Below are positions 1-64,000 of a DNA stretch of 64,000 nt, in pieces; the first letter of the stretch is position 1; each line of letters opens with the position of its first letter. This DNA comes from Picochlorum sp. SENEW3 (Eukaryota). The position numbers and the translations under genes were made by a program. The notes below the pieces were generated by a model. The model did not search any database. It had not been told where the DNA came from and worked only from the letters and a program-made list of their open reading frames with translations. The stretch lies in assembly GCA_034226945.1 (NCBI GenBank), contig CP120456.1:62001-126000 (forward strand). The letters are read 5' to 3'.

Positions 1-457
1 TGGCAATACATTGTGCACTTGCTGCCCTCACTGGTATGGGTGACGTATACAAGTGCTGCCGAACTAGTGCAACAAAATCCGAATCACTCATCAAACCAAT
101 CAGCCGATGACTTGGCAGCAATCGCAGGGCAAAGAAAGCCGCAGACTGAATAGCTTCGTTCGCAGCCGTAGCGTCGAGTCGCAAGTCGCATGCTATTCCC
201 TCGGATAGCCTGGATGCATCCATATCACTCAAACTACTGCCTTTGATGATGTCATACGCTCGCACACGGAGCGCCAAAGGAACGCTCGCATTGCCGACTA
301 TATGGTGACAAATCTGAGATACATACGCAGTAATGTCCCTCCCTGCGGACATCAGCGCAATCACGGCGAGCAAAGCATTCTCCTGGCGAGCAGACTCTGC
401 AGAAGCCAAGTCAGACGCAATATCCACCTGAGGTGCTCCGCTTTTCACGCCACTCAT
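1..457 (-). CDS. TPLATE: TPLATE (TSET/TPC adaptor complex beta-adaptin-like subunit), 5' part; runs off the window edge
   Basis: Manual translation from ATG 457: MSGVKSGAPQVDIASDLASAESARQENALLAVIALMSAGRDITAYV...RAYDIIK...EGIACDL...LLPSHRL. Open to position 1. Matches the plant TPLATE N-terminal pattern (I.ADL.S.D..RQ..ALL...AGRDI...AFDLI). Confidence 0.75.
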   Translation of the reverse strand, partial: MSGVKSGAPQVDIASDLASAESARQENALLAVIALMSAGRDITAYVSQICHHIVGNASVPLALRVRAYDIIKGSSLSDMDASRLSEGIACDLRLDATAANEAIQSAAFFALRLLPSHRLIGLMSDSDFVALVRQHLYTSPIPVRAASAQCIA

Positions 458-1098
458 GCTTATGGACTACACAATCTATCAATCTAAAACAAATATCGAG
501 TATGTGGCTAAATTCGGCGTAGTGATTTCCTAAGGGCCACTTTGAAACACGCTTTCAAACTATCGAATTCTCTTTCACAGCTATTCTTCTCAACCTACAC
601 AATTTATAACAAACCAAATTCAGTTAAAGAAGAATATCTCAATCTTGAGGAGGCCACAGGATTCCGCAGGTAAAGTGAAACACATGATCACAACGTCCAC
701 TCACTTCTGAGAGTTTAGATCCAACACAAGATCCATATAGAGCCACCTAGTTCAAGAAATTTCCTTTTTGGTCAGCGAGGAAAGAGATAGTTCTGAAACC
801 ACGCGCATTCCAGTCTACACACCTGAGAGTGACACTGCAATAGACCTTTGCTAAATGCTACTGTGTATCGCTCGGATAAAGAGCTCATATTTTTTAAAAT
901 AATAGCGGACGCATCGCGCGCGTGCCGCACTTAACGTAACATGTTCCGATGGGCGAATGATGGAGGATGGCGATCACAGGTCAGAGAGATCTCTCTGGCT
1001 AGACACTGGTTGTACTTACATTCAAGTAATACTGACGATGACAACCAAACAAAAGTTCAGTCTACTCGTTTCTATTCATCCAATCGAATGCCGACCAC

Positions 1099-2072
1099 TT
1101 AATATCCAACCTTGGACAAGACAGAAGCAAGGGCAGACTGCATATCAGCAAGCTCTTTGGTGGCACTGTCCTGGTTCTTCTTGCGGATGGCGAAATCCAA
1201 GGCACTGACCTCAGTCTTGAAGGCCTTCTTAAGTTCTTCTGCTGCCTTGCGGTCAGCCTTTGGGAGCTGGGCGGCGAGGGTGTTAATATCAAAGCTCAAA
1301 GTTCCAACCTGGCGACGGAGCTCCTCGCGGGCCTCAGTCCAGTACTTCTTCTCAATGTATCCGGCGAGCTTTCCCTCGATGCGTCCTTTGGACTCAGCGA
1401 TGCGCTTCTTGGTCAGCTCAATATCTCCGCGGGCCTGGTACAGTCCATCACGCTCTCCCTGTGGCAAGTCGAGATCACGGGCCTCGTAGATGATGTCGAA
1501 TCCCTTGGCCTTAGCCTTGCGGTCATCGATGATATCAACGGCGTTGGCAGCTGGGGCGCTGATGGCAGCGAGTCCACCGAGAACGAGTCCTCCGAGCACG
1601 GCACGACGGCTGTCCTCAGCACGGGCAACAACAGCAGCTCTGGCCTTGTTGGCGCGTGGCTGGGCAGATGCCACGGTGGTGAGTCTGCACAGACAATGGT
1701 ACACACGTTAATCAGCGATTAGCTTACGCAACATAGGCAATCATTCCAGGCAATGTCCCGCCAGTAACGACACCCAGGCAATCGCCAATCGAGGAGGCGA
1801 TAGGGTCTCTTGTTCCCATCAACACCTCCCTCCAATGGGACCTTTGTGCGGATCCCCAGATTTCGAGATAATGTATCCGATTTTATCCTTGACAAAATGA
1901 CACACGATACGCCTGCCCCCCTCCACATCCACTCAGTTTAGATCACTGAGCATTAAGTAACCCGATCTACACCACGATGACAACCAAGCCGTCTATGCAG
2001 TCGGCGTCTCCAGTGCCAAACGCATCAGGTTGTCGGATTCCAAACGCACCTCTGCTGCATAACAGTCTGCAT
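1099..2072 (-). CDS. PSBQ: Photosystem II oxygen-evolving enhancer protein 3 (PsbQ); exons 2072-2050, 1684-1099
   Basis: GFDIIYEARDLDL and YWTEAREELRRQVGTL motifs; RR-hydrophobic-ANA lumen signal. Exon 1 MQTVMQQR joins in frame through a GTGCGT...TGCAG intron (609 nt total). Confidence 0.95.
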
Positions 2073-2345
2073 GATGACGTGTACAGAATTTACTTGAATT
2101 AAAAGTTCAAATTGATTATATTATTGTATTAGTGCGGGCCTGTCGGTCTGTGATCACCCATATGATCCCTTCTGATCCTATCTGATCCGGGGATGCATCA
2201 TGCGGGCCTTGTTGATCCACCTCCCTGGCCTTCTTTTTTTCAAATGTGTCTTCCTAGAAAGAACGCCTCTCTGATGTACAGCCTTTTGATCCACAATATC
2301 CCTTCAACTAAATAGAAAACCGTCAGAATGGCGCTGCAACCCACT

Positions 2346-3394
2346 TCAGTTGGAAGTACTGGCAATCGTCACCTTGTTGGCTGAGGTGGGGACAGCAACC
2401 AATCCCGAGCTCACCACTCCAGGAATTTTTATCAGTGTGGATTCAAACGTCTCATAGTCTACTGACTCTCCAAATAGTTTGAAATCCGAGTAGAAGAAGA
2501 GATCAAGGATCATATACCCATCCTTGGTGATTACAGGGTCGGGGTATCCTCTTGTGTTTGCTTCAGCTGAATGGGACCGCCTCATGACCTCAGCATCCCC
2601 CAAAAAGATGTCATCAACTACAAATACGCGGGGTGAAATTCATTGAATTGTGCAGCATACCCTCGTAATACCTCAAAGACACATCCTGTTGTTCATTCAA
2701 ACGCACCTTCCTCTGCACACTCCTCCCATTCATCTTCCAATCCCCCTTCGATGACTACCGGGAGCATACCAGAAAGTCTCATGTCAAAAATGTGATCCTC
2801 TGTGAAAATAATTAATTCTTTTGCCCCCCGAACGGCTACATGAACGCACGGAATATCAGGCTGCCCTACCTGTGGACCATTCTCTCCCCTACCAACAATG
2901 TAGTAGACCCTGTCCCGATCGACATGCACTTCATCAGCCTGATCTATGTGTATGTCAATCGCAGTATCTCTCGCCAACGGAGACACCGCTAGGCCCAGCA
3001 GACCACACTCAGAAGACACAGCCATGGAAGTGGGAACAAACTTCACTCTCTCCCTATGACTTTTGAATTCCGATGATGCAATTCTCTCTAGGAAAGATGA
3101 AATAATTCCTCCTGTCCCCAAGCTGACAGTGATCGATGGCGAATCCAGACGATTGCAGACATGCTCTACAAATGTGGCAGCGACCTCATCGATCCCACCC
3201 TCCGACAGCACGACCTCAGTACCGCTGCTCTGGCAATGAAACGGTACACGGCGATCCAAGGTTGTGCCATGGCACAGGTTATATCTGAGCCTCTCTCTGT
3301 ATCGAAGCCTGGGAGTCCTTTTCCTTGCCTGTTGGACATGTCCAAAAGTGGCACAGGGCCTGGCCACAGGAAAGGGTGATATCAATCCGCCCAT
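2346..3394 (-). CDS. Ribose-5-phosphate isomerase A-like protein, plastid-type transit peptide; exons 3394-2707, 2617-2346
   Basis: LGTG, FVPTS, IDIHIDQADEV, LPVVIE, PVITKDGYMILD and IPGVVSSGL motifs of the RpiA fold; the GT-AG intron restores frame (960 nt). Confidence 0.8.
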
Positions 3395-3582
3395 CTAACT
3401 CATACATACATAATTATCAGTGACATCGCTGCTTCTTCGCAAGGTGAAGAATGCGATCGCAACGGATGAAACTTGCATGCAAGTTTGTGGTTACCGCTAT
3501 CCTAGCGCTGACCTAATACTACTAGAGACGTTATACCTTTCTCCATACTTTAAAGACAATAGAAATATTCATTTGAGAAAAC

Positions 3583-4593
3583 ATGAAATCGATTCTGCAG
3601 CAGCAAACCTCCGTTCTAGGGACACTAACAAGGACGAGGTCGCTTCTTGCAAGCTTGTTGTACTCTGATAGCCCTACAGTATACATCCAGCCGTCCAATA
3701 GTGCAACATATTATTCCAATAGTGACGAGACGAGTAGTAATCAAAGGTCGAGTTGGTCTGGTGATCTGCGGAACTGCAACTGGTCCGGGAGACTGAGTCA
3801 TCGTGCGTGCAGCGGCGATGATGATGGTACAATCGGATATAGTAAGAAGAATATGTCGAATGGAGTTAGGGTTCATGGTGGTGGGTGTCGTGGAGAAAGG
3901 TCTTTTCACTCGACCAGTCTGACGGGGCAGTTGTATCGGAAGAGCCCTATAGCTCGCGATGAGGAGGGGGGCAAGAGTGGCCAGTGGGCTTTTTTGAGGC
4001 ACAGAGGGTATGATGTCAACCCTTGCAAGAGCCAGTTGCATCCGTCTGTGACATTGGAAGGGATTGAGCCAGAGTCTGGGGAGGAGTTGTGTGTTCAGGA
4101 AGCGTATACTCCGGAATCCGTGTGCTTCGGGTGTGGACCGTCTGCCAAGGACGGTCTCACATTGAGAAGTTTCAGGAGAATCAATGGAATGGAGGCGTCC
4201 GTGACGTTGGATGAGAAATACTGTGCGTTTCCTGGGATCATCAATGGGGGCATCATATCGGCACTCTTCGATTGCCATGGGAACTGGACGGCGGCAATGA
4301 CCCTTATGGACAGGGGTTGCTTACCGAAACCTCCATTGACATTGACGTACGAGATGCTGATAACGTACGAGGAGCCCACACCCCCGAACGAGGAGCTCAT
4401 TGTCAGATCTCGAATTCTGGAGGTCAAGGAAAGCGATTCTGTGGGATCCAAAGCCACCGTGCACGTTGAACTCGAACTTTTGCAAAAGACAAGCACACCC
4501 TCTGCTGGACACGGTGGTGGAGAGGGTGGGGAGAAACTCCTGGCGACAGGAAGTGGAATATTCAAGAAACTAGGAGCTCTGAGAGCTCTGTGA
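3583..4593 (+). CDS. HotDog-fold (PaaI-like) thioesterase with N-terminal organellar extension
   Basis: CFGCG..GL.L and FPGIINGGIISALFDCH motifs. Confidence 0.8.
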   Translation: MKSILQQQTSVLGTLTRTRSLLASLLYSDSPTVYIQPSNSATYYSNSDETSSNQRSSWSGDLRNCNWSGRLSHRACSGDDDGTIGYSKKNMSNGVRVHGGGCRGERSFHSTSLTGQLYRKSPIARDEEGGKSGQWAFLRHRGYDVNPCKSQLHPSVTLEGIEPESGEELCVQEAYTPESVCFGCGPSAKDGLTLRSFRRINGMEASVTLDEKYCAFPGIINGGIISALFDCHGNWTAAMTLMDRGCLPKPPLTLTYEMLITYEEPTPPNEELIVRSRILEVKESDSVGSKATVHVELELLQKTSTPSAGHGGGEGGEKLLATGSGIFKKLGALRAL

Positions 4594-4630
4594 ATTCAAA
4601 CGCATGTAGATTTTAAAACGCAATATCAAA

Positions 4631-5109
4631 TTAGAATAAATAAACCAAGTTGTTTGAAAGAGTCCATAGCAATATAAATGTAAGTAGCTCCGTCTGTGAT
4701 GTAAGTCCTGCGAAGAAGGTTTTGGTGGGGGAAGAGAAATAGGTCGCAGGGCTGCCTTGGCACGCTGCATACAACATGCCAGCGTTCTACATGGATCGGA
4801 GACAGTATTGAGCCAACAGTATGGGTGATTTTCAACAAGCACACAAACATACCATGATTTGAAACACGACAAAAAGCAAAAAGCCCGCAAAACCAGTTAT
4901 TCCACCAATTCCAGCAACGATGCCTCCGATAAGCGCACTGAATACGCGACTGCGATGCATTATAGATTATGTGATTTTATGGGAAAGAAGGAATAGAACG
5001 ATTGGTAGTGGATCATGTACCTGTTGTTTGCTAGCGTGAGATTATGGCGAACGTTGCTCTGGTTGAAAAGCTGAATCGTCGGCTTTTCAGCCTGTGATAT
5101 TTCAGTCAT
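4631..5109 (-). CDS. EMC6: ER membrane protein complex subunit 6 (EMC6/TMEM93), 113 aa; exons 5109-5021, 4949-4853, 4786-4631
   Basis: Not in the ORF track. Spliced translation ...NVRHNLTLANNSRVFSALIGGIVAGIGGITGFAGF...TYFSS...LLTFILLWTLSNNLVYLF. Both introns are GT-AG and preserve frame. Confidence 0.85.
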
Positions 5110-5156
5110 CGTTACACCGACAATTACAGCAAAAAATTCATTGAAAATCAGACACC

Positions 5157-6671
5157 TTATGATTTGGCTTTGCGGACGAGTTCATTGACGCGTGAAACGT
5201 ACTTTTGAATGTCGAATTTTCGCTTGCATCCTTGATAGTTCATGTAACGAATCTTCCCGAAAATGGGTCTTTCGCGCCATCCCTGATCATGGATTCCGCA
5301 CATGGACCACATGATACCCACATAGCCATTTGGATCACGCCCATCCAACTGCCATTTGTCGTTCAACCTGATGCCATAGTCTATTGCTTGCTCTGGGGAT
5401 TCTGTCCATTCCAGAATCTTCTTGGCCCAATACATGCGCAGGAATCCATGCATTTTACCCGTCACAACCATTTCCTTCTGTGCTGCATTCCATAAGTCGT
5501 CGTGGGTTTTTGCCCTCTCGAGCTGATCGTACGTGTACAGGTGCTCTCGCACATCGTTCCGATGGAGATTCAAGGTCTCCTTGGCCCAGTCGTATGCAGC
5601 GTCCATGCTGTCATAGTTTGGGGTGTAGAAGCAGTAATTATCCGATAACTCTCTTCTAATCACCATTTCTTCTAAAAAGCCTTCCACGCTGTCCTTGTGA
5701 GCAGAGCGAAGCTTGCTAGCCTCAAGAGCCGCCCGCTGGGGGCTCAACTGACCAAAGTGAAAGTATGGAGACAGACCGGATAATGCATTGGGGACGGTTG
5801 GATCATTTCTCTTTGCAGCGTATTTCGATAATCGTGTCTTTGTAAGGAATCCCTGCGGACCCATCAACGCTTTCAGAGCTGCGTCCTCTCCAGGATGGAT
5901 CCACGTGACAACTGGCACCGCTGCTCCCTTTTTCTTGGCATGATTGATCAACGTATTCCAATCGACAGCCCCGCCATTGGGTTTTCTTGATCCCGACCAT
6001 TCCAATTTTTGCGTCGGGACTTCCGGATATTCTCGCAAGTATTCAGACAGCTTGTCTGTTATTTTCCTGCGGATTGTCCTTGCAGCGTACTCCCTCTTAT
6101 CAGACGTAACCCAGACGGGGACAATGTTGTGCGCATCAACCTCATATACGTGAGTTTTACACCCGCTTGATTTGATTGCATTGACTACTCCATCCCTCCA
6201 CTCTCTCCCAAGTCGAAGTGGTGAGAAGTCTGTCACTAGAGCAGATGCTTGGCAGTCCTGGAGGAGCTTGGGTATCTCTTGGACTGGATCTCCTTGCGTG
6301 AAGAAGAACGGAATCTTCTTCGCACCGAGCTTCTTCTCCAAAGATTTCAATCCCTCGAGCATAAACACAAATTGCCTCGCCCCGGCATTCATGAACTCTG
6401 GCACCAAGTTGAAAACAACTCCCACATGTTGATTGGTCTCTTGAGCACACTGAATTGCATACAGCAGGGCCCAATTGTCCTCGACCCTCTGGTCTCTGGA
6501 CATCCAGTATAACACAGGCCCCTCTTTTGCATCTCCCTTCATCAGCATCCTCACTCTCTTCGGATGCACAGCCACACGATCACCGGTGGCGAGCCTTTTG
6601 ACTTGACGGGCTTCTTGCTCCTCGGAACCAGACCCCAGGGTTTCAGATTTCCGTTTCTGATCAGATGACAT
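5157..6671 (-). CDS. PHR: Class II CPD photolyase (in-frame upstream ATG at 6932 possible)
   Basis: WMSRDQRVEDNWAL, SGLSPYFHFGQLS, HGFLRMYWAKKILEW and DGRDPNGY motifs. Confidence 0.95.
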   Translation of the reverse strand: MSSDQKRKSETLGSGSEEQEARQVKRLATGDRVAVHPKRVRMLMKGDAKEGPVLYWMSRDQRVEDNWALLYAIQCAQETNQHVGVVFNLVPEFMNAGARQFVFMLEGLKSLEKKLGAKKIPFFFTQGDPVQEIPKLLQDCQASALVTDFSPLRLGREWRDGVVNAIKSSGCKTHVYEVDAHNIVPVWVTSDKREYAARTIRRKITDKLSEYLREYPEVPTQKLEWSGSRKPNGGAVDWNTLINHAKKKGAAVPVVTWIHPGEDAALKALMGPQGFLTKTRLSKYAAKRNDPTVPNALSGLSPYFHFGQLSPQRAALEASKLRSAHKDSVEGFLEEMVIRRELSDNYCFYTPNYDSMDAAYDWAKETLNLHRNDVREHLYTYDQLERAKTHDDLWNAAQKEMVVTGKMHGFLRMYWAKKILEWTESPEQAIDYGIRLNDKWQLDGRDPNGYVGIMWSMCGIHDQGWRERPIFGKIRYMNYQGCKRKFDIQKYVSRVNELVRKAKS

Positions 6672-7569
6672 GATGGATCTAATCAAGAGACTCCTATTCA
6701 AAACTGTATTGCGATACTGCAACGCATGTACCGGTAGGATCGAATGAGGTCGCGAAAGAGTTCCACCGCCTTGGCGAGCACCACACGACGCTGCTACAGA
6801 ACAAATTCTCAATATTCTCGAAGCAATGGTGCCTAATTCATCCGTGAACCTCAAATTAAGAACAATGTGCAACAAAATCGATTGCAATGGTTGCGTCACA
6901 TCCGAATTGACGGAATGTGACGAGTGGGCCATGGCCCAATAGTTTTTAAATGTTTTAATTGCGACATCTGCCTTTGACCCAGGTCCACAACTTCCCGGTA
7001 GTTTCCATCGCCATCAACTCATTTCATCAGCCCCGATCGTGATTCCTGGAATCATCCGATCAGTTTCCGATCGGATGGAAACCTGTGCTCAGATAGGATG
7101 AGAATGGGTGGCCAACCACACAGCGACATCAGAATCCATTACGCTGCAGTGCCACGCGTATAACGCTGTCGTCTCATCTCATCTCTGCACAAAATCTGAT
7201 AATTATTGGCAAGCATTTGATTATTCTCTAAAATAATAGAATCGCAACCATTGGTTGTATTGGAAACAAGAGGTGCGTGTGGCTGTCGGAATTTGGCCCC
7301 TTGGCACCGACCCCAGACGTACTCGCCCAGCATTCGACGGCGAGTAATCTTGGCGGCAGTGATTGTCAAGGAGGAGAAATGGATGTTTGAAAGCTGTTGT
7401 ATGGATTTGGATCCGGGCCCGGGCCTTGTCCAATGCTCGGTACCGAACCTGTCCACTTTGTCTCACGGATTTTCTCAACCCCAAATACACGATTTCAACT
7501 CATGTGCAGAGTTCAAATAACTGAATTTTGGGGGGCCTTTTGAAAGAGTGCGCACGCCAGGACGTGAGA

Positions 7570-8397
7570 ATGGCTGGGACGACTGCTTCAGTTGCTGCAG
7601 AGAAGAACGAGACCAACAGGGCTGAGAGGGTCTACTCTGGCAATCTTGGGGACGACTTACTTACCATGATCCGTCAAAGTAGTTTGGGCCAGCCCTCAGC
7701 GTTTGCAGAGTGTCAACCAGGGATCTCTGATGATGCATTTGATGACTTACTCAAGAGACTGCCTTCGGGCAGTTTGAATCTGAATTTGGATGGGTTTATG
7801 GACATGGACAACAAGAATGAAGCAAAAAATTTGAGTAAAGCTTCTTCATTGGATTTGCTAAAGGCATACTTCACTTCGCAGCGGTCAACTCCCCAAGATC
7901 TGGAGGCGTTGGGATTGAGCAAGAGTAATGGGGCAAAACAGAAGAAAATCAAAGAAGAAGATGCGACCAGTCTAAGTGGCAGTACAGCTATAAAAAGCGA
8001 TGCTGGAAAAGGTGATAAGACGCGTCCGATCGAAGCATTGGGAAACACAACCTTGTCACCCATCACAGCTTTTGCAGACCCACAACTTTTGAATGCACGG
8101 GCAGTGCCAGCATCAGCCATTGGGTGGTCGTCCAAGAAATCATCATCTGAAGATTATGGTGGAAACTCGCCAGGGAACGAGATGGATACAAATGCATTGA
8201 AAAGGAAGCAGCGTCGCATGTTGAGCAATCGGGAGTCTGCAAGAAGATCCAGAAAGAGAAAGCAGGAACACATGATGGAGTTGGAAAACAAAGTTTCCAA
8301 GTTGACCGAAGAATGTAGCGAACTGAAAAAGCGTTGCAGAATGTTGGAAGAAATCATTGCCAAGAAGGATGCTGAATTACAGCGTGTGGCACCTTAG
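7570..8397 (+). CDS. bZIP transcription factor
   Basis: KRKQRRMLSNRESARRSRKRKQ basic region followed by leucine heptads. Confidence 0.9.
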   Translation: MAGTTASVAAEKNETNRAERVYSGNLGDDLLTMIRQSSLGQPSAFAECQPGISDDAFDDLLKRLPSGSLNLNLDGFMDMDNKNEAKNLSKASSLDLLKAYFTSQRSTPQDLEALGLSKSNGAKQKKIKEEDATSLSGSTAIKSDAGKGDKTRPIEALGNTTLSPITAFADPQLLNARAVPASAIGWSSKKSSSEDYGGNSPGNEMDTNALKRKQRRMLSNRESARRSRKRKQEHMMELENKVSKLTEECSELKKRCRMLEEIIAKKDAELQRVAP

Positions 8398-8527
8398 GTG
8401 GTTGAAGTTTGCACTCATATTGTTTGCTTTTGATGTATCACTGTAGAGAGTATTGTTTTACATTGTCTATAAGTACCATATAATGTATTCTCGTTTATCC
8501 CATGATGATCTGATGTTGTAAGACGTT

Positions 8528-9590
8528 TCAAGCTGATGATGGTCGGACAGGATCAAAGTAGGGATGAGCCATGGCCTCTTTCGCCGTCAGCCGTTCTTGA
8601 TGATCATACCGCAGCAGCTTATCGATGAAATCCATCCCCTCTGGAGACACCAAATGCTGGTTCTCAGGCGTGACGAACTTTGTCCACGGCTTCCTGGAGT
8701 GATTGCCGACAAGCGCTTCAAGCTGTGGGTCCAACTCAATGCCATACTTGTTAAGATAGGAATACAGCTCATCCGTCCCCAGAATCCGACATATTTTGAC
8801 TAGTTGGTCGTAATTATCATGTCCATAGAAAAAAGGCTCCCTTCGATACACCATGCCAGCCAGCATGCACCCCAAGCTCCACATGTCCAATGAGTAGTCA
8901 TAATCTTGGAGATCAACCAACAACTCTGGTCCTTTGAAGTATCTAGAAGCTACACGAACGTTATACTCTTTACCAGGATGGTACATCTCTGCTAACCCCC
9001 AATCTATCAGCCGAAGTTTCCGCTGGTTGTGATCAATCATGACATTGTGAGGCTTCACATCTCGATGCATAACACCCATGGAATGGCAGTAGTCCAGAGC
9101 CTTCAACAGCTCATAAATATAATACCGGATGTCCAGATCAGACAATGTAGGATACAGTACTTTGAAGTCTGCTGCGTTCACATGTTCAAATACCAAGGAT
9201 GGGGTCTTGGATCCAGGATCTCGCACCACATCCAGCAACTTGATGATATTTGTGCCCCCATTTAGGTTTTTCAGAATCTTAATTTCCCTCTTGATTTTTT
9301 TCTTTTTCACCGGTTTAAGGATTTTAATGATGCATTTTTCATTCGATTCTGTGCTCATGCCTTCAAACACTTCACTGTACTTTCCTCTGCCTACCTTTCT
9401 GATCACCTCGTACTTGTCCTGGTCTCTGCAGCCAAATAAAATAAAAACAGGATGAAATCTGCCTAAACACAGCACACCTAAATGCGTATATGCACACGTA
9501 CCCCCATTCGATATTATAATTTTCGTAATCCCAGTACTCCTGTGGCTTTGTGTCGTTCACATCAGCATACACCCTGGCAATACTTGCCAT
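8528..9590 (-). CDS. CKA: Casein kinase 2 alpha; exons 9590-9502, 9425-8528
   Basis: [34 protein letters not shown] and [11 protein letters not shown] motifs; 76-nt GT-AG intron. Confidence 0.95.
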
Positions 9591-10291
9591 GCCTTCTTCA
9601 GAACGTGTGGCCTTTGGATACAGCCTCGACATGAATTGTACTTTGTCAGCCCTCGATATGCCTCGGTCTCTTCGTCTTTGGTGCGAGGTCTTCCAGTATG
9701 ATATACTACGGCCGTTCAGTTGCCTCTGTTCGAAAATGAGGCTCGCAGTCACGATTTTCGAAGACAGGCGTCCAACTGCGAGCACTCGTGAAGGCAGTGC
9801 CAGGCTCAAGATGCTGTAAGGAGACTTTGATATTTTATTTAATCGCTCCAGAGTTCCAAAAGTAGGAAGCAGGGCTCTGTAAATGAATCGTCCGTGTGGC
9901 GACCAACACGTAGCCAACTGTGTTCTTTCCCCACGGAACCGGCAAACCGCAACCGTGCAAAACAATTAAAAAATATTTTAGAACGATTGCCTGAGCATAC
10001 AAACCACGAACGGTCCTCTATGGCGATTGAGCGGACTGTTGATGAGCCAGACTTTGCTCTCTTCTGCTGTTTCCAAAAGTAGATAATGTGCTGCTGTTTT
10101 AGCTATTTACAAACATTTAAAAGTAATGCTGCGTATCTGTCAAGCCCCACCGATGAGTGATTGAACCTAAAATCTTCCTCATGAGACTCCATGTCCATGG
10201 GCCATGGAGATGGTGTTGTCACCCATCATGGGATTTCCGGGATCAGAAGCCGGAGCACTCGTACGTTACAGAAAATTAATATCAAGCAAGT

Positions 10292-13099
10292 TTAAACTTG
10301 CTTCACCATTTTCCTCGGTCCCTCTTCCCCTGGGGGGTTTGGAGGTCTCTTCACAGCTCCATTATTATCTGGTACTCTGACATGTGCAAAGCGGCACTTG
10401 TCTCCATGAATGCACCCTTGAGGTCTATTGAAATATGCACAAATGTTTTGTGTGCTCTGAATATTATTTAACATTGGTCTCGGCGCTCTTTGCTGTGTTG
10501 CTGCTGGCATTGGCTGACTCTGTTGGGTCTTGTTAGCCCCGTGAAGGCCCAACATGGGTTGAAGCTTTTGAGATGCCATCGGTCGATGAGGCCTTTGCTG
10601 TACGATCGGCTGGCGCACAGGCATTTGAGGCTGCTGTTTTGGGGGGTGCAAGCCCTGCATTGTCATAGGAGGCCTTGCAGGGACCGTGCTCTGCGCTGGA
10701 AGCCTCCCATTCATTGGCACAACAGGGGGCTTTTTTGCTGTTACTGTCCTGGCAGAAGCCAGCATTCGTGCTTCTTCAACCGACAGAGGTATTTTGGGGA
10801 CAAGATGCAAGGGTTGTAAAGGCATGCTTGCGCCAACAGGTGGCTCAGCAGGACAGGGTGGTGCCTGCTGAATGCTGCTGTAGGTCACTTGTGGGACACC
10901 TTCCCATTGCTTCTTCCTGGCCACTCTTTCAGTGGACTCCTCACCAGAGGCTGCTGTTCCACATTCCTCAAAAATATCTTGAGGTATCATCGGCGGATCC
11001 CTCCACTCAGTACCAGGCTTCATCGTCCTCAGCCGTTCCTCAACCACTTTCCTCTCCTCCTCCTCCTGTGCTTTGAAGTCCTTCAATGCCTGCGCTTCAG
11101 AATGATGCTGCTGTTTTGCCGCCCGTTCAAAGCTTTCGTGTCCGACATCAGAGGCTACATCCCTCTTGTCTTCTTGTGGGGCTCCATCGTCATCATCATT
11201 TGGATCCGCAGATACCTTGCAGGGTGGCTGGTGCTTCAAAAATAGCCTGACTGCGGTCAATTCCTCCTCCGGTGCCCATCGCAGCTTTTTTCCGGATAAT
11301 TTACGTTTTTGTCTCTTGGGCTCTTCTGGAACACTATCAGCAGCTAATTTGGCCCTCTCCGACGCGGTGAGGCTCGCCAAGTTGGCTGCCAAAGCTGTAT
11401 TGGCTGGTGCCAGAAGAGGAGTGTATGACTTTGCAGGAGATTGACTTTGGGATCTTGCGGGCTGTTGGTAGCCCTGATCTGATAGCGAATCCAAGGGGCT
11501 AGCACTAACTCTTGCGACGGAAGTGCTTCTTTTGGAGCCGGCAATTTGTGATTTTGCAGCATTGGATGCAACAACACGGACACGTTGTGCAGCATTGGAT
11601 TGGTTACTGGGTTTCTTCTCCTGCTTGGAACCAAAGATATCTGCTTCCCCCAAGCCTTGTTGCGTGGATTTGGTTTTCTTTTGGGGTTCTACTTTATTTT
11701 TGGACTCGGAAGCATTCTGCGTCGCGGCAGAAGCGGCGATTGGCTTGTGCTGAGCTGGAGTGGAACTTGTAGGTTTCACATCTGCCAACGCCTTCCATTT
11801 GGCAATCAGAATTCTTGCCTGACTGCGGATGCTTTCCTCAAAATCAGATTTCCGCAACTTGCCAACCATTCTACCCAATTCACTGGGCTTTCGCAGTGCT
11901 GCGAGGGTGATTGGCAGCAATGCCAAGGCACTAAGAGCGTCGGCAACAAACTTTGACCGGCCTTCCAATATGGCCGTATCAAGCCACGCCTCCACTTTCA
12001 TCAATCCTTTGTTTGCTATGAATGCTTTATGGAGATCTGCTCCAGAGTTGTGAAGAACTTTCAGAAGAGCCCTTCGGTGACCCCACTCCGTGGCAGATTC
12101 GAACAGTCTCAATAATCGCGGAAGTTTATCTACCCCATCCACCCCGCCGTCAGACCGCAGGATATGTCCCAGCATGGCGACAAAGGAGTCACCATTGTTG
12201 CTAGGATTTTCAACGGCCCGAGCATCTCCCTGCTTTGCTTCCAAGCAGCGCTGCTTCCAATGTGGATTCAAACAATGTTTACACTTTCCACACTTTTCGG
12301 AAGGTTTGGATCTCCCCTTGAATGTGCGTGTCCTTTTTGGTGCCGATGTGCCCGCGGCGGACTCCGGTTCGGCGGAGGAGGACGGGGCATCATCCATGTC
12401 GCTGTCACTATCGAGGCGTATTTCAAGGTCATCGCACATGAGCTCGCTATTCGGCATGTCTTCAGACAAATGACCTGCAAAAATATATGAAAATATTTGT
12501 TATGTTTCTTTCTCACGCATTTCAAAACTAAAGTCGTTCAACGCGGGTCCTGAGTTGGCAACCCCCCTGTGGAACCCGGGGCTCGAGGCGAGCTCGCCAG
12601 AGTCGGAAAACTGTCGCGTTCCTCTTTCAAACTCGTGCCTCCAGAATCCTTCTACGAGGATCCTCAGACACGATAGAAATTAAATCACGCTTTTTGGAGA
12701 GAAATATGTTGTTGGATGGCGCATAGCGATGCTTGATGGCCACATCCGTCAACCTCGTCACCGGGAACAGCTTGAGGCATCCATCACAGCGTCGCGCTGA
12801 TGGGCCATCCCAAGCAAATACCTGGCATTTCTGTCATGCTCAAAAGCAACGCATTAGCCTCACACAGACTTTGTCGGCACAGCTCCATACACCAGAATTG
12901 TACATTTCGTTCAGAAACCCGCATGGATACTCAGACCCACGTGGTACACAATGCCGGACAGGGGGGTGCTACTCTCAGTCAATGCGCTACCGCCAAATCG
13001 AATTCAAGAAGACGCCTCCTCAAAGAGTCCGACTCAGAGGGCCCATCCACGAAGCCCAACCGATACCTTAACATCATACGCACCTGTTTCATCTGCCAT
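10292..13099 (-). CDS. PNUTS/PPP1R10-like PP1 regulator: Cys-rich motif, TFIIS-N-type domain, RVxF-type motif, CCCH zinc finger; exons 13099-13084, 12474-10292
   Basis: TFIIS-N-like LALLPIT...LGRMVGKLRK...ARILIAKWK; KKLRWAPEEELTAVRLF; C-terminal CAYFNRPQGCIHGDKCRFAH. Exon 1 MADETG splices in frame. Confidence 0.7.
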
Positions 13100-13708
13100 G
13101 TCTACAATATGAAGGATAAATCTCTAAAAAAAGGGGGGTCCTCGCGGTCTCCTCCTCCCTCTTCAATGCCTGCGCCGTGTTGTGGCTACCAGATCACTCA
13201 GCGATGCGCTCGAAGGGCACGACTGAATAAATAAATGAACTAGTTCCGCGAAGAACGTATCAAGAGTACAAACTCGTGATAGAGGAGTCAACCTTGGATC
13301 ACCGCTCGAACAACAACACAAACCCTCCTCCTCTCGTTCACGCGAACACACGCATACGTTGGATTCAGTTCGTAAAAGTATAAAGTATGTGTACCTACGG
13401 GGCAGAGGATGTACACAGGTGGAGCTTGAGTCTTGTTGCCAAGTGTACGCGGGGGAAGACTCGCAGACGCCGGGAAAATCCGTCAAAGGCGGACACGAGG
13501 TGTCTATAGAAACAGTTCTTCGTTCGTTCTAGTGATACGTAAGCGAGTATCACAATATATATATGTATTTCGAAATTGTTTTCATGGTTGGTCTGAGGAG
13601 CTCTATGTGAGAAAAGTGGACATCGTCATGGTCGGATGACATGTCCCATTGGCCGTAGCATTTGATGGGGCATTGTTTGCAATCGCAATCAAGCAGTAGA
13701 TTGCGATC

Positions 13709-14596
13709 ATGCTTGGCATGTATTCCGCTATGAAGATACATCAAATGAAAATTGCCTTGTTGTATGATATGGTACAAATGCTCGGAATGCTTGGGTGGTG
13801 TGACACCAACCTGGTGGGCTTCCAACCAAGAAGGTGTTTGAAAGTGACATGTCAAAGAACTCCTAAAGATCCCAGTTCGTATGGGTCTATCAAAGAAATA
13901 CGGCGAGAATTAGAGGATGCCAAGGGACAAGTTCCTTTTAGTCTGACTAAGACCATCCAATGGCTTGGCGATGCAGTGAATAATGGGGGTGGATCACTGG
14001 CATTCAAAGCCTACTCATGGGTTCTGGGTCTTGATCAGCCAGCTGGATGGAGGGCTCCACAGGAATCTCCTGAGGAGGAGATGCAGAGGCTAAAGGATAT
14101 AGAGCAAGAGTTCGACCCAATTACGTTGAGACAGCTCGAGGTTGTGTTGCTCATGTCAAGACAAAGTGTATTGAAACTTGTGAGGCGGTGTCCTGAATTG
14201 AAAAATGTAAATTCCGCCGAGCTGATGACTAGAATGATGGAATTAAAACGACTTTTTCCCCAAAATGATATAGCTAGAATGATAGATCTGGTTCCCACTG
14301 GGTTATTGGTGCGTCCATGGGAAGAGACGTATGAACAGTTGGTCCAGGCAACGACCATCCTACGAGAAGGACTGGAGGGAGCGGATGTTGACGCAATTTT
14401 TGAGGAGGACCCAACGATATTGTTCGAGGAGCCAGAGAGTCTGCGCATTGGTATAAGAAGAATGGATGAATTATGGAATATAAATGCGGAAATGTTGAGC
14501 AATTCGAGCGCGGATGAACTTGCATTGGCAGTTCGAGCACTTGGAATCAAGGGTGCTCCCAACAATATCAATGAAATTGGTGGCGAAAGTCACTAG
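13709..14596 (+). CDS. Hypothetical helical protein, probably plastid-targeted (weakly mTERF-like); start uncertain
   Basis: 295-aa ORF with transit-peptide-like N-terminus and repeated LVRRCPEL / MIDLVPTGL / IFEEDPTIL units. Confidence 0.6.
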   Translation: MLGMYSAMKIHQMKIALLYDMVQMLGMLGWCDTNLVGFQPRRCLKVTCQRTPKDPSSYGSIKEIRRELEDAKGQVPFSLTKTIQWLGDAVNNGGGSLAFKAYSWVLGLDQPAGWRAPQESPEEEMQRLKDIEQEFDPITLRQLEVVLLMSRQSVLKLVRRCPELKNVNSAELMTRMMELKRLFPQNDIARMIDLVPTGLLVRPWEETYEQLVQATTILREGLEGADVDAIFEEDPTILFEEPESLRIGIRRMDELWNINAEMLSNSSADELALAVRALGIKGAPNNINEIGGESH

Positions 14597-14668
14597 GCGA
14601 AAGTCACTAGGCGAAAGTCACTAGGCGAAAGTCACTAGGCGAAAGTCACTAGGCGAAAGTCACTAGGC
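14582..14668. repeat. Perfect 14-bp tandem repeat (GGCGAAAGTCACTA) x6 plus GGC
   Basis: Read directly from the sequence; no spacers between units. Confidence 0.97.
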
Positions 14669-14694
14669 TTCCTCGATTGCATGCTGATAGGAGG

Positions 14695-16712
14695 CTACTG
14701 GTAAACCTTGACGACAAAGCTTTCAATCTGCAGGGCATAGAAGAGAAAAACGAATAATGAAGGTAATGGAACAGACGGATGTAGATTGATTCTACTGTAA
14801 TGCAATGTACCTTTTCCTTGTCCAGAGGGCAACAGCGCTTCTCCTCTGGCAACTCGAAAATCTTCTTGCAGTCCCGTCTGCACACGACTCTGTGTCCGCA
14901 TGGAGCAAAAATGACTTCCGCCGGTCGATCATAGCAGATGACGCATTTGTTATGATGACACTCGTCATCAAAAGGTGATGTTTTTCTTGGGCTCCTGTGA
15001 GATCTTGAGCCAGAGGATGCCAGCCTTGCAAACAATCGCTCCCTTCTCAATATATCAAGGATCTCTTTGTTTTCATATTCATTGGCTATACTAAATGCAG
15101 TATTGCCATCTTCATCTGCAATCGAAATCTTGGCTCCTCTGCAAGGGAAAAACACGGAAAATTCGTTTGAGGAAGAAAACAGAAACGACGAGCGCTATTA
15201 AACGAATCTTACCTGGAGGTCAGGAGCTTTGTCATATCAACGTCCTCATGGTGTACAGATTTTATTAAGGCAGTTCTCCCACGCTGATCAACGCCGTCAA
15301 TATTTGCTCCATGTTTCAACAACAGATCAAGCAGAATCCTTGCTCTGCTGACCCCGCTGTACACTGAATTCACGGCAAATTTCGGAATCACAGAATTCTT
15401 AGCATCTTCAGAGATTGATGAGTACTTCAGAGAGATGAAAATTGCATCAATAATGTAGCGCCTGACCATGAAATCGAACAGAGTTTGTTTGCTCCAGGAG
15501 TTCTGGCCTGTTCCCCTCAAGCGTCCAAAGAGTTCCTCGAATCCAGGTAGACCAATATCTCCAGACTCATAACCTTCAGAATCGTAGCTCTCTGGATCGA
15601 AAAGTTCTGGATGGTGGGATTCATCCTCAGACTGATCATTTGTGTCATCCTGGCCCTCAGCTTCAGCCTCAGAGTGCTCTTCCTCATCACCCTCCTCGTT
15701 CGTGTTTGTGATATTCTGTAGCGAGGAACTTGCGTCATCTGAGTAGTCTTCTATCGTGGAAGACCTGTTGGAGGGTTTTATGGGCTCAAAGAGGGCTTGC
15801 TGAACTTTTCCTTGGGCTTTTAGGAATGCAAGTCCATCCTGCAGGTTTACAAAGTAGAACATGCGAGTCAGCAAAAAGAACTCTAAAAATACCATCAGCG
15901 ACTACACTTACCTCCAAAAATTTGAGATACAAGGCTTTTCCTTGACTGATGCGTTCAATAATAATCATGAGAGGGCAATCATGAATCGAAGTGTCGCACT
16001 GGAGTAAGTTGCAGCCAGAACGAATCATGCAGTTGAAGAGATCACGTCTCTTGCCCTCAGATTTCAACACAAAAACAGCTAGAGGGCTGAGATCCTCATC
16101 TGATAAAGAGCTCTTAAGCACGTCACATTCACTGAAATCAAATATAGTTTTCAGGGCTCGTTCGTCCATCATCTTGGCTGCGAGGTGCAAAATGTTGTAC
16201 CTTTTATGCCCTCTCTTGTTGAGTGGATATGCCTCTGGATTCTTCCTGTGATTCTTCAAATAAGTTTTCAGTCCGCTGTAATCCTTCAGTTTGATGAGAG
16301 AAATTGGTTTATCATCCTCATCCTTCCGGAGAGATTTCTTTCTGGCCTCCATTTCAGCAAAACCAGACCTGAAAAAATCCTCAATTTCCTTCTGCATTTT
16401 TTCATAAGTTTTTGCAAAATGCTCGTCTTCTGCCACTCTCCCATTTCCAAAGATCATGGCTAGCGTTGATACCGCCATGAAACTACCATCTCGCTGACCC
16501 TCAAGCACCTGCTGCCAAAACATATTGGTGGAAGCAGATCCAGGGCGATCGTAGCTCTCCTTTAGGGCATCAAGGAGCTCCTCCTCCCAGCTCCCGAATT
16601 CGTACCCCTCGCGTGGAAGCATTGTACGAACCACTCTTGTTCGGAAGCTGACATCTTTGTAATCCTTCCACGAGCTGTCCAATTCCCAGAAGAATTCTTC
16701 AGCAAGGCCCAT
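14695..16712 (-). CDS. Ankyrin-repeat protein with C-terminal RING (putative E3 ligase); exons 16712-15912, 15838-15213, 15138-14811, 14727-14695
   Basis: GANIDGVDQRGRTAL and GAKISIADEDGNTAF ankyrin motifs; CVIC...PCGH...C..DC...CPLD RING-like motif; three frame-preserving GT-AG introns. Confidence 0.85.
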
Positions 16713-17052
16713 ATTTCTCCCAGAATCACAGTTGTACGACACTGTCCTATGCTAACCCTCGATGTGACCGAATTAGACAAAATATAAAAACGTCAATAAT
16801 AAAAATTGCAACTTCTAAACCGCGGTTACATTTTCTCAATCGCACACGATTGTAAAACACCGGGATCGAATTCAGCCAGCGCAATAGTGCGCATCGATCC
16901 AGGTAGCTACGCCAGATATCTGGCCCATCGATGGGATGACTGTGCAATGCGAGTAACGCAGTGACATACTGTGCAGGACGATTTATAAATCTCGGCCACT
17001 CTCCTCCCAAAAGTGGTGGGCAATTTGACGGGAACAGCAGAATTACACATCT

Positions 17053-17614
17053 CTAATAAATTCTCTTTTTGAAGATGACAATTGATGCAATGTTTGCCAC
17101 AACTACACATGCAGCCGCAATGAAAAGCAGATCCTGCAGCTTGGCCTTGGGATTCACTGTTGCTCTATATACATAAAATACCGAGTACACTACGATGGGA
17201 GAGAAGGCAATCAAAGTTCCAGCATTTGTGAACCCTAAGAAACCAGACGATTGATTTGCTGCATCCACTGCCTCATCAGCCAAAGCTGGTCCACAGTATC
17301 CCATCAGACTCATCGCCATTGGCAGAGGCATGTTCAGAAGCGAATCTGTGAGAGAGGGCTTGAGCTCTTGCGTCTTCTGATTCTGCATCCTCACTCTGCA
17401 GAGTCTCCTCTTCGTACCAACCACTCTGCACAGCATATTGCCACATCAACCATTCAGTTACCCTTGAAAAATATTATTCCAAACATGGCAGACATTATTG
17501 TGCAAAAACAAGCGCTATGACCACAATGCGAGCCTATCGCAACCAGTACCTTGCTGCTCCATTCCCAGCCAACGCAACTTTGCTAAATGGATGGGTTTTT
17601 GTGACGGCTACCAT
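17053..17614 (-). CDS. Small putative thylakoid/plastid protein with two TM helices; exons 17614-17550, 17425-17053
   Basis: Transit peptide with an ALA|DE signal-peptidase-like site and two hydrophobic segments; intron preserves frame. Confidence 0.65.
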
Positions 17615-18020
17615 GCTGAAACTTTCAGGAAGCAATAAAAAATGATTAAAGGAATTTCCAAATCCACAACAGGTGGCCGAAACAGGCCATCATATCGTTG
17701 CCAAATCCATTGCCATCTGGATAATCTGCTCAATTTCTAGTGAGCACCATCAGAAATGATGGTCTCGACACTGCCTAACAAGCAATGACCGGATAACAGG
17801 TGTCCTATCGAATGTCTCTAAACACGAACAGGTCACTGCCGATAGGCATTCTGCCTGTCTGACACTAGCAAGGTGTCTGGCGGCAGCCATATATATGGCT
17901 GCTCTGCAGAGCGCCCTCACATCTTGCCAGACTGTGCAGGCATTAATCCACCAAATCTCTCTGTGCAAGTACCTCAGTAGCGCATTGTCAACGTAAGTAA
18001 CATAAGCATATTTGAAAAAT

Positions 18021-19584
18021 ATGTCTGTCAAAATGTATACCATGGTCTGCGATAGATGCAGTATTCGGCCCACCTGTGGTAGGCCTTGGTCCTCCAAGCA
18101 GCAAGGTGCGTTAAGACTGAGTAGTTGGATACCCATTCATGGTCAGATCTAACCATCGTAAGATAATTTCTGAAATAGGGAATGGGCACAAGGCAAATAG
18201 GCGAAACGTGGCCCTGCATATGTGCTCTGCGAGGACAGACAATGTCATGGCTACAGTATCACCAAGCGATATTGAGGATCCTTGGCTGGCCCAAGTTGCT
18301 TCTGTAGCACTTGATGGGACCCAAAGCCCAGCAATGAAGGGTTTGAACGATGTTTGCGCAAGTGCAGTCAAGTCGCTCCGCGTTCCCACAACTCGAAATG
18401 AGGAGTACAGGTTCACGGATTTGTCTTGCCTGACGGGACTCGATGCTTGCGTGCCAGAAACGCCTACAGAGGATATGGTCACAGAAGTTGCTTCCAAGTC
18501 TACATTAAAGTGCGATTCCATCAGGATTGTCTTGGTCAACGGTCAGGTCCATGCTGTTGACACCAGGGCTGTCCAGCTTCCAAGCAACGTGTATGTCGGA
18601 CCTGCAGCCAATGCTCCAGGAGACGTTCTCAAGTTTTCTTTGGGTGCTCAATCAAAGACTCGTGGGGGACCGTTTGCCACCCTCAATGGAGCAAGCGCAA
18701 AGGATTGTGCAGTCATCTACATTCCGGAGGATTGCAATCTGGAGGCACCAATTCACATCATCAATATCTCGTCAGGGGGAAAGGATGGAAACACCATCGC
18801 ATTCTCCTCCCCTCGTACTCTTGTTTTCCTTGAATCAGGAGCATCTGCTCAGCTTGTTGAGGAATATGTGACACTGAATGTCTCTGGCAATGGCACATAT
18901 GCAAGCATACCTGTGACGGAAATCGAATTGGACGATAATGCATCCTTGTCACACAAGTTTGTGGAATTAGAAGATGAAAATGCAATCAATTTGAAGTCTA
19001 CATTAGTGTCACAGGGTACTGAAAGCTCTTACTCTCTCATCGAAGTCAGGCTCGGTGGAAAGTTGAGCCGACATGATGCAAGCATTGTTCAGCTGGGGGA
19101 ACGCACCTCTACTGAAATGAAACACTTTATACTTGCCGGAGAGGACCAACTTCATGATTTGCACACAAAATTAGCACTGGATCATCCAGAAGGTACAGCA
19201 GACCAGATTCATAAATGCATTGCTGCAACTGATTCATCAAAGGGAGTTTTTGATGGCAATGTCAAAGTCAATAGGATGGCTCAGAGGACAGATGCAGGAC
19301 AGTTGAGTAAGAACCTGCTGCTCGCCCCCAAAGCAACAGTTAATGTGAAGCCAAATCTTCAAATTATTGCGGATGATGTCAAGTGCACTCACGGCTGCAC
19401 CGTGAGTGACTTGGAAGAGGAGCAACTGTTTTACCTCCAGGCAAGAGGGATTGACCCCATGACTGCACGGAAGATGCTCGTGTATTCATTTGGTGGGGAG
19501 GTTATTCAGCGATTGGAAGATCCATCGCTGACCGACAGGGTACAAGAACAAGCAACTGAAAGTTTGAACAAAGTTTTTAATTGA
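18021..19584 (+). CDS. SUFD: Plastid Fe-S cluster scaffold SufD; exons 18021-18105, 18179-19584
   Basis: PTTRNEEYRFTD, GVFDGNVKV, KPNLQIIADDVKCTHG and LFYLQARGI motifs. Confidence 0.93.
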
Positions 19585-19599
19585 TATTTCACGTGCATT

Positions 19600-20502
19600 T
19601 TATTCGATACTATTCAATTCAAAGGCAAAATACAACTTTGATGCAACAGATTTGCACCATGCCAATTCCTTTGCACTCATTGCACGCTCTCTGTCGCACA
19701 CGAGCAACATGCAACCAACATCAGGTAATGTGCCATCAGCAAGCGTCTGCAGAGGAGAAACTGGTATTTGCACCATACCACCTGCGCCTGATGGAACAAT
19801 TCCACATGTACTATACTTGGATGAACTGATCTCTGCCTTGCTTTGCAAATATCGAAAGTGTGAAGCCTCCTCAATACCCATCCTTTTATACTCCTTCAAT
19901 GCTAGATTCAAACAATCTTTACCCTGAATTGCCACTCCAAGTGCGCCTCGGCATAGTACCATCTCACCTCTAATATACAGACACATGCCACAGACATTGG
20001 CATTTTTCAATACAGCAAATGAAGCCCACGCCGCTTCTTCCTTCTGCGCCTCTGACATGGATTCTGAAATAGCAAAGACGTTGGAAGAACCTTCCAAATC
20101 CTCTACTGGAGCTCTTCGCCCTTTGCCAGGCGTTGACTCTTCTATTGTCCTCTGCAGTCTTGGTGCTACGATGCCCACCCCAGCCAACACCATGCCCAAC
20201 ACCTCTGTCACCGTCTGCGAAGGCCCAGATGATTCTCCAGATATAATATGATTGGCGACCAGCAAACATGCGCCCAAAACCCCCACAACCCTCGGGATCA
20301 GAGCGTCATCAAACCCAGGGATACCAAGAGTGAAACGAAACACAGCGAGCTCTACATCCTCATTGGAAGCTCGAGCGTATACTCGACGCGATCTACTCTG
20401 CGACTGATATGATAAATACCTCGAATGCATCATCATCTGGCTCTGCCCAGGCAAACGGTGTTCACAGGGACTACAGGGCCCTAACGCCAGCACAGCCTTC
20501 AT
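19600..20502 (-). CDS. CCB2: Cofactor assembly of complex C (cytochrome b6 heme c') subunit CCB2
   Basis: VFRFTLGIPGFDD..IPRVVG...LLVANH and EEAAWASFAVLKNAN motifs. Confidence 0.85.
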   Translation of the reverse strand: MKAVLALGPCSPCEHRLPGQSQMMMHSRYLSYQSQSRSRRVYARASNEDVELAVFRFTLGIPGFDDALIPRVVGVLGACLLVANHIISGESSGPSQTVTEVLGMVLAGVGIVAPRLQRTIEESTPGKGRRAPVEDLEGSSNVFAISESMSEAQKEEAAWASFAVLKNANVCGMCLYIRGEMVLCRGALGVAIQGKDCLNLALKEYKRMGIEEASHFRYLQSKAEISSSKYSTCGIVPSGAGGMVQIPVSPLQTLADGTLPDVGCMLLVCDRERAMSAKELAWCKSVASKLYFAFELNSIE

Positions 20503-20755
20503 TCTGAATCAATGTCATACAACAGCGATGGTCAATTCATATGATTTTGTACATTATGTATAAAATTAAGATATGCCGCATTCAAGGCGTTCCATAGAGT
20601 CATGGGTGTGGACTGCATTTTGAGTGTTGGGTACCCATCACCATTGGATGTGGAGGCCATGCATCGTTTCAAAAAAAATACCATCATCTGCGGCTACAGA
20701 TCCACCGAACACATGACGCAACCAAATAAATAAATAAATACGGTATTAATTGCTC

Positions 20756-21906
20756 ATGTCCCAATCCTCTCTGTATCCCATCTCTGGTGTACCGCCACTG
20801 AGGGAGACGAGAGTACGAACACAGTCAACACGGACTTCAGCCACTGGCCTGCGTCTCAAGGTCTATGACTTGCATGATAGAGTAGTACCTTTTGAGGAGG
20901 TACGATTAGATTGGCAGTATCATTCAAATGCGTGACACAGAGATAGGGAGAGAGGAATGAGAATGTTTTTGGTAAAACATGCACACATACAATGCTGTAA
21001 CCCACACTAATTAATGAATTACAATGCAGGGTTGGAGGTGGCAAAAAGCTCTTGTCGAGGAGACAATTTCAGGTTCGTCTTGATGATGTCAAACGTATAC
21101 GTCATACCCTCTGCTAGTACTCATGATACTGATGGTCACTTCCCACAAATGATGCAGGTGGTACAGATCTCCTTGGGTCTCTCATCATTCTCCAGCATGA
21201 CCCAGTGTATACTCTTGGGGAAGGGTCCACACTAGATAATTTAAAATTTGATGTCGATGATCCCCCTCATCCCCTCTTCCGAATAGAGCGAGGAGGCGAA
21301 GTGACATACCATGGGCCAGGCCAGCTTGTCATGTATCCAATTTTGAATTTAAAACTGCTGCAGACAGATCTCCACTGGTACTTGAGAAATTTAGAACAAA
21401 TTATCATTGCGTAGGTAGTTTGCCTGATAATTAAATATCGTGCCCTCTCCTTCCGACATGCCTCATGTGACAAGGTATTGTGTGTGTGTGTGTTTAGGTG
21501 TTTAGAAAATGTGTCAGGCATCACAGCTGGTAGGATCCAGGGCCTCACTGGTGTCTGGGTAGGGAGCCAAAAAGTAGCAGCTATAGGTATACGTGCAACC
21601 AAATGGGTGACATATCACGGACTGGCGCTCAATGTCACCACCAACATTGACGAGTTTGAATGCATTATTCCATGTGGCATAGAAGACAAGTCTGTGACCA
21701 GTGTGCATCATATCTTGCACCAGAAAAGCATTGAAGACGGTTGCCAGTACGTTCCAGAAGCCATCTCAACGCCAGCAGAGGATACCTTACTGTTGGAATA
21801 CAGCTATGGACTTCAAGATGCCTTCTCACACATCTTTGGCATTGACATGAACGATTTCTGTGTGGTCTCTGGACAAGATGCCATTGACGAATTAAATAAT
21901 AAGTAG
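20756..21906 (+). CDS. LIP2: Octanoyltransferase LipB; exons 20756-20899, 21030-21072, 21158-21410, 21498-21906
   Basis: [35 protein letters not shown] and IIPCGI motifs; three GT-AG introns in frame. Confidence 0.92.
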
Positions 21907-21926
21907 CATATATTTATGTAAACGAT

Positions 21927-24900
21927 ATGGTTGATGGGAATGGCGGGATGGATGAGGCAAAGAGTCAGGACGGTACCAGTCCCAACTCTGCTGAATGCCT
22001 CAGAAGGACCAACCTTAGGGCAATGTGCCCTGCTGATACCAAGGAAAAAGTATGTGTACTGCAATGAATGCCAGTGAAGGGTTATACAGGTGTCACTGTG
22101 TTTGGGCTTGATCTTTTTTCAGGAAGAATTTTTGAAGATTGCTCGAAAGAGCCTGGCGTCGCGGACGCATGGGGCTTCTGATATACTGAAACCATTGGAT
22201 CTGAAAAGGGCTTTGAGGAGTTCAGCATACTATTCTGGCGTGAGATCTTTTGAGGTTCCTTTCACTCCGTTTCCGTTGCCTTTCAAACCAACCACTGGTA
22301 TTCGTTTCCTGGCGCGAGATCCTTTCGATGACCCGGAGAATGCGCGGGTTCGATATGAGGAGGTATTCTACGATGATGATCGACAGGGGAAGATGATGTC
22401 GCCATTGGTCGGGATTGATCCGAACAGCAAAGAGTATGTCAGGGGTGGTTCTAGGAATACGTCTGCCCCGCATCTTCCCGGAGGAGAGGCTTGGAGTACA
22501 GTTGAGATGACACCAGAGCAGAAAGCTCTTGTGGAGGAAGCAAAATCTCTCAAGTGGATACGCGAATTAGAAAGCGGGGATCCTCCAGAATTGGAGGTAC
22601 CTGGCTTTAGCGAATACCTCATGTCTTTGGAGCACTCTGGACCTGGAATGGTGGAAGACGACGCGAAAGAGATTGACCACAGAGACGTGGATCAAAAAGA
22701 AGAAGAAGGAGGAAAAGTAAATGTACAAAGTCTATTTGATGGCATACTGCCGTTTGATGACTCGGAGGATGAAGGAGAGGAACTTGGATCTGACAAGGTC
22801 AAGGTGGAGCCAATTGAAGAGGACAGACCTGTCAGCCCTGAGAAGGACATGGTTTCTCTCATTGATAAAGTTTTAGAGGGTACAGTGGATTTATCGGAGG
22901 CCTTACCAGAGGTCGACAAGGACGGGAAATTGAAAACAGAGGAGAAAGTTTGGGCTGTGAGGGAAAAGGTTGATAATTTGGAAGAGCAGTGGCGTCAAAT
23001 ACTGCCGATTTTAGCGCATAGATATCCTTTTGAGCTAGATACGTTTCAGAAAGAGGCGATTATTCATATGGAACGTGGCGATTCGGTATTTGTTGCAGCT
23101 CATACATCAGCTGGGAAAACTGTTGCTGCAGAGTATGCTTTTGCTCTCGCTGAGAAGAATTGCACAAGAGCTGTGTATACATCTCCGATCAAGACAATTA
23201 GCAATCAAAAGTTTAGAGATTTTAGTGGCCAGTTCGAGGTTGGTTTGTTGACCGGAGATGTGAGCATCAAACCTGAAAGCACATGCCTCATCATGACCAC
23301 GGAGATTCTTCGATCAATGCTCTACAAGGGTGCTGATACCATCAGAGACATTGAATGGGTCATCTTCGACGAAGTGCACTATGTAAATGATGCCGAGCGG
23401 GGAGTTGTCTGGGAAGAGGTCATCATTATGCTACCAGACCATATAAAGTTGTTACTCTTGTCTGCAACAGTCCCCAATGTTCTCGAATTCGCAAACTGGG
23501 TTGGGAAAACAAAGCAGAAGAAAGTCTTTGTGACTGGAACGAGCAAACGGCCAGTTCCTCTGGAACATATGTTGTATTATGGCGGTAATTTCTATCCAGT
23601 GTGCTCCCATGAAACGTATGACCCATCCGGCTGGAAGAGGGCAAAGGAGGAGTACAAGGAGAAGTCAGGGATCCCAAAGACAAAGGCTGAAGCCAAGCAG
23701 CAGCTTCCCACAGGTCGTGGTGGTCCTCCAAAGCATAATGCTAAGGTTCCTGGATCGATGACGGCAATGGGTGGTTCGCGTATGAAATCGCCAGAAATGA
23801 AGTTGAAGTCAGAGAGAAGTCAATGGGGCAACTTGATTGAAAAATTCAAGAAAAAAGCATTGCTGCCCATGGTGGCCTTTTGCTTCAGTAAAAAACGGTG
23901 TGATGCGATTGCGGATTCGCTTCGAACCCTAGATCTCACGTCGCATGGGGAGAAGAGTGAAATACATGTGTTCTGTGACAAAGCTTTTGGGCGCCTGTGC
24001 ACTAGTGACAGGAATCTTCCTCAACTTCTTCGATTGAAAGAGATGCTCAAAAGGGGTGTCGGGGTACATCATGCTGGTCTATTGCCGATAGTAAAGGAAG
24101 TTGTGGAGATGCTTTTCTGCAGAGGTGTCATCAAAGTATTGTTTGCAACAGAAACATTTGCAATGGGCGTCAACGCCCCAGCCCGAGCAGTGGTGTTCCA
24201 ATCCACAAGAAAGCATGATGGAAGGGAATTCAGGAATTTGTTGCCAGGAGAGTACACTCAAATGGCTGGAAGAGCTGGAAGGAGGGGCTTAGATTCTGTA
24301 GGGACAGTTATCATTGCTTGCTGGGAGGAGATCATGCCAGAGTTGGACTTGAAAAGGATGCTCACAGGTTCTGCGACAAGGCTAGAAAGTCAATTTAGAC
24401 TCACATACAGTATGATATTGAATCTTTTGCGGGTAGAGGATTTGAAGATAGAGGACATGATGCGAAGGAGTTTTGCAGAATTTCATGCCCAGCGATCAGG
24501 TCCTCAGGATCGTGAAACAATGAGGATAGGGCAAAAGGCCTTGGACAATCTGCGAGCGAGCCCCTGGCCAAATTCACCTCAAGCTTTGACTAAAGAAGAA
24601 ATTGAAGACTACGTAGATTTATCGTTGAATGCGGAGAGGCTGACTGAGATCATTCAGGAGGAGGTCATGTCATCCAAGGGTGCTCTGAATGCTCTGGTCC
24701 ATGGTAGGATTGTGTTGATTGGGAGGCAGCAAGCAAGTTTGACTGACATTGGCATTGTCATTAAACAATCAGGGGATAGTAAAAATAAAAAGAAAACAAA
24801 GCTACCCAGTGCTATGTCACAAGACTCAGACAAGGGAACATGCATTGTGCTCAAGACTGTGAGGAAATCCCCCTTGGAAGGGGATGGCGGAACTAAAGTT

Positions 24901-26052
24901 GAGAAAGTCAATTCTAAACCAGAAGCTTCAAAAATCTTGGAGGATCCATTTGCTGGTATGAAGACTGTCTCAAAGAAGTCGGACGACTTGGATGACATGT
25001 TTGCAGGAATGAAGGTCTCTGGGAAGAACAAGCCTGTGGCAAAGGCAATCAACTTGCCCCACGAGGGCATAGTCGGCGGTGTCTCGTATATCATATGTGA
25101 GGAGAACGTACAAAATATTGTGGGTGTTGCAAAGCAAAAGATGGATCATATCAGTGCGGATGCAGTCATGAGTGGCAATGAGGGTAAGATTGCACTGGCC
25201 GTTCAAGAGATTCAGCAAATTCAAACAAGTGACCTCGAACTGATGGATCCAATCTCGGATCTGAAGGTCACCAGGATTGACATGGTGTCTTTCATAAGAG
25301 AAAGACAAATTTATCTTGACAGGATGATGAAGTTCAGAGGCAGCAGTGATCCAATGCTCCCGGAAATGGTTGCGCATGTAAAGAGCGAGATGCTTCTTCA
25401 GAGAAGGCTCAAGTCCCTGGTCGACAGAACAGGAGAGGCTGGGCTATCTCAGATGCCAGAATTTTTGCAACGAGTAAAGGTGCTTCAAAGTATGGGATAT
25501 GTGCGATCAGATAAGACGGTGACGATGAAAGGTCGTGTAGCATGTGAGATCAACAGTGGAAGCGAACTTGTTGGAACAGAGATAATTTTTGGCGGCCTCT
25601 TGTCTGACTTGTCCCCCCAGGAGGCAGTGGCTCTCTTGAGTGCCCTAGTTTTCCAGGATAAAACCGAATGCAACTTTTTGGAAGACATTCCTGCTAAATT
25701 AGTCATGGCATATGAGCATGCCAATGCTGTGGCCTGGAACGCAGGACAGGAGCAGGAGAAATTTGGCCTGAACATTGCAGCGGACGAATTCGTCAAGGAA
25801 ACATTAAACTTCGGTCTCATGTCAGTCGTGTATCACTGGGCTTCAGGAATGCCCTTCTCCGATCTTTGCTCATTGACTGATGTCATGGAAGGTTCAATCG
25901 TGAGGTGCATAGTTCGCTTGGATGAAACCTGCAGAGAATTCCGGGATGCAGCACGGGTGATGGGAGATATGAAGTTATATAAACAGATGCAGGAGGCATC
26001 TGACAGTATTAAAAGGGATATTGTTTTTGCAGCATCATTGTACATCGTGTAA
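21927..26052 (+). CDS. SKI2: SKI2 DExH RNA helicase; exons 21927-22049, 22123-26052
   Basis: AHTSAGKT, DEVH, SAT, QMAGRAGRRG and C-terminal KRDIVFAASLY motifs. Confidence 0.93.
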
Positions 26053-26061
26053 TTTATTTAT

Positions 26062-27450
26062 TCACTCCATATGTTTGATAATATTTACTTTGCGTTTTTC
26101 GTGTATGACATTGCTCCCAGGACCATGCCTACTGGAGCCCTTGTGAACCGATCGCTCCTCCATGTAATGCTTCATTGCACTGGAAACAAGCTTGAACGAA
26201 GAAACTGATCTGTCTAGGTTCCCTTCCGTGACAGAACTGCTGTCAGCGACACGCCTCATACCATATTGTGAGCCCTCCAGCACTTTTTCATGGACACTTC
26301 GCCCAGCATCATGGGCCATGGCAAAGCTCCTTGCCGCAATCGTGTGCGCCACAGACTTGGCCCACGTTCGACCATGAACACTCTTCTCCTTCCTTACCGA
26401 ACGATCAAGTGCATCCAAATACATCTCCTTGTGCTTGCCATGTGAATGCATGCCGTGGCCATCAACAGCTGCGATCCCTTGCGAAATGTACCGCAGCCTC
26501 CTCATCTCCGCAACTGTTGCAGCTCCTTCTGCTATACTCGTTCCCAAATGACGTATTGTCAACCCGCCTTCCGTCTGAATCCATTCATGTCTTAGCACTT
26601 CCTTCGCAGTCAGCCTCTTCTCTGGGTCATACTGCAGCATGCCAATTAGCAGATGCTTTGCATCTGGCGAAAGATCAAGCCACCGAGGATCCCTGAGCCC
26701 AGGAGCTTCTTTGAGAGGTATTGTATGGTATTTCAACTTCTCACATTGATCCAAGTCCCAAGGCTTTCTTCCAACAAGCATGACAAAAAGGAGTACGCCC
26801 ATTCCAAACACATCCATTGATGGTGTGTGATATCCGCCATCAATAATCTCAGGTGCCACAAAGCCGGCAGAACCCAGACAGCCTCTCACCCTTTTCGACG
26901 CAGAAAATCGGACAGAAAGGCCTAAATCTATCAATTTAACCGGCGGTATTGGCTTACCTTTCTCTATTTCTTCGGTAAAGACAATGTTTTCTGGCTTGAT
27001 GTCCCTGTGCATAATTCCATGTGCATGCATATACGACACAGCCGAAGCCACTTGGGAAAAAATTCGAGACGCATCTTTTTCGCTGTACGTGTGCCTCATT
27101 TTGTATATACCATCAAGCAGAGAACACCCGTGCAAATACTCAAGCTCAAAAATGACCAACGTAGGAGAGGGAAGCACGCAGCGACATTTCACAATGTTCG
27201 GATGATCTAACTCGAGCAATAATTCACCCTCGGCTACCAATAATGCCGCCGTACTCCCATCCAAATCCGCATCATCAACAAAAACAATTTTCAGGGCAGC
27301 CTGTCGCCCATCATCATAGGCATGCTTTGCTAGAACCACTTTGGAAAATGAACCCCTCCCACATTCACGGATCTCGATCCATTCCTTGGCTGCCGGGTGC
27401 ATATCCCAATCCCTCTTGGGCACACTTGCACCTAGAGTGCAACAGGTCAT
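26062..27450 (-). CDS. CAMK-group Ser/Thr kinase without EF hands
   Basis: GRGSFSKV, ALK, HRDIKPEN, DLG and APE motifs. Confidence 0.9.
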   Translation of the reverse strand: MTCCTLGASVPKRDWDMHPAAKEWIEIRECGRGSFSKVVLAKHAYDDGRQAALKIVFVDDADLDGSTAALLVAEGELLLELDHPNIVKCRCVLPSPTLVIFELEYLHGCSLLDGIYKMRHTYSEKDASRIFSQVASAVSYMHAHGIMHRDIKPENIVFTEEIEKGKPIPPVKLIDLGLSVRFSASKRVRGCLGSAGFVAPEIIDGGYHTPSMDVFGMGVLLFVMLVGRKPWDLDQCEKLKYHTIPLKEAPGLRDPRWLDLSPDAKHLLIGMLQYDPEKRLTAKEVLRHEWIQTEGGLTIRHLGTSIAEGAATVAEMRRLRYISQGIAAVDGHGMHSHGKHKEMYLDALDRSVRKEKSVHGRTWAKSVAHTIAARSFAMAHDAGRSVHEKVLEGSQYGMRRVADSSSVTEGNLDRSVSSFKLVSSAMKHYMEERSVHKGSSRHGPGSNVIHEKRKVNIIKHME

Positions 27451-27485
27451 ACTACCAAGCTTGGCTCTTATAAGAGCCCTCTTTC

Positions 27486-27513
27486 AAAAAAAAAAAAAAA
27501 AACAAAAAAAAAA
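27486..27513. repeat. Poly(dA:dT) tract, A17-C-A10
   Basis: Read directly; lies 35 nt upstream of the kinase ATG. Confidence 0.9.
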
Positions 27514-27959
27514 CACCGACAACGTTCAAAAGTGGCAACCACAATATCACTCCCTGGTGACAAAAATGAGCCTTATACGATCCCTTCTAATCCAGCATCG
27601 CAAAAGAAAGGGTATTACGCAGGCCTCTTGCCCCAATTCACCCGTGTAGTAAGTATGCCTTCAGACACTGGAATGAACTGTCCGTTTCTATTCTCAATTC
27701 TTTGAACGCAACTCGCGAAGCTTCGGAAGCCAGGTATATTTCCTAAATAAATTACAGCAAACTGTCATCGCAGCATCTCTGTGTACAGGAAAAAGCATCA
27801 TGATGTGATGCCCTCGTAGCATGCGAGGCGCCCAGTTGGGCTTCAAAGCCCTACCGGTAGGGTACCCACCCATGGCCATGGGTACGTTGCAAAACCCCTC
27901 ACATGCACAAGGTAGTTTCGGGAGGGACCCTGACGGATACCTCAGTTGTATGCGAATAC

Positions 27960-29140
27960 TTATGATGTATTCATCAATCGAGCGCGTGACTCTGCATTCT
28001 CCTTCCACACCTCCCCTCCTTCATAAAACTCCTTCTTCCAGATTGGGACAGTGGCCTTGAGCTCATCAATAGCCCATGCACAACACTGCACATACAGTAT
28101 TCATCAATCAGTCACGATCATTCACGGTGATGTGACTGCTGGACAAAATGAAAAGGGCACAATCTTTGATCACACACAAGGATCAAGTGGAAGCCCAGTC
28201 ATACCTCTAAAGCATCTTTACGATGAGCAGATGACACTGCAATCAAAACGCTTGATTCCTTCACTGGAACTGTCCCAATTCTATGCCATATCCCCATCCG
28301 AGCGATGCCATTCCATCTCGATCGAGCATGCTCACACACCTCCCGCATCTTCTTCTTTGCCATGGGTTCATATGCCTCATATTCCAATCGAGTCACTCTC
28401 TTACCATCAAATGTATCCCTGGTTGTCCCAAGAAAAGTCGCCACCGCACCGCAGCTTTCATGTCGAACCCAGTCGGTGCATGCTGCCACATCCAGTGCAT
28501 GTGGAGTGATGGCCACCTTGAAAACACAGTCATCTTCCATCTGCATCGGGCTCGCACTCTTCCCCGGCCTGAAAGCCTTTACGACACTATCGTTTGTCTC
28601 GATGTACAGATGCTCCTTCATAATTCCAATACACGCGGGTACAGACACAAAAACTTCATCAATGGTCTCTCGAATTGCTTTTGGCTTTCCAGGGAGATTT
28701 AAAATCAACGTGTCTCCCCTCAACCCAGCCGTCTGGCGTGACAGAACAGCTGTGGGGACTACCTTCAAGCTAATGGCCCGCATCTGCTCCGCGTACCCTG
28801 GCATGAACCTGTCGCAGACCGCCTCTGTGGCCTCCGGAGTCACGTCCCTCAACGCTGGTCCTGTCCCACCCGTCGTCACAATCAGGCAGCAATCCTCCTC
28901 ATCAGCCATGTATTTTAATGTTTTCTGAATCAAATCATACTCATCCGGGATTACGTTGTACACAGCCACCCACGCACTTCGAATGGCTTCTCCAAAGAAT
29001 CGAAGAATCTCAGGACCACTCCGATCCTCATACGTCCCAGCACTGGCTCTATCACTAACAGTTAAAACCCCAAATTTTGCTACTCCTTTTCCGACATTCT
29101 GATCACCTCCGCTCAGAGGAACCGACTCCCCAAGCGACAT
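27960..29140 (-). CDS. Molybdopterin adenylyltransferase (MogA) fused to molybdopterin synthase catalytic subunit (MoaE/CNX6); exons 29140-28205, 28085-27960
   Basis: Mog[37 protein letters not shown]. Moa[30 protein letters not shown], and in exon 2 [14 protein letters not shown]. The domain junction lies inside one open exon. Confidence 0.9.
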
Positions 29141-29340
29141 GTCTGCCTCCAGACCCACTTTTGAGCATGTATACTATTGTGCTCGTTGATACTTCTCTAT
29201 AAAATTTTTTTATTTTCCAGTCTTACATGCATACATAATACCAGAGTTTGATATCTGTAGTCGTTACATACACATCCGATGAAGATTAAAAAAATGGTAC
29301 CATCATTGCATTGGCATCTTGCATGCAGATTGTACTGTGG

Positions 29341-30705
29341 CTACATGCATACATCGTCACCATAGTTGGTCAAGAGTACTTTGCCAGTATGTCGCTGTCG
29401 GTACAACTGAATTCCCTTTTCCCATTCCTCTACAGGCAGGCACTCCACCCTGCATACAATAATATGGTATATAGACAAGCTTTGAAAACCATCAGAATCA
29501 ATATATAGAGAATACATACATGACTGGCTTGATAACCTTTTGTCTGAAGAGCGCAACCACCCTGTCTACCAACCGTTCTTTTGCCTTCCATCCATCCTTC
29601 ATCTGCGCAAATCCACCAGTCAACCAGAATCCCCTCACAGAAATATTATTAAAGATGAGGCTTCCAGGTGGAATCTGAATAGGCTCTCGAGACATCCCCC
29701 CATACACCACAAGAGTCGCATCCTTGTCCAACACCTTGGCAACCTCCAAGCTATCCTTCCCGCCAATACAGTCCAATCCCAATTTTGGCCGGCCATGCTC
29801 CCATCCTTTCATCGCCCCCTGCAACTCATCTGACGTAACAACCAGCGACGACCCCATCTCTTTCAATTCATGCTCAGCCGCAGCTCTATCAGGCCTATCT
29901 CGTATGACACTAATGCATTTCACCCCCTTCTCATGTGCCAGCTGCAAAATGTACTTTCCAGTAGAGCTGGTACCACCCGTGTGAATAATGGTATCCCCCT
30001 CCTTCAAATCCACAAACTCCTCCAACAACCTCACTGCCGTTGGAGGATTGATCGCCATCGTCGCCGCCGTCGCAATGGGCAAATCGCTCGGAATCCTATA
30101 CCAGTGATGCTGCTCAAACACCCCATACGTCCTCCATGTCCCCTGCCCATGCTCTATGGGCACAGCCCGATCCCCGGGGCGAAATCTCGTCACATTCTTC
30201 CCGATCGCTTCCACCACAGCCACCCCTTCAAACCCTGGCGTGCAGGGCAGCGCCGGACGCAGAGGATACCGCCCTTCGATCGTGCTGATATCAGAAGGAT
30301 TAATCGGAGCCTGCACACATGCCACCCATCAGATTCCAAAAACCCTCCCCATTCGACACATTATATATCCTTGTAGAATATATGCCACCCATCCCATCCC
30401 CCAATATGCACGTGAACCCGACCCATTCGACGTCATCAACGCACCGCAAGAATTCTCATGAGAACTTGGTTATCCCCCAGGGATTGGGCAGTAGGCTTTT
30501 CCTGATGAATCATATGTAATGCATCCTCAACTTTGCCATACTCTTTCAATACCAGGGCCTTTCCCTTCCCGTCGTCAGGAAACTCGGTTGCCAGTGTCGA
30601 CAGTCCCGCTTCCATCCCCTGAAGATGTTGCAACGCACAGCATCGAGCTGCGTTCGTTGAATACATCAACTGTCGACAAATTGAACCCACGATGGATCTC
30701 TTCAT
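29341..30705 (-). CDS. MECR: Mitochondrial trans-2-enoyl-CoA/ACP reductase (MECR/Etr1); exons 30705-30445, 30310-29520, 29449-29341
   Basis: APINPSDI, GFEGVA, GTWRT, INPPTA, YGGMS, RGFW and GKVLL motifs; mitochondrial presequence. Confidence 0.9.
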
Positions 30706-30923
30706 GGTGAATTATATTTCACTATTCCTGTGAATACAACAATACCTCTGTGAGATGAGTGTGGGTGTTCTTTTCAGAAACATCCCATTCATCATCTAGA
30801 TCTCTAGAGATCCCTTAATTAAGGGATCTCCAAGTTTAGAGATCTGTCTCTGTGAGAAGTCGTCCTCTCATGCTCTTCCTGTACAGTCGATGTGGCGCAT
30901 GTCAGTAATAATAATGACTATTG

Positions 30924-31457
30924 ATGAATACGAGAGCACAGCAATTGTTTCCACCCCCTCCTCCCTGGTATAGTAGTTGTCATACCGATGAATTAGCAAA
31001 ACAACATGGAGGTCGTTCGGGATACCGCGAACCTCCTCCAGTGCCTTCGGCGGGGGAGGGTGTATCATCGTATCAGCAGTTTGGGGAGATTTTTTCATTA
31101 GAGGATGGGATGCCTGGTCTTCAGGTTTCACAGGAGTTTGACAGGAGCGAGAAGGATGGGTCCATCTGTGTGAAGGAGCAGCTCTTGCTGTTGCATCGTG
31201 CTCTTGTGGGGGGGATTGATGGGATGCTGGAGACTGTGATGAAGGATTCTACATCGTATGCGAGGAAGGTGGAGTACGTGGGGTTGCTGTTTAGGAATAT
31301 GCAGTACCTGATTAATATGCTGAGGCCTGAGCAAGCTCGGGAGACGCTGCGGGATGTTTTGCGTCATGCGATTGATGAGAAGCGGCGCCTTCTAGAGAGA
31401 TTAAAACTGGAAGAAGAGAAATCAGCGGTGGAAGAATTGATCAATCGAGTCGAGTGA
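30924..31457 (+). CDS. MED7: Mediator subunit 7
   Basis: FPPPPPWY, PPP, YQQFG and NMQYLINMLRPEQARETL motifs. Confidence 0.88.
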   Translation: MNTRAQQLFPPPPPWYSSCHTDELAKQHGGRSGYREPPPVPSAGEGVSSYQQFGEIFSLEDGMPGLQVSQEFDRSEKDGSICVKEQLLLLHRALVGGIDGMLETVMKDSTSYARKVEYVGLLFRNMQYLINMLRPEQARETLRDVLRHAIDEKRRLLERLKLEEEKSAVEELINRVE

Positions 31458-31578
31458 AGTTGAGTGCTGGTTCTCATGTCATCAAAGGTCTCCTTTTCAC
31501 TTTTTGGATGAATGAAGTAGGGATTCAAAAGGAGGTGAACCACCTGACGTGTGAGATTATATCTGTATACATTGATAA

Positions 31579-32070
31579 CTAATATTGAATGCGCCCTTGG
31601 CCTTCCCACGAGCATATGTTGTTGTCTACAAGGTCATTCACAACTGGATTTTCCTCTGCGCATTGTTCAAACTCTGTGTCATCGTCACAAGTCCCCTCAT
31701 GGTATTCCTTGTAATGGTTGTATGCCACCTTGGATGGTACAAACTTTCTTGTCTGCACATCACCTCTGCGGAATGTGGATGCATTGCTCGGCACAGAGCG
31801 TTCTGGGTTTCCACCCAACACAAGGACTCTTCTTGTAGCAGTACCAACTACTCTATTGCCCCGCGCCTTTTTCTCATGCACTCGCGCACTCCTTTTGTTC
31901 TCTCTGGTCCTCGTTGCCTTCATGACGCGAACGACTGGAGGCCTCGTCGTCTCGCTTCTCCGCTTTTCTACCCCTCCCGTGCCCTCCTCCTCACCAACCA
32001 CCACCCTTTGCTGAGATCCAGCCAATAACCTCATCAGAATACTCCCGCATCCCTTCTGCTCCTGTTCCAT
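31579..32070 (-). CDS. Hypothetical protein, basic N-half and acidic C-half
   Basis: Longest ORF in the gap, GA-rich sense strand like neighbouring genes; no recognised domain. Confidence 0.4.
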   Translation of the reverse strand: MEQEQKGCGSILMRLLAGSQQRVVVGEEEGTGGVEKRRSETTRPPVVRVMKATRTRENKRSARVHEKKARGNRVVGTATRRVLVLGGNPERSVPSNASTFRRGDVQTRKFVPSKVAYNHYKEYHEGTCDDDTEFEQCAEENPVVNDLVDNNICSWEGQGRIQY

Positions 32071-32452
32071 CTCTGTTCTGAATTCTGTCCATTCGAATGA
32101 CAACTGTCACTGGACCATCGCAACCACCAGTCTCATTCTCTCTCAGTCAGTCAGTCTCCAGCCATCACCTAGGTGACATGAATCATAAAAAAAAAACAAC
32201 AGGAATCATCCAAAGAAAGAAAGAAAGAAATAAAGATACACACACACACCCTAATTAGGTTTTTGAGAATTCATGAATTGATCAAGAGATCTGTGAAGAT
32301 CTCGAGACTCTCTCCAACCTACAGAGCCCTCTCCCTCCTGCAAGTATTCATTCATATAAATTATATATATTCGTAACAGTGGGTTTAGAATAGGGCGCCA
32401 TGGTGGAATAGGCGTGTGTGTTTCCATAATCGACCGACTGACGAGTCAAAGC

Positions 32453-35107
32453 ATGGGTCGTCACGACGCGCATGGCTCCTCTGGTGAGGAAGGATATAGT
32501 GGGAGTATTAATATTGGACTACATAGGAAGAAATTGGAGAGACTGAGTGCTGTGGAGGATATTCAGGTGGAGGTCTCCGTGTCTGAATTAGAACGTGCTA
32601 TTGAAGAGCGAGGACTGGACCAGGTGATGGTGGTGCGGTCTCAGGAGAAGGATGGATTGAATATGATGATTCCAGAGGATAGATTGGGGTTCGATGGGTT
32701 GGAGCGGTATGTGGATCCTTCACTGGAGATTCCGACGATTGATGTGGAGACGCAGGGGGAGGGGCCATTGATGTCTCTTCGGGATTTGAAGGCGTATTTT
32801 GATACCCCTGAGAAGAATAGAAGTCGTTTGTTGAATGTGGTGAGTTTTAATCTGGGGTATACGGCTTTGGATGGGTATATTGTGCCACCAGCTGTGGTGA
32901 GGGACATGGATGTGGTGGGACGGGTGTGGCCCAGTGGGGATGCGCGGTATCAGAAGGATGATAATCCGTTCTCGGAAACGCATACGAAGAAAATGGAGGA
33001 GGCATATTCGTGTCCGAAGACGTTGGCGTACTTGCTGATGGGTCCAGCAGGGGCCTACACGGATTGGCACGTGGACATGGGGGGTAGTTCTGTGTGGTAC
33101 CACGTGATTCGTGGGAGTAAAATATTTATGGCTGCACCTGATACAGAGCATAATAAGAATGAATTTGTGTCGTGGTCTTCGTCAGAAGAGCAGGTGGAGT
33201 TTTTAGGTGATAGGTTGGAAAGGTGTGTTCGACTGAGGCTCATGGCAGGGGATACGCTGTTTCTCCCTGGTGGGTGGTTTCATGCGGTGTCGACGCCAAT
33301 GGATAGTCTTGTCGTGGGTGGGAATTTCATCAATGTGTATAGATTGAAGAATGCGCTCGGTGTTGTGGATATTGAGCGCAGACTGAGAATTGATTCTGAT
33401 GCGCATTATCCAAAATTCAAAATGCTCATGTATTATGCTGCCTGTGATCTTGTGAGGAGGAGTCAACGAGGGCGGGCATTATATGATGATGGAGCAGTGC
33501 ATGGTGTGCCGGCATTGTCTGAGATGGAGATCAAAGGTCTGCCGTATTTGGCTGATTATTTGGAGCACTTTGCAAAGAAGAGGAGGAGAAATGCAAAACA
33601 GAGGCAGATGCGGACAATAGTGGATATTTTGCGGTATGAAATTGAGCGGTACAATCTCACAGATGGAGAGGGTGATGATGCCTCTTCTACACCATGTTCC
33701 ACAGAGAAGGCAAAGGAGAATAAACAGCCATCTCCAGAGATTGCGTCTCTCTGCAATGAAGATGCTCGTACAGAGGCGGACCAGAAGAAGACAAATAAGA
33801 AAGCTGAGAAGAAGAGGAAAATGCGTGAGACATCTGTAGAAGGTGACAGCATTATTGATTTGACAAAGGATTTGCCTGGAGAAGGTGAAGAGATGGACTC
33901 GGATCCAAAGCCAGAGTCTGAGCCTCAGCGGGGACCTGACAAGAAGGGGGCTTCCGCAAAGCTTACAGGCAAAGTTGTGTCATCGAAAGAGGCCAGTGGC
34001 GCACCGCGAAAAGAGGTGAGTAGGAACAATGGTTTCTTTCCAAAGTATAGTGAAAAGGCCTTTGCTGGTCAGAATGAGGATGTTCGCATGAAAGCTTTGC
34101 AAATTCATGCTGCTGTTGCTTCGAATCTCGTAAAAGAGAAGAAGGTTAAAAAGACGAAGCAAGCTTCTCAGGCAACGGATAGTGATACAGTTCTTCGTAA
34201 GGCAGTGGAGCGTAGATTGATTCACATTGAGAAGCTTGTCCGGCAACTGGAAAGTGATCGACGGGTATATGCTCAACATGCGTCTGGAGAAATTCTCTTG
34301 AAGGATCACGGGGAGAAGATCCGAAACAATGTCGATATGTTGTCAAAAGATCTGAGTAAACAAGCAAAGGAATTCGCTAAATTTGTTGAGGATACTCCGA
34401 AGGCCACGGAGCATGTGCGTGTTCTCAAGCCACGATTCTCCAAAACAATCGAGTATTTGGATCGTGAGACACACCGCCACCAAGGGCATCGAGAGGAGCA
34501 TATTGCAAACCCTATGAGTCCAAAATATCATGGTAGGGAGAACACGCAGCCACGTAGAGCAGGGGGGGCGATGGCAACGCAGTTCCGGTTAACAAAGGCA
34601 TCGCCGTTGTCAGTCGATACTCGCATTGAAAAAGAGATCAAGCAGATGAATGGATTGCCACGTGGAAAGCCTCAAACTGACCACTCGAAACAGCTCGACG
34701 CTGTAGTATCAGCTAAAACTCCAGATCAGGCTAAGCCGAAAGGGAAATTGCCAACAGAATCATTGAAAACCACTGGAAAGGACACTTCCGGTGCAGACAT
34801 CATCACTAGAGCACCTACACCCAATCAGACAGATGATGCTCCAAAGCAGACCTCAGCACAAAGGCCGAGAAATGTCATGGACAGCAGGACCTTACGGGTA
34901 GCTCTCAACGTTCTGAGGCAGGAAAATAGATATATGACTCCTAAAGAAATCACTCGATTTGCCTTGGAGCAGGGCATGTTGGATTTCAGGAGCGATTTGG
35001 GAGATTGTATCGGATTCGAACTGTCGGTCGAGTCGCAGGTGCCAAATTCTCGAATCACTCAAGTTAACTGCAGATATGGACTTAAAGACTGGAATACTAC
35101 TCCATAG
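32453..35107 (+). CDS. JmjC histone demethylase (KDM2/7-like) with C-terminal HARE-HTH-like domain
   Basis: TDWHVDMGGSSVWYH, K in GSKIF, and WFHAVSTP Fe/2OG ligands; C-terminal ALNVLRQENRYMTPKEITRFALEQG...YGLKDW. Confidence 0.85.
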   Translation: MGRHDAHGSSGEEGYSGSINIGLHRKKLERLSAVEDIQVEVSVSELERAIEERGLDQVMVVRSQEKDGLNMMIPEDRLGFDGLERYVDPSLEIPTIDVETQGEGPLMSLRDLKAYFDTPEKNRSRLLNVVSFNLGYTALDGYIVPPAVVRDMDVVGRVWPSGDARYQKDDNPFSETHTKKMEEAYSCPKTLAYLLMGPAGAYTDWHVDMGGSSVWYHVIRGSKIFMAAPDTEHNKNEFVSWSSSEEQVEFLGDRLERCVRLRLMAGDTLFLPGGWFHAVSTPMDSLVVGGNFINVYRLKNALGVVDIERRLRIDSDAHYPKFKMLMYYAACDLVRRSQRGRALYDDGAVHGVPALSEMEIKGLPYLADYLEHFAKKRRRNAKQRQMRTIVDILRYEIERYNLTDGEGDDASSTPCSTEKAKENKQPSPEIASLCNEDARTEADQKKTNKKAEKKRKMRETSVEGDSIIDLTKDLPGEGEEMDSDPKPESEPQRGPDKKGASAKLTGKVVSSKEASGAPRKEVSRNNGFFPKYSEKAFAGQNEDVRMKALQIHAAVASNLVKEKKVKKTKQASQATDSDTVLRKAVERRLIHIEKLVRQLESDRRVYAQHASGEILLKDHGEKIRNNVDMLSKDLSKQAKEFAKFVEDTPKATEHVRVLKPRFSKTIEYLDRETHRHQGHREEHIANPMSPKYHGRENTQPRRAGGAMATQFRLTKASPLSVDTRIEKEIKQMNGLPRGKPQTDHSKQLDAVVSAKTPDQAKPKGKLPTESLKTTGKDTSGADIITRAPTPNQTDDAPKQTSAQRPRNVMDSRTLRVALNVLRQENRYMTPKEITRFALEQGMLDFRSDLGDCIGFELSVESQVPNSRITQVNCRYGLKDWNTTP

Positions 35108-35134
35108 TATAGTAAAAATACCATCTAATAAATA

Positions 35135-35711
35135 TTATTGCTTTTCTTGCCTAGGTTCCTCGTGGTCATCCACGTGTGAATCAGGAAATTCCTCCCTGAG
35201 CCTCTCATGAGCCCTATATATCTTTGACAATAAATAAAATGATCCATTCTTCTCATTTGCGTCGTATATCTTCTTGTACTTCTCCATAATCTCTTCCCAC
35301 GTCGCATTCGAATCCACTCCAAGGATCTTTTGAGACTCTTCAAGGGATATCTGTCTCCCTCGTTTGGATGCCTGTTTCACACTCTCAGCGGTTACTCCAC
35401 TCTTTGAAGCATCTATAAACATAACAGTTTCATCTCACGTCGGATCAATTGGTGCAACATCAACATCAACAACGTACTTATGATTGCCTGTTTGTATGCA
35501 GTAGTTGCTGCTCGAAACAAGACCGTTCCTCCTGCCACCAGCAAGTTGGCTATTATCCTCGATGCCTGTAGCATTTCCAATAAATAATTGTGATTAATTT
35601 CAGTGTAACATTCATGGGAATATTCCCACTACGCCACGACTTCTCATTTCTTCAACATGGGTGCCATGTGGAACCTCAAAAGCCACCACAATCAGCTACG
35701 AAACGTACCAT
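35135..35711 (-). CDS. PAM16: Mitochondrial import motor subunit PAM16; exons 35711-35709 (ATG only), 35565-35478, 35412-35135
   Basis: ASRIIANLLVAGG..LFRA...AYKQA; ISLEESQKILGV; NGSFYLLSKIYRAHERL. Confidence 0.9.
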
Positions 35712-36002
35712 ATCCTACCCTACCAAGTCATACGAATAAAATTTGAATTCATTATGTTTCATATTCGGCGAATACGGTCCTTTTGGTAGCATGGGCACAT
35801 ATATTCCTTAAATTGAAATAGTAGTAGGAGCATGTGGTTCCTGTGGAGGGTTGAATGACGGTTGACAAGGTTACAATTCCTGATTTTCTTGTCAAATATA
35901 AGTTACCGAATTTAATGCGGTGAGCAGCGGAACTGCGACAGACAGTCGTGTCAGTTTGCGCTGGACTCAAACATGCAGAAAGATTTGAAAGAGTTTTGAA
36001 AT

Positions 36003-37904
36003 ATGAGGCGAGCGCGGCTTGGATGTACTAGTAATGTGTCTTTGAATAGTCAAAGAGTATGTCGAGTAGCATTTCATGGTGCATCTGGGGTGGGAGGATC
36101 TTGGGTGAAGTTGTGTCCTTTTGGGAACCGGGTTGCGGTTCCTGGCCTTTGTATGTACCCGAGGAGTCTTCCTGATGGCGTCTCTGATGGTAAAAGTAGC
36201 AGCAATGATGTTGGATCTCGACATATGGACATGGATGCTGGCGATGAGGAGGAAAATGATGGGTTTTCTTTGGCTGATTTCAAATTGTCCCCAGAGAACA
36301 AAGTCATCCTTGCATGCGCATTTTCATTTGTCATTGCCCAGATGGACAAGATCAACATTAGTATTGCAGTCATCGAGATGGCAAAAGACTTTGGATGGTC
36401 TCCAACAGTGATTGGTCTGGTACAGTCATCTTTTTTCTATGGATATTTGCTCTCTCAGTTGCAAAAAGGAAGTAGGAGCAAATAAGACTTGGAAGGAATG
36501 AATGCATGCATCGATGATGATCCGCGAGTTTTCCTTGATTTGGTGGATTTTCTTTGATCTGTTCTTTTCTATTAAATAAGTTATGGTTCAATGTATAATA
36601 AGAATGCTTAGGATGCGGTTTTGGAGGAGAGTTGAGGAATCGAGGATTTTGATGGTGGTCAGATGGGTAGAACGAGAGTATAGTTACTGCCATGTAGGGT
36701 AATTCAGTAGTCGAGGTGCCAAACAAACACCTGTTCTTATTATTTGCAATGCAATCTGTATGAATTGGTGCCAGGGGGGTACGCCTCAACAAAGGTTGGA
36801 GGACGAAATGTATTGTATTTTGCCGTCATATCTTTTTCACTGTCAACAATGTGTATTCCTTTCGCTGCTAGCACAATACCGGGACTCTTTTTGTCCAGGG
36901 CAGCGGTTGGTTTTGGTGAGGGACTGTTGCCTGCTGCAGTAACGGATTTGATTGCAAGAACTGTGCAGCCCTCACAAAGATCAGGAGCCACGAGCTTTGT
37001 GTTTGGAGCACTACAGGTAGGCTCACTGGTTGGACTGACTCTTGCTCCCACACTTATTGATGTTTGGGGATGGCCCTCAGTATTTTATATGTTTGGCGGT
37101 GGGGGTCTGCTATTTTTTATTTGGTGGAACCAAGTTCTCACAGAAATCGAAAAGACAACTCCGGGTATATTTGCTCCAGTGGTGGACACGAGTGTCGTTC
37201 CTGAGAACTTGGAGGATGATCAAGTTCCATGGAGAGCATTTGCGAGGGCGAAACCTGTCCAAGCCCTTTGTTTCGTCCATTTCGTGCACAATTGGTTCCA
37301 TTATACAATGCTAGCATGGCTACCTACATATTTGACAGATTCCATGTCATTGCCCTTATCAACCGCTGCAAAGATTGCCCTACTACCCCCAATTGCAGCA
37401 TCAATAGTGTCGGGAGTTGCTGGACCTTCAGCAGATGCATTAATCGCTAGGGGAATCCCAGTTGGTATTGTTCGAAAGTGCGCTCAGACGATTGCTTTCT
37501 TGGGGCCAGCATTGTGCCTGTCTGGTGCATCCTTCGTGGACGATGATCCTATATCGTCAATAGCATTAATTACATTATCATTAGGAATATCTTCCTTCTC
37601 GTTAGCTGGATTATACTGCAATCATGCGGATTTGTCTCCAAAGTATGCACCCGTGCTGATTGGTGCCACAAATACTGTTGGAGCCATTCCTGGAATTGTT
37701 GGGGTTGTGTTGGTGGGAAAGATATACGATTCAACCGACTCATGGGCTCTGTCTCTTTTCGCGCCTGCAATTACCTTATTTGTTCTAGGTACTGTCGTGT
37801 TTTGGGTTAGTGGGGCTGCAACAAGACAGAACTTTGAGAGGAAATCTAGAAATGTCAAATTTGGCTGGGAGGAATACTGGCCAAACATGAAAAAACTTCA
37901 ATAA
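36003..37904 (+). CDS. PHT4: Plastid PHT4/ANTR (SLC17-type MFS) anion/phosphate transporter, interrupted at ~36459-36767
   Basis: MDKINISIA, GLVQSSFFYGYLLSQ, PGG, GFGEG, GWPSVFY, WLPTY and HADLSPKYA motifs. Confidence 0.85.
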
Positions 37905-37954
37905 TATATTAGACGAATGCGCATGCTTAACGTTTCTTTTGTTACACGAATGAA

Positions 37955-39553
37955 TCATCGTCGCATTTGAATCCCTGCTCGAAGAACCTCATCAACCAGG
38001 AGTAGTTGGGAGGCAATCACAGGAGCACTCTGCAGCACCTGGCGCTTCACAATATAGTTATCATATATTCCTGACAGATGTGGATCATTTGGAAGACCCG
38101 ATGAAATATCAAATCCGACACACAAACCATCCGCCTGTTCCTCTGCAAGTGCTATCACAGTCTCCTGGGGATCATACCCAGAGTTCTCAGCCAATATTTT
38201 AGGAATGCCCATCAATGCTTCTGCAAAAGCTTCAATACCTATCTTACTCTTTCCACTCACTTTTTTCATAGTATGCTCTCGCAAATGGGCTGCGCATGCT
38301 ACCTCGAACGCTCCTGCACCTGGAACCAATGCTTCGTCATCCAGGCAATTCTTGACAGCCCTGAGCCCATCCCTGACGGCATCCTTGAGTTGGGCAATGG
38401 TGTGATCATTTGGTCCTTTGATGAGAATCGTACACGACGTTGGGTTGGCTACATCCTCAACGAATGTATATTTTTCTTCTCCCAAAATATGCTCGTATAC
38501 TTTTCCAGCCTTTCCCAGACAAGCAGGCTCCAACTCCTCCACAGAGTTGATTGTCAGCCCCCCGCAGGCAAGCTGCAGCCGCTCCATATTCCTCTTCTTT
38601 GCTCGTCGTAATGCCATAATACCTTCTTTAGCCAACAAATCTAGAGATTGCAGATCGATACCTTTCTGGTTCACGACCAAGAAGGAAGAGTTTGAATCTG
38701 TGCACACCTGTCTCTTGAGTTGAATAATCCTCTGCACCTTTTCATCCGTCACAGCTCGCTCCGCAGCAACCAGCTTTTCCCGCTGCTCAGCACTCGAGTA
38801 GAAAAATCCAGAATTCACCTCTGACTTCTCATACTCCAAACTGATATTGCAGTTCAACACAAAAACATTCTCCATAATCTTGGGCATATCTGGGTGTCTG
38901 GCTCCATGGTCCAAGACTAATCCACGAATCAACTTGGTATCAGAAGACAATTTATGACGCATTGTCATAATCTCTACCATGTGCAAATCTATTGGCTGAT
39001 CTGGCTTCTTGATTGTCAGCACAGCATCAACAACAGCATCTGTCAACTGATCAGCAAGCTGCTCCCTCAACTTTGTCCTCAAAGACGTCCGAGCCACACA
39101 ATGCAGAGTCTCTCTATCTTCTGCACCTACATCTTCCTTATATTCCTTTAAGAACTCAACAGCCGCCCTCTTTGCCACCTCATATCCCTCAGAAATCACC
39201 CTTGGATGCACACCCTCTGACAAATACCGCTCCGCCTGCTTCATCAGTTCACCAATCAACAACACCGTAGACGTCGTTCCATCCCCTGTTATATCATCCT
39301 GCGCCACCGCAGCACGAGCAATCATCACAGCCGTTGGATTCTGAATCTGCATCTCCCTCAACAAGACATTGCCATCCTTGGTCAACTTGATATCTCCAGC
39401 CCCTCCGACCAACATCTTAATGGTCCCTTTCGGACCCAAATTCGTCTTCATCACATCATACAACCCCTTGGCAGCATTGATATTCATAAACAACGCAGCC
39501 TGACTCCCCATCACTTCTGCATTCGCGTTCAAGCTCCTCACACCGCTAGACAT
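37955..39553 (-). CDS. CCT6: Chaperonin CCT zeta subunit
   Basis: [33 protein letters not shown] and [14 protein letters not shown] motifs. Confidence 0.96.
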
Positions 39554-40298
39554 CTTGAAATCAACCTCTGTAAGATATCAAAGCACTATAAAATACCAGA
39601 AAATCCAATGAGACCCCTGTCAAAACCAAAAGTCGCCGATCGACCGATCAATCCAAACTCCAACTCGTTCAGTCCTCTCAGGTAGAGCTCCAGTATATGC
39701 TATCCAACCACAGCTATGAATTCAAATGGATATATACTTGTATTCAACAGTGCCCATTGTCGGAAACATGGCCCTATATTCGAATCCAGTCAACCTCATT
39801 AGTATCAATTGCCAAAGGTCCTATCCAAGAGTACCTTGGATAGGACATGGCGCAATCATTGGCGTTGGAAGGGTCCATGCAGTCAACAAGAGCCATTCTT
39901 TCACCACTCTTCGTCAGAAGAAGGACTGACGAGGCCAGGGCATTGCCCATCCATGCCCAGAGAGATACACATCTCCCTCGGGGGCCGAGCATGAGCATTA
40001 CCATCAGCAGTGTGGGATTTGTGTTGTCCATCATGGCACATGGGCAAGAGCCTATGCTTGGGAATCTGTAGAATGGAGATGAAACTGCAAACCAGACACG
40101 CATTTGCTCATAATTAAAATAATACGAAATCTGGAGTACATCGGTATGCCATATGGTCGTGGTGTGCGGTTGAAAATTGAAATTGCACATCCGACAGACG
40201 TGCGTTGGAAGAAAAAGGTTGGCCAGGTTTGTGGCGACGGAGGCACTATATCCGTTATGGATGCGCTTGAGTGAGTTTTTTCATTCGTGTTATTGAGA

Positions 40299-41444
40299 AT
40301 GGAAGAGCAGAGGCAGCGGCGGAAGAGGACTGCACGGGGGGAGGAGGTGTCGCCTTCTCGGCAGGAGGGGAGGAGTTCTGGAGTGCCCCCTTGGCGTGGT
40401 ATATGGGGGCAGCAGTTGGCGGTGCCGGCGAGAGTGTCATCTCCTTCTAAGTCTATAGAGAGGAAAAAGTGCAATTGCAAGAATTCTAGGTGTCTGAAGC
40501 TATACTGTGAGTGCTTTGCTGCTGGGAGGTACTGTGATGGGTGTAATTGTGTGGATTGCCATAATAATGAGGAGCATGCGAGCGCTCGTGATGAGGCGGT
40601 GGCGAATGTGTTGGAGAGGAACCCGAATGCTTTCCGGCCAAAGGTGGTTGAGGGGGAGAAGCATCATAAGAAAGGGTGCAATTGTAAGAAGAGTGGGTGC
40701 TTGAAGAATTACTGTGAATGCTTTCAAGCTGGGGTGCTGTGCACGGAGAGTTGTGGATGTGTAGGTTGTAAGAATTTTGAAGGGAGTCCATTCAAGACGG
40801 CACTGCAGTATGAGGGGGAAAACACGGGTGCTTTGACGGGCACGGGGGAGACGATGCGAGCAGCAAGGCAGAGCATAGCAAGCCCAGTGCAGCTGTCTCC
40901 TCAGAAGGCTCCGGCTACATTCGTTGCACCTCTGCAGGCAGCATTGTCATTAGATCAGCATAATGAGACACGGGCCATGTGTGTGCAAGATGTTGTCACG
41001 CCGGAAGTTATTGAACAGGTCTGCACGCTGTTGATGCTGCTGGCAGATGAAAACTTGGAAAAACTCCAACAGTCAAACGAAATAGTTGACGGCATTTTGT
41101 CTGGAAATACCGAATTATTGAGTTCACTTGATGTTGATCAGGTGACGTCATTTGTGGAGGGATTGACATTGTGGAGTCGTGAGCAAGAGCGTATTATGGA
41201 TGAAGAATTTGTGTCAACTGCAAAAAAGATATGCCAGACAATCGATGAAAAGATTGCAGAAAAGACAAGGATGTTTCAGATGCACCAGAATATGTTGATT
41301 CAGTCGCTACTTGCCCAACAGCAGCAGGGAAGGTTGTTGAGATCGCCTCCTCGACCACTGTACATGCCCCATGCCAGTGGGGCACCTGAGCAGGCGCCTC
41401 GAGAACACCAGCAGGATGAAACTCGACCAAAAGACCATAGATGA
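40299..41444 (+). CDS. Tesmin/TSO1-like CXC-hinge-CXC protein (LIN54/TCX family)
   Basis: CNCKNSRCLKLYCECF, RNPNAFRPK and GCNCKKSGCLKNYCECF motifs. Confidence 0.93.
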   Translation: MEEQRQRRKRTARGEEVSPSRQEGRSSGVPPWRGIWGQQLAVPARVSSPSKSIERKKCNCKNSRCLKLYCECFAAGRYCDGCNCVDCHNNEEHASARDEAVANVLERNPNAFRPKVVEGEKHHKKGCNCKKSGCLKNYCECFQAGVLCTESCGCVGCKNFEGSPFKTALQYEGENTGALTGTGETMRAARQSIASPVQLSPQKAPATFVAPLQAALSLDQHNETRAMCVQDVVTPEVIEQVCTLLMLLADENLEKLQQSNEIVDGILSGNTELLSSLDVDQVTSFVEGLTLWSREQERIMDEEFVSTAKKICQTIDEKIAEKTRMFQMHQNMLIQSLLAQQQQGRLLRSPPRPLYMPHASGAPEQAPREHQQDETRPKDHR

Positions 41445-41489
41445 CAGATTGATACCACGATGACGACGTTTTCATTAAATTACAAGTAA

Positions 41490-42248
41490 TTAATACAAGG
41501 TCAGGAGTGCAAATGCTGTGTACATGAGAATGCATGGATAGGTAACCACCAGCATCTGCCCTCGCAGCAACCGACTCCTCAATATGAACAATTTAGACGC
41601 TGTAATAGCCGCCCAAAATACCGCAATTATTGCTATAACGATTGTAACAATCGATCTCCTCGGAAACATGAGTGACAGCATGGCATGAATCACGAGAGGA
41701 ATGAGGGAATATCCAACTATTGAGCAACATGAATACAGATCCAGCTTTCTACCCTCTTCCCCAGTTTCATCATTTCCCGACGCTATACTGCTCAATATGA
41801 ACCATAAAAGCACAGATCCAACCACCATCCATCCTAAAATATACCCAAAATGCAGTTTTCCAACCAAGAGATGGGCCATGGCAAATATCGACATGAATAT
41901 GATTGGGCCTCCCAAATCCAATGAATCCGCATCTGTTTCAGAAAATCTAAATGTCAAGATAGACTTGATCCTATGAAGTATTGCTGGGACATCGATGCCC
42001 AATTCTTCCAGAAGAGGTGCATCCTCATCAAATGTCCCATACTCTCCCCCAACCCCACCTCCACTATACGCGTACTGAGCTGGGTTATACGGTGCCACCT
42101 GGGGATGAACATTCGGCCCATACATACCCCCACTACTCATATTTCCCATGGCAGCCCCAGGCGTTCCGGAAGAGTACCATTCTACATTCTGTTGCTGCTG
42201 GTATTGCCCAAAAGAACCATACTGCTGCTGCTGTTGAGACGATGCCAT
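41490..42248 (-). CDS. YIP1: YIP1-family (YIPF5-like) Golgi/ER membrane protein
   Basis: PLLEELGI, DLGGP, GKLHFGYI, SIVGYSLIP and YPC motifs. Confidence 0.9.
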   Translation of the reverse strand: MASSQQQQQYGSFGQYQQQQNVEWYSSGTPGAAMGNMSSGGMYGPNVHPQVAPYNPAQYAYSGGGVGGEYGTFDEDAPLLEELGIDVPAILHRIKSILTFRFSETDADSLDLGGPIIFMSIFAMAHLLVGKLHFGYILGWMVVGSVLLWFILSSIASGNDETGEEGRKLDLYSCCSIVGYSLIPLVIHAMLSLMFPRRSIVTIVIAIIAVFWAAITASKLFILRSRLLRGQMLVVTYPCILMYTAFALLTLY

Positions 42249-42578
42249 CACAACAGGACCTATCTAAATATATGCAATTCAATTATTGACTCTTCCACGC
42301 TATCCTACAGTCGCTCGCCACAGGTGACTTGATAAACAACAACAATCAAGGATCCGAGTGCCTGTCCCATGTATACATGCCAGCGATGACTCCTGATAGA
42401 CCATATGGATTTTTTAATGAAAGATATTCCATAGGAAGCGTGTGCTGCCCGTGTTTGAAAGTGAAGCATTGTGTTGTACGCAATGTTTTTATTACGATAT
42501 CCGAGCATGGACTGGCCGTTGGTTTGGTGCTGCATCACAGCCTTGCTCATAGGTTTCTCTTTTTAAAATGAATCCAGC

Positions 42579-42983
42579 ATGTTCTATTCCTTCATGGTAC
42601 CAACAGTAGTCCCTCAGACACCGAATGAGCTGCTGAGGGAGCATACCACGTACGAAGAGACTGTTGGAAAAGAAGACATCCTCTGCGAAGAGTTTGATAA
42701 GATACATCAGTACATGCATGGACAAGTAAATGAAAGAAACGCGAAACTGTACATGTATATGCCAAAAGGGAGCGACGTACAACAAGTTGACGGTACTCAG
42801 GAGGGGAGAGGAGCTCCTCAGGACGACGACGACGATTTGTCAGGTGATCAAAGCTCAGCTTCTTCTCTCCATTCATCACCATCAAGCTTTGAAGATCTTG
42901 CTGGGGATCATGGAGATCTCATAGCTCAATTAGAGAGGATACCTGTGTCTAATGGTGCCGAACTAGACGAGTTTTTTGATTAA
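42579..42983 (+). CDS. Small acidic protein, possibly APC15-like
   Basis: 134-aa ORF; N-terminal SFMVPTVVPQ..ELL loosely resembles plant APC15; acidic tail. Confidence 0.45.
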   Translation: MFYSFMVPTVVPQTPNELLREHTTYEETVGKEDILCEEFDKIHQYMHGQVNERNAKLYMYMPKGSDVQQVDGTQEGRGAPQDDDDDLSGDQSSASSLHSSPSSFEDLAGDHGDLIAQLERIPVSNGAELDEFFD

Positions 42984-42995
42984 TAGTGCTACGCC

Positions 42996-44237
42996 ATGGC
43001 AAGTCAAGTGAAGGATTTGAAGCGTGTGCCCGGCACGAATTTCGTAGTAGACGGGTTCAGTTTTAGATATGGTCCGTTTGTGAGGCGCTTTTTCTTGACG
43101 CATACACACTCAGATCATACGATAGGGTTGACAAAGGGTTTTGATCAGGGGTACATTTATTGCAGTGAGGTTGCTGCAAGACTGTTGATATATGACATGG
43201 GTGTCCGTCGAGATGTTATTCGTCCTCTCAGGGTGGACTGTACCGTAATGTTGGAGGGTGTTGCCGTGACGCCAATTAGCGCGAATCATTGTCCAGGCTC
43301 GGTGTGCTTTCTCTTTGAAATGCAGGATGGGAAGCGCATCCTTCATACTGGTGACTTTCGATGGAGTGACGAATTGCATGGGAGGCATCCGCTCTTGATG
43401 CGGTCCAAAATAGATACTGTTATGCTTGATACCACATATTGTGATAAAAAGTGGGTGTTTCCACGACAAGAGGATGTAGTTGATGCACTAGCACGGCATG
43501 TTGGACAATGCATTTCACAGACCCAAAAGAAAACCTTGTTCGTTTTTCAATCATATCATATTGGGAAAGAGAGGGCTTATTTTGGGGTCGCAGAACGGTG
43601 TAATTTGAATGTGTATGCAAATCCAAACAAGAAAAAGGTACTGAATCTGTTGGACTTGCCAGATTCATGGATGAAGTTGCTTGTGGATGATCCTGACAAG
43701 GCACAGATTCACATTGGGACAATGAAGCACCAAAGATACCCAGAGTCACTGCAAGAGGATATCAAGTCGACCCCTTGGGCAGAAGCGGTCATTGTACGCC
43801 CAACTGGCTGGACATATCGTGGCGGGAGTGGTTCTCAGAATGAGAACATCCTCTCTGAAAGGCGGGTGTGTCAAAATGTGTCCATTTTATCTGTATGCTA
43901 CTCGGAGCATAGCAGCTTTGAAGAGCTGCAATCTTGTGTCCGAACTCTCAAGCCCAAGAAGATTATACCCACGGTAAATGCAGAAACTCCAGAAAAGTCT
44001 GCAAAATTAGTCGACAAATTGTGTGGCCTCATGGACCTGTCTTCTGACAAGAGTAGAATTGATCTATACTTGAACAAGCGCGCGTCAGTACAGACAGGCA
44101 CAGAAAAACAAAAGCAGAATGACGATCCTACAGTGAATCTAGATGATGTGGATATCAGAGAACAGGAGAAGATTTGGGATTCACTGGTATCCAAGAAGAA
44201 GAAGGCAAAAATTCACCATTTTTTCAAGAAGAAATAA
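42996..44237 (+). CDS. SNM1: SNM1/DCLRE1A-like beta-CASP DNA cross-link repair nuclease
   Basis: THTHSDH, ANHCPG, HTGDFR, LDTTY, IGKER, YSEHSS and IIPTVN motifs. Confidence 0.92.
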   Translation: MASQVKDLKRVPGTNFVVDGFSFRYGPFVRRFFLTHTHSDHTIGLTKGFDQGYIYCSEVAARLLIYDMGVRRDVIRPLRVDCTVMLEGVAVTPISANHCPGSVCFLFEMQDGKRILHTGDFRWSDELHGRHPLLMRSKIDTVMLDTTYCDKKWVFPRQEDVVDALARHVGQCISQTQKKTLFVFQSYHIGKERAYFGVAERCNLNVYANPNKKKVLNLLDLPDSWMKLLVDDPDKAQIHIGTMKHQRYPESLQEDIKSTPWAEAVIVRPTGWTYRGGSGSQNENILSERRVCQNVSILSVCYSEHSSFEELQSCVRTLKPKKIIPTVNAETPEKSAKLVDKLCGLMDLSSDKSRIDLYLNKRASVQTGTEKQKQNDDPTVNLDDVDIREQEKIWDSLVSKKKKAKIHHFFKKK

Positions 44238-44249
44238 ATATTACCATCA

Positions 44250-45656
44250 TCACGTCCAAGGATAGAAATTCGGAAATAGCAAGGTTCCAACGGCAATATA
44301 AGAGAATAACCATGTCCATATGAGATATTGCTGCAATGCAGAACCATTCAGCATTCGTTGGGCCAAGTACCAGAACAGTAGGGGGCTTGAGGACAGAAAC
44401 CTCGTTGCCACATTGACATGCATGACCAGAGTTGCCACAGCAGTCATGAGTGCCAAATGGTACACAAATGGTCCGATTCGAGGCTCAAGGATGCAGCTTG
44501 TATACTCAAGTCGCTGCTTGGTGCCCCTCACTCTATCAATATACCATGAGGCACTGTCAAATGGCACAAGGGATAATGTGCAAGCTCGTTGAATACTAAA
44601 AAATGTCCATGTCCAACAGGCAGAAACGGATAGAGCAATGACTGGTATAGATTGTACAACAAATGGCAACCTGATAAGTTTCTCATAAAAGTGCAAAAAG
44701 CCCACATCCCAATACTTTTGCTGAATGTATCCATATATCGACGGGAAACGAGCTTGGCACCACTCAGGCTGCTGTGCTTGCCCTCGACAGAACACCATCC
44801 ATCCATATACTTGCATCCCAATGTACGGGGCACACACACATGCACAGCCGAGGCATGTCATGATACCATGTTTCACCTTTGCAAGGATTGATGGTGTGTA
44901 CCCTCTCAACATGTTTGACACATACAGGTGCAAAAGAAACCAAACAGCCAATGTCCCATTCGATCGACACAAGCTCGCTAAAACAAAGAATACGATGCAT
45001 GTCCAATAGCGTCCATCCCCGATTCGCTGTACCTGTTCCAAAAGAACAAGGCCAGTCCACGTACAGAAGGCAAATAAAGATTCCGTGTACACCGCAGAGT
45101 AGAATACAGACGCAGGATTCCAGCAAAATAACACTGTGGAGAGCCACACTATTGATTTATTTCTGACGACCAATAAACCTAGCCGATACAAGGACAGCGC
45201 AGCACCACAAAAGGCCACCATACTAATCCCAACACCAGTCAAACCATACACCATGCGTACAAGATGCATTGGAGTCTCCTTCTCCTCGACTGAATACAGC
45301 GCTCTGTAGACCATTCCAAACAACCATCCTCCACCTCGCATCAACCACGGCAACAAAGGAAAAAACGCAAAGATTTGATCGCTCTCATATCCACACTGAG
45401 CAATTCTCATAAAGTACACTCCATCCCAAGGGACAAATTCCTCCACGAGCCTCTCCATATATCCCACCGTAGGTGAGGAATCATACTCATGTACATTCCC
45501 TGTGTTACAGGGATAGTACTGCAAGTGAGCAGAGGTGGACAAATCCTCAAACAGACCATCCTGGATCGCCATAAGGCCAGTTGTCACCAGCCTGGACACC
45601 AGAGCCATCCATATCACCCGTTCCTCCTCCTTACTCCTTAAAAACGCCATGACCAT
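44250..45656 (-). CDS. PIGV: GPI mannosyltransferase 2 (PIG-V)
   Basis: WDGVYF, AFFPL, NPASVFYSAVYTESLF, RSNG, YWDVGF and TRFL motifs. Confidence 0.92.
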   Translation of the reverse strand: MVMAFLRSKEEERVIWMALVSRLVTTGLMAIQDGLFEDLSTSAHLQYYPCNTGNVHEYDSSPTVGYMERLVEEFVPWDGVYFMRIAQCGYESDQIFAFFPLLPWLMRGGGWLFGMVYRALYSVEEKETPMHLVRMVYGLTGVGISMVAFCGAALSLYRLGLLVVRNKSIVWLSTVLFCWNPASVFYSAVYTESLFAFCTWTGLVLLEQVQRIGDGRYWTCIVFFVLASLCRSNGTLAVWFLLHLYVSNMLRGYTPSILAKVKHGIMTCLGCACVCAPYIGMQVYGWMVFCRGQAQQPEWCQARFPSIYGYIQQKYWDVGFLHFYEKLIRLPFVVQSIPVIALSVSACWTWTFFSIQRACTLSLVPFDSASWYIDRVRGTKQRLEYTSCILEPRIGPFVYHLALMTAVATLVMHVNVATRFLSSSPLLFWYLAQRMLNGSALQQYLIWTWLFSYIAVGTLLFPNFYPWT

Positions 45657-45961
45657 CCTTTAAATCATAAATCTCATCCTTCCCCAGCCATACTTGAGCA
45701 ATGCAATATTTTTTGTTTGAAAAACATCTGGCTCACTGAGGTAACATCTGACCGTCTTTGATTCTCACAGCCGAGTACTTGGATGCTCCCCTGCCCAACC
45801 ATGACACTGTTCCAATACTCTCTTGAATCAATATTCGAAGTACCGATTCTGAGGGAGTATTGACGAAAAGGATGCGTGCTCTCAGGGCGACTCAAAAGAT
45901 CTCTTAGATTCAAAGGAACAAGAATACCTCATGGCCTCTCCGTGAATTTAACTGATTTACT

Positions 45962-48271
45962 ATGGAGTGGGTCAGGTTACTGAGGGACGTTTCTGCGGAA
46001 TATGCGATCCCGAGGGCAACCAGTTCGTCGACTTCAGATGGCAAACCATTGCTTCCACGAGTATCTTCGGCTGGGCATTTTGTTCATAAGAGATCCCTAT
46101 CTGCTCATACACCTAAAGGATCTTTACCAAATCTGCAAGCGTGGTATCAACAGGGCGGGAGGAGTCAGTATGTGAGGAGGCAGCAGAGAAGTTGTTGGGG
46201 GAGAGTGTTCACTGGTATCTTGACATTGACGACAATGATGCTCATTGGTATGTTGGGGATAAGGTTTGAGAGGGTGGCAGCCTCGTCACGTGAAAAGACA
46301 AATGCGTTTGATGCCTTGCCTTTGGTTGGCCTGTTGGACAGCAGGCCTGGTGTTGAACAGGAAGTGTCGCATCTAACATTTGATCTTGGAGATCTGTGGG
46401 TGATTGACAAGTATAGAAAGTATGATGAGAAGACGATGAAAGAGGGGTGGAAGAAGACGCGGTCGATGGCCATTCCCTCCATTGTGCATTATGTGTTTAC
46501 TGGGGTGGACAAGAGTGGTGAGAGGGAGGCCTTGTTCAAGGAGTTGCACAATGCGAATCCCGGCTGGGAGATTCGCTTCTATGATATGTTTGAGACGGAA
46601 AATTATGTGAAGAAATGGTTTCCAATGTATTATAAGGACTATCGGCAGATGAGTGAGCGGCAGCAGCAGAATATGTTTAGGTATTTGGTAGTGCTCAAAT
46701 TTGGAGGGTTTGTATTCTCAGACAGTCATACAAAAAGCATGGATTTGACAAGTATTCTATCTGAAGGCGATGAATTTGTTTCCGTTTGGAATACAGAGTA
46801 TAGATCAGCTTCTGCAGCGTTAAACTCGTGTCGTGTGAGGCAGAGGGGACTGCGGCATGATGTATTTGCATCTCGAGCAAATCACCCGATTCTGGCTGAT
46901 ATTTCCAGTCGTATTATCTCTCAGTATAACGGAGATCACAAGGTTTCACATGTAGAAGTTCTTGAAACGTCGGAGAAGACTGGCGAGGGAGTATTTACGG
47001 ATACTGTGCTAGCATATGTTGCTGGCGACGAATCTCGTGCTGTCCGTCTTCTTCCATCGATATGGTTTCAAGAGAATGGGGATATGTTTGAATGCAAGGC
47101 TCCTTGGGTGGAAATACCCAAGAAGAAGGATACGGGCATCGCAGAGGCATCACATGATATGAAAGGCGTAGAGGGACAAGCAGAGTTGGAGATTTCCCGC
47201 TGGTTTTCTGGTGTTGGTCACCATAAGGACGACAAAGGACTTGTATCAGAAACGTTGGAGATGGTCGAAAGGATAGCTCGAAAAGAAGCCACCCATGTTT
47301 TACTTCCAGTGTCATGTCACAATGATCCATCATTTGATGTGATGACGCATGCTGCTGGTGCTGGAGAATGGCATGCTGGCTCCGATGTCTCCGCCACCTT
47401 GCGGTCATTCGGGACGTGGCAAGCCTCAGTTGAACCTCAAAGAACCCCAAGTTTTGATGAATTAGTTGTCAGTGCGATGAGTGATGGCGATCGGAACGGT
47501 ATTCTCGTCGATGTTGGCCCTGGGTATGGTTTGACCTCACTGAATGCAGCAGCACGAGGCTTCAATGTGATTGCTTTCGAAGCTGGTAGTCAATCACTGG
47601 AAGGTTTTGAGAAGAGTGTTCGACGGAATAATTTTGAAAAGCAGATTACGCTCCATAAGACTCCCCTAGGATCAAAGGCGCAGGATCGGGATCATGTGTG
47701 TCTTCGGTCGGCAGGACATGATGTCCCGTTAGACTCTGACTGGTACCGTCAGCAGCAGCGAGGTTATGGGCTACTATCCGCTCATGCTTTAGAAGGAGAT
47801 AGATGTCTATATAGTACGACTAGAAGGGCAGGAAACAGCGTCATTAAGCACGATGCTCACGTGACAGTCCTCAAGATCTCTGCCGAGGGCTGGGGTGGGT
47901 ATGTGTTGGAAGGCTTCCTGCCCAGGCTTGGCGTATCCGCCAAACATCGTCCTAGGATGGTAAGTCTGGAGTGGAATCCGAGCACGTACACGGAAGTTGG
48001 TTATGCAAACCCACTCAAGGTGATTGAAAAAATGTACTCGCTAGGATATCATGGCATCAGCCACTCTGGGTACATTTGTGACCAACGATGGCACGCATTA
48101 ACGTACAACGTGAGAAAACGTGGAGGTTTGCCATCAGACCAAAATGGTATGAAGCAGCCGACGTGGTGCCGTCTGGAGTATGAAGATTTTAGGGTGCTCT
48201 TGAAAATTGGCGAACTCTCACATTCTGTTGAAACAATCCTCTTCCTTGATGTAGAACGTTTAAAAGAATAG
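45962..48271 (+). CDS. Type II membrane protein: GT32/Och1-like domain fused to FkbM-type SAM methyltransferase
   Basis: Single TM segment; IPSIVHY, NPGWEIRFY and FRYLVVLKFGG (GT32); VDVGPGYG, IAFEAG and VLKISAEG (FkbM). Confidence 0.78.
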   Translation: MEWVRLLRDVSAEYAIPRATSSSTSDGKPLLPRVSSAGHFVHKRSLSAHTPKGSLPNLQAWYQQGGRSQYVRRQQRSCWGRVFTGILTLTTMMLIGMLGIRFERVAASSREKTNAFDALPLVGLLDSRPGVEQEVSHLTFDLGDLWVIDKYRKYDEKTMKEGWKKTRSMAIPSIVHYVFTGVDKSGEREALFKELHNANPGWEIRFYDMFETENYVKKWFPMYYKDYRQMSERQQQNMFRYLVVLKFGGFVFSDSHTKSMDLTSILSEGDEFVSVWNTEYRSASAALNSCRVRQRGLRHDVFASRANHPILADISSRIISQYNGDHKVSHVEVLETSEKTGEGVFTDTVLAYVAGDESRAVRLLPSIWFQENGDMFECKAPWVEIPKKKDTGIAEASHDMKGVEGQAELEISRWFSGVGHHKDDKGLVSETLEMVERIARKEATHVLLPVSCHNDPSFDVMTHAAGAGEWHAGSDVSATLRSFGTWQASVEPQRTPSFDELVVSAMSDGDRNGILVDVGPGYGLTSLNAAARGFNVIAFEAGSQSLEGFEKSVRRNNFEKQITLHKTPLGSKAQDRDHVCLRSAGHDVPLDSDWYRQQQRGYGLLSAHALEGDRCLYSTTRRAGNSVIKHDAHVTVLKISAEGWGGYVLEGFLPRLGVSAKHRPRMVSLEWNPSTYTEVGYANPLKVIEKMYSLGYHGISHSGYICDQRWHALTYNVRKRGGLPSDQNGMKQPTWCRLEYEDFRVLLKIGELSHSVETILFLDVERLKE

Positions 48272-48501
48272 ATGAATGTATATATACTGAACATTGTAAT
48301 ACTACAACCACAGACATGTCAAAGCTTTCCTGAATCTCTCTGACCATGTAGCATCTGTTTGGCTGCAGATTTTGAGAACATGACAGATGCACATTGGATT
48401 CTTCCCGAACGACGGGACCAATCTCCATCCCTTCAAAAAAGCTGCGGGGCAGCCTGGGTGGATAATTTAATCTTATTTAATCTATATTTAGTTTTTATAC
48501 G

Positions 48502-49722
48502 ATGAATATATTGAAACGAGCACCATCATTGTGCGGTGCGCGTTTCAAAACAGGAGCGACATGTCATCGACATGTCGCTACCTTGAACATGGATTCCGGG
48601 CTTTGTCGACGACAGGGTAGCCGGTTCCATGTAAAAATATATTCCAGGATAACAGAGGTTGAAGAGACAACCACTGTGGCTGCACCTATGGAGGAGGTGT
48701 CGACACCTGCTGCTACCCAAGTTGAGTCTTCCGGAATGCGGCAGTTCCTCCAAGGGAACGCATATCTGCTGGCTGTTGCCATATTATGGGGATCATATAC
48801 TCCAGTATTAAAGATTTTGTTCAATCTGGAGGATGGACCAACCCCAGAGCTGGTTGCCTGGATCCGAGGTGTGCTGCAGGCAACCATCCTCGGCAGCATT
48901 CTCCTATCGAGCAATTATCTCGCCAAAGCTAATTCCGATGACGCATCGCCTGGAGGTCATACGACCCAAATAGGTTCCTTTGAAGTACCTACAGTTTTGA
49001 TAGGGGCACTGGAAATAGGCTTTTATAACTGTGGTGCTACACTCCTCCAAACAGAAGGCATCTCAATGAGCGGGGCAATCCGAGCAGCCTTTTTGATTCA
49101 GGCCACTGCTCTTTGGACACCACTATTATCGACGTTGTTAGGAGAGAGACCGGCTTTATGGCAGTGGGTTGGGTCTTTTATTGCCCTCTGCTCAGCATTG
49201 ATCGTAACGCTGGATCAGAAAATGGGAGGAGCTGGACAGGCAGTCCTGGACTCTGGGGGGTTTCCCAACACTGGGGACTTGTACATTCTGGGGGCAACCG
49301 TGTCGTATTCGTTGGCAACTGTGCGGATCCCATCCTATGCAAAGAATCTCTCGCCACTGGAACTTGCTGTTGGAAAGTCCAGTGTATTGGCACTTGTGGC
49401 CTCAGCATTACTGCTGTATGAAATTCCTCAGGGTGGAAGTATTGCAAGTCTGTGGCCAGCATACCAGGAGCAAATGAGTGCGTGGGGATGCCTCCTGTGG
49501 GCAGCTGTTTTCTGTGGAGCTCTGACAGCGTTCTTACATGTCAAGGGACAGAGTCTTGTGAGTGCAACTGAGGCGCAGTTGGTCTTTTCTACCGTACCAC
49601 TGTGGTCGGCAATCATCGCTGCCATCATTCTTCCAAACGAGCATCTCGGCCCACTGACATGGTTGGGAGGTGCCATGATGATTGTCGCAGGCATCGTCTC
49701 GTCGAAATCAAAAACACAATAA
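48502..49722 (+). CDS. EamA/DMT-family transporter, plastid-type transit peptide
   Basis: About 10 TM helices; ILWGS, RAAFL, GD and PLWSA motifs. Confidence 0.85.
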   Translation: MNILKRAPSLCGARFKTGATCHRHVATLNMDSGLCRRQGSRFHVKIYSRITEVEETTTVAAPMEEVSTPAATQVESSGMRQFLQGNAYLLAVAILWGSYTPVLKILFNLEDGPTPELVAWIRGVLQATILGSILLSSNYLAKANSDDASPGGHTTQIGSFEVPTVLIGALEIGFYNCGATLLQTEGISMSGAIRAAFLIQATALWTPLLSTLLGERPALWQWVGSFIALCSALIVTLDQKMGGAGQAVLDSGGFPNTGDLYILGATVSYSLATVRIPSYAKNLSPLELAVGKSSVLALVASALLLYEIPQGGSIASLWPAYQEQMSAWGCLLWAAVFCGALTAFLHVKGQSLVSATEAQLVFSTVPLWSAIIAAIILPNEHLGPLTWLGGAMMIVAGIVSSKSKTQ

Positions 49723-49779
49723 AATCTCAACACTGTATACACGTAATCTCCTCTGTGAGGGAGAATATTTTTTCATTTT

Positions 49780-50334
49780 TTATCTTCTGAAGAAATGCAC
49801 TGTAAAGTACATATCGATGCAAAACAAATCATGCCCATCCAACTTGAGTCTGTATCTCCCGGGTGGGGTATAGATTGGAAAGTCCCGGGCATAGTTGATT
49901 TGAAACTCAGAACCATCTCCAACAAGCGGGCAATGAGCCTTCTCACACACATCATCCTGCTCTGAAAAGACTTGAATACCATGTAAATACACGCTCATAT
50001 CGATGCTCCCCGACTCCACAGTCTTCCCTTGAGAGTCGAATTCTGCCCCAATCGAGAAGAATGCAGTTGTTCCCCTCGTGATTCTGTCCGGTTTCAAACT
50101 GACCGAGGTGATTGTAAAAGCGTACTCCTCTTCCTCCTTGTCTGGGCACAGCTGCCATGTAAACTCATCCTCAGATGTACCACTGGATTTATCATTCACT
50201 AAATATGCATCTGTATCTTTATATAGTGCTTGTAATTCACGAGCATGCACACCAAAGACATGCCGTTGTTGGGACCAAACTCCGAGAAGCGACAATACCG
50301 CTAGAACAGCCCAAGACATTCTCATGTATCGCAT
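49780..50334 (-). CDS. ML-domain (NPC2/PG-PI transfer-like) lipid-binding protein
   Basis: Signal peptide; WQLC, DDVCEKAHCP, TPPGRY and LFCI motifs. Confidence 0.85.
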   Translation of the reverse strand: MRYMRMSWAVLAVLSLLGVWSQQRHVFGVHARELQALYKDTDAYLVNDKSSGTSEDEFTWQLCPDKEEEEYAFTITSVSLKPDRITRGTTAFFSIGAEFDSQGKTVESGSIDMSVYLHGIQVFSEQDDVCEKAHCPLVGDGSEFQINYARDFPIYTPPGRYRLKLDGHDLFCIDMYFTVHFFRR

Positions 50335-50871
50335 ATTATGAATACATTTTTATAGGGGATTACCGATCCATTGGACTCTATCAATTCAGATGAGTTCTCT
50401 AATGCTTTCACGAGATGCTGACGTCAAGGTATCACTTTACGGCAGGCAATACCCATACATGTACATGCATACACCGGAGCATTGCTAGGGTATTGAATCC
50501 AGATGCAAGGGTTTGATACATGCAATATGAGACATGCATGTTCTGGAATCTTGATGTTCATGCATATGTATTTGTCATCTTCATGCACATCTCTTTGAAT
50601 GGTGGTGGTTACACCATGCATCCCAGATCTGGGCTACCGACTGTGAGACTGCATCAGTCGGAGGGACCATATCATTTGTTTATACCATTTATGTATTTAT
50701 GTGTATGTGTATACAATATCACGCATATACAGTGTCCAGAGAGAAGAAGATCATACGCAGAGGTGCGGAAGAAGTCGGTCTGTTGTATCTGTCGAATTTG
50801 AAAATTAGAGTCGATTACCCTGGTCGCTTTTGCGTATTATATATATATTTTTATTCATTTATATAACCAGG

Positions 50872-52591
50872 ATGAACACACCACTTGTGGTGTATGACGA
50901 GGGTCTTGGAGGAAAGTCGTCTCAAGATACTCCTGTGTGGAGCGGCAGGCCTCGCTCCTACATTGGTCCGGTGGTGGATGATATTCAGAGCCATGGGAAT
51001 TTGCTACATCCTGTTCAGGAGGCGTTTGATGATCCACAGGAGGCAGAGATATGTCAGTTGAAGGCATTGGCTGTGCAGGCTTTAGTCAAGGGTGGGCCAG
51101 ATGCTGCTCAACGGCAGGAGATGAGGCAATGGTTCGATCAGGTTGATTGCGAGTCAAAACAGATGAAGTCAAGAGATGTATACCAAGCGGTGTACTGCCA
51201 AGGGGCAGAAGTTTGTGAGCGAGGATCCAAGGTATCTGATACTGCCATGTATCACTCAATCATTTTATTCCCTCGCCCAGTGTCTGTCGGTTTGAAGGTC
51301 GGAATCAGCGATTTAGCATTCAATTTGTATGAAATGTGAGTACTTTATTTCTTTTTGTCTTGGTTTGCATGTGGTATCCGAGGGAGAGAATGATTGTGGG
51401 TTTGGCCTCTTTTCATGCAGGGTCATCTGTCATACTGCTCATGCATCTGCCGAGGCAATGCTGGATGCGACTATTCTAGTGTCCGGTGCTGAGCATGGGA
51501 TTTTTCAAGATTCAAAATTGGTCGAAAAGTACAGGAAGCAAGCAATTCAAAACGCAGGGCGTGAGGTAGGGATGGATGCTCTGTTTCATGAGTTTATTGC
51601 TCTTGTCTGCTGTGAGGCATGTGCCTTTGCCTACAGCGATCATGATACGAGATTCGCAGGTGGATTTCCTCTTCTTCTAAAGAGATCAGGACAAGGAGAA
51701 GGCATGGCAGAGTTTTTGATCGGTTTGGATTGGCTCATTCAATCATTTGGTGAGGATGGTTGGGCACGTCAATATTTAAATGAGGGTCTCGAGATGCCAA
51801 AAATCCTGTTGGGGTATCTCTACATTATACGAGATCGAATACTTGAGCAAGGGATCTTTGGCCAGGGGAGCTCCTGGTACGAGCGAGCAACCAGGGCACA
51901 GAGTGCCATGGAAGCAAGCATGGTGCCACCAGGTGATGACGATTACAGGATATGCACGTATTGTGTTCGGCATTTTGCGTCAATGATGGAATCACGTTCT
52001 CGAGTTCTGGTGAATCATCTCTCTTTTGGAAACGTGTTTCTAGAATGCTCGTGGCGTAAGAAGGAAAGAATGAGCCAATCCATGGCCGCTGCAGTCCTGA
52101 AACTGCTTGATAGCTTGCTGACGAACCACTTTGGAATCGTCTTCTATACACATGCAACTGCAATCATTCTGTGCTCAATATTCTGTACGGTACGATTTAT
52201 TTCGACAGTTAAAGGTAGTAGTTGCCCAAAAATAAACTTTTCATGGCACTTCTATGCGCCTTGCAGGCCAAGGTGGCTAATGTGCCAGTTCGATTCAGCG
52301 ATCTCGAAATGGTAGCATCAACGTGCTTTCCACTTCACACAAAGAATGATTTCAGGAAGATTGGACCAAAGGAGATGGATTTGAGGCAGGTTCGTTCATG
52401 ATTGGGTGCATGTATTCTCTTTCCATGGGTGTTTAATAGCAACACAAGGTGTGTGTGTGCAGTTTTACAACACTGTGTTCTTGGCAGTTGTATCCTCGTA
52501 CAGCGAGAAAGACTTGTTTGGAGAGACATTGCTCGCATGCAAAAATGCACAGCTTGAGTTGCCAGAACCAAAAGATCATATGGCAGGATGA
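50872..52591 (+). CDS. Divergent retinoblastoma-like pocket protein, ~494 aa; exons 50872-51335, 51421-52189, 52267-52389, 52463-52591
   Basis: A-box-like FHEFIALVCCEACAFAY...FPLLL...P..L..YL..IRDRILE...SSWY; B-box-like H...IILCSIFCTAKV...F...DLRQFYNTVF. Three frame-preserving GT-AG introns. Confidence 0.7.
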
Positions 52592-52965
52592 TTCCTTCGC
52601 GTCAAAACACGCAAGTTTGGCAGGCGTGTCGCCATCAATTGGTGTGCCTCAGTGCAGCCTATTCTTGGGCGCTATATAGCGCATATATGCGGCCACGTCA
52701 GATGGAGGTGACGATGATCGGTAGTTCCAAGATATGGCAATCTCTCCGTATCTTGGGTGAGATATTGATTAATTAATAGTTCAAGATTGTATTTTTGTCT
52801 TGGAGAAATGTTTGCTCCGGGACTGCGCCAATTTTGTAAATAGTACACGCTTTAGCCTGGGCTCACAATCCAGAGTCTCTCGTTTGCAAACAGACGGCTG
52901 CCATTAGCAGTCCTCCATTGTATTGGACGCCATTCCTCGAGCGCGGTCCAGTTTAATCGATCAGG

Positions 52966-54219
52966 ATGAGAAGATGTTTACGACGGTTGAGAATATTTCC
53001 TCGGCGAAAGCCCACGGAGAGTACCGAGGATGCAGATGGTGCTCAGTCGTCTGTGAGTGTGAGCAATGTGGACCTCTCCATTCCTGAAGATGGAATGTCG
53101 CTGAGCCAAGTCCAGGCAGCATTGCCACCAGATTGCCCATACGAATGTTTAAAATACGTGGGCAAAGGGTCATATGGCTTTGTTATACTGGCACAGCATC
53201 TGAAAACTCAGAGGCAATTTGCCCTAAAGTTCATTGAGCGGAATGAGAAACGGACACAGTATATTGAGGCAGAGATCCTAAATCACATGCGAATCCGACA
53301 TCCACATGTTATAAAAGTATACGAAATTTTCATGTCTAGATCACATGTGGTTATGGTACTGGAATACGCCAATCGTGGAACATTGTTGTCCAGGCTAATG
53401 TCTACAGTCGTCAAACACAAATCTCGGGGTGTAGCCCCTCTTGGCATGAGAGAACGTCTCGCACGTTGGTATTTCCAGCAGTTGATATGTGCAGTAGATT
53501 TCTGCCATAAACTAGGAATAGCGAATCGGGATATCAAGATGGATAACATCCTTTTGTGCGGAACTGGAGAACATCAAGATCTTATTAAATTGACAGATTT
53601 TGGCCTCAGCAAGGATGATAATGCACATTCTCCACCCAACACGTGCCTGGGAACAGTTGTATATTTTGCGCCCGAGATTATCAGAGTAATTGTAGACGCA
53701 AATAAGGAATATGATGCCCGGAAGAGTGATGTATGGTCCTGTGGCATTGTTCTGTATGCCATGGTGTCTGGTAAATTCCCATTTGGAGAAGCAATGGAAG
53801 CATCCGATCCAAGGTACAGTCTATTGGGGATTGGTAGCCCCGTGAGTCTTCAAAAGACGTTGAATGATATGATGTCGAAAGAATACAAGTCCATTGAAGG
53901 CATTTCGGAAGGCTGTGCCGATTTGATTGATAGGTTGCTGGAGCCAAACCCAGCAAACAGGCTCTCAATTGCTCAAGTCATGGAGCATGCATGGTTCAAG
54001 GAGGACCTCAGGGTAGACTTGGCAGAATTCAATGATAGAATTCTTCTAAACATAAATCGTGCATCGAAAGGAACGAGCAGAATGGCGGCTGCTTTCACGA
54101 ATGCATTGAAGCAGATACAAGAGGATCCTAATGTACCCATGCAAAAGTGTGTGTGTGTATGGGGCTCAAAGCACGACTTTACAATGGACGATGCTACGAA
54201 AACCAATTTAAAGGAATAA
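52966..54219 (+). CDS. SnRK2-like Ser/Thr kinase
   Basis: GKGSYG, ALKFIER, EILNH..IRHPHVI, ARWYFQQLI, NRDIK, DFGLSK and DVWSCG motifs. Confidence 0.9.
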   Translation: MRRCLRRLRIFPRRKPTESTEDADGAQSSVSVSNVDLSIPEDGMSLSQVQAALPPDCPYECLKYVGKGSYGFVILAQHLKTQRQFALKFIERNEKRTQYIEAEILNHMRIRHPHVIKVYEIFMSRSHVVMVLEYANRGTLLSRLMSTVVKHKSRGVAPLGMRERLARWYFQQLICAVDFCHKLGIANRDIKMDNILLCGTGEHQDLIKLTDFGLSKDDNAHSPPNTCLGTVVYFAPEIIRVIVDANKEYDARKSDVWSCGIVLYAMVSGKFPFGEAMEASDPRYSLLGIGSPVSLQKTLNDMMSKEYKSIEGISEGCADLIDRLLEPNPANRLSIAQVMEHAWFKEDLRVDLAEFNDRILLNINRASKGTSRMAAAFTNALKQIQEDPNVPMQKCVCVWGSKHDFTMDDATKTNLKE

Positions 54220-54550
54220 ATATACTATATAAGACAAATAAAAGGTCAATTCAGCTATTTTAATGGATACGTGGCTCGGCACTGGAACAGCTATGTGCCA
54301 CAGAGATTATGATACTCATGCTGAGAGTGCATGAAGCAAAGAGAAAGATATGTAGCCAGGAAACGTGATTCCTCGGGTGTATATTAAATTTATTCTTATT
54401 TTTGTGATATAAGTATGAAACCACCGTGTGAAATTCAGCAAATCTGCATCGTTTGAATCCGTTTTCAGAGAATAGAAGAGACTGTAAAGGAAATAACGCA
54501 CTGCGCAGCTCGCTCCGAAAGTCAATGGAACGGAAATCACAGGGACACAA

Positions 54551-55948
54551 ATGGATATAAATATTATCAAATATCTCGAATCTTTACAGATTCAGTCTTC
54601 CAAGGACAGGTGGGTGTGATGGTGGCCTGGTGTGAACTGCTTGCATGGGTACGGGCATCACAAGAATATGGCTCATATTCACATTATTGTTCCCTGTAGG
54701 TCACGTATATATGAAATAATTCGATCTAAAAAAATCGAATGTGTCGTAAAATCTTTCACAACTCTGGAGACGTACCCTTCTCGTGCCCTTGTGCTTGGAG
54801 GAGAACGGCCTGTAGAGTTTAACAAAGTGTTTGCAAGTGTGTGGTATGATGCAAATTCTGTTTTGTTCGGAACAAAATGCAACAGGCTTCTGATGCTTGA
54901 TATGAAACAGAAATGTATCTCTGAGATACGGAAACCCGATCGAGAAAGGAGGTCAGAGGACGTGTATTCCCCAAACAGATTCAGTAGTACTGAAAAAACT
55001 GGGATTCATGCTTTGTCGTTGAATCCATCACGAACTCTGATTGCAACTGGTGGAACGGATACTCGCGATCTTATTGTTCTCGATGGAGAATCTTTCAAGC
55101 CAAGAGTTTCGTTACTAGGTCATACAGATTGGGTATTTGGGTGTGCATGGATCTCAGATCAGCATTTGGCCAGTGCAAGCAAAGATCGCCGAGTTGCTCT
55201 CTGGAATGTAAAGTCGGAGCACCAAGATCTCTCTACAAGTCAAACAGATCCATTAATGAATCACAAGGTTCTGAAATACTATGAAGATGAGAATCAGCAT
55301 TCCGCGATTGAGGAGGAGAACAACATGAATGAAGGTGTTCTGATGACAGAGCGATACCCTTCTCGCATAAGAGAGGTCAAGTACGTGCCAGCCAATGGTT
55401 TCGTTGCAGCTTTGTGCGGAGATTTATCAGTAAAATTACTGGATCCATGTGACAACCTTCGAAAGGTCCGAACGTGTCGTCTTCCTGGTCGCTCAAAGGA
55501 TCCAGTATGCTTGAGCATTCAGGGTCATACCATTGCTGTTGGTAGTCTGAATGAGGTGACCCTGCTGGATCCAAGAGTGCGCGGGATGCACCACGCCTTT
55601 ACGAGTATTGCCTCCCCCGATAGGAATTATGGAGTTCGATCAGTAGAGTTTCAAGATCATGCGCTGTCCTTCGGGACAGGATCCGAAAGCCTTGTCATCT
55701 TTGACACTCGCATGTTGAGACATGCCCAGGGTACAATTACGACCGATTCACCCTCTTGCTACGGTGTCCTGAGAAGCGGCAGAAATACTTGGAGCAATTA
55801 CTCAGGAAATCATATGCTGCACAATGGCCAACCCTCCAAATCTGCGATTTATACGCATAAATGGCATCCTCAGGCTCCCTGCATCTTCATAGCTGGAGGC
55901 CCTCTGTCAAACATGGATGATGGCCATCTCTGTGCTTTCTGGAAATAA
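54551..55948 (+). CDS. DCAF12: DCAF12-like WD40 protein (CUL4-DDB1 substrate receptor); exons 54551-54609, 54700-55948
   Basis: NKVFAS.W, GTKCN, GIHA..LNPSRTLIATGG, GHTDW, YTH.W and AGGPL motifs. Confidence 0.85.
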
Positions 55949-55976
55949 TATTATCCACATGGTATTTACATAATTA

Positions 55977-57383
55977 TCAAGCTAATTTCGAGTAGGGAAA
56001 CGATGTGCGAGATTCTCTGTTAATTTCAAGGACATCAATACTATCCTCAGTTCCCACATAAAGCCTGGATCCACATGGAGAAAAATCAAATCCACAAATG
56101 TCGATATCCTCGTGCATATCATCCCTCACTTTAATAATCTGTCTATTTTCCCACATCCTGCAATCAACAAGATGTAAATAATTCCTATGCTCTGTAAATG
56201 CCAGGAGATCCAGAGGGTCTGGTGAAAACTTGACACATCTGGCAGCTGATGGCGTCGTCAGGCGTGCAACGGGGCGCTTGTGCCGTCGATCCCATACGCA
56301 TACCAGGCCATCCTGACTTGCAACTGCAAATGATGTTCCAGTAGAATTCCAATCACAGCTCATACCAGCATCCGTTGCCTCTCTGAACGTGCAGCACTGT
56401 CTATATCCCGTTGGTGATGGTCTGCACACAAAGACTTCCTCTGAATCCCCAACATACACCAATGTCCTTTCCTTTTCTGATATAGCACAATGATTAATCG
56501 ATACAGGACAATATAGCGAACTAGATTCCGACATTTGAAGCTCTCCATGCTGATCTATTCCAGTCATGACCACGAGATGCCCGCTATTATTGCATAAAAA
56601 TGCACTCAATCGACCATCTAAATCCTCTGTTATCTTTATCGCATTGTTCACATGCCCTCCAGTTTGAAGAGATCCATAATGTTGGATGCTATTTTCAACC
56701 GGAAGACCAATAGACCGCAATGCTGGGCTAACATGCTGAACTGCGTATTCAGAAACTTCTCCAGCAACTCCTAGAAAAGATTCTCCAAACCCAAAACATG
56801 TCGGCTCAAATAAGAACCCATGCCTATCAACAACATTTTGACGGGAAATATCGTACCGATATATCGCAAAACCTTTCACAACAAAGACGTCATCCCGTTC
56901 AAATGGGCACCGCACCAAATCTCTGAGCTGCCAATGCTTGATCTGTATCGATGACCCAATATATTTCTGGTGCTTTGCAAAATCATTCCATGTACTATTC
57001 CTTAAACTTGCACTAGAAGGGCGTGCAGAGGACATTGCCCTACTATACGCATGGTACAGCAGGGATTGTACATTGGCAGGACGCTCTCTCATTCTTGAAA
57101 CTCGCTCAGGTGCAGTGGTGTTCCCATCACCCATGCCTTGTTCAACATCATACGCCCATGGCCTTCTCGTAAATATTTGATCCCCAGAGTGAACTACATA
57201 TCGTCGAGAGAATTGTTGCATCCCCCCCTCTCCAAACGCATCATCCTCAATCCTTGACTCTGGTCCTATGGGTGGCAGGGCAGCATCTGTGCTTGCATCC
57301 ATCATTCTGCCCCACGTGCTATTCGCCCGTACGTCACTCGGATCCAGGCTCATACTATCTTCCATATTCTGATCTACATTCAT
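55977..57383 (-). CDS. WD40 protein, DUF2415/Gid11-like
   Basis: HWQLRDLV, NN, VGDS, FAVASQDG.VCVWD and R.VKFS..PLDLLAFTEH motifs. Confidence 0.8.
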   Translation of the reverse strand: MNVDQNMEDSMSLDPSDVRANSTWGRMMDASTDAALPPIGPESRIEDDAFGEGGMQQFSRRYVVHSGDQIFTRRPWAYDVEQGMGDGNTTAPERVSRMRERPANVQSLLYHAYSRAMSSARPSSASLRNSTWNDFAKHQKYIGSSIQIKHWQLRDLVRCPFERDDVFVVKGFAIYRYDISRQNVVDRHGFLFEPTCFGFGESFLGVAGEVSEYAVQHVSPALRSIGLPVENSIQHYGSLQTGGHVNNAIKITEDLDGRLSAFLCNNSGHLVVMTGIDQHGELQMSESSSLYCPVSINHCAISEKERTLVYVGDSEEVFVCRPSPTGYRQCCTFREATDAGMSCDWNSTGTSFAVASQDGLVCVWDRRHKRPVARLTTPSAARCVKFSPDPLDLLAFTEHRNYLHLVDCRMWENRQIIKVRDDMHEDIDICGFDFSPCGSRLYVGTEDSIDVLEINRESRTSFPYSKLA

Positions 57384-57943
57384 GCTGTAGATACCTGTAC
57401 AGAGGAGAACCACGCGTGAAAATCAGTAAGAAAAGGCTCCGGTCAGAAGGCTCCCATAGCCGATGCTTGGATGAGACCCACGAGCATCCTCGGAAGGCAC
57501 GACAGGCGCCCCCCAGAACTATCCTACACGCTCAAAGACGTACCTAAATCCCCATACGCAGTAGAAACACCCAATGCAACACGCTATTAAACATTCAAAT
57601 GCACCAGTAGGGCATACGCTGCACGGAATGTTGGGAATGTGCCTCCGAGGTCCCCGAAAACAGAGATGCGACACTGCACCCAACAAAATTCGTCACTGTA
57701 TCGTGCTCTTTCTTGATACTATGAATGTATGAAATTATAAAGTATTTGTAAATGCGTATCTGAAGGATGGGAGTGCGGCATTCTACTAACGAGGGCGTCC
57801 ATTGCATTCCAGACATGCACCCCATCTCATCACATTCCCCTTCCTTGGAAATGGAATTCAATGGCCACTGTTCCAGCCAGCTGGTTTGCTCTGCAGAACA
57901 ATGGCGATTACATAGGAAAATATCTGAACCAAATTATGGCATA

Positions 57944-60412
57944 TCAACGACATATTGGGCTTAATTTATGAGATATGGCTTGTTTTGCTGCACTTGATAT
58001 CCTGTGACAACCAAAGATGTTGATATCAACCAGGGACGTGGATGCAGCAAAAGCCTCGAGGGTTCTATCGGTGATTTTCCAGCTGAATAATAGGTCAAGA
58101 TGCTTTAGCCAAGGCATGGAGGCAAGTTCTATAGCAGACTCGTCTCCAAATTGCCAGCAGAATTGTACAGATAAATGTGACAGCGACTCCCTCATTCCTC
58201 GAGCAATGGTTCTGATGCCCTGATCTGTGATGCCCATGGAAGCCTGAAATGAAAGTACTCTGATCTTTGAAAGATACGACGCAATGTATGTCACGGATTT
58301 ATCTGAAATACGGCGGCATTGTTTTAGGTTGAGGGTGGTGATGGTTGGGTTTTGGCTGACAAGATGGAAGATGCCATCATCTTTCATAGACGAGCACCCA
58401 CCGAGTATCACAGTGTGCAAGCGTGGCATGTGTGACCATTGCTGGAATCCATCTCCATGTATATCATAGCAATCACTCAAATCGATGGATTCGAGTCTGT
58501 GGAGCTTGGATAGGGATGCAAGGCCTTTGTCTGTCATTGTGCAGCAGTTTTGTAGGGACAATGTGGCAATGTTTGCCCCAAGACTCTGCAATCCTCTATC
58601 GAATAATGGAATATTTGAGCATCCATTTAAGACGAGGGTTTGCAAACCTTGAAGACGCTTCAAAGGGGCGAAGGATGTTCCAACCAAGTTTGGACAGCTG
58701 CTGAGAATCAAATCCTCCAATGTCGCATTGAGAGATTGCAAGGCAGAACAACCTGTCCAATTCAGATGACTTGCGACGAGCCGAGTGAGTTTTAAATGCA
58801 TGATGTGGCGCAAATCTTCTGGAGGAATCTTGGAACAGCCAGAGATGTCCAAAGTTTTCAGCTCTCCAAGGGACGACAGAGATTGAAGTGCGCCTTTGTT
58901 CAATCCTTCACAATTTCTCAAGCTCAGTGTTTTCATATTCTTCATTCCCGACACGCCCTGAATCCCCGCTCCATCTGCATTGTGTATATTTTTACATCCA
59001 TTCAATTTCAATTCTGTAACCCTCGAAAGAGAATGCAAGTGCTTCAGGGAGTCGTTATTCAACTGCCAACACGCTGAGAGATCCAGGCAGCACACCGACT
59101 CGAGCTTTCCCATGCCTGTCAGATCAACCAGGCCACAACATCCCCTCATATTTAGATTTCGTAATTGACGTAGTTCAGATAAGCATTCAATTTGAGTCCC
59201 TCGAATATGCTCACATGACCGCAGGTCCAAACTTTCCAAACATCTCAGGGTGGCAATATATGGGAAGATATCATCATTTATCCCATGGCATCCGCGCAGG
59301 CTCAATTCAACCAGTCCCAATTTCATACTAGAGAGACACGACAGAGACGAGGAATCTAATCGCATGCAATTCCACAGGTTTAGATACTTCAAATGTCTCA
59401 AATGAGTCAAAATTGATAGATTTCTGACTGTAATACATCCAGAAATATCTAGGCCCTGGAGTCTCTGGCATATGGTCAGTGGCTGGAGCATATCATCTCC
59501 AACAGAGACTGTCCTGGAATACCCACCCAACCGCAGCTCCTTGAGACTTGTGAGATGCTCACTCACAGCACATGTACTGATTTCTGTTAGCAATGGAATT
59601 CCTGACAAATCTAGGTATTCTAATGATGGAGGGCTGCTTTCTTTCAGTTTTCCATGGCCACAGAATGATAAAATGCCCTTGTCTGTAATCTTCACGCAAC
59701 GCTGCAGACTCAGCCATTGCAACTTCTTCAGGCTCCCCAACATGTGTACAAATTCATCAGTGATATTTTCTGCACCCTGCAGATTCAACTTTTCCAAATG
59801 CTTCATATGAAACAATCCTTTAGAAAGCGACTCATCCGACAACATTGATGCGCAGCGCGTCAAATCAATACAATGCACATTAGGAAACGCTCCGAGAAAC
59901 CCATGCTCAATCGCTACCAAATCCAGCGTCCTCGGCTTCAACGACGTCATTGTATAAGTTATGGCCTCATTCCATTCCCTACATACGAGACGAGCCATCT
60001 GTACATCGTCCGATCCAAGATGGCCGAGAATAATGTCCATGACTTCTCTGGGCAGGTCTATCCACCGTGAAGGACCTGCCCAGAGGCATTCCTCCTCCGC
60101 ATGATCATTCTCGGGCTCCAATGAGAGCCGCTGCTCGCATTTCTCGGGACTGGGAGGAGACAGTATAGGATCTGCAGGCACACACGACACCCGATTGATA
60201 AAACCCTTGGAGAAGCCACGTTCCCCTTTCTCCCGTGCTTGCTCGCAACCCCGACAGGAACGTATCGAATCGGCCACACGTACCTCTAGGTCCCTCCTCA
60301 TACTTGTGCTCTGATTTTTCAAAATTTTTCGAGCCCTGTCGAGAGTAGATTCCGCCCTCCATCGAACCGTGCAACCCTTGTGCTCAAGATCCAGTATCGA
60401 CACGTCGTTCAA
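57944..60412 (-). CDS. F-box/LRR protein (FBXL14-like); start uncertain
   Basis: WIDLPREVMDIILGHL...ARLVCREW F-box followed by many LxxLxLxxC repeats. Confidence 0.9.
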   Translation of the reverse strand: MNDVSILDLEHKGCTVRWRAESTLDRARKILKNQSTSMRRDLEVRVADSIRSCRGCEQAREKGERGFSKGFINRVSCVPADPILSPPSPEKCEQRLSLEPENDHAEEECLWAGPSRWIDLPREVMDIILGHLGSDDVQMARLVCREWNEAITYTMTSLKPRTLDLVAIEHGFLGAFPNVHCIDLTRCASMLSDESLSKGLFHMKHLEKLNLQGAENITDEFVHMLGSLKKLQWLSLQRCVKITDKGILSFCGHGKLKESSPPSLEYLDLSGIPLLTEISTCAVSEHLTSLKELRLGGYSRTVSVGDDMLQPLTICQRLQGLDISGCITVRNLSILTHLRHLKYLNLWNCMRLDSSSLSCLSSMKLGLVELSLRGCHGINDDIFPYIATLRCLESLDLRSCEHIRGTQIECLSELRQLRNLNMRGCCGLVDLTGMGKLESVCCLDLSACWQLNNDSLKHLHSLSRVTELKLNGCKNIHNADGAGIQGVSGMKNMKTLSLRNCEGLNKGALQSLSSLGELKTLDISGCSKIPPEDLRHIMHLKLTRLVASHLNWTGCSALQSLNATLEDLILSSCPNLVGTSFAPLKRLQGLQTLVLNGCSNIPLFDRGLQSLGANIATLSLQNCCTMTDKGLASLSKLHRLESIDLSDCYDIHGDGFQQWSHMPRLHTVILGGCSSMKDDGIFHLVSQNPTITTLNLKQCRRISDKSVTYIASYLSKIRVLSFQASMGITDQGIRTIARGMRESLSHLSVQFCWQFGDESAIELASMPWLKHLDLLFSWKITDRTLEAFAASTSLVDINIFGCHRISSAAKQAISHKLSPICR

Positions 60413-60657
60413 GTCTATTTAGACCCACATTCTCAATTCTACCACATGGGTTTCGATAAACATGGTCAATTAAATCGCTATGCATGGGTCCAAGCCACAC
60501 CGTCTCGATGCGAGCACGACTGAGAAATTCCTTAATTGAGAACTTCCTGCGCGTTCCTGATTTTGATTTCTAGATGGCGATGAGACCATCCACACATTGT
60601 CAATCGAATCCAATAACAATAAAAAACAAATCTTTATTCATCTTAATCAAGGATATC

Positions 60658-61148
60658 ATGATGAAACAGTATTTCTTTGTTGCAGCCTTGCTGATCTCAG
60701 CAATCATCCTGCCACAGCAGGCTCTGGGCGCTTCTCTCAAGAAAACAACAGTCAAAAAGGGAGATTGTAGCCAGGTTGCTAAGAATGATGTTCGAGTATT
60801 CGTGCATTACACTGGAACGCTCGAAGATGGAACAAAGTACGCTGAGCGACGATGGTGCCTCGGATCCTTCGAACGGAGACTGATTGATGTCCTTGTTTGT
60901 TGTACAGGTTTGATTCCAGTCATGATCGTAAGACACCGCTGTCTTTCCCAGTGGGGCATGGATACGTGATTGAAGGATGGGAGAAGGGTGTTTTGGGAAT
61001 GTGTGTTGGGGAGCACCGAAAGTTGGTGATTCCTCCTGAATTGGGCTATGGAGATCGTGGGGCTGGAGATGTGATTCCTCCTGGAGCTACACTGTATTTT
61101 GATCTTGAACTTGTCAAGATTGAGGAACTGGAGAAGACGAGTGATTGA
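60658..61148 (+). CDS. Secretory FKBP-type PPIase (FKBP15/FKBP2-like); exons 60658-60836, 60908-61148
   Basis: Signal peptide; [32 protein letters not shown] and IPPGATL motifs. Confidence 0.93.
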
Positions 61149-61188
61149 ATAAAAAAGATCAAATTGCATTCTTTGTAACGTGAATCAG

Positions 61189-63045
61189 TCAACTCAATCT
61201 TTGCATTCTTCTCGTGTTTCCGAGACTTGATGGCTTTGAAATGTAGTCTGTGTTGTTATTTTGTAACACTCGGGCGCTTTTTAGAGACGCAAGCTCCTTC
61301 TCTGCAGTTTCCAATCGTGCTCGAAGGTGGGCTGAGGAGCTGGGCTCTACATGTCGTTTTGCTTGCCCAAGAGTGATTTCCGTCACACCCTTTCCAAAAT
61401 TCAATGTGGACAGTGTCTCACTGACAGACGTTTCCTCCGGAGAGCAATGAACAAACATCATTGACTTTGCATTGCCAGACAGCGAGTCACTCAAGAGGCT
61501 TGTCAACTTTGAATCCCTGAAAGGAATGTGGTCGCGTTTCTCCGCAAGGGCTTGCATGACTGTCCCAAGGGCACTTAGGCTCTTGTTTATATGCTGTGCT
61601 TCTGTCAGGCGGACTCCCTGTGCTCCGCTCCTGCTGACCCTTTCAGACCCTGCCAAATCAATCAGGTTGAGGCATCCTCGTGACCTTGCTTGCGTGGTGC
61701 GATTATACCCATCGACCATGACGGTTAAAATTTGATGGGATCTGGATGACCTCTCGTTCATGTTTGTCGCTCCTACAGACCGATTCAGATCCCCCAGGTC
61801 AAGCAGGTGAGCCACATCATCAGCATTAGATACATCAACTTGGGTTGCATCAGGCACATTTGATCCGCTTGTTTTGGTAGCAACCAGCTTCAAAATTTTA
61901 TCGGTATCTTCTGAGAGAAGATCGCGTATGCTTTCGTTATAAATTTCGAGGAGTTGCACTTTGAATGTAAAATCCTCCTCCTCACTCCGCTCTTCTTGCA
62001 GATGGAAGAGGTCACGAATAGCCCTCACATTGATCCCGGGGTCATCTTTTTGCCCTGACATTGTATGCGTTTTGCCAGATCCAGTCTGTCCGTATGCAAA
62101 AATGCACACACTGTATCCATCGAGGACAGAATTGATGAGAGGCTTTGCCTCCATGTATATGGCTTCCTGCGTGGCCTCTTGGCCGAAGACGCGGTCAAAC
62201 TTAAACTGCATCCATTTCCTATGTTTATTGCTGTATACAGCCATAGTACCTTCGTCCTGATCGTACTCAATGACGGATGGCGATGCATCTCCAGTGACTC
62301 CTTGTGGCCGTACACGAGTGTACACACGAATGTTGCCCCTGAGATCCTGAATCATCTCGTGTAGTTCCCTGTTTTCCTTGATCATATTTTTATATTTAGG
62401 TCGAAGCAGGGAAAGCTGTATCAATTCATCTTTCGCATTTTCGAGCTCGGATTCTAGCTGATTGCACCTTTTACTCATGTCCAACTGTATGGATGCCATT
62501 TCCCCCTCTCGAACCTCCAACTCTCGTCTCAGATCACCAATCGTACTCTCATACGAATCCTTCAGTTCTGCGGCCATAGCATATTGCTCGACAGCAAGCC
62601 CTGCCAGATCACGCTCTCGTTCCTGTTCCAGCTCATCCACCCTCCTGTTCAACTTCACAGACAATGTCCTCATCTCATCCACAGCACCCACCAATTGGTT
62701 CTTCTCTGCTTCTCTCCGCATCAACTCTTCTTCATACTCTCGTGTCAATCGTGCAACGACCTGCTCAACAGCTGGCCCGACCACATCCAAGGCCACATCC
62801 AACTCTACAGAGGTTGGTACCGCATCCACCGATTGCCCACCCATCATCCGGGACTCCATGATGCCCCTGCATGATTCCATCAAATACTCTATGTCTGATC
62901 TGCTACGACATTGAGATACCATTCTCTCAGCCAAAGAGTGCACGTCAAGACTGGCTTCTGCCTGGGTTTCAGCACCAACGACCAACGGCGTTCCGACCCC
63001 CTCACCCCTTTCCTCAAAAGGCTCTTCCTTGATGCAAATATCCAT
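61189..63045 (-). CDS. Kinesin-14, C-terminal motor
   Basis: Coiled coil, neck LRGNIRVY.RVRP, GQTGSGKT, SSRSH and DLAGSE motifs. Confidence 0.93.
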   Translation of the reverse strand: MDICIKEEPFEERGEGVGTPLVVGAETQAEASLDVHSLAERMVSQCRSRSDIEYLMESCRGIMESRMMGGQSVDAVPTSVELDVALDVVGPAVEQVVARLTREYEEELMRREAEKNQLVGAVDEMRTLSVKLNRRVDELEQERERDLAGLAVEQYAMAAELKDSYESTIGDLRRELEVREGEMASIQLDMSKRCNQLESELENAKDELIQLSLLRPKYKNMIKENRELHEMIQDLRGNIRVYTRVRPQGVTGDASPSVIEYDQDEGTMAVYSNKHRKWMQFKFDRVFGQEATQEAIYMEAKPLINSVLDGYSVCIFAYGQTGSGKTHTMSGQKDDPGINVRAIRDLFHLQEERSEEEDFTFKVQLLEIYNESIRDLLSEDTDKILKLVATKTSGSNVPDATQVDVSNADDVAHLLDLGDLNRSVGATNMNERSSRSHQILTVMVDGYNRTTQARSRGCLNLIDLAGSERVSRSGAQGVRLTEAQHINKSLSALGTVMQALAEKRDHIPFRDSKLTSLLSDSLSGNAKSMMFVHCSPEETSVSETLSTLNFGKGVTEITLGQAKRHVEPSSSAHLRARLETAEKELASLKSARVLQNNNTDYISKPSSLGNTRRMQRLS

Positions 63046-63622
63046 CTTTTTAGAAATTCCTACAGTGCAAGATAGGTCCAAAGAGCGACACAGAGAGACA
63101 AACTGAAAAGCAACGACATTGTCACTTCGACCCTTCGTACCAGGACATATCCCCTTGAACGGATTCAGACACTGTAAGAAATGTTTCAAAAATATAAACC
63201 AATCAAGTAGTATACGGAATGGGTACGCATTCGTTGGGAAGTAGATTCTTGCATGTGCTATTCTGAACTCACGCATGGTCTGATCAGAATAGGTCATGAC
63301 CTATTGAATGCGGTCGTTGATAGGTGCCACGGTGCTCATATAATTCTTCGGTCAAGCAATGGTTTCTGTCGGACACAGCCACCATGGTGCTATGTAGCAT
63401 CGATCGCATCGATCAAGTGGGCATTATGATCCACATTGACGCATGAAAATGTGATAAAAATTGTTATAGTTTCTGTTGTAGTGACCTGTATCACCATTCA
63501 GAGCCAGAGGTCTGGGGAATACGACGAGTGCATGACATGCAAAGTGTCTTTGCTATTGCTGAAATTGCCACGTCTGCCGTCATTGAGTACCAGGGAGTTC
63601 TGAAAATTTTAAATATCTAACC

Positions 63623-64000
63623 ATGGTGAACAAAGGCAAGCGTGTGGGGTCTATAGCAGGGGCCAAGAAGCAGAAGAAGAAGTTTAAGCGAGCTGTGGAG
63701 AAGGCACAGGCGGACGAGTTGGATATTCGCAAGGATGATGTGTTTGAAGCGGATACTGTGGATGCCGACGAGGATGTGCATGCGTATCGATATGATGTAC
63801 GTGGTATTGTGGGCCATTGTTGCTGCTGCTGTGTTGATGTGTTTTTTTGGCATGTCCTTGCAGGATATTGACAACTATGAATACGAATTGCCAGAGGACT
63901 TTGAGGACGAGGAGATTGATGAAGATGAAGCGTTCAACTCCGAAGATGAGCAACTGTATGGTCATTTATTCTCCAAAAAAAAGTACTCGGAATCGGAAGG
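63623..64000 (+). CDS. UTP14: UTP14-like SSU processome protein, 5' part; exons 63623-63796, 63864-end
   Basis: Basic N-terminus, then EDEEIDEDEAFNSEDE after a GT-AG intron. Confidence 0.65.

Follow-up and report, generated by a model that had tools for sequence, protein, structure and literature searches.

A MogA-MoaE fusion gene in the molybdenum cofactor pathway of Picochlorum sp. SENEW3

Described arrangements of the molybdopterin enzymes

The chemistry of the two steps considered here is already known: a MoaE dimer with two MoaD subunits makes molybdopterin (MPT), and a trimeric G domain, which binds MPT tightly (KD 0.1 μM for Cnx1G), adenylates it, the E domain then inserting molybdenum (PMC9458074, PMC9916421). 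In plant Cnx1, gephyrin, and NIT-9, the trimer-forming G domain is tethered to the dimer-forming E (MoeA) domain of the downstream step, and recent surveys, in their available portions, give the eukaryotic arrangements as E-G, G-E, or separate (PMC13262936, PMC11733289, PMC11489736). G-E fusions have been modeled as a hexamer (PMC11489736), and in Chlamydomonas separate and chimeric E/G arrangements are all functional (PMC4620153), so that the benefit of tethering may be small. How MPT synthase passes its product on to the G domain is still an unsettled question; the Arabidopsis enzyme was, unexpectedly, found to dock on E, with Cnx6 contacting Cnx1E more than Cnx1G and cross-linking to E only, and a natural interface between G and MoaE is therefore not established (PMC3638830). 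Other fusions within the pathway are MoaX (MoaD-MoaE) and MoaC-MogA/MoaB (PMC11237513, PMC9916421), and many fusion partners are recorded for both MoaE and G domains (PMC11237513). In chlorophytes, CNX1G is an unfused protein of ∼200 residues, which in the case of Chlamydomonas complements an E. coli mutant (PMC10385300), and CNX6 (MOCS2B), normally a stand-alone protein of ∼150–200 residues, has its own gene.

The gene analyzed here, from Picochlorum sp. SENEW3, instead ties the G domain to MoaE, its upstream neighbor in the pathway, and leaves E free. It shares with Cnx1, gephyrin, and NIT-9 the same proximity logic for a labile pterin, and it would have rewired the pathway of plants, where G is tied to E and MPT synthase docks on E, so that G is joined to MPT synthase instead. 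We favor, at a probability of roughly 0.6, the reading that its product is a bifunctional MoaE/MogA protein with a flexible tether that arose by a single fusion of native genes, probably at the nitrate cluster. The fusion adds to the domain arrangements known for eukaryotic Moco enzymes. As a G-MoaE fusion that occurs naturally, in a single copy, and in an alga that can be cultured, it opens the hand-off to a direct test by comparison of fused with split proteins.

Gene structure, transcripts, and the two domains

The window is a 64,000-nucleotide stretch of contig CP120456.1 (assembly GCA_034226945.1, positions 62,001 to 126,000). On its minus strand, an ATG at 29140 opens a frame (29140-28199) whose translation is 313 aa long; the spliced gene (exons 29140-28205 and 28085-27960) encodes 353 aa. 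Its features are as follows.

28205..29140, minus strand: exon 1 (codons 1–312), with a short N-terminal extension, the whole MogA/G domain, the linker, and the first 106 MoaE residues (open reading frame, Pfam; lies under spliced contigs)
28086..28204, minus strand: intron, 119 nt, GT-AG, phase 0 (predicted; exactly skipped in contigs of runs X5, X7, and X8)
27960..28085, minus strand: exon 2, 126 nt, with MoaE residues 313–353, including K322 and K329, and the stop codon (splice model, protein search, residue mapping)
28562..29080, minus strand: MogA-type G domain (CNX1G, MPT adenylyltransferase), residues 21–193 (NF006932, PDB matches, residue mapping)
28523..28561, minus strand: inter-domain linker, 13 residues (194–206), predicted disordered (length comparison, pLDDT)
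28205..28522, minus strand: exon-1 part of the MoaE (CNX6/MOCS2B) domain, residues 207–312 (PF02391, residue mapping)

The exon-1 frame ends at the GT donor, and removal of the intron together with exon 2 restores the 353-aa protein. The sequence-only reading had placed both domains in one uninterrupted exon; the domain junction does lie inside exon 1, but MoaE is complete only after the 119-nt intron and exon 2. The short linker named in that reading was located at residues 193–204. Compared with the 354-aa gene models of Picochlorum renovo and Picochlorum sp. BPE23, the product differs at five and three positions, respectively. The intron appears to be common to the proteins of cluster P0003, which as called end at the same point, and it is absent from three metagenomic loci that carry the fusion (L096-L098), that is, it has been gained or lost within the clade.

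Four of the 19 listed sequencing runs were chosen and aligned to 27500-30800; none of them is recorded as RNA, their RNA status being a tool's guess, and we judged runs to be RNA on the basis of precise splicing. The intron is spliced out at exactly 28086-28204 in three of the four, and the remaining run (X1, probably DNA) has no splice joint. In two runs from two studies, a single spliced contig bridges the domain junction (X5, 27674-29635; X8, 28010-28910), so that the fusion read from the sequence holds up in transcripts spanning both domain parts; run X7 is also spliced, but as it extends just ∼5 nt into the G side we do not count it as bridging. Because spliced contigs bridge the junction, the fusion is neither a gene-model artefact nor a pseudogene. 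At least 12 substitutions in the coding sequence are found among the reads (nine of the 12 listed are synonymous), and run X5 has an in-frame 3-nt insertion in the linker, at 28532.

It should be noted that the contigs do not delimit the transcript, since the X5 contig extends into the upstream enoyl-reductase gene. TGTAA is a poly(A) signal in chlorophytes, and the motif is found on both sides of the gene:

29141..29340, minus strand: 200-nt gap from the enoyl-reductase stop codon to the start of the fusion, containing TGTAA twice, at 29268 and 29227 (motif scan)
27752..27756, minus strand: TGTAA ∼200 nt downstream of the stop codon, putative poly(A) signal (motif scan)

Within the gap, 29165-29275 has no cover in runs X7 and X8 and a continuous contig in X5; as depth is low in X7 and X8, we do not take the missing cover as proof of separate transcripts. 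The spliced X5 contig across enoyl reductase and fusion may reflect overlapping untranslated regions or a two-gene transcript. A 714-aa database model (P0228) that merges the enoyl reductase with the fusion was rejected, because none of the joints listed corresponds to the two introns that it requires upstream of the G domain; the merge obscures the fusion in the database.

The N-terminal half is identified as MogA by the NCBIfam equivalog NF006932 (240.2 bits against a cut-off of 158), with the Pfam MoCF_biosynth domain at residues 24–164 (E = 1e-26). Against PDB sequences it scores 247 bits with Shewanella Mog and 163 with E. coli MogA, compared with 111 with gephyrin-G and Cnx1G, in agreement with the earlier assignment to the MogA rather than the gephyrin type. 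That type had also been taken as a special, proteobacterial feature, a reading that finds no support here: the same type is the normal stand-alone CNX1G of chlorophytes, and the N-terminal half is an ortholog of chlorophyte CNX1G, up to 77% identical over the matched part, with CNX1E separate in both. D66 and D99 align with D49 and D82 of E. coli MogA, which are essential for adenylylation (PMC9458074), and the GGTG loop is G91-G94; both aspartates are conserved in this protein and in every one of the 13 fused relatives aligned. By analogy with solved homologs, the G half would form a homotrimer and make MPT-AMP. In every fused G domain aligned, residue 127 (28760-28762) is Val or Ile, a clade-specific change; other chlorophyte and bacterial MogA proteins have Tyr, His, or Phe at this site (F110 in E. 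coli).

The C-terminal half corresponds to CNX6/MOCS2B (best named stand-alone match 62% identical, from Nannochloris desiccata), here with a G domain N-terminal to it. In the exon-1 frame, PF02391 covers residues 212–312 (E = 2e-35; 121.8 bits against a cut-off of 23.4), and the domain, complete after splicing, has the MoaE fold in the structure model, which identifies it as MoaE. The proteobacterial MoaE equivalog NF007959 is not reached (59.5 versus 175 bits, exon 1 only), as expected for a eukaryotic-type MoaE. R241, H306, and R307 align with the E. coli MoaE anion pocket R39/H103/R104, which is built from both monomers (PMC9916421); R307 also matches the MoaE dimerization arginine. In exon 2, K322 and K329 align with E. 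coli K119 and K126, which we take to be the catalytic lysines. The window protein and all 13 of the fused relatives aligned have equivalents of these five residues (R39, H103, R104, K119, and K126). E. coli R140 corresponds to A343, and the site is likewise non-Arg in seven of seven eukaryotic stand-alone MoaE proteins aligned. As judged by these residues, neither domain appears inactive.

To place the gene among the other Moco genes, we searched the genome (13.85 Mb in 14 contigs). Profile search gave one MoaE match, this gene, and four PF00994 matches (this gene, the stand-alone CNX1E, and two FAD-synthase-like proteins), and a query with the fusion protein matched only its own two exons; no stand-alone MogA or MoaE copy was found by these profile and protein searches, of which the protein query runs exon by exon, so that a much-fragmented gene could be missed. 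The protein differs from MoaX in having no ThiS match, the sole ThiS locus being a separate MoaD/CNX7 gene on C1 (95-aa model ending in Gly-Gly), and from Cnx1 and gephyrin in having no MoeA domain by Pfam, the single MoeA_N match being a separate CNX1E gene on C8. Nor is it a MoaC-MogA/MoaB protein, since PRK03604 scores 117 versus 285 bits over the G part only and MoaC (CNX3) is one separate gene on C3. MoaX needs cleavage to free the MoaD C terminus, whereas the present fusion does not, because CNX7 is separate. MOT1 and nitrate reductase genes are present. The fusion is thus almost certainly the alga's only MPT-synthase large subunit and its only MPT adenylyltransferase, in one bifunctional protein. 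CNX2 (MoaA) appears twice, at C5:951411 in the nitrate cluster and at C10:425929; the algal table in the available portion of PMC4620153 lists one CNX2 per genome.

Range, ancestry, and genomic setting of the fusion

Among the best 120 of 7998 matches, 14 clusters have both domains; the named members of the fused clusters looked up are all Picochlorum, and the rest are environmental proteins. In the named non-Picochlorum chlorophytes among the matches listed, the G domain stands alone (∼200–250 aa):

Nannochloris desiccata, Parachlorella, Micractinium, Prototheca, Coccomyxa, and Trebouxia
Chlamydomonas, Volvox, Tetraselmis, Bryopsis, and Pedinophyceae

For many of these a stand-alone CNX6 was also seen, and in no alga did we see CNX1G and CNX6 as unfused neighbors. 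Literature searches, which lay mostly outside subscription journals, found no report of a G-MoaE fusion, and none is described in the available portions of PMC6147048, PMC13262936, PMC11489736, PMC11733289, PMC11237513, PMC1779556, PMC3638830, PMC10385300, PMC9458074, PMC9916421, PMC12366059, PMC12198440, PMC11092101, and PMC4620153. The MogA-MoaE fusion is apparently undescribed in eukaryotes. The S1 Table of PMC13262936, as far as available, gives ∼150-residue N-terminal extensions for the G domains of Micromonas commoda, Diacronema lutheri, and Chrysochromulina tobinii, about the size of MoaE or MoaC; by term search, the 21 supplementary files of that paper hold accessions but no such G sequences, and no Picochlorum.

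Separate phylogenies of the two domains (quick IQ-TREE maximum likelihood, with SH-aLRT support only) place each half as one clade within green algae. The 14 fused MoaE halves form a clade (support 97) within the green-algal clade (93), and the fused G halves form one (99–100) within the chlorophyte clade (97–99), itself within the proteobacterial-type MogA (98). None of the environmental stand-alone rows falls inside the fusion clade (0 of nine for MoaE, 0 of three for G), and the fusion is kept in all 14 clusters at ∼30% amino-acid divergence; its sister group is not a resolved branch in these quick trees. The G trees are without plant Cnx1G, gephyrin-G, and prasinophyte G sequences, and two of their rows (L017 and L032) are MoaB rather than MogA; the MoaE outgroup includes L083, from an unpublished genome (G001), on which no claim rests. 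One further protein, P0016, encoded on one short contig, continues from a G domain of the fusion clade into a lysine-rich tail of unrelated sequence and is probably an assembly chimera.

The sequence-only reading had raised a horizontally acquired MogA as a possibility. Its acquisition from bacteria within this lineage is contradicted by the diagnostic residues, 11 of which are common to the fusion clade and 22 stand-alone proteins of chlorophytes and none to the fusion clade and 91 prokaryotic MogA, and by the position of the G half inside the chlorophyte clade; in a tree with the same 91 prokaryotic MogA sequences, the green sequences form one side of a branch with support 99. On a G alignment reduced by 31 rows to 41, approximately unbiased (AU) tests failed to reject a grouping of the fusions with bacterial MogA (p = 0.24 and 0.51), and a native G half is carried by the diagnostic-site count and the larger tree, not by these tests. 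Shewanella MogA is 65–68% identical to the G half, and E. coli G is reported to cluster with that of C. reinhardtii (PMC11489736). As the bacterial-looking MogA is the ordinary chlorophyte CNX1G, any transfer must be ancient; such an ancient transfer of MogA into chlorophytes is plausible. Taken together, the trees very probably reflect a single event in which two native nuclear genes fused in the common ancestor of a Picochlorum-like clade, for which the fusion may serve as a marker.

The same pair of domains occurs elsewhere. ESM Atlas clusters of 56–91 members (10 matches in the set, mostly Actinomycetota) carry PF00994 in 100% and PF02391 in 94–100% of members, and the fusion's feature scores to the Actinomycetota Mog+MoaE clusters are 0.93–0.97, the domain order there not being given. 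Both halves of the fusion group with green algae, apart from the unfused Mog and MoaE of Arthrobacter and Nocardia, and this tree position argues against common descent with the actinobacterial clusters. A query in reverse order against 1.84 billion representatives returned, among 150 listed, five MoaE-then-G proteins (the query included) and one Picochlorum-type fusion:

Reverse-order MoaE-G proteins, each from one or two sequences: P0211, P0402, P0405, P0427, and P0499

These lie on separate branches outside the fusion clade in both trees, which indicates an independent origin. The sequence-only reading had listed MoaD-MoaE and MoaC-MogA as the fusions known to it; we found no description of the present type for eukaryotes, but the pair is present in Actinomycetota clusters and, reversed, elsewhere, and the fusion is convergent with uncharacterized bacterial proteins. 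P0211 (a single sequence on a 1.2-kb contig) is a eukaryote-like reverse fusion of MoaE, an Asn-rich linker, and a MoaB-type G domain that is sister to a MoaB-type protein of Amoeba proteus. In 83 prokaryotic loci, the two domains were never in one frame; mog and moaE were separate open reading frames in 15 of them, which include overlapping neighbors in Arthrobacter and Nocardia, an arrangement that is a natural precursor of such fusions. An apparent one-piece match from Ralstonia was rejected as a plain MogA with a spurious extension, and in plasmid searches with 145 and 96 records the 30 rows listed contained no fusion, three of the first set being checked at the level of open reading frames.

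In the window, the fusion has an enoyl reductase and MED7 upstream and a protein kinase and a SKI2-like helicase downstream.

26062..27483, minus strand: downstream protein kinase, synteny marker (Pfam; paralog comparison)

A paralog of this kinase, 62% identical, edges the nitrate cluster on C5 (L179:8117-9451), which here comprises NR, NRT2, NAR2, NiR, MOT1, CNX2, and the kinase; a Picochlorum nitrate cluster with MOT1 and CNX2 has been published (PMC12198440). Intronless copies of the fusion are found in three of 80 metagenomic loci, two of which (L096 and L097) represent one lineage. The gene order in L097 (61% GC) is TspO, Deg protease, fusion, NRT2, NAR2, nitrite reductase, and in L098 (44% GC) it is TspO, Deg, fusion, CNX2, kinase, SKI2; the window has fusion, kinase, SKI2, and all orientations are compatible with one ancestral order. 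On the evidence of these two metagenomic lineages, the fusion probably arose while both genes lay at the nitrate/Moco cluster, an example of a metabolic gene cluster giving rise to a fusion, and the copy in the present genome would later have been separated from it. The algal clusters listed in the available portion of PMC4620153 include CNX2 and CNX5, with CNX1G and CNX6 absent. The kinase pair may mark a duplication or translocation by which the fusion came to lie apart from the cluster; the kinase is linked to the nitrate cluster in several lineages and may be a regulator. Beside NR on C5 lies an open reading frame with no Pfam match (L178:3754-5115), possibly an unannotated member of the nitrate cluster, with a 45% identical match (L098:2-1003) upstream of the fusion.

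Assembly, hand-off, and alternative readings

An AlphaFold2 model from a 122-row alignment (mean pLDDT 87, pTM 0.67; an earlier fold on a 14-sequence alignment was unusable, with a mean pLDDT of 50) shows two well-predicted domains separated by residues 195–201 with pLDDT < 50. Its structural matches include MogA of Shewanella and Aquifex as well as human MOCS2B (rmsd 0.7–0.8 Å to the latter), and no solved chain among the PDB structure matches listed covers both domains. The linker varies between 13 and 45 residues across 14 relatives and its sequence is unconserved, which, together with the low pLDDT, makes a flexible tether with co-expression likelier than a tunnel.

From what is known of the families, the MoaE halves would dimerize, bind two separately encoded CNX7 subunits, and convert cPMP to MPT; the tethered G domain would then catch and adenylate MPT, and MPT-AMP would pass to the free-standing CNX1E. 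The 13-residue linker may keep a G active site near each synthase site, acting as a flexible tether that provides high local concentration and fixed 1:1 co-expression, with no closed tunnel. Because its pocket is built from both monomers, MoaE needs to be a dimer, which in combination with a trimeric G domain implies at least a hexamer; by analogy with the solved families, we lean toward expecting a hexameric or larger assembly. Whether tethering brings a measurable benefit we regard as evenly balanced. Should the Arabidopsis Cnx6-Cnx1E contact be conserved, tying G to CNX6 would unite all three activities. More speculatively, and with rather low probability, the three-fold G and two-fold MoaE axes might drive self-assembly with CNX7 into a closed particle, at least hexameric, that recruits CNX1E through the MoaE-E contact and takes cPMP to Moco with no release of MPT, that is, a second, independent wiring of a Moco metabolon, born in an algal nitrate cluster.

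The main competitor to a useful tether is a neutral fusion, in which both activities are real and clustered neighbors lost a stop codon and spacer by compaction, an event that does no harm and is not easily reversed. The very short spacers between genes (200 nt upstream of this one), the cluster context in relatives, the free drift of linker length between 13 and 45 aa, the separate genes of the named non-Picochlorum chlorophytes seen, and the readiness of MoaE and G to join many partners (PMC11237513) all fit such a history, but retention in 14 of 14 clusters at ∼30% divergence, with no tested stand-alone row inside the clade, speaks against it, as does the independent joining of the same two domains elsewhere, which functional coupling predicts; we consider it possible, at well under even odds. 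Strict channeling through a specific G-MoaE interface in a defined oligomer (e.g., two G trimers bridged by three MoaE dimers), with MPT never in bulk solvent, is unlikely. Both oligomer-forming domains are intact, including the dimerization arginine R307, the linker is just 13 aa here, residue 127 is V/I in all fused proteins aligned versus aromatic or His elsewhere, and fusion matters in other Mo-insertases (PMC11489736); against this, the relatives' linkers reach 45 aa and are unconserved, no solved structure has both domains, the Arabidopsis G-Cnx6 contact is weak (PMC3638830), and the reverse domain order also exists.

Two further explanations are highly improbable. A lineage-specific transfer of the fusion or of its MogA half from bacteria, for instance as a ready-made actinobacterial Mog-MoaE, could call on the bacterial clusters with both domains, on the 65–68% identity to Shewanella MogA, and on the AU tests on the pruned set, but the MoaE half nests in green algae, far from that of Arthrobacter and Nocardia, the G half has 11 diagnostic residues in common with chlorophytes and 0 with prokaryotes (branch support 99), and the GC3 of the halves (0.52 and 0.46) matches that of neighboring genes (0.48). 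An artefact or half-dead protein, that is, an annotation merge of two genes or one inactive domain, has in its favor that merges do occur at this locus, as in the wrongly merged 714-aa P0228, and is opposed by a junction that lies inside one exon and is bridged by spliced contigs, by the fused, intronless genes in L096-L098, and by the lack of a second copy of either domain together with the kept catalytic residues.

Two minor features of the window may be added. The frame at 32360-35107 encodes a JmjC-domain protein whose C terminus matches HARE-HTH weakly, with a score below the cut-off, and a 28-nt A-rich run (27487-27514; T-rich on the coding strand) lies just upstream of the kinase frame.
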